DNA from: a virus
Lineage: Duplodnaviria > Caudoviricetes
IMG/VR virus record: IMGVR_UViG_3300012344_000013
Span: 32,001-96,000 of that record
DNA: 64,000 nucleotides
Direction: 5' to 3' (one strand)
The notes under the pieces: model-generated
The model's database searches: none
What the model was told of the DNA's origin: nothing
The model's input: only the letters and a program-made list of their open reading frames with translations
Shown: piece after piece, positions 1 through 64,000 of the stretch
How the letters are laid out: each line of letters begins with the position of its first letter
Numbering within the stretch: the first letter of the stretch is position 1
Position numbers and translations under genes: made by a program

Positions 1-10
1 AAGAAAAGCA

Positions 11-1033
11 ATGTTTGCCCGTGGTTTCAAAGAAGAACCAAAGAAAAAGTTAATACCAGAGAGTTTAGGTTCTGATGTAGCTAAATATCAAAAATGGGTA
101 GATTATGATATGAAGAGATATCATGATATATCTGACAAAACCAATGAAGAAGTTAAAAAGGCAGGACTTCAGATAGTTAAAGATAAGTATGGCGATTATC
201 AGGTAATTGCTGGTAAATATAATGAATCTCTTGAAGAAGTTTCTTTCAAAACAAAAGATGCTAGAGTAGAGATGAAAGCTGATGAAGATGGTAAAGTAAC
301 TGTTACTTCTGAGCCTAATAACGAATGTTGTGGCGAAGAAGAAGAAGTAATTAAACCTCTTTCAAAAGAAGATGAAGAAAAGATAGAAGGCAATGATGAA
401 GAGATTGAAGAAGTAGATGGAGAATCATTTGATGAGCTTGAAGAGAGTTTTCTTAAGAAAGTGTATTCAAATGTAGATTCATACGAAACAACTTCAATTG
501 ATAAAAAAGATGGTAAGTTCTTTGTAGAAGGTTTTATTAAATTTAATTCTGGCAAAACAAAGAAAGCCTCTTTTGTATTTGAATCTGTAGGTAAAACTCC
601 TCGTAACAAGTATAGATTTATTGGAGAATCGACCCAAATAACTCCTAAGAAGAATGCTTTTAGAATTATTGGTAATAAGGTTGGAAACAAGTTTGTTGCT
701 GAGAGTATGAATTATGACTTTAGAACTAAAAATCTTAATGAATCTGTTAGAATAAGTGGAAGAGTAGTTACTAATATAAAAGAAGCAGTAGACCTTTCAG
801 ATAAGAAAGGTTCTATCACAAATGTTCTAACTTCTCATAAAGAAGAAATTTCAAAAGCTTCTTCAGTAAAAGAAATGTTAGATTTACTTAATAAATGGTT
901 CAAAGAAGAAGGTATCGATACTCCTGCTTCTAAGAGACTTATAAATACTGTGTCTAAAAAGAAAGATATAGCCGATGCACAATTCGCTGTATATAATTCT
1001 ATTCTTAAAGGCGCAGGACAAGGCGTTATTTAA
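11..1033 (+). CDS. Acidic virion/head-associated protein, probably 5'-truncated by the window
   Basis: Frame is open back to the window start; acidic tracts and repeated (L/I/Y)-x-E-(S/A) motifs (YNES, LNES, IKEA); lies just upstream of neck genes. Confidence 0.45.
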   Translation: MFARGFKEEPKKKLIPESLGSDVAKYQKWVDYDMKRYHDISDKTNEEVKKAGLQIVKDKYGDYQVIAGKYNESLEEVSFKTKDARVEMKADEDGKVTVTSEPNNECCGEEEEVIKPLSKEDEEKIEGNDEEIEEVDGESFDELEESFLKKVYSNVDSYETTSIDKKDGKFFVEGFIKFNSGKTKKASFVFESVGKTPRNKYRFIGESTQITPKKNAFRIIGNKVGNKFVAESMNYDFRTKNLNESVRISGRVVTNIKEAVDLSDKKGSITNVLTSHKEEISKASSVKEMLDLLNKWFKEEGIDTPASKRLINTVSKKKDIADAQFAVYNSILKGAGQGVI

Positions 1034-1055
1034 TTAGTACAGGGAGATAGTCTTT

Positions 1056-1553
1056 ATGGAGAATAAATACGGTATTTTATTAAATGACAATATAAAACTT
1101 CATAGAGACTATTTCAATGAAATGTGCTCTTTGATAGGAATACAAGTTATATATAGAGCCCCAAGAGAAGGTAAACATTATACAACTTATGGTGAATTAG
1201 ATTGTAATTTTTATGAGCCTTTAACTGTAGGTTGCATATTTGTAGAGCATCCTGACCAACAAACTCTTAAGAAGATAGGTTGGGTATCAGAATTACAAGA
1301 TTCATCCTCCCTAATCAATGTTCCATATGATTTACCTAGATTACAGCAAGGAGCTTTATTTATAATACCTAGTGGTTTAGATAATGCTAAAGGTAGAGTA
1401 TTTAGAGTAGTAAAACTCACTAATTCCATTGTATATCCATCAGCAATAACTTGTGAAATAATCCCTGAGTTTGAAGATTCTTATGAACCAAGGCCTCAAG
1501 AATATAAGCATAGTAGTTTTAATTTACTAAAAGGAGAAGATGATGAAATATAA
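1056..1553 (+). CDS. Putative head closure/neck protein
   Basis: Position before tail terminator and sheath; 165 aa beta-rich protein; GGGAG RBS. Confidence 0.5.
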   Translation: MENKYGILLNDNIKLHRDYFNEMCSLIGIQVIYRAPREGKHYTTYGELDCNFYEPLTVGCIFVEHPDQQTLKKIGWVSELQDSSSLINVPYDLPRLQQGALFIIPSGLDNAKGRVFRVVKLTNSIVYPSAITCEIIPEFEDSYEPRPQEYKHSSFNLLKGEDDEI

Positions 1554-2130
1554 TAAAAGATTATTAGAATATAGAACTTCTTCTCGAGTAAAGGGCTATA
1601 CAATTGATGACTATGTAGAAGAAAAATTCCCTGATATAAACACTGCATATATAAAAGGATTAGTATACAACTCTATTTTCAAAAGTTATAGAGGTAGAGA
1701 GATAGAGCAGTGGTATAAATATGGCCCTTATTATACAAATGATTTTATAGATTTTCTTGTTAAACTTACTAAAAATAAGAATGTTGTAATAAATTCTAAA
1801 AATTATTCTTTAATTTCTTACTTATATGAACACGAGTATGATAAAGGCGATTTGAGAGATTTTGTTCCCGATGGTTTTGATACGGAATGGTTGTTAAATA
1901 AATCTTTGTACAACGACAGAACCTTACGTGAGTTTGAATACACTATAAAAGTTTTAGGGATATTTGATAATTTACAAGCTTTAGAGAAATGGTTTGATAA
2001 AGATGTAGCAGAAGAATTAAATCCTAAAATATTCTTTGACGGCAATAAGATAAAATCAGTTAGTGAGATAGCTAAAATGGTTAATGAACTTTCTTCTAAA
2101 TATGGTATAAATAAAAAGAAGAAGAGGTAA
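1540..2130 (+). CDS. Hypothetical protein inserted in the neck module
   Basis: 196 aa ORF with AAGGAG RBS; no recognisable motif. Confidence 0.5.
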   Translation: MMKYNKRLLEYRTSSRVKGYTIDDYVEEKFPDINTAYIKGLVYNSIFKSYRGREIEQWYKYGPYYTNDFIDFLVKLTKNKNVVINSKNYSLISYLYEHEYDKGDLRDFVPDGFDTEWLLNKSLYNDRTLREFEYTIKVLGIFDNLQALEKWFDKDVAEELNPKIFFDGNKIKSVSEIAKMVNELSSKYGINKKKKR

Positions 2131-2134
2131 TTAA

Positions 2135-2722
2135 ATGAGTGTTAAGTTATATGATGATGCTTTATTAGAAAAGCTTAAGTATTGGACAGAAGATGCTGAA
2201 TGTCAGATAGTAGGTCCAGAAGAAACAAGGGAACTATTTGAAATAAAAGCAGATAAAAATGATGACAAACCTATAAAATTACCTTTGATAAGTCTTATAC
2301 ATAGAGGAGGATATACAGTTACTAATTATAGTAAAAGACCTCTTACATTTGATGGTTTAATGTTAGATTCAACTATTCCGACAAGTATATCATTAAATGC
2401 TGTTCCTATAAGTATTCCTTATCAAATAGATATTTATACTAGATATTATGAAGAAGCAGACGAATACTTAAGAAATTTTATATTTAATATAATAAATTTC
2501 CCAAAGGTAGAAGTTATAATACCATATAACAATATAGAATTAGCACATGATTCTAATATATATTTATCAGAATCTATTGTAGAAAACAGTAATGTGCCAG
2601 TTAGATTAAGATATGGTCAATTAACCAAACTATCTTTGGTTTTAGATATAGATGATGCATATATATTCGATGCTAAAGTTAGAGATAATTATAGTATTGA
2701 ATGTAGTGTAAAAGTTGATTAA
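2135..2722 (+). CDS. Putative tail terminator/completion protein (T4 gp15-like)
   Basis: 'KLPLISL' and 'AVPISIPYQIDIYT' motifs typical of gp15-like proteins; directly upstream of sheath. Confidence 0.6.
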   Translation: MSVKLYDDALLEKLKYWTEDAECQIVGPEETRELFEIKADKNDDKPIKLPLISLIHRGGYTVTNYSKRPLTFDGLMLDSTIPTSISLNAVPISIPYQIDIYTRYYEEADEYLRNFIFNIINFPKVEVIIPYNNIELAHDSNIYLSESIVENSNVPVRLRYGQLTKLSLVLDIDDAYIFDAKVRDNYSIECSVKVD

Positions 2723-2743
2723 AAATAAAGGAGAAAAAGATAG

Positions 2744-4918
2744 ATGCCTACTATAAATATCAAAGAGCTTGATAAAACTACTGCTGTTGAATCTGCTGTT
2801 GATACTAATGTGGTATATGTTCCTGGATTTTCTGCAAAGGTAGTTGATAAATTACTAAAGCATACAGAAAAAGATGCTAGCGGAAAAGAAGTAACTATTC
2901 CTGACGCTATTATATTCGATGAAAGTGGTCTTGGCGTTGAGGTTAATACTGTTACGCCTTATGGCCAAGAAGGACAGAAAGCTTACAATACTGCAGATAA
3001 ACGTATTTGGAGGTGCGTTTCTGGTAAGACAAGCCAGAAAATGTTCACTGAAGCAGGTATTCTTCCAGAAAAAATCAATTATAAAGAACTTTCTTCAGCT
3101 GGTGCAGTTGAAATTTCTGATAGCTTACTTCCTTATCTCTTTACCAAGAGAACTGAAGGTGGCCAAGACTACTATGATTCAGTAGATAAGTATGTACAAG
3201 GCACCACTTATTATTTAGCCACAGTAGATAAATATACATTTAATCAAAGTATTGAGATACCAGGTGGATTTTACAAAGATAGTAGTAAACCTACTTGGAT
3301 AACTCGCGAAGTGCAGGGAACTCTTATCAAACAAGCAGGTAATGAGTTTGCAATTGATAAGCTAACAGTTGTAAGTGGCACAATAGCTTCTCTTGCAGAG
3401 AAAGATACTGATGTACCTATGAATCTTAATACATCAACAGCATTTAATAATCTATATTCAGGTACTATAGCTTTTAACGAAGAACCTAATGACAAAGGTA
3501 ACTACACAGTAACTCTAGCTGGTGATATTAAACCTGGTTCAGATAGTGAAACCGCGTATTTTGTAATAAATAGCAATATTGCTTCAACGCTTACCTACCA
3601 AGTTAGCGGCACTGCTTGGGAGGAGTTAAACGAGACAGAATATGATATTCCTTCTTTTAATGAAGCTGTTGAGTTTACAGCTACGACAAAAGAGCAAGAC
3701 TTTGTAGATACTTTTGGCGACACGCCTTATATCTTCCCAGAAGCACAAGCTTATCCTGTTAACGGAAAAAACGCTTTTAGTGCTTCAGCCTATGCTAGTG
3801 GCAACAATGTGATTGTAGATAAGGGTTCACCTGATAAATCATATATTTATGCGAGAGAACTTCTTAATGCAGGTCTAAGTGTAGTTTATGAAGCAGTTGT
3901 AGAATTAGTAGAAGATGATTCTTTAGCCGGATATCCTACAGGGGCTAAGATTGTAAAGAGACCTGATGTGGCTTATCTATATAGACGTTTTATCGGAGCT
4001 GATGGAAAAGATGACATATTCAATTCACTTACAGATAAAGGTACTTACAATATTAAATTTATTACTTCCGGCGGTTATCCTACCTTTGAGTATGGTATAG
4101 GTAACGCTGCTGCGACTGTAATGAACAATGCTGCCGTGGATAGGGGCGATGTTGCTGTACTTATTGACCCAACAGACTATCCGGGTAGAACATTATGTCC
4201 TTCTGATAGGGGTTCTGTGTATAATGTTGCTAATAATAGTGCAGATTATAGTTTGCTTCCCTTAGCAGGTCCTACATCTGATAAAGGTGGAGCTTATGCG
4301 GCTATGGTACCTGTGTGGATTAAATATACATCACCTACTTATGGTCAGATGATATCGATGCCTGGCTCATTTGCATATCTTATTTCTTATGCAAACTCAG
4401 TTAAGACTTACGCTGATTGGTTAGCTATTGCAGGTGTAGCTCGTGGTATTATTCCTAATTGTCAGGGTGTTAACAGTTTCCATGTACTTACCAATAGTAT
4501 TGCAGAAGCATATCAAGCAAAGACAGGAATTTCAATCAATCCCATAACTTATATTAGAGGATATGGCTATGCGCTTTGGGGAAATAGAACATTACTTAAT
4601 AATAATGGCCTTACTGCTTCTTCATTCCTTAACCTTAGAAGTCTTGTATGCGATGTTAAGAAAACTGTATATGCTGCTTGTCGTAGATATATGTTTGAGC
4701 AAAACAATGATGTATTATGGGTAAGTTTCAAGTCTGCCATCACTCCCACATTAGAGAAGATGGTAGCTGGATATGGAATTGAAAGTTATAAAATCGTTAA
4801 ACTTCCTACAAGAGAGAAAGCTAAAATAGTTGCTGAAATTATTTTAACTCCTATTTATGCAGTAGAAGATTTCGAAGTAACAATTGTACTCACTGACAGT
4901 GAGTTAACAGTAGAGTAA
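2744..4918 (+). CDS. Tail sheath protein
   Basis: N-terminal 'MPTINIKELD', C-terminal 'INPI...WGNRTL...FEQNN..LW' sheath motifs. Confidence 0.92.
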   Translation: MPTINIKELDKTTAVESAVDTNVVYVPGFSAKVVDKLLKHTEKDASGKEVTIPDAIIFDESGLGVEVNTVTPYGQEGQKAYNTADKRIWRCVSGKTSQKMFTEAGILPEKINYKELSSAGAVEISDSLLPYLFTKRTEGGQDYYDSVDKYVQGTTYYLATVDKYTFNQSIEIPGGFYKDSSKPTWITREVQGTLIKQAGNEFAIDKLTVVSGTIASLAEKDTDVPMNLNTSTAFNNLYSGTIAFNEEPNDKGNYTVTLAGDIKPGSDSETAYFVINSNIASTLTYQVSGTAWEELNETEYDIPSFNEAVEFTATTKEQDFVDTFGDTPYIFPEAQAYPVNGKNAFSASAYASGNNVIVDKGSPDKSYIYARELLNAGLSVVYEAVVELVEDDSLAGYPTGAKIVKRPDVAYLYRRFIGADGKDDIFNSLTDKGTYNIKFITSGGYPTFEYGIGNAAATVMNNAAVDRGDVAVLIDPTDYPGRTLCPSDRGSVYNVANNSADYSLLPLAGPTSDKGGAYAAMVPVWIKYTSPTYGQMISMPGSFAYLISYANSVKTYADWLAIAGVARGIIPNCQGVNSFHVLTNSIAEAYQAKTGISINPITYIRGYGYALWGNRTLLNNNGLTASSFLNLRSLVCDVKKTVYAACRRYMFEQNNDVLWVSFKSAITPTLEKMVAGYGIESYKIVKLPTREKAKIVAEIILTPIYAVEDFEVTIVLTDSELTVE

Positions 4919-4931
4919 AGGAGGTTAATGT

Positions 4932-5519
4932 ATGCCTATATCAGAACATTCAAGTGCATATCATTTAGCACAAAATCCTAGGCTGTACGAAATTCAGAGA
5001 GATAACAACTTTGAATTTGTAGTGCCAGACCTTGATAATATTGTAAGAGCAGGTATGACCGGAACAGAGGCAAATGCTAAAATAGGTAATGCTTCTGAAA
5101 TACTTAGAATATCAGTATCGAGTGCATTTGTACCTCACTTTACACAGGGCGTTATATCAGTGCAGAGAGGCAATACTTCCATTAAGTATGCAGGTGTAAT
5201 GACTTTTGGTGAAGGAAGTCTTGTTATAGATGATTTCATCGGGGCTCGTTCAAAAGATATACTTAGAGCATGGCAAGCACTTTCTGGTAGACCAGGTTCT
5301 CCTGATGAAGTTGGTCTTGTATCTGAATATAAGAAAGATGCTTACTTACTTGAATATACTCCTGATTATAAAACCGTTGTAAGAACTTGGGTTCTTCATG
5401 GCTGCTGGATAAGTGGTTTAACAGAGGGTGAGTATAATCACGAGAATAACAATAAGAAGCAAGTAACAGCTACTATTCAGTATGACTGGGGCGAAGAAGA
5501 TTTATCTTCTGAAGTTTAA
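4932..5519 (+). CDS. Tail tube protein (T4 gp19-like)
   Basis: Follows sheath; 'YKKDAYLLEY', 'RTWVLHGCW', 'ATIQYD' motifs. Confidence 0.88.
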   Translation: MPISEHSSAYHLAQNPRLYEIQRDNNFEFVVPDLDNIVRAGMTGTEANAKIGNASEILRISVSSAFVPHFTQGVISVQRGNTSIKYAGVMTFGEGSLVIDDFIGARSKDILRAWQALSGRPGSPDEVGLVSEYKKDAYLLEYTPDYKTVVRTWVLHGCWISGLTEGEYNHENNNKKQVTATIQYDWGEEDLSSEV

Positions 5520-5526
5520 TTATAAC

Positions 5527-5557
5527 GTACTAAGAGGGTTAAATTCCCTCTTAGTAC
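5527..5557 (+). terminator. Stem-loop after the tail tube gene
   Basis: Perfect 12-bp inverted repeat GTACTAAGAGGG/CCCTCTTAGTAC. Confidence 0.65.
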
Positions 5558-5578
5558 TATTTACATGAAGGAGTAAAG

Positions 5579-7078
5579 ATGAACATATTTGAAAGCATAG
5601 AAATTCATAATGAGTTAAATCCAAAAATATGGGATAAAGAAAATCATTTACTCCCTGATGTAAGTAAGAAACTCAAAGAAATAGTTGATTATTATAAATT
5701 ACAATCTCAGGTAAAATTACAAGTAATAGATGCCCTATTAGTAGGAAGTAATTGTTCCTATAATTATACAGATAAATCAGATTTAGATTTACATTTAGTA
5801 ACTAATTTTGATAATTACAATTTAGATAAAGAAGCAATTAGTGCTATATTAAATTCAGAGAAATCTTCTTTTAACAATAATTATGACATAACTATACATG
5901 GTATAGATGTAGAGTTATATGTAGAAGATGTAAAATCAAGCACCGCTTCTAATGGCATATATTCTTTATATAAAGACAAATGGGTAAAATTTCCCGATAA
6001 ATTAGATGGAGTACCTGTAATAAATATTGATAGAGAAGTAGAAATTTGGTCTAAGATACTGAATAATGTTTTAGAATCTAAAGATTATAATTATATAAAT
6101 TCTATAATAGATAGATTATATATGATAAGACATAATTCTATTGCGGCTGATGGCGAATTTGGCAAAGGTAATCAGTTATTTAAGGAATTGCGTAATAGAG
6201 GATTTTTAGATAAAATAAAAGAGCGTAAAACTGAATTAGTATCAAAAGATTTATCTTTAGAAAGTTTAAGAGAATCCAAGCAGCCTTTAACAGAAGCAAC
6301 CAGAACTCAGTTAATAGGTAAATCAAGACGTTCTCAAAAAGGCAATGAAAGATTTAATAGAAGACAAAAATCAAGAGTAGCCAATACAGTAAGAGAATTT
6401 AATTCTATTGATATGAATCAATTATTCAAAGATAATATATTAACAGTTAATATCTCTGTAAATGGAGAAACTGATAATTATATTGTAAGAATTAAGTTTG
6501 GTGGCTTTTTAGATATAGTTAAAGAAAAAATAGAGAGATTTGGGAAATTAGATTTACGAGTAGTTATATCTTCACTTAAAGAAGCCTTTAATAGAGAAGA
6601 TGTATTAGTACACTGTTCGTGTGATGATTTTAAGTATCGCTTCGCTTTTTGGCTCACAGCAAATAAAGAAAATAGCGGAGATGCAGAAAACAGGCCTTCT
6701 AATATAACTAATCCAGATGATAGTTTAGGCAGTGGTTGTAAGCATATTTTATTAGTATTGAATAATAACAGCTGGATAATAAAAGTAGCAAGTGTTATTT
6801 GGTCTTATATAAATTATATGGAACAGCATTATCCTAAAATGTATGCTGACATAATTTATCCTGCTTTATACGGTAAAGATTATGAAGAACCCGTACAGTT
6901 AAGTATAGAAGATGAAGATGAATTAGCTTCAGAAGAAGATGATTTAACTGATATTATAGACCAAGGCAGCAAACGTGCTCAATTCCAGAAAGGAAATAAG
7001 CAAGGTGTACGTTTTGCTAAAGAAGAAAAACCTGATACTAATCAGCAAACATTGGATGATTTGGAGGATAATGAATAA
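5579..7078 (+). CDS. Pol-beta-superfamily nucleotidyltransferase fused to a SWIM-type Zn-finger domain
   Basis: 'LLVGSN...SDLDLH...VELYVE' NTase motif; C-terminal CSC-x(n)-CKH motif; acidic tail. Confidence 0.75.
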   Translation: MNIFESIEIHNELNPKIWDKENHLLPDVSKKLKEIVDYYKLQSQVKLQVIDALLVGSNCSYNYTDKSDLDLHLVTNFDNYNLDKEAISAILNSEKSSFNNNYDITIHGIDVELYVEDVKSSTASNGIYSLYKDKWVKFPDKLDGVPVINIDREVEIWSKILNNVLESKDYNYINSIIDRLYMIRHNSIAADGEFGKGNQLFKELRNRGFLDKIKERKTELVSKDLSLESLRESKQPLTEATRTQLIGKSRRSQKGNERFNRRQKSRVANTVREFNSIDMNQLFKDNILTVNISVNGETDNYIVRIKFGGFLDIVKEKIERFGKLDLRVVISSLKEAFNREDVLVHCSCDDFKYRFAFWLTANKENSGDAENRPSNITNPDDSLGSGCKHILLVLNNNSWIIKVASVIWSYINYMEQHYPKMYADIIYPALYGKDYEEPVQLSIEDEDELASEEDDLTDIIDQGSKRAQFQKGNKQGVRFAKEEKPDTNQQTLDDLEDNE

Positions 7079-7272
7079 TGTTTATTACGGGAGAATTTGT
7101 TAAAGGTGATAATACCTATGAAGCCTTTAACGGAAGTGTATTTCTTAAATTAGATAGAGATAACAAAAAGCTTATTTTCAAAGACATGTCAGAAACAGAA
7201 ATTTGTTTTATGTCTTTTGATACAGAAGCAGAATTAGTATTAAAATTTAATAATATTTGCGGCATAGGTTAA
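7078..7272 (+). CDS. Small hypothetical protein
   Basis: Translationally coupled (TAATG) with GGAGG RBS. Confidence 0.5.
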   Translation: MFITGEFVKGDNTYEAFNGSVFLKLDRDNKKLIFKDMSETEICFMSFDTEAELVLKFNNICGIG

Positions 7273-7341
7273 TTAGATAGCCGTTCTCTAAAACTAAGGT
7301 TGTATATAATTATATAATAATGAGTTAAGGAGAACATGTAA

Positions 7342-8100
7342 ATGCAAGATTATATTATAGCAGAAGATTTTACATTGCCTTCATTAGGTAAAGTATATGG
7401 AGACGTAGAAGTAAATCCCCATATAAAACTTCGTAGTATGACGACAAATGATGAGATGAAAAGACTTAATCATTCAGAAAGAGCTTATAAAGTTCTGGCG
7501 GATGTAATAGATGATTGTTTAGTAGAAAGTCCTGGAATATCTGCTTACGATTTATGTTTAGCAGATTTTCAGTTTTTGCTGCATAAGTTAAGAATAGTTA
7601 CATATGGACCGGATTATAAAGTAATGTCCACTTGTCCATACTGTAGGTCAACTGAAGAGCTAACAATCAATCTAGAAGCCTTTGAAGTTAAAACATTTGA
7701 TGAAAAAGTATTAGATAGTTTTACAATAGAATTACCTGTAACAAAAAAGAAAGTAAAACTTAGAATGCAGACTCCAAGGTCACTAGATGATGTAGAAGAG
7801 AAAGTACGAGAGTATAATCGAAGAACATCATCGAAAGATGGTTCAGAGTCTGCTTTTTTATTTAATCTTGAAGATTTAATAGACTCTGTAGATGGTAAGG
7901 TTTTAGATGTAATTAAAAAACCTGAGTTTATAAAAAGTCTTCCTATGAGAGATACTAACTATATTTTACAAAAAGCAGAAGCATTGAATAGCGCAATAGG
8001 TTTAACTGCTGAGCAAGTTTGCTATTGTCCTATGTGCGGGTTAGATTATACTGTTCCCTTTCGTTTCACCTCTGAATTTTTTAGACCCTCAGTGGACTGA
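7342..8100 (+). CDS. Baseplate hub assembly/tail assembly chaperone (T4 gp26-like)
   Basis: 'LPSLG..Y', 'LRSMT', two CPxC pairs, ends 'EFFRP'; precedes tape measure. Confidence 0.75.
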   Translation: MQDYIIAEDFTLPSLGKVYGDVEVNPHIKLRSMTTNDEMKRLNHSERAYKVLADVIDDCLVESPGISAYDLCLADFQFLLHKLRIVTYGPDYKVMSTCPYCRSTEELTINLEAFEVKTFDEKVLDSFTIELPVTKKKVKLRMQTPRSLDDVEEKVREYNRRTSSKDGSESAFLFNLEDLIDSVDGKVLDVIKKPEFIKSLPMRDTNYILQKAEALNSAIGLTAEQVCYCPMCGLDYTVPFRFTSEFFRPSVD

Positions 8101-8305
8101 GAATGGCGAGTTATACGCACCTAAGAGATTAGAAGATTTAATAAGAGAACGCTATTTAATTACAAAATATTGTCATACTTCTTACGAAGAAGTGGGAAGA
8201 ATGACTCCAACAGAAAGATTGACTTTAATACAATACATAAAAGAAGAATTAGAATATAAACAGAAGCAAATACAGGAGAGTAAGAGAAATAACAACAGGA
8301 GGTGA
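8081..8305 (+). CDS. Unannotated frameshift-extension ORF of the tail chaperone (gpGT-like)
   Basis: +1 frame open 8045-8305 encoding LDPQWTENGELYAPKRL...MTPTERLTLIQYIKEE; no start codon with RBS near its 5' end; TGA overlaps the tape measure RBS. Confidence 0.7.
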   Translation, partial: LDPQWTENGELYAPKRLEDLIRERYLITKYCHTSYEEVGRMTPTERLTLIQYIKEELEYKQKQIQESKRNNNRR

Positions 8306-8309
8306 TTAG

Positions 8310-10901
8310 ATGCCACAGTCTCCTATAAATGAATATGTTAATAGTAGTATGGGAGCTGATACTAATACAGCGGGAACGAGATTTCAAGATACTGTTGTTA
8401 ATGGATTTAATATAAGCGCAAGAGCACTCGAAGATATGACCAGAAGCTTGGCGGATAGAAATAGAGAAATGCAGAAACTTAGAGATTCTATCCGACAAGC
8501 TAACAGAACTGGTGATACAGCTGCTTCTAATACACTTAGAAAAAAATATGAAGATGAATTCACTAAGCTTCGTATTGAGAATGAGAAGAAGATAGAAAAA
8601 GCTGCTTATATATTTGCAAAAGATAATTATAATAAGTTATCTACTGCTAAGAAGGTAGAATTCGATAAAAGCCGTAAAGCAGAGTTAGAGCTTGAAAAAT
8701 CTAAAATAAAAGCTGCTAAAGAAGCGGGACTTATAGATAAAAACGCTTCCAAAGAACGGATGAAGGCTATCAATGACGAAACCAGAGCTATTGAAGATAG
8801 AATAAAGAAAAATCAAGATGCTGAGAAGAAGCGCATGGACGAGAATAATAAGTACATGACCGCTTTAGAAACTCGTCGAATGACTGATGCACAGAAGAAG
8901 CAATTAGCGCTTGATAAAAAAGCAGCTGATGCTAAGAAAAAACTTCAAGACACTTTAGAAGATGAAACAGCTACTAGTGAAGATAAACAAAAAGCTTATG
9001 CTGCCGCTGCAGCAGCTGAAGATGAGGCTGAGAGAAATAAAAAAGAGCAAGAGTTAAAAGATAATATTGGTAAAGCTCTAAATAATCTTGCCAAAGCAGC
9101 ATTCAGTGCAGTTGAAACTGGTATGGATTTGTATCCTCAGTATCAAGGAGCTATAAACGCTAGATTACAAGGTAGTGGCAAATATTATCAAGATATAAGT
9201 GGCATGATAAGGTCTAATTTACAATTTAGTCCTTATGTTAAACAACAAACTATGCTTGAAAATTTAAATAAATTAGTAGAAGCTGGTATTGCATATAATG
9301 TAGAAGAAAGAGCATTTTTAGCTTCTGTAGCAGAAAATATAGCAACTACTTTTGATGCTACTAATGGAACCATATTAAGGATAGTTAGATTGCAACAAGC
9401 TGATTCTACTGCTGCTAGATTGGGTATGGAAGCTTCTCTAACTTCTTTCTTAAATAATATGTTTCAGAACACTGAGTATTTAACAAATACTTTCAAAGAT
9501 GTTACTGATAAATTATTAGAAGCAACATCTACTATGACAAGAGAAAATTCGGTCGCTTTCGAATATATGGTTCAGAAGTGGTTGGGCGCTTTAGAATCTG
9601 TAGGTGTTTCAGAAAGTACTTTAAGTAAGATAGCAGAAGGTATTGGCTATTTAGGCAGTGGGAATATTGCTGCTTTAAGTAGTGATGAAGGTTTACAGAA
9701 TCTAATGGTAATGAGTGCGAATAAAGCAGGTGAGAACTATGCTGATTTACTTATTAAAGGATTGGATTCGAGTAGCACTAATAAGCTATTAAAATCAATG
9801 GTTGAGTACTTACAAGAAATAGCAGGTAATCAGAATAAAGTAGTACGTTCTGCTTATGGTAACGTATTTGGCGTATCTCAATCAGATTTAATGGCTATAA
9901 CAAACCTAACATCTTCCGATATTTCTAATATCGTGAACCAAGGATTAAGCTATGATGCCGCATATGCTGAAACTAAAAAGCAATTAGGAACACTTGCCAT
10001 GTCTATGGTAGATTTACTACATGGGCGTCTTAGCAGAGTTCAAATGATGAATACAGCCTTGACCAATATGTTTACTACTATGGGAGGAGACGTAAGTAGT
10101 AATTTATTTACTTATGGCTCCTATAAATTAGTAGATATGTTGCAATCTGCTGGAGTAGATGCTGAAATTCCTTTCCTTACCGCAGCTGGTTTTGGTTTGG
10201 ATTTACATGCTTCCATAGGAGATTTGCTCAAAGTAGGTATTATTGGTATATCTTCTTTATCTAGATTAGGTTCTGTTATTAGTGGATTAACCTCTGCAGG
10301 AGGATTAAATCTTGCTTCTTGGGGAGGACAAGATGTTCTTACAAGAGGAACCGGTTTAACTTTAGCAGATACACTTAGAGCTGGAACTTCGCAGAGTACT
10401 TCAGTTGGTAAAGGTAGTTCAAGTTATTCAGATATTGAGGGTGGGAGTTTAGCTGGTCAAGCAGATAAAGCTAAAGAAACTCAAAAGAAAACAGGTATGC
10501 AAGAGACGATGCCTGAAAAAACTATTGATGATATTTGGAAACTCCTAGCAGTAAACGAAACAACTCTCAAAACAGTGCCTGTACAGATAACGGGCGTTGA
10601 TGATACCCTTGTGATACCTGTGAGAGACAATGCAGTATTAACAAAAATGGATAGTTTAGGTATAGCAAGCTTAGTTACAGCGCTTACACCTGAAACAGGA
10701 AATACTAATAAGTATGCAGAATTATTCTCATGCAATGTAGCTTCTGATTTAGACGGTAATTCATTAACATTAGGAAATCTAATAGCATTGATGCTAAGCG
10801 GTAACTTAGAAGTAATTGCTAAGCAATCAGATATTGACAGTTCTACCACCTTTGCGAATATAATCACAAGCATGAAAAACACATATAATATACCTAGATA
10901 A
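8310..10901 (+). CDS. Tape measure protein
   Basis: 863 aa, Ala/Lys-rich coiled coil then Gly/Ser-rich region; position after chaperone; AGGAGG RBS. Confidence 0.8.
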   Translation: MPQSPINEYVNSSMGADTNTAGTRFQDTVVNGFNISARALEDMTRSLADRNREMQKLRDSIRQANRTGDTAASNTLRKKYEDEFTKLRIENEKKIEKAAYIFAKDNYNKLSTAKKVEFDKSRKAELELEKSKIKAAKEAGLIDKNASKERMKAINDETRAIEDRIKKNQDAEKKRMDENNKYMTALETRRMTDAQKKQLALDKKAADAKKKLQDTLEDETATSEDKQKAYAAAAAAEDEAERNKKEQELKDNIGKALNNLAKAAFSAVETGMDLYPQYQGAINARLQGSGKYYQDISGMIRSNLQFSPYVKQQTMLENLNKLVEAGIAYNVEERAFLASVAENIATTFDATNGTILRIVRLQQADSTAARLGMEASLTSFLNNMFQNTEYLTNTFKDVTDKLLEATSTMTRENSVAFEYMVQKWLGALESVGVSESTLSKIAEGIGYLGSGNIAALSSDEGLQNLMVMSANKAGENYADLLIKGLDSSSTNKLLKSMVEYLQEIAGNQNKVVRSAYGNVFGVSQSDLMAITNLTSSDISNIVNQGLSYDAAYAETKKQLGTLAMSMVDLLHGRLSRVQMMNTALTNMFTTMGGDVSSNLFTYGSYKLVDMLQSAGVDAEIPFLTAAGFGLDLHASIGDLLKVGIIGISSLSRLGSVISGLTSAGGLNLASWGGQDVLTRGTGLTLADTLRAGTSQSTSVGKGSSSYSDIEGGSLAGQADKAKETQKKTGMQETMPEKTIDDIWKLLAVNETTLKTVPVQITGVDDTLVIPVRDNAVLTKMDSLGIASLVTALTPETGNTNKYAELFSCNVASDLDGNSLTLGNLIALMLSGNLEVIAKQSDIDSSTTFANIITSMKNTYNIPR

Positions 10902-10912
10902 GGAGGGATAGC

Positions 10913-12247
10913 ATGCAATTACAAGAATTTTTTAATAATAGTTTAGAATGTGGTTTCATTAAAAATATATTAAGCAATATAGCTATCCCTTTATATGATA
11001 CTATATCTTTGGGAGATTATATAGTAAAAGGCGGAATATACGCTTATAAAACTACGATTATAAGGTGTACTCAAAGTGGATATTTTTATGTAAAAGGATT
11101 TCCTGCAGCATTAAGAATAAACGAGAGATTGAAAGTACAAAATGAAGGTTTAGTAATAACTGATGGCGCAGGTGACCAAGAAAAAGGTAGTGAAGCTAAG
11201 TGGGAACAAATAGCTATATATACCTTTGGTAAAGATTCTACTAATTTAACTCAAACCTTTGATTCTAAATATAGCTATTATGACTCAGAAACGCATAAAT
11301 ATCTAGGAAATTATTTAAGATGTATAAGAGATATATTTGATATAAATTTAATGCCTTATTATAACTGTTTTAGTTATAATATATTGAATAATGTAAGAAT
11401 ATATTATTATAAAGACCCTGAACGCGCCACTAAATTAGACAGAGGTTTACCTGATGATAGTGGATGGCGTTGCAAGATAGCAGAAGATACTAATTATAAA
11501 TATATAGTAGTGCCTATTAAATATAATAAGACCTATAGTATATCGATAGATTGTCCTTCTCCTGTTATAGTAATGCCAGTATTATACGGATATAATTCTC
11601 TCATATCTATTGATATAAATGGCGAAACTAAAGATATAACAAATGATTTCTTTAATAAAATGGCATTTGTAAAGGAATTTAATAGATTAGATTTTAGAAA
11701 GCCAGTTAAAATGCAGGTAGATTTAGACAATTTTGTAGATGGTGTTTCCGGAATAAATCAAGAGACGTTATATATCTTAGAAGATTATTTATATTTATTG
11801 ATTAGATTACCTGCAGAGAACAAATCTTCTATAGTAGTATTAGAAGGTGATTATACTTCTACTTATTGTAAGAATACTATAAATATGGAGTATGCAGATA
11901 TAAATAATGTAGATAAGTTTACCCCGCACAGCTTTGATATGGTTAATCAAGTAGTTCCTAGTTTGATACAGGTAAATACCGGAGTGTCATATCCTTATAG
12001 CAATAGATTAGTAGAATATTTAACTACGACTCCTATAACCAATATAACTACGATAAAGAATAATCTATTAAATGTAAATAAGAAATTAGGGTTAAAAGAA
12101 AACGATTTCTGGGATAATTATATTAGGTTAACTGCTTATAACAGATATATGGAACGAGATATAACAAATGCATATAAATTTGATATAAGTGGATTTATTG
12201 ACAGAACAGTAGAAGAAGCTTTAGATGGAGGTAAATTAAATGCCTAG
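10913..12247 (+). CDS. Structural/baseplate-region hypothetical protein
   Basis: Synteny within tail module only. Confidence 0.45.
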   Translation: MQLQEFFNNSLECGFIKNILSNIAIPLYDTISLGDYIVKGGIYAYKTTIIRCTQSGYFYVKGFPAALRINERLKVQNEGLVITDGAGDQEKGSEAKWEQIAIYTFGKDSTNLTQTFDSKYSYYDSETHKYLGNYLRCIRDIFDINLMPYYNCFSYNILNNVRIYYYKDPERATKLDRGLPDDSGWRCKIAEDTNYKYIVVPIKYNKTYSISIDCPSPVIVMPVLYGYNSLISIDINGETKDITNDFFNKMAFVKEFNRLDFRKPVKMQVDLDNFVDGVSGINQETLYILEDYLYLLIRLPAENKSSIVVLEGDYTSTYCKNTINMEYADINNVDKFTPHSFDMVNQVVPSLIQVNTGVSYPYSNRLVEYLTTTPITNITTIKNNLLNVNKKLGLKENDFWDNYIRLTAYNRYMERDITNAYKFDISGFIDRTVEEALDGGKLNA

Positions 12248-12881
12248 TACTGATATAAGAACATATAAAGCAGTAGATAACTATATTTATTTATATCATT
12301 TAGATAAATTCTTAGTAATACCTACCTACCCAGATAATTTACAGGATAATATGGGTGTTACATATGCGTCTCAAACACCTCTATCAAGGTCAGCTCCTAT
12401 ATATTCATATACTAGTTCTGGTCCTCGTTCTATGACGATTGGCTTAAATTTACATAGAGAGATGTTCAATCAAATAAACTATTCGAGGAGTAATTTTGCA
12501 AGAGATTTATCTGATGATTATGTAGATTTATTGATAAAGCATGTACACGCAATGGCATTACCTGTATACGGCGCTTCTTCTAAATTAGTAGACCCTCCTA
12601 TGATAGCTATAAGATTTGGTAATGATATTTTCTGTAAAGGTGTAGTAACAGGAAATGTATCAGTAAACTATGACTTACCTATTATAAGTGGAGGAAAATA
12701 CGCCACTGTAGGTATAGGTTTTACTATAAGTGAAGTAGACCCGTATGATGCTCAAACTGTTATAACACAAGGAAGTTATAGAGGTTTAGATTATAAAAAT
12801 AATTTAGAGAGAAATACGTGGTCTATGTCAGCCACTCCTGCTAATTATACTAATTTACAGAATCAGGTAGCGACGAGGTAG
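12240..12881 (+). CDS. Tail tube initiator/baseplate protein
   Basis: 'PIYSYTSSGPRS', 'PPMIAIRFG' motifs typical of contractile-tail tube initiators. Confidence 0.6.
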   Translation: MPSTDIRTYKAVDNYIYLYHLDKFLVIPTYPDNLQDNMGVTYASQTPLSRSAPIYSYTSSGPRSMTIGLNLHREMFNQINYSRSNFARDLSDDYVDLLIKHVHAMALPVYGASSKLVDPPMIAIRFGNDIFCKGVVTGNVSVNYDLPIISGGKYATVGIGFTISEVDPYDAQTVITQGSYRGLDYKNNLERNTWSMSATPANYTNLQNQVATR

Positions 12882-12884
12882 AGT

Positions 12885-13208
12885 ATGAATAGAGATACTA
12901 TAATTAATAAATCTTATAGAGCATATAATAAATTATCTCGATATAGTTCGTTTCCTTTTTGGTTTAATATAGAGGATAATAAATATTTTTATGGTATAAC
13001 AAATCAATTAGATGATACTACTTCTTATCTGATACATACTGTATCTGGAGAAGATACAATTGATTCGATATCATTAAAGTATTATAATACTCCAAATGAC
13101 TTTTGGATAATATGTGATTTCAATAGAATAAGAGACCCCTATATTAAATTAAAAGAGGGTCAACAATTAAAGATACCTGTAATAACAAGTATAAGATACA
13201 AGGATTGA
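12885..13208 (+). CDS. LysM-like baseplate wedge protein (gp53/tail X-like)
   Basis: 'DTIDSISLKYY..P..FWIICDFN.I.DP...L..GQ.L.IP' motif. Confidence 0.8.
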   Translation: MNRDTIINKSYRAYNKLSRYSSFPFWFNIEDNKYFYGITNQLDDTTSYLIHTVSGEDTIDSISLKYYNTPNDFWIICDFNRIRDPYIKLKEGQQLKIPVITSIRYKD

Positions 13209-13212
13209 TGAG

Positions 13213-14490
13213 ATGATAACAAGCGATTTAGTGACTTCTTCTGAGTATATAGAAGTACCCTTTATAGCAGTTAAAATAGGAGAATATGCTTTTGGCAGCG
13301 TTCATAGCAGTAGTGATGGCCTTATCAATAGAGTAGGTACTACTGTTAAGAAAATATATCCTAATTTTATGAAATCTATAAATATAACTAAAATAAATGG
13401 TACTGTGAATACATATACTATAAATTTAGTATATGCTATACAACCTGGAGATGACCCTAATAAAATAGATTACATATTATCTACTATATCTGAGGAGAGA
13501 AAGATATATATTTCTTACGGAGATTGTAGTAAGCCTACATATATATTTAGAGAAGAAGAAGCACTTATAACATCTGTTAAATCGAATGTAAATGTTGCAG
13601 GTTCTAATATAAGTTATACTATAAGTGCAATTTCAACCTCATTGCCTCTTATGGCTAATTTCAACGATTTTGCTGCTACTGAAGCTAAACCAAGCGATGA
13701 GATAAAAAATATGATTAGAAACCAGAAGTTTGGTATAGCAGACGTGTTCAAAGGAATGCGAGATTTTTCTAAATTAGTAGCAAGTGGTATTATAGCTTCT
13801 AATGATAAAAAAGTAAGATTAGAAGCTCAAAATGGTGTAAGTACTTGGGATAGAATAAAATATTTAGTAGGCTGTATGGTAAATGTAGCAGATACAGCAA
13901 ATACTATAATAAAGAATTCATCTTATTTATTGACAATAGATGATAGTATCAATAATTTATTAGGAGGAACTTGTTTCAAAGTAAAAGAAGTTCCTGTAAC
14001 TATGAATACGTCAAGTAGTGAAGAAGTATTCGAGATAGATATTGGTTATCCTGGAAAAACGCTAGTTACAGGATTTAATGTAACTACAAATGATGCTTGG
14101 TCGATGCTATATAAAGCAAGTAACGCAGGAGAAGCTCCTAAGTATGTTTATAAGATAAATAATGAAGGCAAAATGATTCAAGTAGATTCTCCTTCATTAG
14201 TACAATCAAATGTATACAATAGAGTAACTACTTATGATTCGAATTGGTGGTCAGATGTTACTCAATTTCCTATAAATGCTACATTAACTATAAGAGGATT
14301 ATTGAAGCCAAGTATTTTATTGCAATATGTTAAATTAAATGTTTTATTCTATGGACAAGAGCATATAACTAGTGGTTACTATATAATAACTAAGCAAGAA
14401 GACGTTATAGATGGCAATGGCTATAGAACCACATTATCATTAACGAGATTAAATGACCCAACACATGGTGGGGGCGGAGGTAAATTCTAA
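13213..14490 (+). CDS. Baseplate hub protein (gp27/gpD-like)
   Basis: C-terminal 'SGYYIITK...GYRTTLSL'; position between LysM and spike genes. Confidence 0.65.
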   Translation: MITSDLVTSSEYIEVPFIAVKIGEYAFGSVHSSSDGLINRVGTTVKKIYPNFMKSINITKINGTVNTYTINLVYAIQPGDDPNKIDYILSTISEERKIYISYGDCSKPTYIFREEEALITSVKSNVNVAGSNISYTISAISTSLPLMANFNDFAATEAKPSDEIKNMIRNQKFGIADVFKGMRDFSKLVASGIIASNDKKVRLEAQNGVSTWDRIKYLVGCMVNVADTANTIIKNSSYLLTIDDSINNLLGGTCFKVKEVPVTMNTSSSEEVFEIDIGYPGKTLVTGFNVTTNDAWSMLYKASNAGEAPKYVYKINNEGKMIQVDSPSLVQSNVYNRVTTYDSNWWSDVTQFPINATLTIRGLLKPSILLQYVKLNVLFYGQEHITSGYYIITKQEDVIDGNGYRTTLSLTRLNDPTHGGGGGKF

Positions 14491-15774
14491 ATGCTAACAA
14501 AAGGAATAGTAGAAAAACTAATAGATTCCTATAGGATAAAAGTAAGAATACCTGTATATAATAAGCCAAGCTACGTAAATGGTGCTACTATAACTAATGA
14601 TTTATACGAAGCCTGTATTTGTACTTTACCTAATTGTAGTATGAATTTACAGGTGGGAGATATAGTTATTCTTGGATTTGAGGATAATGATATTGCTCAG
14701 CCTATTATATTAGGTTGTCTATACGCAAAAGATATAAATTACAGCAAAACAGATTTGGTAGTAAGTTCTATTGAAGCATTAAATTCTGTAAATTTACCTC
14801 AAGATACGTATATAGGCAATGTTACTCCTACAGATTTGGGGTATTTAACTGGATTAAAGAGTAACGTGCAAGGGCAGATAGACGTTCTTAATGGCATTCA
14901 ATCTGAGCAAACACTTAAATGGCAGGATTATATAAATAAAACTGTAGAAGAAGATTTAAGTGCCACTATTTTAGATATACCTATTAGCAATTTTGAAAAT
15001 GTATCTCAATATAGATTACAGGCTAATGTATTTAGTAATAATACTTCTGAAAGTGTTGCATTGAAGTTTATTGATATAAATAATAATATTAGAACTATTT
15101 TTTCTTTTAATAACGCCAGTTCAATACCTAGTGATAAAGTTATAGTAGAACCATTAACCTATAATAATTCTAGTCAAGAAAGTATTACATTACCCCCTGG
15201 AAGTATGACGGAAGTTACTAGATTTACTAGTGGAAACAATAAATTAATAATTCCATATGGAGATTGCTTGAATGGTTATCAATGGATTATACAGAATTTA
15301 GGTACATTACATGAATTGATAGGCAGCACAGAATTTACATTTTATCCTTCCGAGAGTAGCTATTTTGCACTTGATGCATATAGGTATAGATACACATTAG
15401 TTTATAAAAGCAGTAGTGGCTATACTATAGAACTTATTGCCTACGATTCTAATATTGCAGATGATACGTCGGATTTTATAGGAGTATTTAGCACTGATAC
15501 GGATAATGCAGGACATTGGGAATTTCAAAATGTTTCAACTAATGTATCACAGCGATACTATAAATTTTATTCAGAAGGTACTTGTTTTAATAATAATTAT
15601 ATCCAAATCTCTTGCGTAAATTTTAGTTCTACTTCCAGCAGAGGATATCTTCTTAAAGATGGAGATAAATTTTCTGATAATAGTAACAATATTACCACTT
15701 TAAGATTAGAGATATCTAATGGAACTAAATTGTTAAAAGGAACACAGATACAGATGCAAGTATTGTATAAATAA
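14491..15774 (+). CDS. Baseplate central spike (gpV/gp5 OB-fold) with extended C-terminal domain
   Basis: 'RIKVRIP...VGDIVILGFEDND...PIILG' OB-fold motif. Confidence 0.75.
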   Translation: MLTKGIVEKLIDSYRIKVRIPVYNKPSYVNGATITNDLYEACICTLPNCSMNLQVGDIVILGFEDNDIAQPIILGCLYAKDINYSKTDLVVSSIEALNSVNLPQDTYIGNVTPTDLGYLTGLKSNVQGQIDVLNGIQSEQTLKWQDYINKTVEEDLSATILDIPISNFENVSQYRLQANVFSNNTSESVALKFIDINNNIRTIFSFNNASSIPSDKVIVEPLTYNNSSQESITLPPGSMTEVTRFTSGNNKLIIPYGDCLNGYQWIIQNLGTLHELIGSTEFTFYPSESSYFALDAYRYRYTLVYKSSSGYTIELIAYDSNIADDTSDFIGVFSTDTDNAGHWEFQNVSTNVSQRYYKFYSEGTCFNNNYIQISCVNFSSTSSRGYLLKDGDKFSDNSNNITTLRLEISNGTKLLKGTQIQMQVLYK

Positions 15775-15787
15775 AAAGGGAGTTATT

Positions 15788-16165
15788 ATGTATTCAATAG
15801 CATTTCCTAATTTTCTATCAGCATCTAAGACTAATTTATTATCTGACCATGATGCTACTTTATCTAACTTAAAATTGCTATTATATTCTGATAAAATGAC
15901 TTTATTAGGCGACCCTTATTTTGGAACTCATCTAAAGAAGTTAATATTTGAACAGAATGATAGCATTTTAGCAGATTTAGTTATAGATGATATCTATACA
16001 GCAATAATAACATTTATGCCTCAGATATCTGTAAAGAGAGAGAATATAGTTTTAACAACTGATAGAGAAAATGTTTTTGTAAATATAGAGTGTCTTAATT
16101 TGATAGATTATCAATTAGATACCTTTAATATAAATCTAACAAAGTATGAGGAAGGTGGTTTATAA
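15788..16165 (+). CDS. Baseplate wedge protein gp25-like
   Basis: 'DPYFGTHL..LIFEQND' gp25 motif. Confidence 0.85.
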   Translation: MYSIAFPNFLSASKTNLLSDHDATLSNLKLLLYSDKMTLLGDPYFGTHLKKLIFEQNDSILADLVIDDIYTAIITFMPQISVKRENIVLTTDRENVFVNIECLNLIDYQLDTFNINLTKYEEGGL

Positions 16166-19100
16166 GATGGAAATAACTACTAATCCACTTAGTAATTTAT
16201 CTTACACCAATAAAGATTTCCAAACTATATATCCAGAACTAATAGAAGTAGTTAAGAAATTATCTGTTAAATGGGACCCGAGTATTTCTAACGAATCTGA
16301 CCCAGGTGTATTGCTTATTAAATTAAATGCAATATTAGCAGATAGAGACAGTTATAATATAGATAAGAATGTTTTAGAGTATTTTCCTGAAACAGTTACT
16401 CAACCTTCTATTGCTAATTTAGTATTTTCGCAGCAAGCTTATAGAATGCATCAGTATATAGGAGCAGAAACAGCAGTTACCATTAGTATGAATACTAAAT
16501 CAAACGAAGACCTTACTGATGAGCAATTAGAAGAAGAGTTTTCACTTCCTTTATTTTCAATGGTAAGCGATAGTGATAATACTGTTGTATATACTCTTAT
16601 AGCTAATGAGAATTCTGTAAATAATATTATTCCATCTCAAATATCATTAAAGAGAAATGGGGATTCAATAGTAGCTCATGCTATTCAAGGTGTTTATACT
16701 AGTTTTACAGTAAATGGTGATACCAGAATAACTGCACAAAACTTAGATAGTAACAATAAAATATATTTTAATGATACTAATATTGCTGAAAATGGTATTT
16801 ATATAAATAATGTAGGCGATAATAATTATAATGCTTGGAAAAGAGTAGATAATTTAAGTACACAGCCTTTGGGTACTAAGTGTTATTTATTTAATAAAGA
16901 CCCTAAAACAGATTTATTATATATTCAATTCCCTGATGATGTTGATACTACAGTAGGTCAAGGAATAAATATTAGTTATATAAGAACGTTAGGTCAATCA
17001 GGTAATATTAAAGCAAGACAGCTTGAACAGTTTTATAGTGAAGGTGTTGCTACTTCTATTGCTTCTGAAACAACTTTATCTCTAAATAGCGAGAATTTTA
17101 CTTTATTTAATGTAAATGCATCCACTGATGGTAAAGACCCCGAAACAATAGATGATGCTTACACTAATTATAAAAGAACGGTAGGTACCTTTAACACATT
17201 AGTAACTCTAAGAGATTATATTAACTATTTAATTACATCTGGAATGGTTGCTAACGGCGTAGTAACAGATAGAACTAATGATATACAAGATGTTTATTAT
17301 ACTTATATTACTCGTGATGGAGTTAGACAGAAGTATAAGTATATAGAAAAAGATGCTCAAGGAAATAATCTAATGAGTGCTTTTGATTTGAAGTTGTATC
17401 TTATGGAGAGTGTTACCAAACAACCTTCTGTTGAGATGTATAGAGAATCTTTTGAACTTATTCCTAACGGCACTACTAGTGATTCTAATCCTATAAATAA
17501 TTTACAATCTATTTGGAATATCTTATCAGACCAAGATGGTGTAGGTTTAATTCAACATGATATTAAAGAAATTGAAAATGATAAGATTTGTATTTTTAAG
17601 AATAAGTATAAAGTAAATTGTAAGATTATACCTACTGGCGAGTTATCAGTAAAACAGAAAACAGATGTTATTAAAAGTATAACTTCTGCTTTATATAGAG
17701 CACTTAATTCAAGTAAGGTTAATTTTGGAGAAGGTATTGATTATGAGTATATATTACAGATAATTAAGAATTCTTCAAGCTTAATTAGAACAGTTATTTT
17801 AGATGATATAAACTATGATACATATGCTGTTATGCATAGAACTAGAGCAGATGGCGCTGAATATTTTGAAGACATTTTAATTTCAGGAGAACCTAAAGCG
17901 ACTCTTATTGAGAAAAGTGCCACTGTTGTATCTATAGGCAGTAGTGATTATTATGAAACAACGTTTAGTGCGTTACCTATAAATAATTTAACTAAGTTTG
18001 ACTTTAGTGATTTGAATGCAATAAAAGATGCTTTTTCGGGTGGATACTTTAACTATAGTAGCGATGATGGATTTACTAAAGTATATATTTTACCTTCTGA
18101 CATTTCTAAGACTACTATTGAGAAAGTTGAGTATATTCAAATAACAGATAAAGATAACAACGTTTTGTTATATATACCTCAACCTACAGTTGGAACAGAT
18201 ACAGTAAGAATGACTTTCTATCTTAAGAAGGATGTCGCTAATTTAACAGGTGCTTATTTCTATTTTGAAGATGCAGAAGCATATAATTTACAAAGAGATA
18301 TATTTGCAAAGTCTGTTCTAGCATATACTACTCCATTATTGAATACCACTGAAGAGAATTTTGAGTTTAATGTAAATCAAACAAATATAAATCCTAGTAA
18401 TGAATTTTATAGTGATGTTACATCTGTAACCACTGATTCTACAGTAACTTTGACAATGTCTAAGGGTTCCACTTCAGAAACTGGTACTACTTATCCCGCG
18501 GTAGAGTATACTTTAGCAGATAACGAAGTAATCGAATTCTGGAGTCCTAATGCTATTGATGTCGAGAATTATAGTAATTACGTAAAGTATTTTCTAGATA
18601 CTAGCATTCCTATAAGTAAAGGAACTAGCTATGCACTCAAGCAGAATGAATATATCGTTTTATGCTGGAAAGAAGCAGATGCAAATGGTACTGAGAATGA
18701 TTACTACAATTATTATAAATATACTAGTGATTTAACAAAGTCTGCTGCTAATATTGTTAAACCTAATGTTACATTAAAACCAAATATGTCTGATTTAGGA
18801 ACATATATGGGAGAGTCTATTGACTCTGAGGGTCCAATATATGGATGGAAGCCTGTTAAAGAATTGTTTGATGGACTTTCTGTAGGAGCAGGTCAACTAT
18901 CAAGTTTCTTATCTGAGAAGGTTTCTGAATTATATACAGGTTATATTTTAACTGGTACTAATCAGATAAATATGCAAAAGGTAAACACAGTTACGTTACC
19001 TACGCAAAAGCAAAGTACTATTAAATGTTATTGGATATTAAATAATTCTGATAATATATTAGTAGATTGGAGTAAAGTAACCACGGCAGATAATAAGAAA

Positions 19101-20462
19101 TCATTTACCTATGATTTACAATCAAATGAGTATTTCTTATACACAGATTCAAGTTATTCTTCCTTACAGATTTTAGGTAGCGGTACAAGATTAGAATTAT
19201 TTACTACAAGTGGTAATAATAGTATTTGGAAAAGAGATACTATTGATTTAACTCAAGTACAAACAGAGGGATTAAATTTTATCAATAAGAATGCTTGGTT
19301 TGACATATCATTATCAGATGGAAATAGTTTTACTGCAACTGAAATGCAATATGTAAGTATTCCTGCTGGTAATCCTGTTAAATTTACTGCTAAGCAAACT
19401 GATATAACAGAATTAAAGCTAAGTAGTAGTGGAAGTACTTATACTACTAAAGCGGGTGAAGATACTATAGAAAAACCTGTTGTTAACTTTACACAGTTGT
19501 TTGATATTCAGTATGGTAGTCCATCTGTATCGCTACCTACTTATGAGTATTCATCTGATATAGGTTGGCAAGGAAGAACAAGGCTAAACATAAATGCAGG
19601 CATTTCATCTCCTCAAAAACTTATATATGCTGAAAAAAAGAATAGAGATGGCAGTGGCTATGTAGATAGTCAAAGCTTTGTATTGAATGGACTTGATAAT
19701 ACTGTTTATCCTGTAACTATAAAACCTGATGAAGCGGCAGCAAAGTCATCTCCAAACGATACAGAAACGGAAGAGGAATATAAACAAAAAACATCTACCC
19801 TCTATATAGCATCCTCTTATGATATAGACGTTTTAGGAGGTACAGATGTAGATGTAACTCTTACCGATGTTTACGATAATATTACTAATGCTACTTTCTA
19901 TGTTTATAGTCAAAAAGAATTCGAAGATGGTTTAACCCTTGAGCAATCATATACATTTAAGATACCTAAGGGTAATTATTTAATTCCTTTTAAGAATATA
20001 AAAGCGTTGGAAGCTACAAGTGAATTTGTAGTTACTATTACTAATAGCAGTGGTCCTGTAGATGGAGCGTTTCAATGGTTAAGAGATTATTTCTCATTAG
20101 AAGATAAAGGGATTAACTTAGGAGTGTTAAGGCTTACTCAGGATGTCGAGTTAAACATGTCTTTTAGTAATGTAGAAGAAGCAGATAAGGCTTCAATTTT
20201 AATAGAACCTTTTATTAAATTCGAAGAAAATGAGTATTTAGCAAAATATCTAACGACTGTTATTAACTTAGATAAAGACTATAAATATGATTTTACTTAT
20301 AAAATAAGCGAAGATACAAACATCATAGATAATCCTTTGAATCCTAAGAGTTTCTTAGAATCGAATCATATTTATAATAAATTTACTATCTGTGAAATGC
20401 GCACCAATGATACAGTTGCAGATAAAAATCTAACAATTGATTTTATTACTAAATCACTATAA
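16146..20462 (+). CDS. Baseplate wedge protein (gp6/baseplate J-like), large; start probably at the second Met
   Basis: 'YTNKDF', 'ESDPG', 'G.DPET', 'LVTLRDY' motifs of gp6-like proteins. Confidence 0.8.
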   Translation: MRKVVYKMEITTNPLSNLSYTNKDFQTIYPELIEVVKKLSVKWDPSISNESDPGVLLIKLNAILADRDSYNIDKNVLEYFPETVTQPSIANLVFSQQAYRMHQYIGAETAVTISMNTKSNEDLTDEQLEEEFSLPLFSMVSDSDNTVVYTLIANENSVNNIIPSQISLKRNGDSIVAHAIQGVYTSFTVNGDTRITAQNLDSNNKIYFNDTNIAENGIYINNVGDNNYNAWKRVDNLSTQPLGTKCYLFNKDPKTDLLYIQFPDDVDTTVGQGINISYIRTLGQSGNIKARQLEQFYSEGVATSIASETTLSLNSENFTLFNVNASTDGKDPETIDDAYTNYKRTVGTFNTLVTLRDYINYLITSGMVANGVVTDRTNDIQDVYYTYITRDGVRQKYKYIEKDAQGNNLMSAFDLKLYLMESVTKQPSVEMYRESFELIPNGTTSDSNPINNLQSIWNILSDQDGVGLIQHDIKEIENDKICIFKNKYKVNCKIIPTGELSVKQKTDVIKSITSALYRALNSSKVNFGEGIDYEYILQIIKNSSSLIRTVILDDINYDTYAVMHRTRADGAEYFEDILISGEPKATLIEKSATVVSIGSSDYYETTFSALPINNLTKFDFSDLNAIKDAFSGGYFNYSSDDGFTKVYILPSDISKTTIEKVEYIQITDKDNNVLLYIPQPTVGTDTVRMTFYLKKDVANLTGAYFYFEDAEAYNLQRDIFAKSVLAYTTPLLNTTEENFEFNVNQTNINPSNEFYSDVTSVTTDSTVTLTMSKGSTSETGTTYPAVEYTLADNEVIEFWSPNAIDVENYSNYVKYFLDTSIPISKGTSYALKQNEYIVLCWKEADANGTENDYYNYYKYTSDLTKSAANIVKPNVTLKPNMSDLGTYMGESIDSEGPIYGWKPVKELFDGLSVGAGQLSSFLSEKVSELYTGYILTGTNQINMQKVNTVTLPTQKQSTIKCYWILNNSDNILVDWSKVTTADNKKSFTYDLQSNEYFLYTDSSYSSLQILGSGTRLELFTTSGNNSIWKRDTIDLTQVQTEGLNFINKNAWFDISLSDGNSFTATEMQYVSIPAGNPVKFTAKQTDITELKLSSSGSTYTTKAGEDTIEKPVVNFTQLFDIQYGSPSVSLPTYEYSSDIGWQGRTRLNINAGISSPQKLIYAEKKNRDGSGYVDSQSFVLNGLDNTVYPVTIKPDEAAAKSSPNDTETEEEYKQKTSTLYIASSYDIDVLGGTDVDVTLTDVYDNITNATFYVYSQKEFEDGLTLEQSYTFKIPKGNYLIPFKNIKALEATSEFVVTITNSSGPVDGAFQWLRDYFSLEDKGINLGVLRLTQDVELNMSFSNVEEADKASILIEPFIKFEENEYLAKYLTTVINLDKDYKYDFTYKISEDTNIIDNPLNPKSFLESNHIYNKFTICEMRTNDTVADKNLTIDFITKSL

Positions 20463-20475
20463 GGAGTAAGTAGAT

Positions 20476-21276
20476 ATGTCTTATGTAAATATAGAGAAAA
20501 AAGTTCCAAAGGCATATTTGATAGACTCCAGAGATTTTCAATTATTATGTAGGATATTTAATATAATTGAGAATTCAAGTAGAGCTGATATCGAGAGCAT
20601 GATAAGTGTTCTCGATACTGCTACTTGTAGAGATAGAGTTTTATCGCTGTGGAAAACTAAATTAGGTATATTTGAGAGTTTAGAAGTAACTTCTGATGTT
20701 TTAAGAGAAATATTAAATGCTTTTCCTTATATCATTAAGAATAAAGGCTCTAAAACGGCTATAGAAAAATGTATAGCGTTATTTACAAGATTGAACGGTA
20801 TAAAAACAGAAGTTACAGTTGAAATAGTAAATAATCAGCAAAGTGATGACGGTTATTTACCGTATCATATATTGATAACAATAGAAGCCTTTGATGGTAG
20901 CTTCATAGATACCTTAGATAAGGTTTTAGCATATGTAGTTCCTACCGGCTATGAAATATATTATAAACTTATTGCTAAGAATCAATATAGTAATACTGTT
21001 TTATCTTCAGATACAAACGCCGTAATGATAAATACGTATAATACTAATACTAGAATCATGGCGGATACCAATGCTTATAGTAGTATACCTAGTATTACTG
21101 ATAAAGGTAAAGAAGTTGCTAATAGAAATATGTACACTGTAGGTGCTGCTTATGTATATGGTACATTAAATAGTGATGAAGATAAATTTAGTGATTCTAT
21201 TTTAGGAGCATCGTTATATAGTAGCACAGAATCAAGTGCAGAAGAACTTTGGAAATCTGAAAAGGAAGGTAATTAA
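20476..21276 (+). CDS. Baseplate wedge protein (P2 gpI/gp7-like)
   Basis: 'LRE.....IIKNKGSK.AIE' and 'YVVPTG' motifs. Confidence 0.65.
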   Translation: MSYVNIEKKVPKAYLIDSRDFQLLCRIFNIIENSSRADIESMISVLDTATCRDRVLSLWKTKLGIFESLEVTSDVLREILNAFPYIIKNKGSKTAIEKCIALFTRLNGIKTEVTVEIVNNQQSDDGYLPYHILITIEAFDGSFIDTLDKVLAYVVPTGYEIYYKLIAKNQYSNTVLSSDTNAVMINTYNTNTRIMADTNAYSSIPSITDKGKEVANRNMYTVGAAYVYGTLNSDEDKFSDSILGASLYSSTESSAEELWKSEKEGN

Positions 21277-21278
21277 AG

Positions 21279-21773
21279 TTGCAAAACAATTTCGTATATA
21301 AAGGTGAAGTTACTCTTAATGTTATTAAGAATGGCAAGACCTTTTATAAAAAAATATATAATAAAGGAACTGTTAATTTATTTAATTATATAATTTCTGC
21401 TATAAGAGGTGACTTTGCAAGTATTGCTAATTCCTATCCTAATAAAGCATGCTTCAGTAGTACAGAAGATTCTAGTGGCGTATTAAGTTCTTTAAGTGAT
21501 GCTTTTGGTAAAACAAGTGGGTTTGATAATATAAAAAGTGCCCCGTTTGCGTATTATAATTTTACGCTAGATGGCTCAGATTTGGCAAAGGTAGTTGGTT
21601 CAAAAGCTTATGTATTACTTTGTTCTAATGATTCTGTTACAGGTTCAATTAAGGTAATGGCGAGCGTAGAACTAAAAGAAGATGATGTAGCAAAAATAGC
21701 TAAGTCAGGCGTAGTAGTTACATTAGAGTGGAAATTATACGTTATGAATGATGGCAATAAGGAGAATGGTTAA
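21279..21773 (+). CDS. Tail/baseplate-associated protein
   Basis: 'YKGEVTL...IYNKGT' N-terminus; TTG start with GGAAGG RBS. Confidence 0.45.
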   Translation: MQNNFVYKGEVTLNVIKNGKTFYKKIYNKGTVNLFNYIISAIRGDFASIANSYPNKACFSSTEDSSGVLSSLSDAFGKTSGFDNIKSAPFAYYNFTLDGSDLAKVVGSKAYVLLCSNDSVTGSIKVMASVELKEDDVAKIAKSGVVVTLEWKLYVMNDGNKENG

Positions 21774-21775
21774 AG

Positions 21776-22243
21776 ATGAGTAATATTGCTTCTAATAATA
21801 TAAAAGTATTTCCTGCTGTAAGAAGAACTGAATCTCCTGCAGAATCTAGACAGTTATCTGAGAAGAATTTAGTAGGATTGGTGAATAAACTTCTTGATGT
21901 TGATAGTTTTATTATTTCTTATGATGCTACTGCTGATATAATGAAGTTTAATATTGCAGGATATTATTTTGAGATAGATAAATTTAGTGAAGTAACTGGT
22001 AATGATGATAAATTTGCTAAGTTGGTATTCGATGATACAAATTCTGATGCAACATATCCAGAATTAAAAGGAGATGCTAATAGCAATTATCAAGGGCTAG
22101 AATTTGTTACTAGTGCTCCAACATCAGGACATTGGATTAGACTTAGGGATGATTCAAATAATATAATAACTTCTTCTTTTAAGTATAAAGCTACCAATGT
22201 AGAAGGCTTAAAATTTGATAATATAGATGGTGGAACTTATTAA
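21776..22243 (+). CDS. Tail-associated protein
   Basis: Ends 'IDGGTY', a common phage tail-protein C-terminus. Confidence 0.45.
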   Translation: MSNIASNNIKVFPAVRRTESPAESRQLSEKNLVGLVNKLLDVDSFIISYDATADIMKFNIAGYYFEIDKFSEVTGNDDKFAKLVFDDTNSDATYPELKGDANSNYQGLEFVTSAPTSGHWIRLRDDSNNIITSSFKYKATNVEGLKFDNIDGGTY

Positions 22244-22274
22244 AATTTTTATAAATCTCAAATAAGATATTGTA

Positions 22275-22311
22275 TATATAGATGTGATTAAATTTACATC
22301 TATATTTTTTT
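22275..22311 (+). terminator. Stem-loop plus T-run closing the structural operon
   Basis: ATATAGATGT...ACATCTATAT followed by a T run. Confidence 0.55.
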
Positions 22312-22324
22312 ATCGGAGATTGTT

Positions 22325-22633
22325 ATGAATAATTTTATTACTATAAATTGTCCTAAATGCGGCTATGAGTATTTACCAGCAGAAATTTTTATACCTAAAG
22401 CTTTTATAGGTACACCTAAAGATATTATAAGAGATAGTAATCATAGAGTAGAAGATTTTATGGGAAAATCTTTAGACACAGTTGAGGAATATACTTGTGA
22501 CCATTGTCATACAACGTTTTCAGTAAATGCTGATATTAAATTCACAACTACTATTAGTAAGAATGATTTTAATAATACTGAATATGCTCAAAAACTTAAA
22601 AAGCCTAAGAAAATAATAATGAGTGAAGAATAA
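22325..22633 (+). CDS. Zn-ribbon protein
   Basis: CPKC and CDHC pairs. Confidence 0.6.
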   Translation: MNNFITINCPKCGYEYLPAEIFIPKAFIGTPKDIIRDSNHRVEDFMGKSLDTVEEYTCDHCHTTFSVNADIKFTTTISKNDFNNTEYAQKLKKPKKIIMSEE

Positions 22634-24267
22634 TGTCTATAATAGAGCAAGCTCGTTCTAATAAATTACCTTGTTATACATCATTGTTTATAACTATAGA
22701 ATATGATAAAGAATTATTCGATATATTAGTTCAAGATAATGAGTGTATATATGATGATAAATTAAAGAAATTTGAGTTTCCAATAAATAAATTAAAGTAC
22801 TTAATAGAAACTTTAATGCAATATGACTCTGTTACATTTATACCTTATAAATATAATATAGAAAATAATTCTAATATTGAATTATATTCCTATAAGCCCA
22901 AATTATATAAGCATCAAATTGAAGGAATACAATATGGTTTAGCACATAATTCCTGGCTATTATTGGATGACCAAGGACTCGGTAAGACTATACAGATGAT
23001 TTGTTTGGCAGAATCATTAAAGCAAAGAGACCATATAGAGCATTGTTTAATAATATGTGGAGTAAGTAGTCTAAAATATAATTGGGCAGAAGAGATTGAA
23101 AAGTTTTCTAATTTAGATTATATTATATTAGGGCAACAGATTACAAAAACTGGAAAAGTAAAATTGGCTTCTGTAGCAGATAGATTAAATCAATTAAAAA
23201 ATAAGATTGATGAGTTTTTTGTAATTACTAACGTTGAAACATTACGTAATAAAGATTTTATAAAAGCATTTAATAATAGTAAAAATAAATTTGGTATGAT
23301 AGTGTTTGACGAAATACATCGCTGTAAGAGTCCAACTGCCCAAGCTACTAAAACATTGTTAAAATTAAAATCTAATCATAATATAGCATTAACTGGAACT
23401 ATAATTCTAAATAATCCAGAAGATTGTTATATACCTTTGAAATGGACAAATAATGTAAAATGTACTTTTTCTAATTTCAAAAAATTATATAATATCTATG
23501 GGGGTTTTGGAGGAGTACAGGTAATTGGTCATAAAAATTTACTATTGTTAAATGATTTATTAGCCAAATGTGCTTTAAGAAGATTAAAGTCTCAAGTATT
23601 AGATTTACCTGACAGAGTATTCTTAACAGAATATGTAGATTTAACAAAATCTCAAAGAGATTTATATAATGAAGTTGCAGATGGTATAGCTAAAGAGCTT
23701 GATAAATTAGGTGAGATTAGTATTATACAGGAATTAAGTATAAATATGAGATTAAGGCAGATAACTGCTTATCCTGGAATGTTATCAACAACTGTTTTAG
23801 AATCTGCAAAATTAGATAGATTAGAAGATTTAGTAAATCAGATAGTGAGTCAAGGAGATAAAGTGGCAATATTTAGTAATTTCAAAGGAACTGTTCCTGA
23901 AGTTATGAGAAGATTGTCCATATACAATCCAGTATCTTGCACTGGCGATAACACCGATTTAGAGATATCTAGTAGTAAAAATATCTTTAATAATGACAGT
24001 AATTGTAAAGTAATTGTAAGTACTTGGCAGAAGATGGGAACAGGTCATACATTAACTGCTGCTAATTATATAATATTTATTGATACACCTTATACTATGG
24101 CAGATTTTATGCAAGTGTCAGATAGAATATATAGAATAGGTCAAAATAAATCTTGCACAGTAATTGTTTTAATAGCTAAAGATACTTATGATGAGAGAGT
24201 AAAAGAAATATTAGAGACTAAGGACAATTTAACAAAAGAAATTTTAGATAGAGAAGTCAAAAATTAG
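22633..24267 (+). CDS. SNF2-family helicase/ATPase
   Basis: DDQGLGKT, DEIH, LTGT, 'DRIYRIGQ' motifs. Confidence 0.9.
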   Translation: MSIIEQARSNKLPCYTSLFITIEYDKELFDILVQDNECIYDDKLKKFEFPINKLKYLIETLMQYDSVTFIPYKYNIENNSNIELYSYKPKLYKHQIEGIQYGLAHNSWLLLDDQGLGKTIQMICLAESLKQRDHIEHCLIICGVSSLKYNWAEEIEKFSNLDYIILGQQITKTGKVKLASVADRLNQLKNKIDEFFVITNVETLRNKDFIKAFNNSKNKFGMIVFDEIHRCKSPTAQATKTLLKLKSNHNIALTGTIILNNPEDCYIPLKWTNNVKCTFSNFKKLYNIYGGFGGVQVIGHKNLLLLNDLLAKCALRRLKSQVLDLPDRVFLTEYVDLTKSQRDLYNEVADGIAKELDKLGEISIIQELSINMRLRQITAYPGMLSTTVLESAKLDRLEDLVNQIVSQGDKVAIFSNFKGTVPEVMRRLSIYNPVSCTGDNTDLEISSSKNIFNNDSNCKVIVSTWQKMGTGHTLTAANYIIFIDTPYTMADFMQVSDRIYRIGQNKSCTVIVLIAKDTYDERVKEILETKDNLTKEILDREVKN

Positions 24268-24296
24268 TTGACTTCTCTTTTTTAGTATTGTATAAT
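24250..24296 (+). promoter_or_regulatory. Sigma-A promoter overlapped by an inverted repeat
   Basis: TTGACT(24268)-17bp-TATAAT(24291); AGAGAAGTCAA/TTGACTTCTCT stem. Confidence 0.8.
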
Positions 24297-24329
24297 AATC
24301 ATACAATTAGTTAGTAAGGAGATGTTTAA

Positions 24330-25142
24330 TTGTATACTTATTTTAAGATGTTACATAGTATATGTGATTCTAATGATGTAGAATCCATATATGCCTTAAC
24401 TCAAGATATGGCTAATAAAGCAGGTTATTATAGAGATGAATTTACGTTCAAAAACGGTAATAAACGGGAACGAACATTTTATAGAACAAGTTTTGATGAT
24501 ACTTTAGTAGCTAAATGGATGTGCTTTTATGAGCCTTTATTTAAGGCAAAATTAAATAAGCATCGTGATTTGAAAGAATATTATATAGACATAATAAATA
24601 TAACATTTACTTTATTTATGAATAGCCTTAATTTAGAGAAAACAAATTGTGATATGATGGTAAATAAGTATGTAAATTTGACCCTTCGTAATAGAATAGG
24701 TTATTTTGAATATGTAGTGGGTTCTACTACACGTGTAGAAGATACTTTATCAAAAAAATCAAAATCTGCTCGATTACGCTCAAGTATAAATCATCAAGCA
24801 TTTTCTTTAGATGAGCTAATTACAGATGAAAACTATTCTTTTAGAGATAATGCAATTGCAGATAATTTCGAAGGTGAAGATATAGTAATTGAGTTGAAGA
24901 AAAAGCTGAATAATAGTAAAATAGGTTTGACGTTATTAAATGGTCTACTAAATTCAAATAAAAAGGTTCAATTAAGTCATATAGACGATTTTATTGATTT
25001 ATCTAAATATAAAATGGATAAAAATGATAGAGAAGAATTACTAGATTCATATAATATAATAAAATCAGTACTACATTCTTATATTTTAGACAATAAATAT
25101 GATTGGAGGCCGGCTAAGAGTATAAGATTAACTACTGATTAG
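24330..25142 (+). CDS. Putative phage sigma-factor-like protein
   Basis: Helical region-2-like segment ('KYVNLTLRNRI') and 'FSLDEL' region-3-like motif; TTG start with AAGGAG RBS. Confidence 0.4.
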   Translation: MYTYFKMLHSICDSNDVESIYALTQDMANKAGYYRDEFTFKNGNKRERTFYRTSFDDTLVAKWMCFYEPLFKAKLNKHRDLKEYYIDIINITFTLFMNSLNLEKTNCDMMVNKYVNLTLRNRIGYFEYVVGSTTRVEDTLSKKSKSARLRSSINHQAFSLDELITDENYSFRDNAIADNFEGEDIVIELKKKLNNSKIGLTLLNGLLNSNKKVQLSHIDDFIDLSKYKMDKNDREELLDSYNIIKSVLHSYILDNKYDWRPAKSIRLTTD

Positions 25143-25147
25143 AAAGA

Positions 25148-25843
25148 GTGTATTTTGTGATATTAAAATCATATTCATATAATGTAGATATTGCTAAGAT
25201 TTTTGGAATAAATTGTGCTGTTTTTATACAACTACTTATAGAACATAACTATAATATTTCTATAAACAGAGAAGAAATATTTGAAGCAATTGGATTAGAT
25301 ATATCTAAGCAAGGGGAGGTAGAACGAAGTTTGGAAGATAGTAAAGTTTTAACTATTAGAACAAATAGAAATGGTAATAATGGCTATAAATTAAATGTAG
25401 ATTTACTAACATCTATGTTACAAAATTATACAGCATATAATAGTTTTATAAAACAAAATGATGGAATTAAAGTAGATAAAAAAGTATCTAAACAAGAAAG
25501 AGCAACTTCTCAAATAAATAAATTAAAATCATATATAGTATGCGAAGATAGCAAGTTTAGACAATATTGGGGAGATTGGATAGATGCTGTTTACACTAAA
25601 GAAAATGGTAGATTTCCTAATAAAGCTAGTATACATATTGCTGAGCAAGAGTTGAATAGTTATACAGATAGTGATAATGTAAAGGAAAATATAATTTTTA
25701 TTGCAATTAAAAATGGTTATAGAGACATAACTTGGGCAATATCGAAATATGAACAGGAGCATAATAAAGATGCTAGTATAAATTTTATTAACTATAATGA
25801 TATAAAATCAGATGGTAAGAATATAGTAGATGAGGAATTTTAA
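25148..25843 (+). CDS. Putative replication initiator (winged HTH)
   Basis: 'IAKIFGINCAVFI' N-terminus typical of phage replisome organisers; directly upstream of DnaC-like gene. Confidence 0.55.
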   Translation: MYFVILKSYSYNVDIAKIFGINCAVFIQLLIEHNYNISINREEIFEAIGLDISKQGEVERSLEDSKVLTIRTNRNGNNGYKLNVDLLTSMLQNYTAYNSFIKQNDGIKVDKKVSKQERATSQINKLKSYIVCEDSKFRQYWGDWIDAVYTKENGRFPNKASIHIAEQELNSYTDSDNVKENIIFIAIKNGYRDITWAISKYEQEHNKDASINFINYNDIKSDGKNIVDEEF

Positions 25844-26532
25844 TGGAGTTTATTTACAATTCAGAGAATAAAGATAAGTGCTGGTATAGAGATATTTGTG
25901 ATAAATCTAGATGTAACAGTTTTTGTATTAGAAATTATAAAATGGATGCACTTACATATTTAGCAACTATGGAAGGAAATCAAAAATATCCAATATCCTT
26001 AAAGCCGGATAAAGTAGATTATGATAATTTTGTAAGATTAAAAGAAATAAAAAATGATATAAAATCTTTTGTAGAAGGTGGAAAAAATCTTTTAATTTAT
26101 AGTATAAATACAGGAAATGGAAAAACAGAATGGGCTAAGAAATTATTATTAAGTTGGTTTAATTCAATATGGCCTTATACTGAATTGGAATGTCGTGGAT
26201 TATTTATTTCTATGCCTAAATTTATACAAGCAATGAAAGAGAATATTTCAAAGCCAAATGATTATTTTGAGCATATAAACAGTAATATAGTAGAAACAGA
26301 TTTAGTAGTGTGGGATGAGCTTAATTATAAAGAATTAACTCAATACGAGCACGATTATTTGCTTAATATAATTAGCCAGAGAACATCTATTGGTAAAGCA
26401 AATATATTCACAACTAACTATGATTTACAAACAATAGAACAAAAATTAGGTTCACGATTAAGTAGTAGAATAGTAGGTTATTCAGAAAAGATAGAATTAA
26501 AAGGTTCAGATAAACGAGGTCTAAATGGGTAA
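25843..26532 (+). CDS. dnaC: DnaC/IstB-like helicase loader ATPase
   Basis: Walker A GNGKT, 'LVVWDEL', 'IFTTN', 'G.RL.SRI', 'G.DKR'. Confidence 0.85.
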   Translation: MEFIYNSENKDKCWYRDICDKSRCNSFCIRNYKMDALTYLATMEGNQKYPISLKPDKVDYDNFVRLKEIKNDIKSFVEGGKNLLIYSINTGNGKTEWAKKLLLSWFNSIWPYTELECRGLFISMPKFIQAMKENISKPNDYFEHINSNIVETDLVVWDELNYKELTQYEHDYLLNIISQRTSIGKANIFTTNYDLQTIEQKLGSRLSSRIVGYSEKIELKGSDKRGLNG

Positions 26533-27829
26533 TGGTATTTATGCAGCTATGATTGAGTTGCAATTTATAAATTATATATTTAAGGTAAATTCAATACAAA
26601 TAGTTGTACTAAATAATATAACTGAAGATTACTTTACTACTTATAAAGAACACTTTAAGTTTATAGTGGACTATTTTGATAAATATAATCAAATTCCGTC
26701 CAAAGAAACGTTTCAAGGTAAATTTAGTGATAATTTTGAATGGATAGTTGTATCTGACCCTGAAAGTTATTTAATAGATAAACTTAAAGAAGCTAAGTTA
26801 TATAGAGATGTTATAAAAGATTATAAAGATATAGGTAATTTAATTAAAGCAGAACAAACTGATAAAGCTATAGAAAAGATGGCAGGTTTGTCTCAAAATT
26901 ATCTAAAGAATAATCAAAGTAAGTGTGTTGATTTAATTGATGATGTTAATTTACGTTACGATAGCTATTTAGAGAGGCTTAATAATCCTGATAAATCTTT
27001 TGTAACAACAGGTCTTAAAGAATTAGATAGCATTTTAGGTGGCTGGGATTTATTGAATGAATCAGCAGTTATTTGCGCTAGAACAGGATTTGGTAAATCA
27101 TGGTGGCTAATCTATTTTGCAATGCATGCAGCTAAAGCAGGCTTACGGGTGGGTTTCTATTCGGGTGAAATGGAAATAGATTTAGTTGGTTATAGATTTG
27201 ATACTTTTTTAGGTAATATCGCTAATGGTTCTCTCACACATGGTAATGATAATGTAAAAGATTCTTATAAAACTTATACTGAATCTTTGAATAAGGTGAT
27301 AAAAGGACACATTTATTGTATTACTCCCGATATGTTCGATGGCTCTGTTACTGTAAGCAAGCTTAGAGCATTTATAGAAAAGTATGATTTACAAATGTTG
27401 TGTATTGACCAATTTAGTTTGTTAGATGACCAGAAAGGTGCGAGAAATCCACGAGAACAAGCTGTTAATATTTCTAAAGATTTAAGAGCTTTACAGAGAC
27501 TTAAGAAGATACCTATACTTACGGCTGTACAGTTTAATAGAGAAGATACTGAGGAGAATGGCCCATCGACTAAAAATATTGCTGAATCTGATAGAATAGG
27601 TCAAGATAGCACAACAGTACTTGCAATAGAGCGTAAAGGAGATAACGCTGTTCTTAGTATAATAAAAGCGAGGAATGCACGAACGGGCGATAAGTTAACA
27701 TATAATTGGAATATAAATATGGGAATTTTGAATTATATACCTTCTGAAAAAGATGCATTAAATGGTGAAGAAGCATATGAAATGCTTAATAGCTATACTG
27801 ACACTGAAAAATCTAATTCGGTATTTTAG
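26525..27829 (+). CDS. dnaB: Replicative DNA helicase
   Basis: 'TGLKELD', 'ARTGFGKS', 'SGEM', 'Q.NR', 'ESDRIGQD', 'KARN'. Confidence 0.92.
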   Translation: MGNGIYAAMIELQFINYIFKVNSIQIVVLNNITEDYFTTYKEHFKFIVDYFDKYNQIPSKETFQGKFSDNFEWIVVSDPESYLIDKLKEAKLYRDVIKDYKDIGNLIKAEQTDKAIEKMAGLSQNYLKNNQSKCVDLIDDVNLRYDSYLERLNNPDKSFVTTGLKELDSILGGWDLLNESAVICARTGFGKSWWLIYFAMHAAKAGLRVGFYSGEMEIDLVGYRFDTFLGNIANGSLTHGNDNVKDSYKTYTESLNKVIKGHIYCITPDMFDGSVTVSKLRAFIEKYDLQMLCIDQFSLLDDQKGARNPREQAVNISKDLRALQRLKKIPILTAVQFNREDTEENGPSTKNIAESDRIGQDSTTVLAIERKGDNAVLSIIKARNARTGDKLTYNWNINMGILNYIPSEKDALNGEEAYEMLNSYTDTEKSNSVF

Positions 27830-27840
27830 GAGATTTATTT

Positions 27841-28821
27841 ATGCCATGCGTTATAGATAATAAAATTATAGAAACTCCAATTAAAAATATACTTGAATTT
27901 TTACAACAACAGTTATATATAAGCCATATTGATAAATTAAGCAGAATAGATTATAAGCAGATGAATGCTAGAATAACGTGTCCTATTCACAAAGGAGGTC
28001 ATGAGACTACACCATCTTGCGATATACTATTAGTAGATAAAGAAACTACAGATAGTAGAGGAAATAAAATAATTATTCCAGCTGGAACTGTTAATTGTTT
28101 TGCATGTGGATATAAAGCAAATATAGTTAAACTTATAGCAGATTGTTTAGATATTTCATATAATAGCGCTACTAAATGGCTACTTAGTTTTGCAAATTAT
28201 AGTATACAGGAAAATGTAAGAGATGTAGATTTTAATTTTGATACTGTAGCAGAAGAAAAAATTTGGTCCGATATAAAAATAATAACTACAGAAGAACTTA
28301 ATAAATATGAGTATACACATCCTTATATGTATAAAAGAGGGTTGAATGATTTTGTAATAAATAAGTTTGATATAGGATATGATATTGAAAATAAAGCTAT
28401 TACATTTCCAGTTTATGTAGGCGGTCAATGTTTATTTGTAGCACGTAGAAAAGTAGATTATAAAAGATTTGATATGCCAGTTATAAATCCAAAGCCAATA
28501 TATTTAATGGATTATATAACAGAAGATGAGGTATATATTTGTGAATCTGCTATAGATGCTTTACTAATATGGAGTTGGGGAAAACAAGCTATCTGTTTAT
28601 TTGGAACTGGTTCTGCGTGGCAATTAGAGCAATTAAAGCAGTCTAATATACGTAAATTTATAATTGCTTTAGATAATGATGAAGGCGGCAATAAAGGTAC
28701 TGAACGAGTAATAAAGGCACTGGACAATAAAATATTAACTAGATTAAATATACCTAAAGGAAAAGATATAGGAGATTTAACTAAAGAAGAATTTTTGTCA
28801 TTAGATGATAGTATTTGTTGA
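27841..28821 (+). CDS. dnaG: DNA primase (Zn finger plus TOPRIM)
   Basis: CPIH...CFAC Zn finger; 'ICESAIDAL', 'LDNDEGG', 'KD' TOPRIM motifs. Confidence 0.9.
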   Translation: MPCVIDNKIIETPIKNILEFLQQQLYISHIDKLSRIDYKQMNARITCPIHKGGHETTPSCDILLVDKETTDSRGNKIIIPAGTVNCFACGYKANIVKLIADCLDISYNSATKWLLSFANYSIQENVRDVDFNFDTVAEEKIWSDIKIITTEELNKYEYTHPYMYKRGLNDFVINKFDIGYDIENKAITFPVYVGGQCLFVARRKVDYKRFDMPVINPKPIYLMDYITEDEVYICESAIDALLIWSWGKQAICLFGTGSAWQLEQLKQSNIRKFIIALDNDEGGNKGTERVIKALDNKILTRLNIPKGKDIGDLTKEEFLSLDDSIC

Positions 28822-28846
28822 AATTACACCTAAAAGGTGATATTAT
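28818..28846 (+). promoter_or_regulatory. Sigma-A promoter with extended -10
   Basis: TTGAAA-17bp-TATTAT with TGn. Confidence 0.55.
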
Positions 28847-28875
28847 ATATTTATAAAATTATAAAGGAGTAAGAT

Positions 28876-29715
28876 ATGGAAAATAATCAATTTGTTCCAG
28901 ATAATTTGGGATTCTTTAATTTGTTTGCAGATGGTGATACTGCAACTATTAGACTTTTGCATAGGTCCGTAAGTACAATTGAGCATTCTATGGTGCATAA
29001 TGTGCGGGTAAATGGTAAGAAAAACGTAGTTAAATGTATAGGTGATAGCTGTCCTATATGTGCTATTAATCAGCCTTTTGAAAGAGTTTATATTAAGCTA
29101 TTTGATTACGCTGATAATAAAATAAAGGTATGGGTAAGAACTGATAGAATATTATCTCAATTTCAAGAAATTGAAAATAATTGGGGAGATTTATCTCAGC
29201 AGGTATTAAAAATTACTAGAATAGGTAATGACTTCCCTAAATATGATGTACAGATGCTTAATCCTGCTAATTTTGCAAATCCAAATCTTGAAGTTGATAA
29301 ATCTGTTGCATATAGATTTTATAAAATACGCAGTGCTGAAGAATTGAATGAGTTTTTGAGAACAGGAATTATGCCAGCACATAAGAAGCAGGAAGCCCAG
29401 AGTACACAGGCACCTACTCCTAAAGTTTCAAATAATTTTGCTAACCCTGTTCAGACTAATAGTTTTGCACAAAATTCTAATACTCAAGCATTTCAATTCA
29501 GTCAGCCTATAAATAATACACAGCAGTCACAAGAAGTGCCCTGGGCTCAGAGTTTTGCACAAGCAAGCACACCTACTCAACAACAAAGTGTCCCGCAGTT
29601 TAATAGTGTATTTGGGAATTCAGCAAATACGGTACAACCCACAAATAATACACAAGATGTTTTTCAGCAAGCACAGAATCGATTTTTTCCATTTGACCAA
29701 ATAAGAAAGGTATAA
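28876..29715 (+). CDS. Phage ssDNA-binding protein (Zn-binding OB fold) with Q/N-rich tail
   Basis: 'H...C....CPIC', 'KITRIG....KYD' pattern; position before the polymerase. Confidence 0.65.
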   Translation: MENNQFVPDNLGFFNLFADGDTATIRLLHRSVSTIEHSMVHNVRVNGKKNVVKCIGDSCPICAINQPFERVYIKLFDYADNKIKVWVRTDRILSQFQEIENNWGDLSQQVLKITRIGNDFPKYDVQMLNPANFANPNLEVDKSVAYRFYKIRSAEELNEFLRTGIMPAHKKQEAQSTQAPTPKVSNNFANPVQTNSFAQNSNTQAFQFSQPINNTQQSQEVPWAQSFAQASTPTQQQSVPQFNSVFGNSANTVQPTNNTQDVFQQAQNRFFPFDQIRKV

Positions 29716-29718
29716 TAG

Positions 29719-31263
29719 ATGAATTCCTATAAGAAAGCTTCTTTTTTAGACGATTTTGAATTGCCAGAGATAACACATGATACTATAAAAAGTGAGCTAG
29801 TAAAGTTAGGAAGAGTACATTCAGTTCAGAAAAGGAAGACAATAGAAGGTCTTCCTTTAACTGAACGTCTTGAATATATTTCTAATGAAGTATATAAAGT
29901 TTTAGGTAGATATAAAAATTTCGTTAAGATAATTGATAATTATGCAGATTTAGATAAATATATTGATTTAGCAATTGATAAGGTTTATTTAGCATTTGAT
30001 ACAGAAACTAATAATAGTCTTGACCCTTTAACATGTAAATTGATGGGTCTATGCTTATATATTCCAAATACTAAACCTGTATATGTTCCAATAAATCATT
30101 GTAAACCAGGTACTGATGAATTATTAAGTAATCAAGTGTCTATGGAAGAAGTTACTAAAATATTCAAAAAATTAAAGAATAGTAATGTTAAAATGGTATA
30201 CCATAATGGTAAGTTTGACATTAGGGTTTGCTATAATACAACTGGTGTGTATTTACCTATATATTGGGACACTATGATAGCTGCTCAGTTATTAAACGAG
30301 AATGAATTAGCTAGACTTAAATATCAATATAAAACTCATGTAAATCCAACATTAAATCAATATAACATAGAAAAATTATTTACAGGTTTGCCTTATGCTT
30401 GGATTCCAGTAGATATATTTGCATTATATGCGGCAATAGATGCTTTTGATACTTATAATCTTATGTTAGAGCAGAAGAATGCTTTTGAAAAAGAAGAATT
30501 AGATAAACTTTATAATGTATTCATGAATATTGAGATGCCTATAGTAAGTATAACTGCAAAGATGGAAGATACAGGGGTATGTATTGATTTAGATTATCTT
30601 AATAGATTATCTAATAAGTATACTGTAGGATTAGAAAATGCTACTAAGCAATTAAACGAAATATTAGAACCGTATTCAAAACAGATATCTTATTATCAAA
30701 GTTTGGGTAAATTAGATAAACCAGTTAATTTTGAATCATCACAACAATTACAGATATTGATGTATGATATATTAAAATTAGAGCCCATAGAAGATAAAGG
30801 CCGTTCTACAGCAAAAGCAGAATTGAAAGCTTTTGATATACCATTTACAAATGCCCTATTAGATTATAGACATTGTAGTGTACTTATGAAAACATTTATA
30901 AAACCAACTCCCGAGCGAATTAGTACTAGAGATGGTAAATTACATACTAACTTTAATCAGATGGGTGCAGAAGAAAATAATGTCCGTTCTGGTAGATTTT
31001 CAAGCACTAATCCAAATTTACAGAATATTCCAAGTAAATCTCAAGAAGTACGTCTGATGTTTGAAGCTAGCGAGGAAATAGTTGATTGTAGTTTCAATAA
31101 TAATTGTATAGAATTAAGTACATTTGACGATGTTGAGACTGATATGGGTTGGAAAAACATAAAAGAATTGAATATAGGAGATATTATATTAAGTAACAAT
31201 TGTCAACTAGTTATAGAAAATATAAGTATAGTTGATAATATAGCTAAGATATTTGTAAAATAA
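29719..31263 (+). CDS. polA: Family A DNA polymerase, N-terminal part (3'-5' exonuclease, thumb, start of palm) ending in a Hint-like domain
   Basis: 'AFDTET', 'HNGKFD', 'YAAID', 'SGRFSSTNPNLQNIP'. Confidence 0.92.
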   Translation: MNSYKKASFLDDFELPEITHDTIKSELVKLGRVHSVQKRKTIEGLPLTERLEYISNEVYKVLGRYKNFVKIIDNYADLDKYIDLAIDKVYLAFDTETNNSLDPLTCKLMGLCLYIPNTKPVYVPINHCKPGTDELLSNQVSMEEVTKIFKKLKNSNVKMVYHNGKFDIRVCYNTTGVYLPIYWDTMIAAQLLNENELARLKYQYKTHVNPTLNQYNIEKLFTGLPYAWIPVDIFALYAAIDAFDTYNLMLEQKNAFEKEELDKLYNVFMNIEMPIVSITAKMEDTGVCIDLDYLNRLSNKYTVGLENATKQLNEILEPYSKQISYYQSLGKLDKPVNFESSQQLQILMYDILKLEPIEDKGRSTAKAELKAFDIPFTNALLDYRHCSVLMKTFIKPTPERISTRDGKLHTNFNQMGAEENNVRSGRFSSTNPNLQNIPSKSQEVRLMFEASEEIVDCSFNNNCIELSTFDDVETDMGWKNIKELNIGDIILSNNCQLVIENISIVDNIAKIFVK

Positions 31264-31282
31264 TTATAGGTGGTGGGTATTA

Positions 31283-32410
31283 TTGAAATCGATAAAAGTA
31301 AAAAAGCATTATATTATAGTTGGTGGAGATTTTAGTGCTCAAGAGCCTAGAATTTTAACAAGTATAACTAATGACCCTACATTTCTTGAGGTATTTAGAA
31401 CCGGTAAAGACCCTTATGCTACTATTAGTTCTCTTGTATTTAAGAAATCGTATTGGGAATGTATGGAACATCATGAAGACGGTACTCCTAATCCTGATGG
31501 AGCATTATTACGGAAAAGGGCAAAAACTATTCTACTTGGAATTACCTATGGAATGGGACCAAAACTTATGGCTAGTAATTTACATGTAGATATAGATGAA
31601 TGCGTTGAAATATTAAATGAGTTTTTTAAGACTTTTCCAAATATAAAATCATTCACGGAATATAATATAAATTCTGCTAAAGAATTAGGTTATGTAGAAG
31701 ATTACATGGGGCGGCGGCGTCATTTACCTGATGCTCAATTAGATGAGATTAAAGTACAAGCTAATAAGGAAATTTATACTGATTGTGATTTATTTTTAGA
31801 TTGTACTACTTCTGATTGTAAGATAAATATAAAAGATAGTGAAGCTACTAATAAATGGACAAATATTTATTTAGAGCAATATGCTCATAAGGGTTTCAAA
31901 GCTAAGACACAATTCAAAGAATTAGCTAAAAAAAATGATATAGTAGTTAGAGATAACGGCGCATTTATATCAAAAACTATGACACAATGTACTAACGCAC
32001 GCATTCAAGGGTCCGCTGCGACGCTAACAAAAAAAGCTATGATATGTATTGATGGAAACGAAGAATTAAATAAGCTAGGTTTTAGATTACTTATTCCAAT
32101 TCATGATGAGCTTTTAGGAGAATGTCCTATAGAAAATGCAGATAAAGTAGCTAAGTTACTCTGTGAGACTATGATTAGTGCTGGTAAGCCGGAACTTTCT
32201 GTTGATATGTCTGTAGATGCATATATAGTAAAACACTGGTATGCTGATGAAATATCTAATACTATTTACAATGACTATCACAAACGTATAGATAAAGGTG
32301 AATTAAGAGAAGATGTTATAGAAGATATTCATAAAAATCATTGCGAATTTTCTAAAGATACTATAATATCTATGTGCGATGGAACATTTGACATTTTAGG
32401 AGATGTATAA
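31283..32410 (+). CDS. polA: Family A DNA polymerase, C-terminal part (motifs A, B, C)
   Basis: DFSAQEPR, RKRAKTILLGITYG, 'N.RIQGSAA', IHDEL; TTG start with AGGTGG RBS. Confidence 0.92.
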   Translation: MKSIKVKKHYIIVGGDFSAQEPRILTSITNDPTFLEVFRTGKDPYATISSLVFKKSYWECMEHHEDGTPNPDGALLRKRAKTILLGITYGMGPKLMASNLHVDIDECVEILNEFFKTFPNIKSFTEYNINSAKELGYVEDYMGRRRHLPDAQLDEIKVQANKEIYTDCDLFLDCTTSDCKINIKDSEATNKWTNIYLEQYAHKGFKAKTQFKELAKKNDIVVRDNGAFISKTMTQCTNARIQGSAATLTKKAMICIDGNEELNKLGFRLLIPIHDELLGECPIENADKVAKLLCETMISAGKPELSVDMSVDAYIVKHWYADEISNTIYNDYHKRIDKGELREDVIEDIHKNHCEFSKDTIISMCDGTFDILGDV

Positions 32411-33541
32411 ATGCAATTTAACATAAGAGAGCTTAAAGATATTACATCTAAGTTAAATATAGCTATAGAGAAATCTAAGATAAATCCTAAAGCAGGTTGG
32501 ATTGAATTTATTTCTAATGAGGATAAGCTTGAGTTGATTGTATCAAATTATGATTATTATGTAGCTATAAAATTAAATAGCAATAATAGCATTTCTGAAA
32601 GTATTCATGCTACTATATCTTCAGATACATTTATACCTTTAATTTCTAAGTTAGATTCTGATATTATTGATATTAAAGAGAGTGGCAATGCTTTAGTAGT
32701 ATCTACTGAAAAAAGTTCATATACATTTCCTATGATAAAAGAAATGGGCAAAACTAAAGTATTAGATAAAATTCCATTTAATTATAATATGGGTTATATC
32801 ACCAATATTAAAGGCGAAGATTTAGCTAGTATAGCAAAATCTAATACAAAAGGATTATTAGATTCTATATTTGTTAAAGAAATACAGCAATATATTTATA
32901 TTGATAACATAGGTGCAATAACATTTACTGAGAATATTTATATAAATAATTTTGAAAAACCTTATGATGTAGATTTTAAGTTTTTGCTTAATTGTACTCA
33001 ATCTAAATTATTAGATATATTTAATGATATTGATTTTGTCAGCATTTATAGTAATTTAGATGATTATGATAGCAGTTATAAAATATCACTGGTTTCTAAT
33101 AATATTACTATTATATTTAAGGTTGCTTCGAAAAAGATAACAGATAAATATCCTGCTATTAAATTAAGAGATATTGCAAAGAATGTATCAAATACGCACA
33201 TTGTTTTAGATAAAAAAGTATTAGATAAAGCTTTATCTAGGCTTATGGTTTTTGATAAGAAATTTGATATAACTGATTTAACTTATAGTAAAATAGTATT
33301 TGGGATTGATTCGTTGAAATTAGTTTCAATAAAAAGTAATAATTTTGAAGAAATAAAGTATATAAGTAGCTCCAATACATTTGATAGAGAATTTATAATA
33401 AGATTTGCTGATTTAGTGAAGCAATTAAAAGCAATTACTTCTAAAGAAATAGATATTAGCTACGGTAATCAACCGGCTTTAGCAATAAATGGAAATGTGT
33501 TACAACTCATACCTGAAGTTAAAATGATAGGAACTGTGTAA
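32411..33541 (+). CDS. dnaN: Sliding clamp (DnaN-like beta subunit)
   Basis: 376 aa; 'MQFNI..LK', 'KYP' and 'L.KAL.R' patterns; adjacent to polymerase. Confidence 0.65.
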   Translation: MQFNIRELKDITSKLNIAIEKSKINPKAGWIEFISNEDKLELIVSNYDYYVAIKLNSNNSISESIHATISSDTFIPLISKLDSDIIDIKESGNALVVSTEKSSYTFPMIKEMGKTKVLDKIPFNYNMGYITNIKGEDLASIAKSNTKGLLDSIFVKEIQQYIYIDNIGAITFTENIYINNFEKPYDVDFKFLLNCTQSKLLDIFNDIDFVSIYSNLDDYDSSYKISLVSNNITIIFKVASKKITDKYPAIKLRDIAKNVSNTHIVLDKKVLDKALSRLMVFDKKFDITDLTYSKIVFGIDSLKLVSIKSNNFEEIKYISSSNTFDREFIIRFADLVKQLKAITSKEIDISYGNQPALAINGNVLQLIPEVKMIGTV

Positions 33542-34014
33542 TGGCGGATAGTTTAGGTAAGAAATTTGAGCAAAAAGTAAAAGAAGATTGGTTAAAGTTA
33601 GATAATATATCTATAGACCGCATATATGATGTTACTATGGGATATAAGACAGTTGCTAATGTAAGTGATTTTATAGCATATAATTATCCTAATATTTTCT
33701 ACCTAGAATGTAAAACAAAAAAAGGTAATACGTTTTCATTAGCAGAGTTCAGACAGTTTGATAAATTAAAGCAAAAAGTAGGTATAAAAGGAGTGCGAAG
33801 CGGTATAGTTATATGGTTTTATGAGCACGACAATTGTATACTATATATACCTACAAGTACTTTTATAAAATTAGAAGTTGACGGAAAGAAATCTTTTAAT
33901 GTAAAATATATAGGAAGTAATGAATATCCGAGTATTGTTATTCCATCGATAAAGAGAAGAACTTTTTACGACTCTGATTATTCGGTACTTTTTAATTTAG
34001 AAGAAGGTTGGTAA
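33541..34014 (+). CDS. recU: RecU-like Holliday junction resolvase
   Basis: 'GKKFE', 'SDF', 'LECKT', 'RQ' PD-(D/E)xK pattern. Confidence 0.75.
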   Translation: MADSLGKKFEQKVKEDWLKLDNISIDRIYDVTMGYKTVANVSDFIAYNYPNIFYLECKTKKGNTFSLAEFRQFDKLKQKVGIKGVRSGIVIWFYEHDNCILYIPTSTFIKLEVDGKKSFNVKYIGSNEYPSIVIPSIKRRTFYDSDYSVLFNLEEGW

Positions 34015-34020
34015 GTTAAT

Positions 34021-34215
34021 TTGATTAGAGTTGAGTATGATGGCGCAATTTATGACGTATTAAAGACACTATATGTTGAACATAACGGGAAGGCATTCGA
34101 TGTTTTTGGCGTAAAATTCGTATTAGGTAATCCAGAAACAGGGCAGATAGTTTGTGCAAAAGTAGAGGATTGTAAATATATAGTAGATAAGAAAAAGAAA
34201 AATCTTAATGAATAG
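34021..34215 (+). CDS. Small hypothetical protein
   Basis: In operon context. Confidence 0.45.
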   Translation: MIRVEYDGAIYDVLKTLYVEHNGKAFDVFGVKFVLGNPETGQIVCAKVEDCKYIVDKKKKNLNE

Positions 34216-34227
34216 AGGTAAATTGTT

Positions 34228-34725
34228 ATGAGAGATTTGAGTAAATCTTTAGAAGCTGCTAATATAACATATGATGAGTTAATTCCTTTAGCTAATAGTA
34301 TTATTAAAAAGTGTACAGCAGATGCTGATAAGATTATTGAAGAGGCTAAACAGAATATTTATGTGATGACTAATGAACACATAAGAAATTTAATGCTTAA
34401 TTTATCATTTACATCTTATAGTTTTAGTGAACTTAAAGAAAAATCAGCATTAAAAGCAACTTGTGCAGAGATACTAAAAGATGAGAACTATTCTATAGAG
34501 TTAAATAAAGCAGATGGTACTGTAGCGCAAAAACAAAGTGCTGCTTTGCTTAATAATATAGATAATGTTTTAGTAGAAGCAGTATACGAAATGGTGGCTA
34601 ATTCTATAAAAACAAAATTAGATGAAATTCATAGAGTAGTAGATACACTAAAGAATGTATTGATAAGCAGACAATCAGAAGCAAAGTTAGCTATTAGTGT
34701 AGATAATGGCGCACCTATAGAGTAA
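34228..34725 (+). CDS. Putative recombination mediator (UvsY-like coiled coil)
   Basis: Helical, 'GTVAQK..A' motif; directly upstream of recA. Confidence 0.45.
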   Translation: MRDLSKSLEAANITYDELIPLANSIIKKCTADADKIIEEAKQNIYVMTNEHIRNLMLNLSFTSYSFSELKEKSALKATCAEILKDENYSIELNKADGTVAQKQSAALLNNIDNVLVEAVYEMVANSIKTKLDEIHRVVDTLKNVLISRQSEAKLAISVDNGAPIE

Positions 34726-34737
34726 AGGAGAGGTATA

Positions 34738-35970
34738 ATGGCATCAGTTTTAGAAATAGCAAAGAAACTAAATAAAGAATTTAATGACCCTACATTTGCA
34801 ATAATGGGAGATGTAAAACCTAACTATAAAAGAATGCCCACAAATGCATTAGGATTAGATTATATTTTAGGCGGAGGTATTCCTCTCGGACGTATAATTG
34901 AATTTTCGGGGCTCCAACATTCTGGGAAAACTACTGCTGCATGTGCAGTAATGGCCGCATATCAAAGGCATTTTCCAGATAAAATGTGCATTTATGTAGA
35001 TGTAGAGCATTCATTAGATAGAACATTTCAAGCTAAAATGACCGGATTAGATTTTAGTAAGGTGTTATATGTTTCGCCTAATTGTCAATCCGGTGAACAA
35101 GTGTGCGATATGATTATAGAATGGCAAAAAAGTGATGATATTGGTTGTATTGTATTGGATTCACTTCCAGCACTTATGTCAGCAGCTGTTTTAGAGAATG
35201 ACCTTACGAAAGATACAGGTATGAGAGGTTCCATGGCTAAGACTTTTCATAAGTTCTTTCCAATAATGGGAGATTTAGTAGCAAAAAAGGAAAATCTATT
35301 TATTGCTATAAATCAAGTACGCGATGATGGTAAGACTTTTACCGGTATTCAGAAGTGGAAGGAACCTTGCGGAAATGCTGCAAACTTTTATTCTTCTATT
35401 ATAATTAGATTTGGTACTCGTAAGTTTACTCTTGGAGATGATATGGATGCTTGTGGCGCCAAAAATGGAGAAGGTGCTGATGGTTTTAGACTTCTCTATA
35501 AGGTTCTTAAGAATAAATGTGGCAGTTGTAATCGTGGTGGTGGATTTATGACTTTCAGATATGCAACTGGGCTCGATTGGATAAATGATTTACTTGAGAT
35601 AGCAGTAGGATTTGGATTTATAAAGAGATTGAGTACAGTAACTTATGCATTGGTAAATCTTAAGCAAGAGTATAGAATTAACGAAGAAACTGGCGAAATT
35701 CTAAAGGATGCAAAAACAGGAGAACCGGTACTTAATATTCTTCTAGATGAGGAAGGAAACGAGCTTAAAGGCAAAAAAGTAGATTTAATAGAATATATTA
35801 AGACTAATATTCCTTTTCAAACTCAGTATCTTAAAATGCTTAATGATGTTATCTCTGAAGATGATACAGTATCATATGGTTCGTTACTTGATGCGAGAAC
35901 TAATGAAGAGATAAATGCACAACAATTTGCTATAGATAATCAGTATGTAATAGATAAGAGTAATCAATAA
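34738..35970 (+). CDS. recA: RecA/UvsX recombinase
   Basis: 'GGIPLGRIIE.SG..HSGKTT', 'D.EH.LD', 'VLDSL', 'INQVR', 'KNK'. Confidence 0.93.
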   Translation: MASVLEIAKKLNKEFNDPTFAIMGDVKPNYKRMPTNALGLDYILGGGIPLGRIIEFSGLQHSGKTTAACAVMAAYQRHFPDKMCIYVDVEHSLDRTFQAKMTGLDFSKVLYVSPNCQSGEQVCDMIIEWQKSDDIGCIVLDSLPALMSAAVLENDLTKDTGMRGSMAKTFHKFFPIMGDLVAKKENLFIAINQVRDDGKTFTGIQKWKEPCGNAANFYSSIIIRFGTRKFTLGDDMDACGAKNGEGADGFRLLYKVLKNKCGSCNRGGGFMTFRYATGLDWINDLLEIAVGFGFIKRLSTVTYALVNLKQEYRINEETGEILKDAKTGEPVLNILLDEEGNELKGKKVDLIEYIKTNIPFQTQYLKMLNDVISEDDTVSYGSLLDARTNEEINAQQFAIDNQYVIDKSNQ

Positions 35971-36344
35971 TGGCTGTGGGAATTAAAAGTAGAAATAAAG
36001 AAGGAGAGAAATTACCTACACGGTATTTCTCTTCCCTTCAAGAATCTTCTGTAGCAAAAGCAGTAGGTGGGAGAAAAACAGCTAATAGTGGAGCTACTGA
36101 CTTTGGCGGTAAATCTGATGTTAGTATACGTGCATTATTTAATATAGAGTGCAAAACTAAAACAACTGCTTCAGAATCTATATCTATAAAAAAAGATTGG
36201 ATAGAAAAAAATAAAAGGGAAGCAGTATTTGATGGACATCCGTATTCTGCAATAGCTTTTAATTTCGGACCCAATCAAGAAAATTATTATATTATAGATG
36301 AGTTTCTTTTCAAGGAATTAGTAAAACATTTACAAGAAAAATAA
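35970..36344 (+). CDS. PD-(D/E)xK nuclease/Holliday junction resolvase
   Basis: 'QE..VAK..GG....NSGA', 'KSDV', 'IECKT'. Confidence 0.75.
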   Translation: MAVGIKSRNKEGEKLPTRYFSSLQESSVAKAVGGRKTANSGATDFGGKSDVSIRALFNIECKTKTTASESISIKKDWIEKNKREAVFDGHPYSAIAFNFGPNQENYYIIDEFLFKELVKHLQEK

Positions 36345-36386
36345 GTCAACTTTTTAGTTGACTTATTTCTTTTTATATATTATAAT
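36339..36386 (+). promoter_or_regulatory. Hairpin-overlapped sigma-A promoter
   Basis: AAATAAGTCAAC/GTTGACTTATTT inverted repeat; TTGACT-17bp-TATAAT. Confidence 0.8.
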
Positions 36387-36462
36387 AAGAATGTAAATAA
36401 AAGAAATGCATTTAATTATATAGCTTCACCAAAATCTTCTATAAAAGAAATCTAAAAAGTAG

Positions 36463-36491
36463 TTGATTTTTAAGATGAAATGATGTATAAT
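36463..36491 (+). promoter_or_regulatory. Sigma-A promoter
   Basis: TTGATT-17bp-TATAAT followed by ATAAATGTAAATAAAA and GAAAGAGG RBS. Confidence 0.75.
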
Positions 36492-36527
36492 ATAAATGTA
36501 AATAAAAATTGAAAGAGGTATTTTATC

Positions 36528-36860
36528 ATGGCTAAATCAAGAAAAGGTATTACTTATTGGGCGGTTGTTAAAGGGGATTCATTCCTTGGCGAGAAAGAGA
36601 CGGTGGCAGTTAATTATCTTGCGAATGATATGACTAATGTTAACGGCTGGAGTTTTGGCAGTTACAAAGCAGATGCTATTCCTTTTACAGGTGGTACTAT
36701 TCTTAAAGCATTCAATGGCAAAGACCTTATGGAATGCAGGAAAAATGCTATGAAAATGGGCATGTACATTAGAAGCTACGATGATTTCAAGAAAGAAGCT
36801 ATAGCAGAAATGCAGGGCAAGACTTACAATTACAGGACAGGCAAAGTAGAAGAAAATTAA
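36528..36860 (+). CDS. Accessory hypothetical protein with its own promoter
   Basis: GAAAGAGG RBS and dedicated promoter. Confidence 0.6.
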   Translation: MAKSRKGITYWAVVKGDSFLGEKETVAVNYLANDMTNVNGWSFGSYKADAIPFTGGTILKAFNGKDLMECRKNAMKMGMYIRSYDDFKKEAIAEMQGKTYNYRTGKVEEN

Positions 36861-36887
36861 CAGAATATTTACATATATTCTTATCAT

Positions 36888-36932
36888 GAAGTCAACTTTT
36901 TAGTTGACTTCTTTTTCGTTATGTTTTATAAT
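36888..36932 (+). promoter_or_regulatory. Hairpin-overlapped sigma-A promoter
   Basis: GAAGTCAAC/GTTGACTTC inverted repeat; TTGACT-17bp-TATAAT. Confidence 0.8.
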
Positions 36933-36954
36933 AATATTAAAGGAGATGATATTG

Positions 36955-37317
36955 GTGATTAGAATCCCATTATTTGAAATGGCCCGAATAGGCTATATAG
37001 GTGATTTAGAAATTTACATTAGAACTGATGACCCTGGGAATATTCCTCACTTCCATATTTGGGATAAAGAAACTACGGGTGATAGATTTCATGGTTGTAT
37101 ACGAATTGATAAAGCTGACTATTTCTTCCACGAGGGCAGGTACGGCACACTTAATAGCAGACAACGCAGAGAACTAGTTAAGTTTTTAGAAAGCCCTCAT
37201 AAAAGATATAACATCACGAATTGGGAATATCTAGTGGGGGAATGGAATAATAATAACTCAGTAGTAAATCTTCCTGATGATTATCCTATGCCTGATTATC
37301 TTACGTTAAGGGGTTAA
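36955..37317 (+). CDS. DUF4160-like protein; true start probably GTG 36955
   Basis: AAGGAG RBS upstream of GTG; 'EMARIG...IYIR..D....PHFHI' motif. Confidence 0.55.
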   Translation: MIRIPLFEMARIGYIGDLEIYIRTDDPGNIPHFHIWDKETTGDRFHGCIRIDKADYFFHEGRYGTLNSRQRRELVKFLESPHKRYNITNWEYLVGEWNNNNSVVNLPDDYPMPDYLTLRG

Positions 37318-37318
37318 A

Positions 37319-37516
37319 ATGAAGAAAATAACTGATGGACCTTCTATAGGTTTACTAATTAGCGCTGTCCAAGTGGCTTTAATACTACTACGAATGTTTA
37401 ATATTATTAAATGGCATATATTATTGGTAATGTTGCCTACAATTTTATGTGTAGCCGTATTTGTAATATGGTATATAGTATTGTATATCTACTACATAAT
37501 TCATCTAAATGGTTAA
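37319..37516 (+). CDS. Small two-helix membrane protein
   Basis: Two hydrophobic stretches. Confidence 0.55.
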   Translation: MKKITDGPSIGLLISAVQVALILLRMFNIIKWHILLVMLPTILCVAVFVIWYIVLYIYYIIHLNG

Positions 37517-37531
37517 TAAAGGAGAAATAGA

Positions 37532-38116
37532 ATGAAAGTAAGTAATGTAAATGTTTATGGATTAGAAGAAAGTATTAAAGCATCTAAATACCCAATGGCT
37601 ATTGATGCTACTAAGTGTACTTCAGAAATTACTAATACAACAAAGAAATTATTTAGTTGTGATAAAGGAACTGGGCATGACCAAGCATTAACAGGTATTA
37701 TAGTACAGTTTGATTTAACCTGTTCAAATAAAATGTGGGTTGAAGCTGAGAGATATTCATTTTTAGATTTCGTTAGCTCGCAGTCAACTATGCACCGCAT
37801 AACTAAGTTTGACCTCAATACTTGCTATAATGAATATGTAGATGATAGAATTATAAATATAATGAAAGATAAAGTACAAGAGTATAATAGACTATCGGAG
37901 AATAAAAATATTAGTCAAGATGAACTAAAAAGAAAATACTTAGAAATTCTTTATAGTAATCCAGCTGGTTTTGAACTTACTGCAAGAATGACTACAAATT
38001 ATAGACAACTTAAAACAATTTATAGTCAAAGAAAAGACCATAGATTGCCTGAGTGGAGAAAATTTTGCGATTGGATTTTAACACTTCCTTATTTTGAAGA
38101 ACTTTGTCTTAGTTGA
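37532..38116 (+). CDS. ThyX/Thy1-like protein with a non-canonical motif
   Basis: 'GH..AL', 'ERY......SQST', 'TNYRQL..IY.QR..HRLPEWR' resemble the flavin-dependent TS fold. Confidence 0.55.
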   Translation: MKVSNVNVYGLEESIKASKYPMAIDATKCTSEITNTTKKLFSCDKGTGHDQALTGIIVQFDLTCSNKMWVEAERYSFLDFVSSQSTMHRITKFDLNTCYNEYVDDRIINIMKDKVQEYNRLSENKNISQDELKRKYLEILYSNPAGFELTARMTTNYRQLKTIYSQRKDHRLPEWRKFCDWILTLPYFEELCLS

Positions 38117-38171
38117 ATAAACTACTGGTTATAGTTTATAATAAATATATAAAGATAAAGGGAGAGTTTAT

Positions 38172-38864
38172 ATGTCAGATATTGTTAATAAGAATTATGA
38201 GTATTATAAAAATTTATTAAAAGAAAATATCAAAAGAGAAGATGTTACAAGACTGATACATTGGCTTGATAATTCTGATGCTAGAGTAGCTCCTGCTAGT
38301 TCTAAATATCATCTAAATGTAGAGGGTGGGCTTATACAGCATTCATTAAATGTTTATAATAGAATGATGCAGTTATATTCGTTAGATTTTGGTTCTTATT
38401 ATAAAGATGCAGAAGTATCTAATAATAACTCTAATACAGAAGTAGAGATAAACTGGCCTAATACAATAGAATCAATAACAATTGTAGCACTGTTGCATGA
38501 TATATCTAAAATAAATTTTTATGAACGTTATAGTCGTAATATAAAGAATTCTAATACTGGTGTTTGGGAAAGTGTAGAAGAATATAGAATTAAAGATACA
38601 CAAGAAAGATTTATATATGGTACTCATTCTGAAACTTCTTGTTATATGGTTAATAAATTGATACCAACTACTTTTGAAGAAGATACTGCTATATTGTATC
38701 ATATGGGTAACTTAGATAAAAATGACAATACTCGCGATTTATGTACAATGTTTAGAAGAAATAAATTAGCTTATTATCTTAATACTGCAGATATGTATGC
38801 AACATGTGTAACTGATAATTTAGGAATTAGAGAAAATGGACCAGATAATACTGAATCAGCTTGA
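38172..38864 (+). CDS. HD-domain phosphohydrolase
   Basis: 'YH....GGL..HS', 'LLHD..K', 'H', 'YHMG', 'AD' motifs; upstream promoter at 38113-38142. Confidence 0.85.
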   Translation: MSDIVNKNYEYYKNLLKENIKREDVTRLIHWLDNSDARVAPASSKYHLNVEGGLIQHSLNVYNRMMQLYSLDFGSYYKDAEVSNNNSNTEVEINWPNTIESITIVALLHDISKINFYERYSRNIKNSNTGVWESVEEYRIKDTQERFIYGTHSETSCYMVNKLIPTTFEEDTAILYHMGNLDKNDNTRDLCTMFRRNKLAYYLNTADMYATCVTDNLGIRENGPDNTESA

Positions 38865-39180
38865 GCAATTAAAATTCTATAATTATATTATTGATAATAA
38901 TCCTAATAAAAAAGATATGTCTTCTATAGATAATGATATCATTTTTAGTAAAGCTAATGTTGTTAATAAATCTAATAAATATAGATTTATTTTAGAAGAA
39001 TATATGGTTAAGCCATACGCAGGATTTACATTTAATGAGCAGTTTAATAATGGTATAAATCCTCCATCGGTTGTTTTAGAAGGAGAGATTATAAAAACAA
39101 CTGAAAAAATGTATAGAATTAAGTGCAATGATTGGGAAGGTTGGGTTCCTATTAAAAGTTGTAGATTGGAGAAAATATAG
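38836..39180 (+). CDS. Hypothetical protein
   Basis: Operon context; C-terminal 'WEGWVP'. Confidence 0.5.
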   Translation: MDQIILNQLEQLKFYNYIIDNNPNKKDMSSIDNDIIFSKANVVNKSNKYRFILEEYMVKPYAGFTFNEQFNNGINPPSVVLEGEIIKTTEKMYRIKCNDWEGWVPIKSCRLEKI

Positions 39181-40164
39181 ATGAGCAGTTTAGCTAATGA
39201 TTTAAGACCTACTTGTTGGGCTGAAGTTGTTGGGCAACCAGTTACTGTAAGTGTATTAAGTAGACAAATAGCTGAGAAAAAGATAAAACAAGCATATTTG
39301 TTTTCTGGACCTGCTGGAACGGGAAAAACTTCAGTTGCTAGAATATTTGCACAAGATTTGGGGTGTGAGCCTATTGAATTAGATGCTGCTTCTAATAATG
39401 GTGTAGATAGTGTAAGAGCTATAATAAGCGATGCCAGTATGTCTTCTATATATTCTGATTATAAAGTTTATATACTAGATGAGTGCCATAGATTTTCAGG
39501 AGCGGCTTGGGATTCATTACTTAAACTTATTGAAGAACCGCCTGAAGGCGTTATATTTATATTCTGTACTACTGATGCTGATAAGGTGCCTTTAACTATA
39601 TTATCTAGATTACAGAGATTTGATTTTAAGCTAGTTAGTAGAGAAGATATAGCTAGTAGATTAGCATATATACTTAATGAAATTACACACATGAAATATG
39701 AAGAATCTGCATTGGATAGAATAGCAACTTATTCTCAAGGACATTTAAGGACCGCGATACAGGCATTAGATAAGTGTTTAAGCTGTTTAGATGATTTAAC
39801 ACTTAGAGCAGTAGAAGAAACATTAGGATATGCTAGTATAGAAGCTACTGAACATTTTATTGATGGGTTGCAGAAATCTAATAGCAATACTTGTTTAGAA
39901 ATAATAGATACCTGTAATAAGTTAGGTAGTAATAATCTTATTGAATTATTTAATAGTATTATGAGTTATACTCTTGATTTATTGATTTTTGATAAAACAC
40001 ATAATACTAAATATTGTAACTATAACTTAAGTGTAGATTATATATCTAATTATGATTTTAATAAAATTAAGCTTATTTATTATAGATGTTTGTCATTGAG
40101 ACAATTGATAAATCAGTTAAATGTTGGTGATATGCTTAAAACTATTGTATTGGAGATGTGTTAA
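39181..40164 (+). CDS. dnaX: Clamp loader ATPase (DnaX gamma/tau-like)
   Basis: 'RP....VVGQ', 'YLFSGPAGTGKT', 'ELDAASNNGVD', 'ILDECH', 'LLKLIEEPP', 'TILSR'. Confidence 0.92.
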   Translation: MSSLANDLRPTCWAEVVGQPVTVSVLSRQIAEKKIKQAYLFSGPAGTGKTSVARIFAQDLGCEPIELDAASNNGVDSVRAIISDASMSSIYSDYKVYILDECHRFSGAAWDSLLKLIEEPPEGVIFIFCTTDADKVPLTILSRLQRFDFKLVSREDIASRLAYILNEITHMKYEESALDRIATYSQGHLRTAIQALDKCLSCLDDLTLRAVEETLGYASIEATEHFIDGLQKSNSNTCLEIIDTCNKLGSNNLIELFNSIMSYTLDLLIFDKTHNTKYCNYNLSVDYISNYDFNKIKLIYYRCLSLRQLINQLNVGDMLKTIVLEMC

Positions 40165-40469
40165 TGGACGTAGTTGACTTTTCTAAATATGTAGTTAATA
40201 ATCTTAATAGAGCTACTCTTTCTAATGCGCTAAATATAACTAATACTGTGATAAGTTCTAAGTATAATTTGGAAGAATTTGTAAACAATATTATAAAGTA
40301 TTCTATTGAATTAGGTCAGCAGGATAAGTTAAACTATAATTTGGTATATAATATATTGTTTTATTCAAATAAATGTCTTGAGACCTTAAAAAATAAAGGT
40401 AGTTTAACAGATACTATGATACTGGATGATTATATAATAGAAATTTGGAGAACTATAAATGGACATTAA
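40158..40469 (+). CDS. Hypothetical helical protein, possible clamp loader accessory
   Basis: Overlapping stop/start between clamp loader genes. Confidence 0.4.
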   Translation: MLMDVVDFSKYVVNNLNRATLSNALNITNTVISSKYNLEEFVNNIIKYSIELGQQDKLNYNLVYNILFYSNKCLETLKNKGSLTDTMILDDYIIEIWRTINGH

Positions 40470-41319
40470 ATTATTAAAATCAGACATAGTATCCGATAAT
40501 ATTGCCAAGTTCATGATATTTAATAATAAAGAAAATACACTTTGTAAGCAATATATTGATACTATCATACGAGTTACTAATAAAGTAAAGAAATACTTTA
40601 TTAGTATTGAAGAATTTTACAAATATATTGATACTTGCGATAATACTGAACAGTATTATTTTATTATAGATACAGATATAAATAAAGTAAAATTGGATTA
40701 TATAGAACAGCTAATTAGTTCTAATTTAAGAATTATAATTATTTCAGAAGTAGATAGTAGTGTAAAAGATAAGTTAAATCGATATGTATTTGATTTTAAT
40801 AAACTAGACAGAAATACTATATATGCTTATTTATTAAAGCAATGTAAATTATATAAAACTGAGATAGATGAAGATAAGCTATTTTATTTAATAGATTTAT
40901 GCAATAATGATTTAAGTCTATGTTTAAGTGAGATAGATAAGATATTTATTATGAATCAAGAGAATTCAAATAGTTTGTTTGATTATATGCTTAAATATGG
41001 ATTTTCAGATTATAGAAAATCTAACATGTTTGAATTTATAAATAAAGTATTATCTAAAAATATGAGTGCATTTGATGATTATTTAAGATTAGATGAATCT
41101 CCTATTCAATTATTTTATAATATGTATAATATGGCTCGTAAAAGATTTATAAATTCTAATAATTTATACTATTGTAAAGTAATGGAACTTTCTTATAAGT
41201 TAATAAAAATGATTACAAATGGCTTAATAAGTGCAGATTATTCTATTAAATTTTTTTTATATGAGGTACTAATAAATGAGGATTCTAGTATATGCAGACA
41301 ATCACTTTTGTCAGTATAG
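40459..41319 (+). CDS. holA: Clamp loader delta-like subunit
   Basis: 'LIDLCNNDL....SEIDKI' and 'FEFINKVL' resemble HolA. Confidence 0.6.
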   Translation: MDIKLLKSDIVSDNIAKFMIFNNKENTLCKQYIDTIIRVTNKVKKYFISIEEFYKYIDTCDNTEQYYFIIDTDINKVKLDYIEQLISSNLRIIIISEVDSSVKDKLNRYVFDFNKLDRNTIYAYLLKQCKLYKTEIDEDKLFYLIDLCNNDLSLCLSEIDKIFIMNQENSNSLFDYMLKYGFSDYRKSNMFEFINKVLSKNMSAFDDYLRLDESPIQLFYNMYNMARKRFINSNNLYYCKVMELSYKLIKMITNGLISADYSIKFFLYEVLINEDSSICRQSLLSV

Positions 41320-42304
41320 TTCTATAATTAGAAGTAGAGGAACTAAATATTCGACCAGATTAGAAAATCAGATAAAGTCTATAAATTGGCTTGAATCACT
41401 TTCAAAAGAAAAAAATTGTGATAAAATAGTTTCATTAGGAGATTTTTTTGATAGTCCGACTCTTAATGCTGAAGAAGTAACAGCTTTAAGGGATATAAAA
41501 TGGAATAATGAGTTGGAACACATTTTTATAGTAGGAAACCATGAGACGAATACAAGAGATATTTCATATAATGTATTAAATCTTTTAGGACTTGCTAGTT
41601 ATTCTATTATAGACAAACCTACTTCAGTAAGTGATGGAACTTATACTTATTGTTTTTTGCCTTATATTTATAATTCTGAACGATTGAAGTCTCTGAAAGA
41701 GTATTTTCCTGATGGCGAGAAGAATATAATATTTTCTCATAATGATATTGCAGGTATACAATATGGTTTTTATAAGTCAGAAGAAGGATTTAGGCTGCTT
41801 GATATTTCATCAAGTTGTAAGCTATTCCTAAATGGCCATATCCATAACATGACAGGGCTAGACGCAGACAGAAAAGTATTTAATGTAGGCAATTTAACTG
41901 GACTTAATTTTAGTGAAAATGCGTTTATGTATGCGCACGGGGTGTGGATACTGGATACTTTTAACGAAACGCTAGAATTTATAGATAATCCTTACGCTTT
42001 CAATTTTTACAAGTTAGATTTTACAGATAAAATCAATGTGGATTTTGATGTGTTAAAGGACAACGCCGTATTATCTATAAAAGTTTCAGAGGACAATTTA
42101 GAAGAAGTAAAAGTACTTTTAGCTAAGTATTCTAATAAAATAGTAACAAGTAGAATCTTAGTTGACAGAAATAGGAATTCTAATTATAATACAGATGTTA
42201 AATTAGAACAAGTAAATTACTTGGAGCAATTTAATGAATATATAAAACAGCAAATAGGTACTAGCAAAATGGTATTAGAAGAATTAACTGAGGTAACTAG
42301 ATGA
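41276..42304 (+). CDS. sbcD: SbcD/Mre11/gp47-like nuclease
   Basis: DNH, GDFFD, GNHE, SH, GHIH metallophosphoesterase motifs. Confidence 0.9.
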   Translation: MRILVYADNHFCQYSSIIRSRGTKYSTRLENQIKSINWLESLSKEKNCDKIVSLGDFFDSPTLNAEEVTALRDIKWNNELEHIFIVGNHETNTRDISYNVLNLLGLASYSIIDKPTSVSDGTYTYCFLPYIYNSERLKSLKEYFPDGEKNIIFSHNDIAGIQYGFYKSEEGFRLLDISSSCKLFLNGHIHNMTGLDADRKVFNVGNLTGLNFSENAFMYAHGVWILDTFNETLEFIDNPYAFNFYKLDFTDKINVDFDVLKDNAVLSIKVSEDNLEEVKVLLAKYSNKIVTSRILVDRNRNSNYNTDVKLEQVNYLEQFNEYIKQQIGTSKMVLEELTEVTR

Positions 42305-44169
42305 ATTTAATATTTAAGAATATGCGTATATCTAATTTTATGTCTTTTTCTGAAGCTGATGTAGATTTAGATAATAACGGATTTGTTATTGTATCTGGCA
42401 CTAATAATAATATAAATGATAATGCTAAAAGTAATGGTTCAGGTAAGTCTACTATATTTGAAGCTTTATGCTGGTGTTTAACAGGTACTACTATTAGAGG
42501 AATAAAAGACGTAGTTAATCTTTATGGTGATGATGGAGCTGTAGTAGAATTATTATTTAATGTAGATAATAGAGAATATAGGTTAATTCGTTCAAAAGAC
42601 CATAGTGAACTAAAGACTAATCTTAAGATTTATATAAATGGGGAAGATAAATCAGGTAAAAGTATTAGAGACACTTCTAAGTTATTATCTAGATATTTAC
42701 CTGATTTAACAAGTTCTTTAATAGGTTCAGTAGTAGTATTAGGCCAAGGACTTCCTGGAAGATTTACTAACAATTCGCCTTCAGGTAGAAAAGAATTACT
42801 TGAAATCATGACTAAATCTAATTTTATGGTAGATGATTTGAAGGATAGATTGAATTATAGGTTAGAAGCACTTAATATACAAAAACGTCATCGGGAAGAT
42901 GCTGATATTAAACTTAATACCACTATTGAATCTTATAAGAATCAGCTAGATAATTATAAACAGCAGTTAGATAGTTTAAGTGATGCTACTCAAATAAAAC
43001 TTGATATAGAATTTATTAAAAACGAAATAGATAAAGAATCTACTTTAATTACTGTATGCAAGAATGGCATAAACAGCTATAAAGAAGATTTACAGAAGTG
43101 CGTAGATTCACTACAATTTTATAATGACTTATTATATAGAAATAAATCAGATATGGAAGAAATGTTAGCTAATTTCACTAAAGAGTTTAGAGAAAATCTT
43201 ACTAATTTAGAATCAGAACAAAGAGATATCTCTAATGAGCTTAAAAGAATAGCTAGTATAAAAGATATTTGCCCTACTTGTGGACAGCATCTGGTAGGGG
43301 TTAAAAAACCTAATCCAAAGCCTTTACAAGATAAATACGAAGAACTTCAATATCAAATAGGTACTTGTAGAGATAATATAGATGCACAAGAAAGAGTGCA
43401 TAAAAAAGTATTAGAAGAAAAAAATAAAGAAGTACAAAATAAAATTGATGAGTTACTTTCTAAAAAGCAGCAGTATGAGGCAATAATATCTGATAATACT
43501 AAAAAAAGAGAGTCATATTTAAGTGAATTCTATAGTAATCAATCTAAAATAAGTGTACTGCAGGAAAAATTAAATACTCTTGAAGCTACTAAAGAGAATC
43601 TACAGAATCAGATTATAATGCTAAATAAGTCTATAGAAGAAACTCAATCTAAAATATTGTATAATATTAATGAGAGAGATAATTATTCTCAAAGAATAGA
43701 TATAGATAAGAAAATGATGTCGTTAGTAACAAGAGATTTTAGAGGACACTTACTATTAGGGGTTATTGATTTTCTTAATTCAAAAGCAAAACAATATTGT
43801 AAAGATGTATTCAATACAGAATTATTAAGGTTTGAATTAAGTGGAAATAATATAGATATTTATTATGGTGATAAGGTATACGAAGTGCTTAGTGGAGGAG
43901 AAAAGCAAAAAGTAGATATAGTAGTACAATTTACTTTACGCAGTATGCTTTGTGATTTAATAAATTTTAGTTCTAATATTATTGTATTAGATGAAATATT
44001 TGATAACTTAGATGATATAGGTTGCCAGAATATTATAAACTTAATCACGCGTAGACTAAATGATATCAGTAGTATTTATATAGTAACGCATCATTCGGAT
44101 ATATCTATTCCATATGATAAGATAATAGAAGTAGAAAAAGATGAAAAAGGACTGAGTAAGCTGAAGTGA
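42301..44169 (+). CDS. sbcC: SbcC/Rad50/gp46-like ATPase
   Basis: NGSGKS, CPTC Zn hook, LSGGE, LDEIFD. Confidence 0.92.
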   Translation: MNLIFKNMRISNFMSFSEADVDLDNNGFVIVSGTNNNINDNAKSNGSGKSTIFEALCWCLTGTTIRGIKDVVNLYGDDGAVVELLFNVDNREYRLIRSKDHSELKTNLKIYINGEDKSGKSIRDTSKLLSRYLPDLTSSLIGSVVVLGQGLPGRFTNNSPSGRKELLEIMTKSNFMVDDLKDRLNYRLEALNIQKRHREDADIKLNTTIESYKNQLDNYKQQLDSLSDATQIKLDIEFIKNEIDKESTLITVCKNGINSYKEDLQKCVDSLQFYNDLLYRNKSDMEEMLANFTKEFRENLTNLESEQRDISNELKRIASIKDICPTCGQHLVGVKKPNPKPLQDKYEELQYQIGTCRDNIDAQERVHKKVLEEKNKEVQNKIDELLSKKQQYEAIISDNTKKRESYLSEFYSNQSKISVLQEKLNTLEATKENLQNQIIMLNKSIEETQSKILYNINERDNYSQRIDIDKKMMSLVTRDFRGHLLLGVIDFLNSKAKQYCKDVFNTELLRFELSGNNIDIYYGDKVYEVLSGGEKQKVDIVVQFTLRSMLCDLINFSSNIIVLDEIFDNLDDIGCQNIINLITRRLNDISSIYIVTHHSDISIPYDKIIEVEKDEKGLSKLK

Positions 44170-45002
44170 CTTATAATAAACCTAAAGATGTTCGTTATGT
44201 GGATATGTGCATATATGTAGACGAGCATATTTATAATGAAGATAGAAATGACGATTTATTATTTCAATATATCTACCATATAGCTAATATGATAGCACAT
44301 AGACGTAAGTATTTTGATAGAGCAAGATATTACGACGAATATTCTTTATATGTAGCTACTAAAGTATATATGCGTTATCTTAATAAAAAGCAATTTGAAT
44401 TAGATGAACGGGGAAATCCTAAACTTGGTAAAATAAAAAGTATTTTGAATTATATAAAATCTATTAGTTATGCTAAGAAAGTTGAATTCGAGCAACAATT
44501 TTACGCTCAAACATTTAATAATACTAATGATTTTTCAGTATCACCTAATAATTTCAAATCATCAATAGCATCTTACACAGATAGTTTATGCTATTCAGAT
44601 TATATATTGTACTTAGGAGACATTAGCAAGACAATACGTCATTACATATACAATCAAAAATATTTAGATAAAGAAATTAAAAATGAGATTTATTTATCTT
44701 GTTTATTAAGTTTCATAAGTTTTATTACATTAAGTAATAAGGTTAAAGAAAGAATACGCGATGTAGGATTAGATATTTATAGTAATCCAAAAGTTATTGA
44801 TAAGCTATATGCTAAAGAACGAGATAATTTTGTAGTTTTGTATGGTTTAGATAATAATTACTATAATTTAATTCATGTGTTAGTTATGAATATTAAGCAT
44901 TTAGTGACTCAAGATTTGAATATGTTATCGAAATCATACATGGTATCTGATGGAGAAATGCAACACATGCTAATGCAATCAGTTGGTTTAAGAGGTATTT
45001 AA
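44166..45002 (+). CDS. Hypothetical protein, possible late sigma-like factor
   Basis: Helical protein adjacent to gp46/47 homologues, as T4 gp55 is; weak motif resemblance only. Confidence 0.3.
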   Translation: MTYNKPKDVRYVDMCIYVDEHIYNEDRNDDLLFQYIYHIANMIAHRRKYFDRARYYDEYSLYVATKVYMRYLNKKQFELDERGNPKLGKIKSILNYIKSISYAKKVEFEQQFYAQTFNNTNDFSVSPNNFKSSIASYTDSLCYSDYILYLGDISKTIRHYIYNQKYLDKEIKNEIYLSCLLSFISFITLSNKVKERIRDVGLDIYSNPKVIDKLYAKERDNFVVLYGLDNNYYNLIHVLVMNIKHLVTQDLNMLSKSYMVSDGEMQHMLMQSVGLRGI

Positions 45003-45370
45003 TGAGAATAAATGAAGAAGTAGCAAAACTAAGAGATGCAGATACTTATTCTCTGATATTATTTGCTTTATATAAGTTAAAAGATATTGCAGAATATAGA
45101 GAATTAAGCGAATTAGTATATATTTTAGATAAGAATTCTTTGCTTAATTTTTTAGAGTATTTTGGTGGCTTAACTGTTAAGGTTCCCACTATAGAAGAAT
45201 TAAGAAATATAGTTTATACTTTATTAGTATATGAATATGTTAATATAGATAAACTCTCTATTGATGAGGCTATAATTAAATTAAATCAAACAGAAATAAA
45301 ACCATTTGAGTTAAAGAAAAATTATATTAAGTTGAATAAATTATTGGAAGATTATAATATAAATATATGA
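45002..45370 (+). CDS. Mor-like transcription activator candidate
   Basis: 'FLEYFGGLTVKVP' resembles the Mor family motif. Confidence 0.45.
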   Translation: MRINEEVAKLRDADTYSLILFALYKLKDIAEYRELSELVYILDKNSLLNFLEYFGGLTVKVPTIEELRNIVYTLLVYEYVNIDKLSIDEAIIKLNQTEIKPFELKKNYIKLNKLLEDYNINI

Positions 45371-45561
45371 TAGATATTCTAAATAATGTATTAAAAGAAT
45401 TAAATGAATATTCTAATTATTCAAAAGAAGAACTTTTTACTAAATGCATTTCAGAAAGATTAAATAAATCAGTTGAGATGTATTATACGGAATTATCAAA
45501 AACATTTAATAAATTAGATAGTATAAATGAATTAAAGGTGATAAGGAGGTTGAATAATTAA
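45367..45561 (+). CDS. Small hypothetical protein
   Basis: Coupled ATGA overlap. Confidence 0.4.
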   Translation: MIDILNNVLKELNEYSNYSKEELFTKCISERLNKSVEMYYTELSKTFNKLDSINELKVIRRLNN

Positions 45562-45562
45562 A

Positions 45563-45889
45563 GTGATAGATTTAGTACAAAGACTTTCAAGTCTAACAAC
45601 TATTCCTGAGAAAAATTTTGCAAAATTAAATGAAAAAAGTGAGTTAATTATAGCAAACAGTGCTTACAATGCTTTACATAGTGGTCAGACAGACATATCT
45701 GTGGATATAGGTTTAGGTACTATACATATAAAATTAGAAGATAATCAAATATTGTATAAATATACGCCATCTACTAGTTTAGAAAAATGCATGAGAAAAG
45801 CAGTTATCGATGATAAAGATTTTTTAACTGACATTGTAGAAAAATCTTTAACTAATAGAATACTTAATGCTTATAAGGATTTAGTATGA
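45563..45889 (+). CDS. Hypothetical protein, possible HU/IHF-like fold
   Basis: Helix-helix then 'VDIGLGTIHI...YTPS..L' pattern; AGGAGG RBS. Confidence 0.35.
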   Translation: MIDLVQRLSSLTTIPEKNFAKLNEKSELIIANSAYNALHSGQTDISVDIGLGTIHIKLEDNQILYKYTPSTSLEKCMRKAVIDDKDFLTDIVEKSLTNRILNAYKDLV

Positions 45890-46377
45890 GTGATAATAAG
45901 CAATTAGTAGATACTTCTAATTTAGATGCGAAGAATATTGAATTAGCTCAAAATATAATAGATGAAGAAGATATATCTAAAGTAAAGGATATGATAAATC
46001 TTTTTAATCTTACTCAAACTAAAAAGAATGTTATACGAGCTATGAAGCTGAGTGGTTTATATGATAGCGTTTCAGATAAGCTTATAGAACGATTACAGAA
46101 ACGACCTGATGAGATTAGCTATAAAGAACTTGTAGATATATTTAATGCTACACAAAAAGCTATTGATAGCGCTAATAAATCTCTCGGTTTAATAGATGAC
46201 GTACCGGCTATTCAGTTAAATCAACAGAATATAAATATATCAGTTGATAATGAAGATGAGTTAAGTAGAGATTCTAAGATTAAAGTTATGGAAGCAGTTA
46301 AAGCTTTCTTAGATAGTCAAAAAGATAATAATGACATAGAAATAGTGGAGGAAGAGGATGAGACATCCAATAACTAA
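45886..46377 (+). CDS. Helical hypothetical protein, possible small terminase subunit
   Basis: Helical with 'NQQNINI' strand near the C-terminus. Confidence 0.3.
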   Translation: MSDNKQLVDTSNLDAKNIELAQNIIDEEDISKVKDMINLFNLTQTKKNVIRAMKLSGLYDSVSDKLIERLQKRPDEISYKELVDIFNATQKAIDSANKSLGLIDDVPAIQLNQQNINISVDNEDELSRDSKIKVMEAVKAFLDSQKDNNDIEIVEEEDETSNN

Positions 46378-47569
46378 CATAAAGTATTCGGACGGCAGAT
46401 ATCTTAAAGATATTATAATTAAAATTATATCTATAAAAGAGAATGACCTTAATATAACCTGGGATGATGTTGCTGAATTGGTTAAGCGTGAGTGCGGGTT
46501 TGACAAGAGCGAGAGCTGGTATCGCAAAGGTGTGTGGCACAATATTCTTGACGAAGAATGCGATAAGGAAACGCCTGTCGAAGAGGAAGAACCTGAAGAA
46601 GAACTTTCTATTGAAGAAAAGATTCTTGAACTTAAAAAGCAGAAATATAAGCTTTCAGAAGAAAGAATCCAGACTAATGCTTATATAAGAAGACTTAGTA
46701 GAGAAGATACTATTCTTGAGATAGCTAAAGAAGCTGCTAAGGAAATTGGTAAACAAAAGCAGTTAATGGATTCAAGACCTATTCCTATATTTATTGAAAG
46801 TAAAGAACCTAAAGTAGGAATTCTTCAACTATCAGACTGGCATTATGGCATAGATATTGACAGTGCTTTTAATAGTTACGACCCTATTATAGCTCAAAAG
46901 CGCATTGCATATCTCTGCGATGAAGTTATTGATAATATTGCTAAAGAGAATTTAAGTGAATTGCATGTATTTGATTTAGGTGATTTAATTTGTGGTCGAA
47001 TTCATCTCACATTAAGACTTCAATCACGTATAGATACTATAACACAAACTCTTGAAGTATCTGAGATTTTATGTGAATTTCTAAATAGATTAAGTACCAC
47101 TGGAATTAAAGTTTATTTTTATTCCTGTTTAGATAATCATAGCAGAGTAGAACCTAATAAATCAGATTCGCTTGATTTAGAATCATTGGCAAGAATTATT
47201 TTTTGGTATATTAAGAATAGACTTGGGGATACTATTGAAGTTGTAGATAATAAATTTGGGCCAGATATTATTACAGCAAATATTTTAGGTCATAATGTTA
47301 TAGCAGTACATGGACATGATGACGCTCCTATAAATAATCTTGATAGACTTACAATGTTAACTAAACAACATTGGGATATTTTACTTACCGCTCATAATCA
47401 TCATTTTTACGCTGATGAGCGTAATGAAACAATTATATTAGGAAATGGTACTCTTATGGGTACTGACCAATATGCTGAGAAAAAAAGACTTTCCTCAAAG
47501 CCTTCACAGAATCTTATTATAGCAACAAAAGATAATGTTATTAGTAACATTAAAAGGATATTGGTTTAA
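46358..47569 (+). CDS. Calcineurin-like metallophosphoesterase with N-terminal HTH/coiled coil
   Basis: SDWHYG, LGDLI, DNHSR, HGH, AHNHH. Confidence 0.8.
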   Translation: MRHPITNIKYSDGRYLKDIIIKIISIKENDLNITWDDVAELVKRECGFDKSESWYRKGVWHNILDEECDKETPVEEEEPEEELSIEEKILELKKQKYKLSEERIQTNAYIRRLSREDTILEIAKEAAKEIGKQKQLMDSRPIPIFIESKEPKVGILQLSDWHYGIDIDSAFNSYDPIIAQKRIAYLCDEVIDNIAKENLSELHVFDLGDLICGRIHLTLRLQSRIDTITQTLEVSEILCEFLNRLSTTGIKVYFYSCLDNHSRVEPNKSDSLDLESLARIIFWYIKNRLGDTIEVVDNKFGPDIITANILGHNVIAVHGHDDAPINNLDRLTMLTKQHWDILLTAHNHHFYADERNETIILGNGTLMGTDQYAEKKRLSSKPSQNLIIATKDNVISNIKRILV

Positions 47570-47592
47570 TACTAATATCCTTTATTTTTTTT
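47553..47592 (+). terminator. Rho-independent terminator
   Basis: AAAGGATATTGGT/ACTAATATCCTTT stem followed by a T run. Confidence 0.7.
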
Positions 47593-47594
47593 AG

Positions 47595-47623
47595 TTGATT
47601 TATTATGTATTATGTAGTATAAT
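47595..47623 (+). promoter_or_regulatory. Sigma-A promoter of the DNA modification operon
   Basis: TTGATT-17bp-TATAAT. Confidence 0.75.
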
Positions 47624-47655
47624 ACATATAAATAAAATATAAGGAGATATTATAG

Positions 47656-48174
47656 ATGAATATTATAATAGAAGGTCCTAATGGTACTGGAAAGACTACA
47701 TTTATAAATAAACTTCTTGCTTGTAAAGAATTTGAAAATTATAATGTAGAGCATTTAACAGCAAGTTGTCCTAATGACTATGAATTTCATAAAAGATTAC
47801 TATTGAATGATAATACTATATTTGATAGATTTTTTATAGGTGAAATGGTGTATCCTAAGATATATAAAAGAGCTTTTAAGATTTCTACTCATGAGATACA
47901 GCAGCTTTGCAATGATTTTGCAGATAGTACTATCATTGTATTTATAGATGCAGATTATGGATTTATTTGTGACTCTTTGAAAAAAAGAGGAGAAGAGATA
48001 GATATGAATTTCATAGATACAGAAAAGCAACTATTTAATGAAGCAGTAGATTCTCTTAAAAACATTAAGATTTATAAAATAAAACATCATGCAACTGGTT
48101 GTTTATATGGTTCAGAGAAGTCTGATGATTATTATATAAATAAAATTAGAAATGATTATACGGAGATGAAATAA
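47656..48174 (+). CDS. dNMP kinase (thymidylate-kinase-like)
   Basis: 'IIIEGPNGTGKTT', 'FDRFFIGE.VY'. Confidence 0.85.
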   Translation: MNIIIEGPNGTGKTTFINKLLACKEFENYNVEHLTASCPNDYEFHKRLLLNDNTIFDRFFIGEMVYPKIYKRAFKISTHEIQQLCNDFADSTIIVFIDADYGFICDSLKKRGEEIDMNFIDTEKQLFNEAVDSLKNIKIYKIKHHATGCLYGSEKSDDYYINKIRNDYTEMK

Positions 48175-49319
48175 TGAAGTTATTGATGCTTAATCCTATG
48201 CAAGGTGTAGGTAAAGAAGAACTCGGACATATAGGTGATTATGAACAGATGGGACTAGCTAAAAAATGCGTTGAATTAGGCCACACCGTTCATATAATTA
48301 AAATGAATAAAAATATAATTAGTAGTTTTAATGGTATTACTTATAAACATTTTGATAATCTCGATGATTTAGATTCTTATGATTATCTGTTTATACAGAA
48401 TTTTGCACCTAATATTTTTGGTGGTGTAGTAATTCCTCGTTGGGTAGATAGTTATAAACTAATGGCTAGTTTTAAGAAACCTATTTGCTACATGTTTAGT
48501 GATTTGCGTTTGCATTTGAAACAAATGTGGAGAATGTTTGCTAATAAAGATTTATCTAATTTTCCTGGGCTTTGTGAAAAAGATGTAAAAATAACTTCTG
48601 ATATTATATATGTTTGTCAAGGTTATGATGATGCTTTGAATTATAAGTATTCTCATAAAAAGGGTTTATATACAGAAGGTCTGAATGTTACTAAAGTACT
48701 AAAATATCCTTATTATTTTGCACCTATTAGTTTAATGGATTCTAAATATTTTGATATAAATAGAGAATATAATCCCAATAGAGAATATGATTTGTATTAT
48801 GGAGCTAGTTCTTTAAGAGATGGGAAAAGAAATGAGGAATTTTTAGATTATTTCTTTAATAGAGATATTAGAACTGCTATGTATGGTTCTGTAAAGTTAG
48901 AACAGTTCAAGATGGATTTTACTGGATATAAGGTTCCTGAAATAAATTCAAAGCTTAAACAAACTGGTGTAGTTGATGAGAATAAGCGTGGATTTGCTAC
49001 AATTCTTATGGGTGATAAGGATTATAGAAATAATATGATTACTCTTAGAGTATACGAATCGTTATTAGCTGATATGGTTTGTTTTGTAGATTATAAATTC
49101 GATAGTAATAAAGTTATATTCAAAGATTCTGAATTTTTGAAAGATTATCTATATGTTAAATCTGGGAAAGAATTAGAAACTAAAATTAAAGAACTTAAAA
49201 ATGATTCTAAATTATTGCATAAAGTAATTGAAGAGCAGAGAAAAGTGATGTATAATGCTTTTAGTCAAGATAAGTTCAAAGAACAAACTAGAATTTTACT
49301 TGAACAAATATGCAAATAA
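48174..49319 (+). CDS. bgt: DNA beta-glucosyltransferase (T4 BGT-like)
   Basis: Colinear motifs recalled from T4 BGT: N.FGG, 'MA..K..I.Y.F.D.RL', 'QG', 'D..YG...R.G.R', 'GDK.Y..N.ITLRV.E..(A/S)D....D..FD'. Confidence 0.85.
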   Translation: MKLLMLNPMQGVGKEELGHIGDYEQMGLAKKCVELGHTVHIIKMNKNIISSFNGITYKHFDNLDDLDSYDYLFIQNFAPNIFGGVVIPRWVDSYKLMASFKKPICYMFSDLRLHLKQMWRMFANKDLSNFPGLCEKDVKITSDIIYVCQGYDDALNYKYSHKKGLYTEGLNVTKVLKYPYYFAPISLMDSKYFDINREYNPNREYDLYYGASSLRDGKRNEEFLDYFFNRDIRTAMYGSVKLEQFKMDFTGYKVPEINSKLKQTGVVDENKRGFATILMGDKDYRNNMITLRVYESLLADMVCFVDYKFDSNKVIFKDSEFLKDYLYVKSGKELETKIKELKNDSKLLHKVIEEQRKVMYNAFSQDKFKEQTRILLEQICK

Positions 49320-49332
49320 AGAAGGTAAGTAG

Positions 49333-50259
49333 ATGTACAAAAATTTTCAAGAAGCTTATTATAGCGTGTTAAAAGATGTTTACGTTAACGGCGATTCTGT
49401 AACAGTACGCGGTTTAGAAATGCACGAAAAGATTCCATATTATTTTGAAATAGCTAATCCAAGAGATAGACTATTAAATATTGATTGCAGGAAGAATACT
49501 AGAAAGTATACATTTGGAGAACTAATGTGGTATTTATCTGGTAGAGATGACGTAGCTTTTATAAGTAAGTATTCTAAAGTATGGGGTAGACTTTCTGATG
49601 ATGGAATCCACAGTAATTCGGCATATGGAAAGTATATATTTAAGCCTATGCCTAATATAGGATTTGGTTCGGAATATACTGGTTCTAATGACCCTAATTA
49701 TAATTCTAATCTTTCATTCAAAACACAATGGGATTACGTTAAAGAGATATTGCAAAAGGACCCTTATTCTAGACAAGCAGTTATTCATATAAAACCTGTT
49801 CAAATGTATGATACCAAAGATATAACTTGTACTTATTTTCTTCAATTTTTTATTAGAAATAATAAATTGGATTTAGTAGTTGGTATGCGTTCAAACGATA
49901 TTATATATGGCACTACTTATGACATATTTATGTTTACATTTATGCAAGAATTGATGGCTGCGGAACTAGGAATAGATGTGGGTACATATAAGCATTTTGC
50001 AAGTAATATGCATGTTTATATGAAAGATAAAGAAATAGTAGAGAAGATACTAAGAGAAGACGCAGCTAGTAGAAGTACATTCGCATTTGATAAGATTCCA
50101 TCTAATTTTAGAGAGTATGATTTGCCGATTTTATTAGAATTAGAAAAAGCATATTGGGAGCATAAAGATGATTCAAATGCAGTTGATATTTATACTAAAA
50201 TGGGTTATTATACGTTAAGTAATGTAGGTAGACAGTTATTTAGTTTACTTATAGATTAA
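49333..50259 (+). CDS. dCMP hydroxymethylase (thymidylate synthase superfamily)
   Basis: TS fold ('EL.WYLSG', 'SRQA', catalytic Cys in 'DITCT', 'MRSND') with Asp at the specificity position ('GTTYD') and 'MHVY'. Confidence 0.75.
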   Translation: MYKNFQEAYYSVLKDVYVNGDSVTVRGLEMHEKIPYYFEIANPRDRLLNIDCRKNTRKYTFGELMWYLSGRDDVAFISKYSKVWGRLSDDGIHSNSAYGKYIFKPMPNIGFGSEYTGSNDPNYNSNLSFKTQWDYVKEILQKDPYSRQAVIHIKPVQMYDTKDITCTYFLQFFIRNNKLDLVVGMRSNDIIYGTTYDIFMFTFMQELMAAELGIDVGTYKHFASNMHVYMKDKEIVEKILREDAASRSTFAFDKIPSNFREYDLPILLELEKAYWEHKDDSNAVDIYTKMGYYTLSNVGRQLFSLLID

Positions 50260-50270
50260 GGAGGATTTGT

Positions 50271-50762
50271 ATGAGGATTTGTAGAATAAGAGATGTAAAA
50301 CTTCCTAATAGAGGAACAGATAAATCAGCTGGGATTGATTTCTTTGTTCCAGAGAATACGGGAGATTTTGTAAATGCGTTTGTAGATAAGAATAAAGATA
50401 TTACTATAGATGATAATGGTATTTTTATTGAGCCTGGTCAGCGTGTAAATATTCCCAGTGGCATCAAAGCAAATGTACCTGAAGGGTATGCACTAATAGC
50501 TTATAATAAATCGGGTGTTAGCTTGAAATATGGCCTTGATATCGGCGCAAGTGTAGTAGATGAGGATTATCAAGGAGAGATACATCTTTCATTAGTAAAT
50601 ACTTCTAATAAGCAAGTTAAACTCGAATATGGGCAGAAGATAATTCAGTTTATTTTAATACCTGTATTCTACGATAATATTGAAGAAGTTTCTGAAAAAA
50701 ATTGTTTTGATTTTGAAACTCAACGTGGTTCAGGAGCGTTTGGTTCTACAGGAGTTAAATAA
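50271..50762 (+). CDS. dut: Trimeric dUTPase-family pyrophosphatase
   Basis: 'AGIDF', 'KSG', 'VVDEDYQGEI', 'RGSGAFGSTG'. Confidence 0.88.
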   Translation: MRICRIRDVKLPNRGTDKSAGIDFFVPENTGDFVNAFVDKNKDITIDDNGIFIEPGQRVNIPSGIKANVPEGYALIAYNKSGVSLKYGLDIGASVVDEDYQGEIHLSLVNTSNKQVKLEYGQKIIQFILIPVFYDNIEEVSEKNCFDFETQRGSGAFGSTGVK

Positions 50763-50857
50763 ACTACAATAGATTCTAATGTTAGAAATGATTCTTTTAT
50801 GGAGAATGGTATTTTATATACCTTATAAAAATAAATTGATTTAAGGGAGATAATTAA

Positions 50858-51151
50858 ATGAAATATTATAGTGAAAAATTGGGTAAACTTTTTGATACTG
50901 AAGGAGAGCTGAGAGAAAAAGAACAGGCTCATGAGGATAAAGCTACTAAATATAATGAAGAGCTTAGTAAATTGAGAAGTGAGTATACTTGTGCGCTTAA
51001 CGCACAGAATGAAATACATGCCGCTTATCTTGAAGCTCGTAAGAAAACTCAGAAAGCTGCTAATGCATATAATAAGAAATTAGCAGAAAATCCTTATATT
51101 AAAAATGATTTTTTCTATGATTGGTTTAGAGGTTTTCATGAAGATAACTAA
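50858..51151 (+). CDS. Coiled-coil hypothetical protein
   Basis: AAGGGAG RBS; 'MKYYSE.L.KLFDT' N-terminus. Confidence 0.55.
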   Translation: MKYYSEKLGKLFDTEGELREKEQAHEDKATKYNEELSKLRSEYTCALNAQNEIHAAYLEARKKTQKAANAYNKKLAENPYIKNDFFYDWFRGFHEDN

Positions 51152-51323
51152 TCAAGAGCTATGGGCTAAGTTAGAATACTGCTTAGCCCATTATGATAAA
51201 GTATTCATAAATGGCGAGGAAATAAAAGATTTAGATGCTTATATGTCAGGTAAAACAATAATTGATATTAAATGGGAAGACATTATTGTTAAAACTAATC
51301 ATATGCGAATAGTTGGTGAGTAA
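51138..51323 (+). CDS. Small hypothetical protein, likely start at ATG 51138 (MKITNQ)
   Basis: GAGG RBS upstream; coupled to the next gene. Confidence 0.45.
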   Translation: MKITNQELWAKLEYCLAHYDKVFINGEEIKDLDAYMSGKTIIDIKWEDIIVKTNHMRIVGE

Positions 51324-52027
51324 TGAAGGAATATTTTGTAGTAACAGATGTACATGGATTTTATTCCATTTTAATCAAAGCACTTAGAGATGCAGGATTT
51401 GAGGAAGGCAATCCTAATCATATTCTTATTTCTTGTGGAGATTTACTTGATAGAGGCCCTGAGCCTTTGCAGTGTCTTAAGTTCGTAAATAAATTATTTA
51501 CCGAGAATAGAGCTATCCTTATAAGAGGTAATCATGAGGACCTTATGGATGACATGATTGAAAGAGGGTTTCAATTAGCTCACGATAAGCATAATGGTAC
51601 TATAGAAACTGCAAGAATTCTTACAAATCATTCTGAAAGAGATATCGATTGGATATGGGAATCTATAAGTGATATGGTTGTTCAAAGCGATTACAATCTT
51701 TATAGAGCTTCATTAGTAAACAATTACGAATTAAATGATTATATATTTGTACACGGTTGGGTTCCTAGTGAAACATCTGACTGGAAGCATGCTTGCTGGC
51801 TTAATGGAATGGAAGAGTGGCATAGAGGTAATATCATAGAAAATAAAACTATTGTATGCGGACATTGGTATACTTCTTTTGGACATTACTATTATGGTGA
51901 TGCTAAAAGTGAATGGGGACCTGAGGCTAATTTTAATCCATTTGTAGGAAAAGGTATTATAGCACTGGATGCGTGTACAGCATATAGTAAGCAAATAAAC
52001 GTATTCAAGTTTGAGGTAAAAGAATGA
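51323..52027 (+). CDS. Ser/Thr phosphatase-like metallophosphoesterase
   Basis: DVHG, GDLLDRG, RGNHE, VHG, GH motifs. Confidence 0.88.
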   Translation: MKEYFVVTDVHGFYSILIKALRDAGFEEGNPNHILISCGDLLDRGPEPLQCLKFVNKLFTENRAILIRGNHEDLMDDMIERGFQLAHDKHNGTIETARILTNHSERDIDWIWESISDMVVQSDYNLYRASLVNNYELNDYIFVHGWVPSETSDWKHACWLNGMEEWHRGNIIENKTIVCGHWYTSFGHYYYGDAKSEWGPEANFNPFVGKGIIALDACTAYSKQINVFKFEVKE

Positions 52028-52338
52028 GCAGAAAACATGTACAACAGTATTATGAACAAATACTTAAAACAAGAGCTGAATTCTTAAAAGATAGTAAAGA
52101 ATTAGAAGAAGCTTGTAAAAACAATATGATAGATTCTTCTGTATTAGAGAATCATAAAAAGGCATTTTTACCTATTGAAGAGGCGTATAACAGATGGACT
52201 TATATGATGTATTTGTTGAATATGCCTAATAAAAAAGAAAAGAAAAAGTCTTATGAGAAAAGAAATAAAGAAAAGATAGATAATATTTCAAATAAATATA
52301 AAGATGATGGCTTAATAGATAAAGATAAATCTAAGTAA
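52024..52338 (+). CDS. Hypothetical protein
   Basis: Coupled ORF. Confidence 0.5.
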   Translation: MSRKHVQQYYEQILKTRAEFLKDSKELEEACKNNMIDSSVLENHKKAFLPIEEAYNRWTYMMYLLNMPNKKEKKKSYEKRNKEKIDNISNKYKDDGLIDKDKSK

Positions 52339-52359
52339 GTTAAAACAGAGCTAAATTAT

Positions 52360-52626
52360 TTGTATAGGAGAATAAAGCAAATGGATGATTTAATATCAAA
52401 ATTTGGAATTCAAGTAGATAACAATAACGAAAAGAGAATCGTTGTAGGAATAACTGAAAAAGAATATAATCGTATATATAATATATTATCTAAAGACAGA
52501 GAATTTGAAGAAGTAGATACCTCTAATATAGATAATACAATATATGAATCAGATAAATATATGGTAACACTTCAGTTTAATGAAGAGGAAGAAGACCCAT
52601 ATGTACTAATCATGGAGGAGAAATAA
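52360..52626 (+). CDS. Hypothetical protein, probable start ATG 52381
   Basis: AGGAG RBS before ATG 52381. Confidence 0.5.
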   Translation: MYRRIKQMDDLISKFGIQVDNNNEKRIVVGITEKEYNRIYNILSKDREFEEVDTSNIDNTIYESDKYMVTLQFNEEEEDPYVLIMEEK

Positions 52627-52628
52627 AG

Positions 52629-53315
52629 TTGAAAGAAATAATATTAGATGAGAATATTCTTACAAGGTCAGAAGAAGTAGATTTAGTAAAAGAAGCTAAG
52701 TTAGTAAAAGAAATAGTATCTGAACTTAAACATGTAATAAAGCATACTGATGGAATGGTAAGTTTATCAGCTCCTCAAATAGGATATTATAAAAGAATAT
52801 TTGTAGTAAAGTATGGGGATAATTTCAGAACTTATATAAATCCTATGTTAACAGAAGCAACAGGATTTTGTATGTCAAGAGAAACATGTCATAGTAATCC
52901 TAATAAAAAATATATAATTCCTAGATGTACAAAGATTAAAGTAGCTTATATGATTCCTGAAGATTCAGAAAATTATACTGAAGAAGAGTTAGCAGGAATG
53001 TCAGCAATAGTAATACAACATCAGATAAATCATCTAGATAGTGTACCTCTTGATTGTTTAGGATTAGAGATAGATGAAGATTTTGAGAATGCTTCTGATG
53101 AAGAGCAAGATGAGATTATAAATATGTTTATAAAATCTCTTCAGAAAAGACAAGATAATCTTATAGAAGAGATAAATAAAGATAAAGAGCTTAAGAAAGC
53201 AATGACAGCAATAGATAATGTAATAAACACTGTGAAAGGAGAGAAAGGTACTACTGGAAAAGTAATACCTATTAAAAATGGCAAACGAAGTAAAGATTCA
53301 AATAAAGAGAAATAA
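52629..53315 (+). CDS. def: Peptide deformylase homologue with degenerate active-site motifs
   Basis: 'SLSAPQIG' (canonical GxGLAAxQIG), 'YINP', 'ETCHS' (EGCLS), 'QHQINHL' (QHExDHL). Confidence 0.8.
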   Translation: MKEIILDENILTRSEEVDLVKEAKLVKEIVSELKHVIKHTDGMVSLSAPQIGYYKRIFVVKYGDNFRTYINPMLTEATGFCMSRETCHSNPNKKYIIPRCTKIKVAYMIPEDSENYTEEELAGMSAIVIQHQINHLDSVPLDCLGLEIDEDFENASDEEQDEIINMFIKSLQKRQDNLIEEINKDKELKKAMTAIDNVINTVKGEKGTTGKVIPIKNGKRSKDSNKEK

Positions 53316-53733
53316 TGAAGCTACTACACAACCACCTAATACTCTTGACTATGGCGAGCCCGCTATATTTCAATCTACAGAAAGTACTTCTTTATATTCA
53401 GGAGATAGGGATAAAGATGCTATTAAAATAGCAGACTCAAAGATATTAGCAGATAGTGAGAAAGCAGTAGAATATCTTAAAACTGGTGAAGCAGTAGATG
53501 GTATAGGCGAAGGTGTTCTTAAAGATTGGAAGATAGCTAAAAATGGTAGCGTAAGTACTTTATCTCAAGAAAATGACACTGATAAAATAGAATTAACTCC
53601 TGCTTTTCTAAATATAGAAAATGGCACTATAACTTCTAATATAAATGATGTGAAAACTACAAATAAGATAGGGAAAGCTTCTTTTACTTATAACTCTGCT
53701 AAAGAAGCTGTAATAATCTCCTTTGAAGATTGA
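53278..53733 (+). CDS. Tail fibre-associated protein with Mtd-N-like N-terminus
   Basis: 'KIQIKR......P..L.YGEP' motif common at tail fibre N-termini. Confidence 0.55.
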   Translation: MANEVKIQIKRNNEATTQPPNTLDYGEPAIFQSTESTSLYSGDRDKDAIKIADSKILADSEKAVEYLKTGEAVDGIGEGVLKDWKIAKNGSVSTLSQENDTDKIELTPAFLNIENGTITSNINDVKTTNKIGKASFTYNSAKEAVIISFED

Positions 53734-53745
53734 GGTACTTGATAT

Positions 53746-56655
53746 ATGGCAATTGAAGTAAGAGCATACCCTGGTAATGTAGTAGAAACTGGTACAGGTA
53801 ATAGTGGCGCAAGAGCTGTATTAAATGTAACAAATATTACTACTAGTGGAAACGGAAAACAATACTCCTACGAATGTTATTTAGAAGTTACAAAAGGCGA
53901 TTGGTATGGAACTAATTTTAACATAAATTGGGCTCCATGGCAATCTTCTAATCCCCATCAAGTTAGTATAGGCAATAGATTATATGTAGGTAAATTTACT
54001 ACTGGTATTATTGCTTGGGGTAACACTATTACTTTATCTTGTTCCGCAGTATATAATAAGCATGGAAAAGTTACCACAGTATCAATATCAGAACAAGTTG
54101 ACCAACCTTGGCAGTATGCTGTAGACTATGCAGGGACAAACGGTTTTGCTGGATGGGTAAAGGGTCCTTCTATATATACTAAAGTACTTCATTTTTGTGT
54201 AGCTGGAATACGTGTAGGTGTTACTGATGCTAATATTTATAGAGCAGATGTTGGCGGTAATTATGGATTTAATTTTACAACAAATTTATATGACACTCTA
54301 AAAAAAGAAGGTACTTTTCAATATACTATATATGCAATAACTTCTACTGGCTCTAATCCACCCATAGCAACTGGGGATGTAACTGTTAAACAAATTACCA
54401 ATCCTGTAAAAGTAACTTCTATATCGGCAGGTAATGATTCTTTAGGTTGGGGAAATACTTATAGAGTTTTATCTAATTCTTCAGGTAAAGTTACAGGAGA
54501 TTCTTTATCAGACTTAAAGTATAGGGTACAGATAGATAATGGCGGATATTCAGAAGAATTTAAGCAATATGTTGTATTTGACGATTCTACTTATACTTTA
54601 CACGAATTGAGTTCGGTTGGGGATAATTATTTATTTGAAACAGATAGTAGTATGGCTACTGATTCTATTCTTAATTATTTACAAAAAGGTTTATTAGCAT
54701 TTCCTGTAACTGTAGAAACGTCCATTAGCGCTGCTTCAAAAGATATCGTAAATACATATAACTATGATACTCCTACTATAGTAGATTTTAATAAACTTTA
54801 TGAAGAAGAAGTGCGTAGAAATATAAGAAGATTAGATGATGGAACTACTAGTGTAACATTTGCTATTAAATATCCTAAATCATATACTTTAAGTACTGTT
54901 GTTCCTGATAAAGTAACTATAAACGATATAGATTATGCAGGAGCATTTACAGTTAAGAATTTAGGCGATAATTTATTATCTTTTAATACTATAATTCCTG
55001 CCAGTATGTTAGGTGAAGAAGATAGAGGCACTTTCTCTGCAGAATTTTCTGATAATATATCTTCAGTACAGCTATCTTTTAATTTACCTGCTATGTATGA
55101 TAATGATATAGTAATAGGTAGAAAGAAGGTAGGAATTCCTGCAGTAGGTGTAGATTATACTAGTACAAGTAAAACAGATATTGATATAAATAGTTTTGAT
55201 GATGTAACTACTGATTCTATTTCACTATTTGATGGGTATAGCGTATACAAGAATGCAATACCTAGAAATACAGCGAGTCCTTTTGATAAGAGCTATTATA
55301 AAATAGGTACAGATAGTGCAGTTATTGAAAGTGCATTAGAAAGTCAAAGACATACTATTAAGATAAATGGTACTGAGATAGAGAGAGTAGAGTTTAATAA
55401 TGCTCGTACTAATAAAGATGCAGAAGCAGCTCCGTATAATAATTATCCTATATCATTACCAAATTACCAAGAGAGCGTAGACATAGAATTTAACTCGGAT
55501 ACGGCTAAAACAAAGCAGGTTTCGGGAAATTTTAATCATTGGGATGATGTTGAGATATATGGAGTATGTGTATTAGCAGACGGCGAGGGTAATCAAGTAG
55601 AACCTGTGCCGACTGACCCAGGTGTGCTACTAAATTCATCCAAGATAACTGAATATTATTACGGTAGTCAGGGCGGCGGAGAGACATCAGTAGATTGGGT
55701 GATAGATTCATATTTACCAAATAGAACGCATCAGATATCTGATTGGAGCATCCCTGAAGGTGAAAGCATAGCCGTAACAACAAACGATTACTATAACAGT
55801 GAGCACAGTACATTAACAGTAAGTCAAGTAATAACAAGCACAGATACAAGCAAAGTACCTGTTGGGGCATTTATAGTGCCCCTAAACTTCAGTTTGAATT
55901 GGGTAACTAAGGTGGAAATAAGTTATGCAATACCTATTACTTCCTACATAGTAATAACAAACAATTATATGACAGGTCCTTATATTCCTATAATTATACC
56001 TAATAGCATAACTAAAGAGGAATTGGATAGATTTTTTGAATATGTAGCTACATATTCATATCTTCCATATGATTATGCGACTACATCTTTTGAAAGTTCA
56101 GAATATAAAATAGTTGCAGAAAATGTATTAGAGCAATACGTTGCACATCTAAAAACAGTACAGCAGAATAATACGTTTAATTGGGATATTATCTGCTATC
56201 CAATAGATGAGGAAAACACTTACTTGCATTACCTATATAGTCCTACTGAAGGGTTAGGGAAAGCGGCACTGCCTTCTATGGAGATTTTAGGAACCATGAC
56301 TCACACGATACCAGTCGTTAATACATATAATATAGTATCTAATGATTATTATAATAATGGTTTACCCAATATAAAATTCTCACAAGTATTGGATAGCGAT
56401 TTAGAGGAGATATACAGGGGAGATTTAATAGCTACTAGTACATCTGGAATTACAGAAGTTCATTATGAGTTTAACGAACCTGCTGAAGAAAGCGATTTCA
56501 TTTACTGTCAATGTAAGGAATTTATAGAGGGAGATGAAGCTGGATTTTCAGCCCCTGCAAATGTATTAGCAAAAGAATTTATAGAAGATGCAGAAGATAA
56601 TAATGTATATATAGGTAAAAATAAGACTCAATTTAATGAGTTGATTGAAGTATAA
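53746..56655 (+). CDS. Large beta-rich tail fibre/receptor-binding protein
   Basis: 969 aa, T/S/N/Y-rich; C-terminal 'EFIE' repeats typical of phage fibre ends. Confidence 0.55.
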   Translation: MAIEVRAYPGNVVETGTGNSGARAVLNVTNITTSGNGKQYSYECYLEVTKGDWYGTNFNINWAPWQSSNPHQVSIGNRLYVGKFTTGIIAWGNTITLSCSAVYNKHGKVTTVSISEQVDQPWQYAVDYAGTNGFAGWVKGPSIYTKVLHFCVAGIRVGVTDANIYRADVGGNYGFNFTTNLYDTLKKEGTFQYTIYAITSTGSNPPIATGDVTVKQITNPVKVTSISAGNDSLGWGNTYRVLSNSSGKVTGDSLSDLKYRVQIDNGGYSEEFKQYVVFDDSTYTLHELSSVGDNYLFETDSSMATDSILNYLQKGLLAFPVTVETSISAASKDIVNTYNYDTPTIVDFNKLYEEEVRRNIRRLDDGTTSVTFAIKYPKSYTLSTVVPDKVTINDIDYAGAFTVKNLGDNLLSFNTIIPASMLGEEDRGTFSAEFSDNISSVQLSFNLPAMYDNDIVIGRKKVGIPAVGVDYTSTSKTDIDINSFDDVTTDSISLFDGYSVYKNAIPRNTASPFDKSYYKIGTDSAVIESALESQRHTIKINGTEIERVEFNNARTNKDAEAAPYNNYPISLPNYQESVDIEFNSDTAKTKQVSGNFNHWDDVEIYGVCVLADGEGNQVEPVPTDPGVLLNSSKITEYYYGSQGGGETSVDWVIDSYLPNRTHQISDWSIPEGESIAVTTNDYYNSEHSTLTVSQVITSTDTSKVPVGAFIVPLNFSLNWVTKVEISYAIPITSYIVITNNYMTGPYIPIIIPNSITKEELDRFFEYVATYSYLPYDYATTSFESSEYKIVAENVLEQYVAHLKTVQQNNTFNWDIICYPIDEENTYLHYLYSPTEGLGKAALPSMEILGTMTHTIPVVNTYNIVSNDYYNNGLPNIKFSQVLDSDLEEIYRGDLIATSTSGITEVHYEFNEPAEESDFIYCQCKEFIEGDEAGFSAPANVLAKEFIEDAEDNNVYIGKNKTQFNELIEV

Positions 56656-56667
56656 GGAGATATAAAA

Positions 56668-56916
56668 ATGAATAAACCAGAACCTATTGTTTATGTTCAA
56701 AGTAAGGAGCTTATATTTGGAGCAGTTAATAAAGTACTTTCTGAATATAATTTACCTGCATATTTAGCAGAGGTAATTATAGACGAAGTAAGTAGACAAA
56801 TTAAACAGCTTTCACAAGAAGAACTTAATAGAGCTTTCAAAGACTTTGAAGAAGCAAATAAGCAAGAAGAAAAACAAGAAGATAGCAAAGAAGAAGAGGA
56901 TACTGCTGAAGCATGA
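56668..56916 (+). CDS. Small helical protein, possibly fibre-associated
   Basis: AAGGAG RBS; 'LP.Y..E.I' motif; follows fibre gene. Confidence 0.45.
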   Translation: MNKPEPIVYVQSKELIFGAVNKVLSEYNLPAYLAEVIIDEVSRQIKQLSQEELNRAFKDFEEANKQEEKQEDSKEEEDTAEA

Positions 56917-57533
56917 TGAATAATATAGTACTTAAAGGTTTGCTTAGAAATGTAGAATTTTCTCATAAAATTGGAGATATAGAATTCTACAGAGCAAATC
57001 TAGTTGTTAAACGTAATGATGGACATGAAGATGTTATTAGTGTTAAATGTAAGAAATACATTGTAGCAGATGGTGAGCAAGATAAGCAAGTAGAACTTAA
57101 AGGCAATATCCGTTCTTATACTCATAAAGATGGCGATAAGAATAAAGTAGATATCTATGTATTTACTTATTTTGATAAGCCTGATGAAGTAGAACTTGAT
57201 ATGGAAGATGCTCATTTTAATATTAACAATTACTTTACAGTAGATGGTAGAATTTGTAAGAAGAGTGAGATGCGAATTGTAGATAAATCAAAAGAAACGA
57301 TACACTTTATTCTTGCTAATACTATTGTAAATAAAGATAAAGTTCTTAATAACTATCTTCCTTGTATAGCTTGGGGAACTATGGCTAAGAAAATAAATGA
57401 AATGCCAGTAGGTAAAGAAATAGCTATTAAAGGTGAAATTCATTCCAGAGAATATAAAAAGATTCTCGATAATGGAGAAATTGAGATAAGAGTAGCTCAT
57501 GAGTTGCTTGTAAAAGAAATATATGAACTTTGA
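56913..57533 (+). CDS. ssb: Tandem-OB single-stranded DNA-binding protein
   Basis: Two OB folds: 'G.IRSY', 'YLPCIAWG..A', 'G.IHSREY.K', 'A.EL.V'. Confidence 0.8.
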   Translation: MMNNIVLKGLLRNVEFSHKIGDIEFYRANLVVKRNDGHEDVISVKCKKYIVADGEQDKQVELKGNIRSYTHKDGDKNKVDIYVFTYFDKPDEVELDMEDAHFNINNYFTVDGRICKKSEMRIVDKSKETIHFILANTIVNKDKVLNNYLPCIAWGTMAKKINEMPVGKEIAIKGEIHSREYKKILDNGEIEIRVAHELLVKEIYEL

Positions 57534-57873
57534 GTTTGATATAGAGAGAATAGCAAATAATTCTGTTGAGATAGAAGATATAGGAAATATTTGTTTAGTT
57601 GGAGTTAATGAGAAAAGCTTAGAATATTATTTAATAATAAAATCAGATTTAGGAATTGTCCAAACAATAGAGTATGGTCCATTGCAGCCTGATTTCGAGC
57701 AGTTACCTCCTAACGTAAGTTATACTTATAATAGATTTGAATGGAATCAAAATAGAGTATTAGGTATAATAAAATCTTTTCTTAATAATTCAAGATATGC
57801 ATTGAAACAAGTAGAAATAGTTTCTATAGATGAAGTAAAACAATTGATAAGGAGTATGGTAGACTTCATCTGA
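57523..57873 (+). CDS. Hypothetical protein
   Basis: Coupled ORF. Confidence 0.5.
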   Translation: MNFEFDIERIANNSVEIEDIGNICLVGVNEKSLEYYLIIKSDLGIVQTIEYGPLQPDFEQLPPNVSYTYNRFEWNQNRVLGIIKSFLNNSRYALKQVEIVSIDEVKQLIRSMVDFI

Positions 57874-57890
57874 GGTCTACCATATTTTTA
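57855..57890 (+). terminator. Rho-independent terminator
   Basis: TATGGTAGACTTCA/TGAGGTCTACCATA stem plus T run. Confidence 0.7.
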
Positions 57891-57903
57891 CCTTAAAAGT
57901 TAG

Positions 57904-57932
57904 TTGACAACTATGATATAATGAGATATAAT
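57904..57932 (+). promoter_or_regulatory. Consensus sigma-A promoter
   Basis: TTGACA-17bp-TATAAT. Confidence 0.85.
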
Positions 57933-57962
57933 ATATTCAAATCAAACAAGGAGGAAAACAAT

Positions 57963-58172
57963 ATGTCACAGTGGATTGATATTAAAAGTCCTGATGGAGG
58001 AAGAATTTGGGGAAGGGTTGAGATTAAAGATAACGGCGATAAGTGGGCTTATCAGATGAAACCTTATAAGATAGTCGCTATGTATAATCATATGACCAAC
58101 CAGACAACAGACTTCTTACATCATCCCCTTAGCCAGGGTGATACTGCTGCTTCATGGATTAAGCCCTGTTAA
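57963..58172 (+). CDS. Small accessory protein (start MSQW)
   Basis: AAGGAGG RBS after consensus promoter. Confidence 0.6.
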   Translation: MSQWIDIKSPDGGRIWGRVEIKDNGDKWAYQMKPYKIVAMYNHMTNQTTDFLHHPLSQGDTAASWIKPC

Positions 58173-58190
58173 GAAAGGGATATTTATCTT

Positions 58191-58814
58191 ATGCGGAGAA
58201 AACATAATAAAATTATCGAAGATATACTCTTTTCTGAAAGTTATAGGGATATGACTACCAATGAGATGGTAGGTATAGCTGAAGATGAATTTAGAACTTT
58301 TGATAATGATGAGCTTAAAATAGCTTTTCTAGAAAAAGCCTTTGAAAAATTAGAGCCTTCTGAACGTAGTTGCTCTTCTTACCAATGTGCTAAAGTGTTA
58401 GTAGAGAGTGGCTCTTTTGAAGGCGGAGGTTTTGATGAAATCGTAGAAGAGTTTAGAGAGTTTGAAGTAGGCGATGTAGCGCAGCTTAAAAGAGGAGTTT
58501 TTAAGAAAATTCCTGGTACAGCTTTACTTAAAACTAATCATATGTTTGTAATTGTAGATAATGAAAATGTATGCGAAATATCTTTTAAGAATTCTAAAGC
58601 TATTGAAAAGTTTCCTTTTAATATTCCTATAAACAACTGGAAAGCTGCTAATTTACATAGACCTAGTCATGTAAAAACAGATACTTATGGAAAAGTAAGC
58701 GATTTTGATATTTTTAGAAAAATAGGCTATCTAACTGATTTTGATTTGAAGAGAGTTTTAGATTCTTACATAGATTCTCCGCAGAATACAATATTGGAGG
58801 AATTATCAAATTGA
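58191..58814 (+). CDS. PemK/MazF-like domain protein
   Basis: C-terminal half: 'GDV', 'H.FVIV', 'I.NWK.ANL..PS.VK', 'KIG.L...DL..V'. Confidence 0.55.
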   Translation: MRRKHNKIIEDILFSESYRDMTTNEMVGIAEDEFRTFDNDELKIAFLEKAFEKLEPSERSCSSYQCAKVLVESGSFEGGGFDEIVEEFREFEVGDVAQLKRGVFKKIPGTALLKTNHMFVIVDNENVCEISFKNSKAIEKFPFNIPINNWKAANLHRPSHVKTDTYGKVSDFDIFRKIGYLTDFDLKRVLDSYIDSPQNTILEELSN

Positions 58815-60988
58815 AAGTAATTAAGCGTAATGGAGATAGAGTAGAGTTTGATTTGAATAAAATCAAACTTTCCATTCAAAAAGCCAGTAAGCGTGTTAAA
58901 GCTAAAAAAGACAGGATATCCAGAGAAGAGCTTAATTCTATTTGTAATGAAGTAAGTAACAAACTTTCTAACAATACACGTGCGATAAAAGCAGATGTTA
59001 TACAAGATTGCATAGAAAATACTCTTATTGAACACAATGCACATGAAGTAGTAAAGGAATATATTTGTTATAGATATCTCCACAAACTAGCACGAGATTC
59101 ATACTCTGAGTTAATGGCTGAAATATCAAATAAATTAAATGGTAAAGATATCCAAAACCAAAATGCTAATGTAGATGAAGCTTCTTTTGGAGGGCGTATA
59201 GGCGGAGCAGCTAGTCTGATGGACAAGCGATTTGCTCTTGAATTCTGTATGTCTGATATGGCAAGAGAAAATCACCTTAATAATGAAATCTACATTCACG
59301 ATTTAGATTCCTATGCAGTAGGTAACCATAATTGTTTAAGTATACCATTTGATAAGCTTTTAGCTAAAGGATTTAATACTAGGCAAACCGATGTTAGACC
59401 TGCTGGTGGAGTAAATACAGCCTTTCAGCTAGTAGCTGTAATATTCCAGTTACAATCTTTGCAGCAATTTGGAGGCGTAAGCGCGACTCACTTAGATTGG
59501 ACTATGGTTCCTTATGTACGGAAGAGTTTTTGGAAACATTATAAGGATGGTAGCAAGTACTTAACTCCGCATAAAAAACTCCCTATAATCGATAATCCTA
59601 TTGAGGTATCTATTGAAGATAAAGTATATACCAAAAATAAAAAAGCATATAAATACGCGGTAGAGTTACTGCGGAAAGAAGTATATCAATCTGTAGAAGC
59701 TATGTACCATAATCTAAATACTTTGCAAAGTAGAAGTGGTAATCAACTACCGTTTACATCTATAAACTACGGAACGTGTACTTTAGTAGAAGGAAGAATG
59801 GTTACAAAAGCATTATTAGAAGTATCTATAGAAGGATTAGGCTCTTTAAGGCGTACTTCCATATTCCCGTGTGGAATATTTCAATATATGAAAGGTGTAA
59901 ATGATAAACCGGATACTCCTAATTATGATTTGTATAAATTAGCTTTGAAATCCACTGCTCAACGGCTTTATCCTAACTACGCTAATGTCGATTGGAGTGG
60001 GAATGCTGGATACGATAGAAGTGACCCTAAAACTTATTTTAGCACAATGGGTTGCAGGACAGCAAATGGCTATGATATAAATGGATTTGGCCAACTTAAA
60101 GATGGACGGGGAAACATATGTCCTGTTACAATTATTCTTCCTACATTAGCTATGGAAGCTAATAGAGATACAGATGCGTTTTTGAAATTACTAGATGAAA
60201 AGTTATTTGAAGCTAAAGATATACTTATTGAACGATTTGATAGAATATGTTCGCAAAGTCCTGACGCAGCGAAGTTTATGTATGAAAATGGCTTAATGGA
60301 AGGATATATTCCAGAAGAGGGTATTCGTTCAGCTTTGAAGCATGGCACATTAGCTATAGGTCAAATAGGTTTAGCAGAAACCTTACAGTTGTTAGTAGGG
60401 TGCGACCATACTGAAGAAAAGGGTATGGAATTAGCTAAACAAATTGAGCAGCTATACAAGACTAGGTGTAATGAGTTTAAGGAAAAGTACAAATTAAATT
60501 TCGGTGTGTACATGACTCCCGCAGAGAATCTTTGCTATACTTCTATGAAGAAATTCAAAGAAAAGTACGGGGTTATTCCAAATGTATCAGATAAAGATTT
60601 CTTTACAAACTCAATGCATGTACCTGTTTGGAAATCTATGACTCCTTTTGAGAAAATAGATATTGAATCGCAATTAACTGGATATTCGTCAGCAGGCTGT
60701 ATAACTTATGTGGAGTTAGATTCAGCTTGTAAAGATAATTTAGAAGCTCTTGAAGCTATTGTTAATTATGCGATGGAAAAAGACATCCCTTATTTTGCAG
60801 TTAATGTTCCTAATGATATGTGTAATAAATGTGGTTATACAGATGTTATAGATAAGGAATGCCCCGTGTGTGGTGGTACCGATATTAGAAGATTGAGAAG
60901 AGTTACAGGCTATTTAACTGGAGATTATAAAACTGCATTTAACTATGGCAAACAACAGGAAGTAGAAATGCGCGTAAAGCATCAATAG
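58811..60988 (+). CDS. nrdD: Anaerobic ribonucleoside-triphosphate reductase with ATP cone
   Basis: 'VIKRNG..V.FD..KI' ATP cone, 'IYIHDLD', 'TPAE', CxxC...CPxC, 'RRVTGYL' glycyl-radical loop. Confidence 0.96.
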   Translation: MKVIKRNGDRVEFDLNKIKLSIQKASKRVKAKKDRISREELNSICNEVSNKLSNNTRAIKADVIQDCIENTLIEHNAHEVVKEYICYRYLHKLARDSYSELMAEISNKLNGKDIQNQNANVDEASFGGRIGGAASLMDKRFALEFCMSDMARENHLNNEIYIHDLDSYAVGNHNCLSIPFDKLLAKGFNTRQTDVRPAGGVNTAFQLVAVIFQLQSLQQFGGVSATHLDWTMVPYVRKSFWKHYKDGSKYLTPHKKLPIIDNPIEVSIEDKVYTKNKKAYKYAVELLRKEVYQSVEAMYHNLNTLQSRSGNQLPFTSINYGTCTLVEGRMVTKALLEVSIEGLGSLRRTSIFPCGIFQYMKGVNDKPDTPNYDLYKLALKSTAQRLYPNYANVDWSGNAGYDRSDPKTYFSTMGCRTANGYDINGFGQLKDGRGNICPVTIILPTLAMEANRDTDAFLKLLDEKLFEAKDILIERFDRICSQSPDAAKFMYENGLMEGYIPEEGIRSALKHGTLAIGQIGLAETLQLLVGCDHTEEKGMELAKQIEQLYKTRCNEFKEKYKLNFGVYMTPAENLCYTSMKKFKEKYGVIPNVSDKDFFTNSMHVPVWKSMTPFEKIDIESQLTGYSSAGCITYVELDSACKDNLEALEAIVNYAMEKDIPYFAVNVPNDMCNKCGYTDVIDKECPVCGGTDIRRLRRVTGYLTGDYKTAFNYGKQQEVEMRVKHQ

Positions 60989-61000
60989 TTATTTATTATA

Positions 61001-61080
61001 CTAGCGAGCTCAGAATCATTTTAATTGTTTACTTATATAAAACATCATCTAAGTAATTTTAAGTGATTCTAGCTCGCCAG
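61001..61080. repeat. Long imperfect inverted repeat between nrdD and glyA
   Basis: CTAGCGAGCTCAGAATCATTT pairs with AAGTGATTCTAGCTCGCCAG. Confidence 0.65.
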
Positions 61081-61120
61081 TTTATTGTAATATATTTAGA
61101 TATAGCATAAGGAGCGCTTA

Positions 61121-62290
61121 ATGAGTAGTAAAGTTTTTGATTTGATAGAAGAAGAGAAGAAAAGACAAAGAGAGAATATAGAGTTAATAGCTTCAGAGAA
61201 TTTTGTAAGTGAAGATATTCTGAGAGCAGTGGGTTCTTGTTTAACTAATAAATATGCTGAAGGATTTCCTGGAAAAAGATACTATGGAGGTTGCGAAGTA
61301 GTAGATAAGATAGAGAATTACTGTATTGAACAGTGGCAAAAGGTATTTAATACAGACTATCACGTTAACGTTCAACCCCATAGTGGTTCTCAAGCTAATT
61401 TCGCAGCATATTCAGCAGCGCTGTCTCCAGGAGATACTATACTATCGATGTCTCTTAGCAATGGTGGGCATCTAACTCATGGCTCTAAAGTTAATTTTAG
61501 TGGAAAACTCTACAATATAATAGAATATAATGTAGATGAAAATGGTTTTATAGATTATAATGATATTTATAATAAGATTAAAGAATATAAGCCCAATCTA
61601 GTATTAGCAGGAGCATCTGCTTATCCTAGAATAATTGATTTTAAGCATATAAAAGAAATTATTAACGAATTTAGTAATGAAGATTATAAACCTTACTTTA
61701 TGGTTGATATGGCTCATATTGCTGGATTAGTAGCAGCTGGAGAGCACCCTTCTCCTTTCAGGCTAGCGGATATTGTAACTACAACTACTCATAAGACTCT
61801 TAGGGGACCCAGAGGTGGCTTAATATTTTGTAAACCTGAGCTAGCTAAGAAAGTAGATAGTGCGGTATTTCCTAATAGTCAAGGTGGACCTTTACTTCAT
61901 GTAATAGCTGGAAAAGCTATATGTGCTGAAGAAGCTCAAACAGATACTTATAAGAAATATATTAAAAATGTTAAAATAAATTGTAAAGCTATGGCAGATA
62001 CTTTTATTAAAATGGGCTATGATGTTATAACGAATGGTACAGATAATCATTTGTTTTTAATTGATTTTTCTAAAACCCATCCCAATATAACTGGGAAACA
62101 AGTTCAAGATGAGCTAGATAAGCATCATATAACTCTTAATAAAAATTGTGTACCTAATGAACAGCGTTCTCCTATGCAAACAAGTGGAGTTAGAATAGGT
62201 ACTGCTGCTATGACTACTAAAGGATATACTGTAGATGACTTTATAGAAATAGCTCATAAGATAGATAAAATTATTTCAAGTCTTGGTTGA
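61121..62290 (+). CDS. glyA: Serine hydroxymethyltransferase
   Basis: 'LIASENF', 'NKYAEG.PGKRYYGG', 'GGHLTHG', 'DMAHIAGL', 'TTTHKTLRGPRGG'. Confidence 0.97.
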   Translation: MSSKVFDLIEEEKKRQRENIELIASENFVSEDILRAVGSCLTNKYAEGFPGKRYYGGCEVVDKIENYCIEQWQKVFNTDYHVNVQPHSGSQANFAAYSAALSPGDTILSMSLSNGGHLTHGSKVNFSGKLYNIIEYNVDENGFIDYNDIYNKIKEYKPNLVLAGASAYPRIIDFKHIKEIINEFSNEDYKPYFMVDMAHIAGLVAAGEHPSPFRLADIVTTTTHKTLRGPRGGLIFCKPELAKKVDSAVFPNSQGGPLLHVIAGKAICAEEAQTDTYKKYIKNVKINCKAMADTFIKMGYDVITNGTDNHLFLIDFSKTHPNITGKQVQDELDKHHITLNKNCVPNEQRSPMQTSGVRIGTAAMTTKGYTVDDFIEIAHKIDKIISSLG

Positions 62291-62315
62291 TATTTAGTAT
62301 GCATAGTATTATAAT
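62287..62315 (+). promoter_or_regulatory. Sigma-A promoter
   Basis: TTGATA-17bp-TATAAT. Confidence 0.7.
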
Positions 62316-62350
62316 AAATACATAAATAAAGAATAAAAGAGGTATTTATT

Positions 62351-62713
62351 ATGATGACTGCAACTGATGTAAAAATGAGTGATAAAACAGCTAGATTTGT
62401 TCGTAAAGCAATAGCTAAATATCTTCCTCAACTTAAAGAAATTGAACCTGTACGCAATAATATGAGAAAATTCCATCCAATATGTACGAAGATATTTCAT
62501 TCTTTTGAGACGCATCAGCACGCTTTTCTTAAGCCTTATACTGGGATTGATAGCGATTTCTTTTTTGAAGTTGTTATGGAGACAGAGGAACGTGAGTATT
62601 TTAAGAAAATAATAGATAGGGCAGAGCTTCCTCAATTTATAAATGAAATAGAAGAACTTATAAATACTATGGAAGAATTTGATGCTTTTATTACAGACAA
62701 ATATAATGTTTAA
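62351..62713 (+). CDS. Accessory hypothetical protein
   Basis: AAGAGGT RBS and own promoter. Confidence 0.6.
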   Translation: MMTATDVKMSDKTARFVRKAIAKYLPQLKEIEPVRNNMRKFHPICTKIFHSFETHQHAFLKPYTGIDSDFFFEVVMETEEREYFKKIIDRAELPQFINEIEELINTMEEFDAFITDKYNV

Positions 62714-62721
62714 TATTTATT

Positions 62722-62767
62722 AAGAAGTCAGCTTTTAGTTGACTTCTTTTTCTTTATATATTATAAT
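62722..62767 (+). promoter_or_regulatory. Hairpin-overlapped sigma-A promoter
   Basis: AAGAAGTCAGC/GTTGACTTCTT stem; TTGACT-17bp-TATAAT. Confidence 0.8.
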
Positions 62768-62793
62768 ATGTATGTAAATAAAAAGAAAAGAGG

Positions 62794-63063
62794 TTGTTAG
62801 AAATGACAGCAAAAGAGCGCGAAGCTAATATTTCAAAAGTTTATGATGAGATAATGGATGTTATGTGGGATGAGGGGTACGATACTTTCGATAACATGGT
62901 TGAAGATTTTGCCTACGATGAAGCAGAATATTATGTAGATAATTACGAAGAAGACGAGTTTGAATTTGACGCCGAGAGTTGGTGGGAAAGAGCACTCCGC
63001 GATAGTAGCTGTCTTATTGACGGTCTTTCTATGAGAGATGAAAGATGGTATTGGAAAGATTGA
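62794..63063 (+). CDS. Small highly acidic protein (paralogue A)
   Basis: D/E- and aromatic-rich; own promoter. Confidence 0.65.
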   Translation: MLEMTAKEREANISKVYDEIMDVMWDEGYDTFDNMVEDFAYDEAEYYVDNYEEDEFEFDAESWWERALRDSSCLIDGLSMRDERWYWKD

Positions 63064-63085
63064 TTAAAAATCTTTCTGAACTTAG

Positions 63086-63114
63086 TTGATTTTTTAGCAT
63101 AAATAAGTTATAAT
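63086..63114 (+). promoter_or_regulatory. Sigma-A promoter
   Basis: TTGATT-17bp-TATAAT followed by ATAAATGTAAATAAAA. Confidence 0.75.
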
Positions 63115-63160
63115 ATAAATGTAAATAAAACAAAAACAAATTTGAAAGAGGTATTTTAAC

Positions 63161-63409
63161 ATGAAAAACATTGAAAAACTTTACAACGAAATTATTAAGG
63201 TAATGGCTGAAGATGATTACGACATAACAACTGAAGAAGTACAAACTTTTGCCTGGGATGCGGCCGATTATATTGATATGTATCAGCGCGTCGGCGAGGA
63301 TTACGATGTTGAACAGTGGTGGGAAGATACCAGATGTGAAGAAGAATTCGTAGGTGAGCTTCCGCGCACTAACGAATACTATGACCTCTATGTCGGCGAC
63401 GAGGACTAA
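63161..63409 (+). CDS. Small highly acidic protein (paralogue B)
   Basis: Aligns by eye with 62794..63063; GAAAGAGG RBS. Confidence 0.65.
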   Translation: MKNIEKLYNEIIKVMAEDDYDITTEEVQTFAWDAADYIDMYQRVGEDYDVEQWWEDTRCEEEFVGELPRTNEYYDLYVGDED

Positions 63410-63419
63410 CTGTAATTAA

Positions 63420-63677
63420 ATGAAATGTATACAAATCAAAGAGGGATATACTGTATGGTATCCCTCTGTTATGAAATTCCTTCTAATATTACTCTGTATA
63501 GGTAAATATAAAAGCGATAAAGTAAATAATATCCTTAATCGTAGCTATGTCTCTATGTACGTAGAGTGGTGGCTGCATAATATAGGGTACCATATAACCA
63601 GGCCTTTCTGTAAAATACATTGGATTAAAAAGCTTAACAATAGACTTAAGGATGTTGATATAGAGGAGTGGAAATAA
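63420..63677 (+). CDS. Hypothetical protein
   Basis: 'EWWLHNIGY' motif; operon context. Confidence 0.45.
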   Translation: MKCIQIKEGYTVWYPSVMKFLLILLCIGKYKSDKVNNILNRSYVSMYVEWWLHNIGYHITRPFCKIHWIKKLNNRLKDVDIEEWK

Positions 63678-63680
63678 AAT

Positions 63681-64000
63681 ATGTACGAAGTAGATGATGA
63701 ATATAAGTTTTTACTTGATATGGGTGACTATCTTTATAAAACTGAATTGCCTGGTATATCAAAAGACGATAGAGAATACTTGGCTGAATTCTTGCTTTCA
63801 GAAGCGCGAAGAAATGAGAGGGAATTGGAAAGCCGTCTTACAAACTTACTCTACCATATGCTAAAAGCACGGTATATTCCTGAATTGTTTTCACGAAGTT
63901 GGGTAAATACTATAAGTGAAAACAATATACAGTTAAAAATATTTCTTAAAGGTGAGCCTTCCTTAAAACAAAAGGCAGTAGGTTTAATACCAGAGTGTTT
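63681..64000 (+). CDS. DUF29-family protein, 3'-truncated by the window
   Basis: My translation MYEVDDEY...D.EYLAE...RELESRLTNLLYHMLK...SRSWVNTI...PSLK matches the DUF29 pattern; GAGGAG RBS. Confidence 0.65.
   Translation, partial: MYEVDDEYKFLLDMGDYLYKTELPGISKDDREYLAEFLLSEARRNERELESRLTNLLYHMLKARYIPELFSRSWVNTISENNIQLKIFLKGEPSLKQKAVGLIPEC

Follow-up and report, generated by a model that had tools for sequence, protein, structure and literature searches.

The stretch of DNA analysed here, referred to as the window, comprises 64,000 nucleotides (positions 32,001 to 96,000) of the virus record IMGVR_UViG_3300012344_000013, which has 126,576 bases and direct terminal repeats. Within the window, a family A DNA polymerase is encoded by two open reading frames, both on the + strand and in different frames, which differ by +1 (Table 1). 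ORF1 carries the exonuclease domain together with polymerase sequence as far as the strand preceding motif A, followed by a tail of 66 amino acids. ORF2 begins with a basic leader of 9 amino acids and continues from motif A through the end of the polymerase. In Pfam, positions 5–157 of the DNA_pol_A profile fall on ORF1 and positions 148–381 on ORF2. Since PF01612 and PF00476 are above their cut-offs across ORF1 and ORF2, membership of the family A polymerases is given; the single polypeptide expected for this family is replaced by two ORFs, each with its own signals. Asp16 of motif A, motif B and the His-Asp-Glu of motif C occupy invariant columns in the alignment. The neighbours of the polymerase form a replication module with a helicase loader, DnaB, primase, SSB, resolvase and a UvsX-like recombinase. 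No second PolA or PolB was found in the 126,576-base record, which leaves the split PolA as the sole DNA polymerase.

Table 1. Features of the split polymerase locus (positions refer to the window unless residues are given)
Feature	Position	Strand	Description
ORF1, N-half of the family A DNA polymerase	29719..31263	+	514 aa; TAA stop at 31261-31263
DNA_pol_A_exo1 domain	ORF1 residues 70-248	+	Pfam (PF01612), 3'-5' exonuclease
DNA_pol_A profile 5-157	ORF1 residues 306-459	+	Pfam
Acidic outgoing segment	31063..31107	+	Residues 449-463, after the last polymerase strand
Hint-like N-lobe	31108..31260	+	Residues 464-514, six-stranded beta domain
Cassette segment with its own history	31075..31305	+	DNA identity to locus L004 drops here
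Spacer, 19 nt	31264..31282	+	Ribosome-binding site AGGTGGTG at 31268-31275
TTG start and basic leader	31283..31309	+	Residues 1-9, net charge +4
Motif A strand	31310..31351	+	Catalytic Asp16 at 31328-31330, intact
ORF2, C-half of the polymerase	31283..32410	+	375 aa; motifs A, B (about 31511-31558) and C (32102-32110)

The break is located at the tip of the palm β-hairpin that leads into motif A. A split inside the palm, ahead of motif A, had already been claimed in a preliminary description of this DNA and is confirmed by the ORFs, by Pfam and by contiguous relatives. Here, the window has 66 amino acids, a stop codon, the spacer and 9 amino acids, compared with about 3 residues in contiguous relatives. 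Among named, more distant phages (about 33% identity), Clostridium CS02, Dp-1 and phiCTP1 encode the polymerase as one gene. The 19-nt gap contains no endonuclease gene, and Rfam detects no RNA family in the whole window or at the junction, so that no intron is present. Both absences agree with what had been stated before, as does the presence of a ribosome-binding site and a TTG start belonging to ORF2. A scan for promoters and terminators gave nothing above chance, and no terminator lies between the halves.

A worry raised at the outset was that the split might be an assembly error. In an independent assembly (L169) with about 90% DNA identity, the TAA, the 19-nt spacer (one substitution), the TTG, which is thus a conserved start, and the frames are identical and no indel is present. 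Furthermore, the 120 nearest protein clusters (47–86% identity) were sorted by the state of their junction. About 50 of them are N-halves that break off at the identical position and end in a homologous tail, and four of these N-halves additionally carry a real intein elsewhere; about 43 clusters are contiguous or without the module, and 25 end at a different break further upstream. Since the junction is shared by L169 and by about 50 of the 120 clusters, the split is not an assembly error, and the split point together with the Hint remnant described below is conserved. Tails were also found in polymerases that are just 35–42% identical, and their presence and absence are interspersed among close relatives.

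The +1 difference between the frames, and the short hops that related genes appear to use elsewhere in the gene, would fit a single chain produced by ribosomal frameshifting or bypassing over the 19-nt gap. This possibility, or that of a dead pseudogene, is regarded as very improbable, since translation of ORF2 has signals of its own, a strong ribosome-binding site and a conserved start, and in relatives the same junction measures 20 nt to 3 kb and can hold whole genes. Both halves are under strong purifying selection (dN/dS 0.06), and the genome has no other polymerase. Joining by read-through or frameshifting was rejected on the differing frames and on gap lengths of 20 nt to 3 kb.

Profile comparison, hhalign and fold all relate the tail of ORF1 to the N-terminal lobe of Hint/intein domains. 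With a single tail, Pfam returned just PT-HINT at an E-value of 0.13, which is below threshold, and therefore profiles are needed to detect the Hint similarity. A profile built from 15 tail sequences (A4) was compared with the sequences of the PDB, where the best match is a bacterial intein-like domain (E 3.9e-4) and the next are the gp41-1, DnaB and RecA inteins; inteins fill most of the list. An exhaustive hmmsearch of 1.84 billion proteins resulted in 745 matches to the tail profile. Beyond the tails of polymerases, these include unrelated PT-HINT, Hint and Intein_splicing proteins with E-values of 1e-15 to 1e-10. In hhalign, the tail matches the start of one PT-HINT domain with a probability of 90% and an E-value of 1.5e-6. 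This comparison of the last residues with Hint profiles, together with the profile, hmmsearch and structural matches, bears out the resemblance to the N-terminal Hint blocks that had been noticed by eye.

Structurally, AlphaFold2 predicts for the tail alone a six-stranded β domain (pLDDT 83), in which the first 12 residues are disordered. In an exhaustive structural search with this model, ranks 1–7 are inteins with Z scores of 4.6–5.9, where even values of 6–7 are middling by themselves, and an rmsd of 1.5–2.1 Å over 48–52 residues. Foldseek against the PDB likewise places inteins at ranks 1–8, but with E-values of 0.05–0.3, which are not significant alone.

The chemistry of protein splicing is missing. 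The Cys of position 1, the block A nucleophile, is present in 2 of 15 aligned tails, and Cys464 of the window is not conserved in the family. The Thr-x-x-His of block B is absent, as the tail stops before the block B site and the 15 tails have no conserved His. Blocks F and G are absent from the module. At the end of the leaders of the C-halves, the terminal His-Asn followed by Cys, Ser or Thr is absent; instead, a basic residue is followed by Tyr or His and then by hydrophobic residues. The exception is one distant locus (L047), which carries His-Asn-Cys. An intact intein at exactly this site was not found among the longer homologues or the matches of the tail profile. Judged by these residues, canonical splicing is impossible because the splicing residues are absent, and the preliminary description had reached the same view.

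Cys464 superposes on position 1 of inteins in the structural alignment and is also kept in L169. This might be taken as a hint at an unusual trans-splicing chemistry that links the halves covalently, but with the Cys in 2 of 15 tails, with the block B His, blocks F and G, the terminal Asn and the +1 nucleophile all absent, and with a module of about 75 residues compared to more than 120 in known inteins, such a reaction is hardly conceivable. Of a split intein distributed over the two ORFs, the upstream piece is present and the downstream piece amounts to a single strand of about 8 residues. Similarly, of the Hint fold of an intein solely the N-lobe and the return strand are found.

As regards the leader, a basic motif of the K-T-R-T-R-Y type is conserved in every C-half that starts just upstream of motif A; it reads K-V-K-K-H-Y in the window. 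The two sides of the break are oppositely charged: 76 tails have a mean net charge of −7.0 (99% negative) and 31 leaders one of +3.4 (97% positive). A search for longer homologous proteins revealed fused polymerases of 903–1014 aa in the same gene neighbourhood, spanning 31–52% identity. Here, the Hint domain is followed in frame by a linker of 6–17 aa, the basic strand and motif A. The in-frame arrangement of the fused forms shows that tail and leader together make up a single insertion module located at the tip of the hairpin, and the leader of the window is the equivalent of the return strand in the mini-Hint module of the fused relatives. In the split genes, the break lies in the loop after the last strand of the Hint domain.

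The model of the module of a fused relative (pLDDT 86) displays the acidic outgoing segment (residues 9–16) and the basic return segment (79–86) both as β strands of 8 residues. The outgoing segment, which is disordered in the tail folded alone, is thus a β strand in the model of the fused relative. Compared with inteins, the fused module aligns from intein residue 1 to near the C-terminus, and its top 9 matches are all inteins (Z 4.9–6.8); the best four reach Z scores of 6.2–6.8, again a middling range by itself, and an rmsd of 2.0–2.4 Å over 59–63 residues. Our interpretation of this predicted structure is a Hint domain reduced to the N-lobe and a C-terminal strand. A pairing of the acidic outgoing strand with the basic leader, as had been suggested for the window before, would fit the charge data as well as the modeled β strands of the fused relative.

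A free-standing homing endonuclease between the halves is absent in the window and, as judged by sequence motifs, present in relatives. In relatives, the halves lie between about 20 nt and 3 kb apart. By motif, ORFs of the GIY-YIG type lie in the gaps of L048, L056 and L062, and an HNH-like gene in that of L011. The gap of L006 harbors an endonuclease-like gene of 433 aa interrupted by a TnpB element; for this ORF, the one gap ORF scanned, Pfam found no significant family, and the assignment comes from repeats and a motif read by eye. A small HTH gene occupies the gap of L005, and that of L004 contains, as a remnant, the first codons of the L006-type gene. Four states of the junction coexist: without the module, with the module fused in frame, and split either with or without an endonuclease. 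Many relatives also show a stop-initiated coding gap of 6–9 nt just downstream, and the window has none.

The module has a history that differs from that of the polymerase. Compared with L004, its closest relative, the window is about 90% identical in DNA on either flank, and this value drops to 33–65% exactly across 31075–31305. The identities of polymerase body and tail are 94% and 33% between the window and P0001, 98% and 29% between P0039 and P0041, and 63% and 83% between P0039 and P0101. Since these identities are decoupled, the module has been exchanged between polymerase genes. From established knowledge of the mechanism, we infer that such exchange would be the expected outcome of endonuclease-driven homing with co-conversion. 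The split module is the leftover of a mobile homing-endonuclease cassette that is common in related gut and rumen phages. The term "domesticated" intein remnant, as used in the preliminary description, is therefore too strong, given the endonucleases in the gaps of relatives and the tails swapped between near-identical polymerases; it is more appropriate to speak of a retained part of a selfish cassette.

The fused forms have a further consequence. Since the same module occurs unsplit and in frame in other polymerases, it was not born as a docking device for a split gene. It might even be that the mini-Hint has another job in fused and split forms alike, for example in binding DNA or a replisome partner, and that the break is incidental. 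The occurrence of in-frame forms across 31–52% identity and the confident folding of the domain alone would be in line with this. No signal of a partner or ligand was found, however, the module is present or absent in an interspersed manner among close relatives, and it travels with endonuclease genes; such another job is considered improbable.

Whether the relic works as a clasp between the halves can be approached by selection and by complex prediction. Between the window and L169, the dN/dS of the tail is 0.16 (20 non-synonymous and 18 synonymous differences) and that of the body 0.06, and the leader is identical. In a second pair, the only usable close pair across all loci, the tail has a dN/dS of 0.47 and the body one of 0.11. 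The module is under purifying selection, and in both pairs the tail evolves faster than the polymerase body. The complex of the two halves was predicted as tail residues 450–514 against the C-half and gave an ipSAE of 0.54 (best of three controls 0.00), classed as weak support. Among 80 solved complexes, 58 attain the ipSAE mark, as do 2 among 110 mismatched pairs, and values of 0.60 or under comprise 7 of the 80 and both passing mismatches. In these runs at least 90% of the contacts agree, and the pLDDT of the partner is at least 84, compared to 62 when paired with an unrelated protein.

These values bear on the view that tail and leader are inert leftovers and that the halves assemble through the polymerase fold alone. 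The exchange of the module like selfish DNA, its faster evolution and the many close relatives that function without it (41 of the 120 nearest clusters) speak for such a neutral scar. It is difficult to reconcile with a tail dN/dS of 0.16 in a lineage without the endonuclease, with fold-defining residues and a charge pattern kept down to 35% polymerase identity and with a leader conserved in all split forms, and is therefore judged unlikely. Taken together, selection and the predicted complex would favour a working clasp over a neutral scar.

Nevertheless, several points weigh against a clasp. Halves of a single fold may come together with no need of a handle, and the tails of Aeh1 NrdA were not needed for formation of the heterodimer (PMC3045599). 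The module is found in unsplit polymerases too, so that docking cannot have been its original role. In addition, the complex score is a weak pass and the dN/dS of the tail is above that of the body.

Based on these considerations, the following mechanism is proposed. In this phage, the sole DNA polymerase would consist of two polypeptides (about 59 and 43 kDa) that assemble non-covalently. The N-half ends with the acidic outgoing strand and an intein N-lobe of roughly 50 aa, and the C-half starts with the basic return strand. Once translated, the C-half most likely contributes its basic leader to the acidic Hint lobe as the missing strand, in a manner resembling the C-piece of a split intein settling on the N-piece. 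This docking would rebuild the hairpin and position the catalytic Asp of motif A. A peptide bond would not be formed, because every splicing residue is absent. The module would be the relic of a cassette, composed of the module and a free-standing homing endonuclease, that invaded this site in related phage polymerases, and the endonuclease would have been lost in the phage of the window.

A non-covalent docking that yields a heterodimeric PolA was the idea of the preliminary description. The charge data and the models of the module fit this part, the complex score lends it weak support, and we infer that tail and leader bind each other and aid assembly. For the alternative named there, an atypical cleavage or a regulatory role, no evidence was found. 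The docking role is plausible and on balance probable. The reading as a whole, in which the sole polymerase consists of two chains assembled non-covalently with the aid of the relic of a mobile cassette, is likewise held to be somewhat likely.

The nearest functional precedent is the NrdA of Aeromonas phage Aeh1. The essential, replication-related gene nrdA is split there into NrdA-a and NrdA-b by the mobile endonuclease mobE, and the insertion gave rise to two tails, one at the C-terminus of the upstream protein and one at the N-terminus of the downstream protein, both absent from contiguous homologues (Crona et al., 2011; PMC3045599). The tails are described as proposed interaction domains without RNA or protein splicing, which are essential for activity, yet the heterodimer forms without them (PMC3045599). 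The polymerase of the window shares tails at the break that contiguous homologues lack. It differs from Aeh1 NrdA in that its tails are a recognisable reduced Hint domain and the host gene is a family A polymerase. Furthermore, the module also occurs unsplit, the endonuclease of the window is gone and the function of the tails is predicted.

The nearest genomic precedent is offered by the "fractured genes" of phages, replication genes that house a split intein along with a free-standing homing endonuclease (Dassa et al., 2009; PMC2677866). The layout is alike: a conserved site of the host gene is interrupted, the upstream ORF carries a piece of intein type and, in the relatives of the window, an endonuclease ORF lies in the gap. 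In contrast, the fractured genes contain complete split inteins predicted to splice, and here an N-lobe and one return strand without any catalytic residue are present. In the model of Dassa et al., loss of the endonuclease is a later step, and their SbcD-like case has 25 and 9 inserted residues and no intein (PMC2677866). A PolA case is not mentioned in that article (0 matches for 'polA').

Among structures, mini-inteins and split inteins are the best structural and sequence neighbours of the module. The tail resembles the gp41-1 intein (PDB 6riz/6qaz) with a Z score of 5.9, not a high value by itself, and an rmsd of 1.7 Å over 52 residues at 27% identity, and it shares with split inteins an acidic N-piece and a basic C-piece. 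What sets the module apart from canonical mini-inteins and split inteins is the lack of a nucleophile, of block B, of His-Asn and of a +1 Cys, Ser or Thr, as well as its size, which is about half of theirs.

A third comparison concerns phage T4, for which the topoisomerase genes 39 and 60, mobA and the bypass in gene 60 were reportedly treated by Bonocora et al. in 2011. The stop-initiated coding gap just downstream in many relatives of the window is reminiscent of this bypass. According to a preprint by Manning and Atkins, a mobile endonuclease cassette repeatedly enters one site in a replication gene and splits it, as in 39/60 with mobA, and among relatives a split gene without the cassette exists (10.1101/2022.08.31.505936). 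The present case differs from T4 39/mobA/60 in the host gene, in the Hint-derived module at the break and in the gaps of the relatives, which measure 6–9 nt rather than 50; both endonuclease and gap are missing from the window itself.

In the literature search, no paper describing this half-Hint split polymerase was found. New here are the nature of the tails as a catalytically dead half-Hint, the family A polymerase as the host and the coexistence of all four states. One might tentatively go further and envisage a family of mobile "cut-and-clasp" cassettes derived from inteins, a possibility that we rate below an even chance. In such a family, a non-splicing Hint module with interchangeable endonucleases would enter the motif A region of phage polymerases and split the gene, and non-covalent strand complementation would keep the function. 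Most copies would plant a stop-initiated gap of 6–9 nt for ribosomes to hop, and the window would represent the endonuclease-free and gap-free end state.

If the proposed assembly is true, the locus would be a natural example of the fate of an intein after loss of splicing, with its fold kept as a non-covalent clasp. It would also place inteins, split inteins, fractured genes and endonuclease-split genes along a single series whose states can be observed. For protein engineering, the acidic/basic pair of roughly 50 and 9 residues could serve as a compact, splice-free heterodimerisation handle. For the phages themselves, it would mean that a large group from gut and rumen replicates with a two-piece family A polymerase.

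In relatives of the window polymerase whose N-half ends in the dead Hint tail, an intein-like N-lobe without the splicing residues, motif A is broken directly after Asp-Phe/Tyr-Ser at 16 or more of the 24 distinct loci, and no such interruption was found among the loci lacking a match to the tail profile (126 of 164 loci scanned). Here, two Ser codons flank a stop codon, with 0-3 nt between the stop and the second of them, giving an insert of 6-9 nt, after which the conserved motif resumes in whichever frame follows. Locus L011 has an equivalent design with Glu in place of Ser (GAA TAG C GAA), and some coding parts downstream of the stop have no start codon. The window motif A is uninterrupted at this site.

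Since the take-off and landing codons match, the nucleotide sequence suggests a short ribosomal hop across the motif A stop in these relatives. Alternatively, code reassignment could explain the cases with an in-frame TAG. For locus L100, in-frame TAGs fall on conserved Gln positions of the polymerase and TAG therefore appears, judged from these positions, to be read as Gln; the stop after the take-off codon in its motif A is TGA.

Coordinates of features at the polymerase loci
Locus	Positions	Feature
L030	7683-7710	motif A interruption (example)
L049	7541-7565	motif A interruption (example)
L048	8261-8285	motif A interruption (example)
L056	8342-8366	motif A interruption (example)
L005	5882-5905	motif A interruption (example)
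L011	8590-8620	motif A interruption (example)
L100	5780-5805	motif A interruption (example)
L100	5790-5850	in-frame TAG
L047	7822-7880	leader junction
L006	5584-8514	endonuclease-like gene in the polymerase gap, interrupted by a TnpB gene
Window	32411-33541	376-aa gene

Six relatives (P0031, P0053, P0061, P0096, P0243 and P0257) carry a genuine intein about 25 residues upstream within the N-half, which still ends in the same dead Hint tail. This intein is preceded by Gly-Arg-Phe-Ser, ends in His-Asn and is followed by a Cys in place of the usual Ser; some copies contain an HNH or LAGLIDADG endonuclease. A third recurrent break of the polymerase lies directly 3' of a Gly-Arg-Phe-Ser-Ser motif in P0023, P0026, P0037 and about 22 other clusters of relatives, where the upstream ORF is prolonged by 8 conserved residues of the K-Q-N-W-G-F type. 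An intron or a further cassette could account for this break.

His-Asn followed by Cys is the canonical C-junction of inteins. In L047, one distant split relative, the leader of the C-half ends in His-Asn, followed by Cys, with Cys also found at this position in some contiguous relatives; this junction may be a trace of the ancestral intein, or chance. In L006, an IS605-type TnpB gene (PF01385/PF07282) interrupts the endonuclease-like gene between the polymerase halves, one mobile element nested within another.

Directly 3' of the polymerase lies a 376-aa gene that keeps this position in all related loci and for which no PHROG or Pfam family was found; its position makes it a candidate for a clamp or processivity factor.

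Follow-up and report, generated by a model that had tools for sequence, protein, structure and literature searches.

Probable glycosylation of 5-hydroxymethylcytosine in the DNA of an uncultured phage with a putative anaerobic Clostridia host

Does a phage outside the T-even group, probably propagating in an anaerobic Gram-positive host, disguise its DNA by replacing cytosine with glycosylated 5-hydroxymethylcytosine (hmC)? The question is raised by a cassette of four tightly packed genes in an uncultured, 127-kb phage (window 47656-50762, + strand), preceded by a terminator-like hairpin and a promoter-like site; the window is the whole stretch of 64,000 nucleotides analysed (IMGVR_UViG_3300012344_000013:32001-96000). 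A sequence-only reading had described four open reading frames here, and all are present on the + strand at the coordinates listed below. The motifs it quoted (GDKDYRNNMITLRVYE in the glycosyltransferase (GT), MRSNDIIYGTTYD in the thymidylate-synthase (TS) homologue) occur in the translations, and the T4 β-glucosyltransferase (BGT) string it gave for comparison is correct by alignment to PDB 1bgt. Sequence comparison and a structural model make it probable that cytosine in the phage DNA is replaced by glycosylated hmC, most likely in β-glucosylated form. The argument draws on the following features.

47553..47583, + strand: terminator-like hairpin, 13-bp stem with T-run, closing the upstream exonuclease gene
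47595..47623, + strand: sigma-70-like promoter candidate, TTGATT-17-TATAAT, by consensus match only
47656..48174, + strand: P-loop nucleotide kinase, 172 aa, thymidylate-kinase-like and similar to SPbeta YorR; putative hm-dCMP kinase
48174..49319, + strand: DNA β-glucosyltransferase homologue, 381 aa, T4 BGT family, PF09198 (CAZy GT63)
49333..50259, + strand: TS homologue with dCMP hydroxymethylase signature, 308 aa, PF00303
50271..50762, + strand: trimeric dUTPase-family enzyme, 163 aa, PF00692; dUTPase, or possibly a dUTPase also hydrolysing dCTP
61121..62290, + strand: serine hydroxymethyltransferase (SHMT), PF00464 at 2.9e-150

The kinase, GT, TS and dUTPase genes follow one another with a 1-nt overlap and gaps of 13 and 11 nt. 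The promoter candidate matches 10 of the 12 consensus bases and lies directly 3' of the hairpin, 33 nt before the start codon of the kinase gene. As to the proposal that a single promoter drives the operon, a consensus-like site does exist at 47595, but shuffled sequence contains such matches at least as often; from its sequence, the promoter is plausible. A search 3' of 50762 found no terminator, and the transcript may therefore continue into downstream genes.

By sequence and predicted structure, the GT is a full-length homologue of T4 BGT with the same fold and with the catalytic and UDP-binding residues kept. In the HMM search against the T4 BGT family that the sequence-only reading had asked for, it exceeded the curated cut-off of PF09198 (68.1 bits against 27, 1e-18); it also matches phrog_7922 (4.1e-51, residues 34-364) and PDB 1bgt (E 1.6e-34, residues 38-360), with an identity to T4 BGT of about 26-31%. 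The two-domain GT-B fold of the AlphaFold model (pLDDT 89.9, pTM 0.89) superposes on T4 BGT, and Foldseek places six T4 BGT entries on top (E 1.8e-24 to 3e-21, TM 0.74-0.88), followed by the next fold only at 8e-8. Conserved in the alignment are T4 residues Glu22, Asn70, Asp100, Ser189, Arg191, Arg195, Tyr261, Arg269 and Glu272, among which we take Asp100 to be the catalytic base, Glu22 to be catalytic, and Arg191, Arg195, Arg269, Glu272 and Ser189 to bind UDP. The equivalents of Asp100, Arg191, Arg195, Arg269 and Glu272 (here Asp110, Arg215, Arg219, Arg292 and Glu295) are invariant across 20 diverse homologues. To our knowledge, glucosylation of hmC DNA is the sole activity on record for this family. 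Metagenomic BGT homologues fall into about 300 clusters when grouped at 50% identity, and usually adjoin TS homologues of the kind found here.

Rather unlikely is a variant with the same chemistry in which the BGT homologue uses another host UDP-hexose, so that a sugar other than glucose, or more than one, is attached. The low identity to T4 BGT would allow for it, and BGT cassettes elsewhere hold sugar-nucleotide genes, namely a UDP-galactopyranose mutase in Lactobacillus phage ATCCB, an NTP_transferase in contigs L099 and L101, and CofD with NTP_transf_3 in L103. However, phmmer probes of the source genome detected no second BGT, no alpha-gt-like second GT, no NTP-transferase and no UDP-galactopyranose mutase, and the residues that presumably contact glucose in the T4 BGT/UDP-glucose structures (Glu22, Asp100, Ser189 and Tyr261; PDB 1j39, 1nzd) are all retained.

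If the GT acts on hmC, the TS homologue, which is the sole TS-family gene of the genome (PF00303, 9e-23, 81 bits, cut-off 24.3), ought to supply it. Its top PDB match is the CMP hydroxymethylase MilA (E 1e-33); it is 26% identical to T4 gp42 (E 4e-12) and 37-40% identical to the homologues of Enterococcus phages VPE25 and nattely, with which its active-site signature is identical. In ThyA numbering, the catalytic Cys146 is aligned, Asp169 and Ser167 are kept, and the exchanges L143D, N177D, H147T and Q165M are present, so that 16 of the 17 active-site positions are those of T4 gp42. The earlier claim that Asp stands where dUMP-specific ThyA has Asn is thereby borne out: residue 177 is Asp in the TS homologue, T4 gp42, VPE25, nattely, ATCCB, L009, L010, L099, L100, L103 and L107, and Asn in E. 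coli ThyA and SPO1 gp29. Position 143 is Asp in the TS homologue, T4 gp42, MilA and SPO1 gp29. L143D directs the reaction to a hydroxymethyl product by water attack as opposed to a methyl product, and N177D selects cytosine over uracil (PMC13326640). The phosphate-binding Arg127 of TS is replaced by Gln, as in the active SPO1 gp29. Taken together, the signature argues for 5hm-dCMP as the predicted product and against dTMP, hm-dUMP and the recently described 5-hydroxy-dCMP.

MilA from mildiomycin biosynthesis (PDB 5b6d, 5jnh) likewise carries Asp at the equivalents of 143 and 177, yet serves antibiotic synthesis and not DNA modification. It reads MRAND where the TS homologue reads MRSND, with Ala in place of the Ser167 of all TS enzymes; according to the structural work on MilA, this position reportedly contributes to the preference for CMP over dCMP.

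SPO1 gp29, a pyrimidine hydroxymethylase that depends on folate and comes from a Firmicute phage, shares L143D and R127Q with the TS homologue and, at 32-34% identity, is closer to it than T4 gp42; moreover, close homologues are annotated as 'thymidylate synthase' or 'deoxyuridylate hydroxymethyltransferase'. Nevertheless, gp29, which makes hm-dUMP and replaces T rather than C, has Asn177 and departs at positions 80, 147 and 165, where the TS homologue agrees with T4 gp42. We thus give little credence to 5hm-dUMP of the SPO1 type or 5-methyl-dCMP of the XP12 type as its product, with the GT acting on hmU or a non-DNA target: for the latter nucleotide, position 143 holds the Asp of the hydroxymethylase state and not the Leu of methylating ThyA (PMC13326640), and a methyl group would offer the GT no hydroxyl.

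It is similarly improbable that the locus is an ordinary nucleotide-metabolism cluster, with a dTMP-making TS, a TMP kinase and a dUTPase, and with an incidental GT that modifies a wall polymer or protein. Genes for TS, kinase and dUTPase are often grouped in phages, and thymidylate kinase is the top family label of the kinase, but the active site of the TS homologue is of the dCMP type, the pairing of BGT and TS recurs across unrelated contigs, and the BGT family points to hmC DNA. Neither ThyX (phmmer probe) nor DHFR, the latter needed by a true TS for folate recycling, was found in the genome. The close relatives L009 and L010 encode the same cassette plus a separate ThyX, so that the role of dTMP synthase does not fall to the TS homologue there.

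The least probable alternative is a 5-hydroxy-dCMP synthase of the RB69 gp48/DLP3 gp80 type, whose product the GT would glycosylate as 5-hydroxycytosine. RB69 gp48 does align with the TS homologue, homologues of TS that combine N177D with an acidic residue 143 can produce 5-hydroxy-dCMP (PMC13326640), and the logic is shared, with dCMP modified before replication and the sugar added on DNA. However, every verified synthase carries D169N (PMC13326640), whereas the TS homologue keeps Asp169 as T4 gp42 does (RSND against RSQN in RB69 gp48). Hydroxylation requires flavin and molecular oxygen by 18O2 labelling (PMC13326640), whereas this phage has an anaerobic ribonucleotide reductase and a Clostridia-like SHMT. 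The GT is a member of the T4 BGT family and not one of the arabinosyltransferases of RB69, in whose pathway the sugar is arabinose. Hydroxymethylation of dCMP followed by BGT glycosylation, as first proposed from the sequence, withstands this alternative too and agrees with every sequence and fold test applied.

The glycosyl-hmC pathway would then proceed in four steps. The active-site signature suggests that the TS homologue converts dCMP, 5,10-methylene-tetrahydrofolate and water to 5hm-dCMP. This nucleotide would be phosphorylated by the cassette kinase, to judge from conserved linkage only, and a host NDP kinase would complete 5hm-dCTP for incorporation by the split family-A polymerase of the phage. 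After replication, the BGT homologue would attach to the hydroxymethyl group a hexose taken from a UDP-sugar of the host, both substrate and sugar being predicted. The trimeric dUTPase would keep uracil out of DNA and supply dUMP, and the phage SHMT could recharge folate because hydroxymethylation returns THF and not DHF. None of this chemistry needs oxygen, in keeping with an anaerobic host among the Clostridia, and the phage would be expected to gain protection against restriction enzymes and against some CRISPR effectors.

For the kinase, the evidence is weak, and it is at best a tentative hm-dCMP kinase. It matches phrog_761 (1.9e-18) and scores below the Pfam cut-off of 27 for both Thymidylate_kin (23.9 bits, 3.7e-5) and dNK (20.6 bits); the closest solved structure is the uncharacterised YorR (PDB 2axp, 1.4e-6). 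With its P-loop GPNGTGKT, it shows the motifs GxxGxGK[ST]T and DRF.(I/V)GE..YP common to the cassettes, and it is 30% identical to nattely gp050 (171 aa), whose reading frame lies directly 5' of the nattely TS homologue. BLASTP gave no significant alignment with T4 gp1 (best E 1.7).

The dUTPase is clearly assigned to its family (PF00692, 7e-20, 71.5 bits, cut-off 22; phrog_135, 9e-38; solved dUTPases down to 7e-20), and the motifs AGxD, xSG, D-x-D-Y-x-G, xxxQ and R-G-x-x-G-F-G-S-T-G are legible in the translation and alignments. It is also the sole NTP-pyrophosphatase-type gene found in the genome: the known dCTPase families MazG, dUTPase_2 (PF08761), HD and NUDIX are all absent, T4 gp56 as a phmmer query gave no match there, and searches of VPE25, nattely and the close relative G001 likewise yielded no MazG. 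As no known dCTPase family is encoded, a complete replacement of C is left without explanation. Seven of the lineages examined carry the dUTPase gene next to that of a dCMP-type TS homologue (the source phage and L105; L009/L010; VPE25/nattely; L100; L103; L104; and the marine contigs L107/L108). One might speculate that the trimeric dUTPase beside the dCMP-type TS is the dCTPase of these phages, a non-orthologous replacement of T4 gp56, although we regard this as doubtful. According to a 2026 preprint, a trimeric phage dUTPase whose activity extends to dCTP has yet to be reported (10.64898/2026.10.06.757002). If true, such an enzyme and the captured SHMT would together form a self-contained, O2-independent hmC supply line for anaerobes. 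A His in the column equivalent to E. coli Met98 was considered as a marker of cassette dUTPases and dropped, as it marks a large subfamily instead: it is present in 125 of 125 dUTPases (the cassette enzyme, four cassette-linked ones and the 120 nearest homologues, one of them labelled archaeal). All four sampled members of this His-bearing subfamily adjoin dCMP-type TS homologues.

The proposal of a PolA-based phage with an anaerobic Gram-positive host fits the genomic background, which includes a split PolA nearest to those of Clostridium and Streptococcus phages, the anaerobic ribonucleotide reductase NrdD, and an SHMT sharing 65-70% identity with its counterparts in Clostridia of the gut and rumen. 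An anaerobic gut or rumen member of the Clostridia is thus supported as the predicted host. The SHMT is a probable accessory source of 5,10-methylene-THF for the hydroxymethylase. In the related lineage L103, an SHMT gene lies between those of the TS homologue and the dUTPase; its product is 49% identical to that of the source phage and was captured independently. SHMT does not belong to the system in every phage: searches of VPE25, ATCCB, G001 and two BGT fragments detected none. When the 10 kb surrounding the cassette were compared by megablast with 50,697 phage records, nothing matched, and hence there is no close cultured relative. An IMG/VR search with the single GT sequence retrieved no related loci, whereas a 5-sequence GT alignment retrieved G001 as the sole true relative, plus two distant fragments.

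That such a cassette would be unexpected outside the T-even phages, as had been supposed, is contradicted by the Enterococcus phages VPE25, VFW and nattely, which hold the same four genes together, by ATCCB, in which TS and BGT genes adjoin, and by the metagenomic BGT clusters, which include another PolA phage, L100. In L099, L100 and L103, a BGT homologue is encoded no more than a few kb from a TS homologue with the active-site signature described above; in L102, which has a C-terminal TS fragment only, the visible part of the signature is kept. For VPE25 and VFW, glycosylated cytosine was shown by experiment in 2016, and VPE25 DNA is resistant to bisulfite, EcoRI and MspI, whereas PvuRts1I cleaves it (PMC4999554). 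A report on an Oenococcus phage does not mention DNA modification (PMC7838156), and the MetaGPA study adds nothing on Firmicute phages (PMC8670742).

VPE25 and VFW, phages of Enterococcus faecalis (Andrewesvirinae, as are nattely and vipetofem), resemble the source phage in having the same four families in one block, Firmicutes hosts and no MazG-type dCTPase. Their homologues are nevertheless distant (TS 37-40%, BGT about 27%, dUTPase 34% and kinase 30% identity), and the order is kinase-TS-dUTPase-BGT as opposed to kinase-BGT-TS-dUTPase. They are siphophages of 86 kb whose host is a facultative anaerobe; they encode a second, 'nucleotide sugar synthetase-like' product and lack SHMT, and megablast detects no shared backbone. 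T4 (gp42, gp1, gp56, alpha-gt, beta-gt) has a homologous dCMP hydroxymethylase and BGT, adjacent genes 42 and b-gt, and the same order of events, with hydroxymethylation before and glycosylation after replication. The designation of the operon as T4-like consequently holds for the TS homologue and the BGT and fails for the rest: gp1 and the kinase are unrelated, and in place of the dimeric, all-alpha dCTPase gp56 (PF08761) there is only a trimeric PF00692 enzyme. The source phage further differs from T4 in its family-A instead of family-B polymerase, its predicted anaerobic Gram-positive host, and the absence of an alpha-gt-like GT and of td/frd.

The core pathway is thus already known, genetically and experimentally, from T4 and from VPE25 and VFW. 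New here are the phage-encoded SHMT and the separately acquired SHMT copy inside the cassette of a related lineage; neither the repeated capture of SHMT beside a hydroxymethylase nor the lack of every known dCTPase family in these Firmicute-phage cassettes was found in the literature searched. The TET route and the 5-hydroxycytosine route to a modified cytosine both require O2, and we know of no O2-free way to a C5 hydroxyl handle on cytosine other than the route from folate and water, whose presence in phages of anaerobes therefore makes biochemical sense. If our reading is correct, large phages infecting strictly anaerobic Clostridia of the gut and rumen also use the glycosyl-hmC disguise known from T4. 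Because many restriction enzymes fail on glycosyl-hmC DNA, as do some CRISPR effectors and some enzymes for library preparation, this would bear on the reading of gut and rumen viromes and on the engineering of these phages.

The source record of the window is a 126,576-bp IMG/VR phage genome that has direct terminal repeats and a G+C content of 31%, and the genes across the window are encoded on the + strand. The cassette and its 5' flank are arranged as follows (window coordinates):

46358-47569, + strand, SbcD-like exonuclease gene (phrog_284), the upstream neighbour of the cassette
47553-47583, hairpin with a 13-bp stem and a T-run, 3' of the exonuclease gene
47595-47623, candidate promoter TTGATT-17-TATAAT, after the hairpin
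47656-48174, + strand, kinase ORF, 172 aa
48174-49319, + strand, glycosyltransferase (GT) ORF, overlapping the kinase ORF by 1 nt
49333-50259, + strand, thymidylate synthase (TS) homologue ORF, 13 nt past the GT ORF
50271-50762, + strand, dUTPase ORF, 163 aa, 11 nt past the TS homologue ORF

The sequence-only reading had described a single-promoter operon. The four packed ORFs, the 5' hairpin and the promoter-like TTGATT-17-TATAAT element are in keeping with this proposal, but a search 3' of position 50762 detected no terminator, and genes on the same strand continue. The cassette is thus operon-like at its 5' end, while its transcript may extend beyond the four genes. The motifs cited in that reading were found in the translations, and its remembered T4 string proved accurate against the T4 β-glucosyltransferase (BGT) alignment. 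Just 3' of the cassette lie a calcineurin-like phosphoesterase (51323-52027, +) and a peptide deformylase (52629-53315, +); the latter carries a Lys/Glu-rich C-terminal extension of ~85 residues, and its position is syntenic in the close relatives L009 and L010 and in the metagenome contigs L103 and L105.

The best solved match of the TS homologue is the CMP 5-hydroxymethylase MilA (1e-33), whereas true thymidylate synthases match only at ~1e-13; identity to T4 gp42 is 26%. According to criteria published in 2026, in E. coli ThyA numbering, N177D denotes cytosine and L143D/E a non-methyl product, while D169N marks the flavin- and O2-dependent 5-hydroxy-dCMP synthases (PMC13326640). We aligned the TS homologue with enzymes of known product, namely E. 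coli ThyA (dTMP), T4 gp42 (5hm-dCMP), SPO1 gp29 (5hm-dUMP) and RB69 gp48 (5ho-dCMP). Its active-site columns read E58, W80, Y94, R126, Q127, D143, C146, T147, M165, R166, S167, N168, D169, G173, D177, H207 and Y209. T4 gp42 is identical at 16 of these 17 positions, the sole exception being R127Q, which is also present in SPO1 gp29. In contrast, ThyA differs by L143, H147, Q165 and N177, SPO1 gp29 by M80, N147, N165 and N177, and RB69 gp48 by N169, V173 and F209. Position 167 is Ser instead of the Ala of MilA, which is consistent with a deoxy substrate. An O2-requiring route to 5-hydroxycytosine of the RB69 gp48 type is implausible: the TS homologue retains D169, and on ecological grounds the route is disfavoured because the genome includes a gene for NrdD, an anaerobic ribonucleotide reductase (1e-147).

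Besides the TS homologue, the genome contains no TS-family gene, and neither ThyX nor DHFR was found in it. The two closest relatives, L009 (which shares its contig with L016, record G001) and L010, have this cassette with an unchanged gene order and also carry ThyX upstream (L009:5146-5817, L010:5062-5754), so the TS homologue is not their dTMP synthase. Unlike these relatives, the phage lacks a thymidylate synthase of any kind. Their gap between exonuclease and kinase holds ThyX and three small ORFs, whereas window positions 47570-47655 hold only the terminator/promoter spacer. The TS homologue carries ~22 inserted residues (about 104-129) that the enzymes of T4, the Enterococcus phages and E. 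coli lack and that recur in L009 and L010.

The GT scores 68 bits against Pfam T4-Gluco-transf (cut-off 27), and matches phrog_7922 at 4e-51 and T4 BGT in the PDB at 1.6e-34 over nearly its full length. An AlphaFold model built with 20 homologues (pLDDT 89.9) superposes on six T4 BGT entries with TM 0.74-0.88 and E ~1e-24, while the second-ranked fold, other GT-B enzymes including T4 α-GT, reaches only ~1e-7. In a MAFFT alignment all nine T4 residues E22, N70, D100, S189, R191, R195, Y261, R269 and E272 are kept, and D100, R191, R195, R269 and E272 are unchanged across 20 diverse homologues. Because family matches, PDB match, fold and conserved residues agree, the GT can be assigned to the BGT family as firmly as sequence and predicted fold allow; its acceptor and its sugar we infer.

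The TS signature and the homology and predicted fold of the GT agree with the earlier proposal of dCMP hydroxymethylation followed by DNA glycosylation. That the phage DNA carries glycosyl-hydroxymethylcytosine (hmC) is therefore well supported at these levels, and we consider it probable. The description of the cassette as T4-like applies to hydroxymethylase and BGT, the two signature enzymes with homologues in T4, but not to the kinase and NTPase roles, which are filled by unrelated proteins. The kinase has a P-loop and matches phrog_761 'thymidylate kinase' (2e-18), with Pfam matches below cut-off; among solved structures it comes closest to the uncharacterised SPbeta YorR, and comparison with T4 gp1 revealed no similarity. 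Its homologues immediately precede the TS homologue in the Enterococcus phages nattely and VPE25, the Lactobacillus phage ATCCB and contig L099, stand first in the L009 and L010 cassettes, and occur elsewhere within the block in L100. From this gene linkage we infer that it may act as an hm-dCMP kinase.

Serine hydroxymethyltransferase (SHMT) makes 5,10-methylene-THF, and the phage encodes one:

61121-62290, + strand, full-length SHMT (3e-150), just after NrdD

SHMT alone would complete the cofactor cycle, because a hydroxymethylase, unlike TS, does not oxidise the folate, the methylene intermediate being attacked by water (PMC8670742). The absence of DHFR fits such a cycle. Since G001, VPE25 and ATCCB all lack SHMT, the gene is accessory. 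It also occurs in about 21 records of Aeromonas T4-like phages. In L103, whose TS homologue is 68% identical to that of the window, an SHMT (L103:3732-4976) lies between TS homologue and dUTPase. The two SHMTs share only 49% identity, less than the window SHMT shares with bacterial enzymes, which suggests independent captures. The L103 cassette (L103:1-5498, on ENA contig ERZ27433449; homologues occur on contigs as long as 158 kb) is more elaborate: it comprises a BGT homologue, CofD-like (PF01933) and IspD/NTP_transf_3-like proteins, an hmC-signature TS homologue, SHMT and dUTPase, and may point to an undescribed form of cytosine hypermodification in this sister lineage. T4 cd is a dCMP deaminase that supplies dUMP to thymidylate synthase; a dCMP/cytidine deaminase-family gene (PF00383, 1.4e-11) outside the window, at G000:C1:115732-116094 of the source record, would supply dUMP to the host thymidylate synthase.

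The 163-aa enzyme is a canonical trimeric dUTPase (PF00692, with all five motifs present; matches to solved dUTPases reach 7e-20), whereas the T4 dCTPase gp56 belongs to the dimeric all-alpha family PF08761. Because MazG, dUTPase_2, HD and NUDIX proteins were all absent from the phage genome, the dCTP-excluding step of T4 has no recognisable counterpart here; MazG is likewise absent from VPE25, nattely, ATCCB and G001. The trimeric enzyme may accept a broader set of substrates, polymerase or nucleotide pools may discriminate, or replacement may be incomplete. A preprint notes the lack of any report of extended hydrolytic (dCTPase) activity in a trimeric dUTPase from a phage (10.64898/2026.10.06.757002). 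Four close dUTPase homologues were sampled (L105, L103, L104 and L107/L108); all lie within ~2.5 kb of an Asp177 TS homologue, with the full hmC signature in three, including the marine L107/L108. In this small and biased sample, linkage of the dUTPase to dCMP-type TS homologues is suggestive. The dUTPase of the phage has an insertion of ~21 residues after motif I (residues about 28-49) that is missing from the L009/L010 dUTPases and probably present in close homologues of ~164 aa, which suggests exchange of the dUTPase gene between lineages. In L104 (2993-3733) the TS homologue adjoins a dCMP deaminase and the dUTPase homologue, and its active site (R143, S147, S169, H173, D177, F209) fits no characterised product class. 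L107 (2592-5466) and L108, contigs of 62 and 289 kb encoding a PolIII alpha subunit, carry the hmC-signature TS homologue beside a dUTPase 59% identical to that of the window, with an NAD-dependent sugar epimerase/dehydratase, a dCMP deaminase and no BGT in view.

The genome encodes a split family-A polymerase, as expected for a PolA-based phage. Among cultured phages, this polymerase is closest to those of Clostridium phage phiCTP1 and Streptococcus phage Dp-1 (~38%). The SHMT is 65-70% identical to those of Oscillospiraceae, Christensenella, Lachnospiraceae and other Clostridia MAGs from rumen and gut. Together with NrdD, these matches support an anaerobic Bacillota host, in line with the anaerobic Gram-positive host proposed earlier.

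The expectation that such a cassette would be unusual outside T-even phages is not borne out, given the Enterococcus phages, ATCCB and metagenome clusters. A tblastn search of 50,697 phage records with the GT matched 122, mostly T-even relatives, and the others include nine Enterococcus phages and ATCCB. In nattely and VPE25, kinase-like gene, TS homologue, dUTPase and b-gt are contiguous, and each of the four proteins has its homologue in the window; ATCCB has kinase-like gene, TS homologue, BGT and UDP-galactopyranose mutase contiguous. BGT-family clusters numbered 299 at E <= 1e-3 and 169 at 1e-10 when 1.84 billion cluster representatives were searched exhaustively with HMMER. About ten gene contexts were sampled among these roughly 300 clusters. 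Two of four distant clusters have a full-length hmC-signature TS homologue nearby, and a third a C-terminal TS fragment keeping the visible part of the signature; among them, L100 is a family-A-polymerase phage that also encodes kinase, dUTPase and dCMP deaminase. The DNA of VPE25 and VFW is resistant to bisulfite conversion and to EcoRI and MspI yet is cut by PvuRts1I, and this behaviour was attributed to the BGT homologue (Duerkop et al. 2016, PMC4999554). This kind of system is already known and has experimental precedent, and the window phage is a further case.
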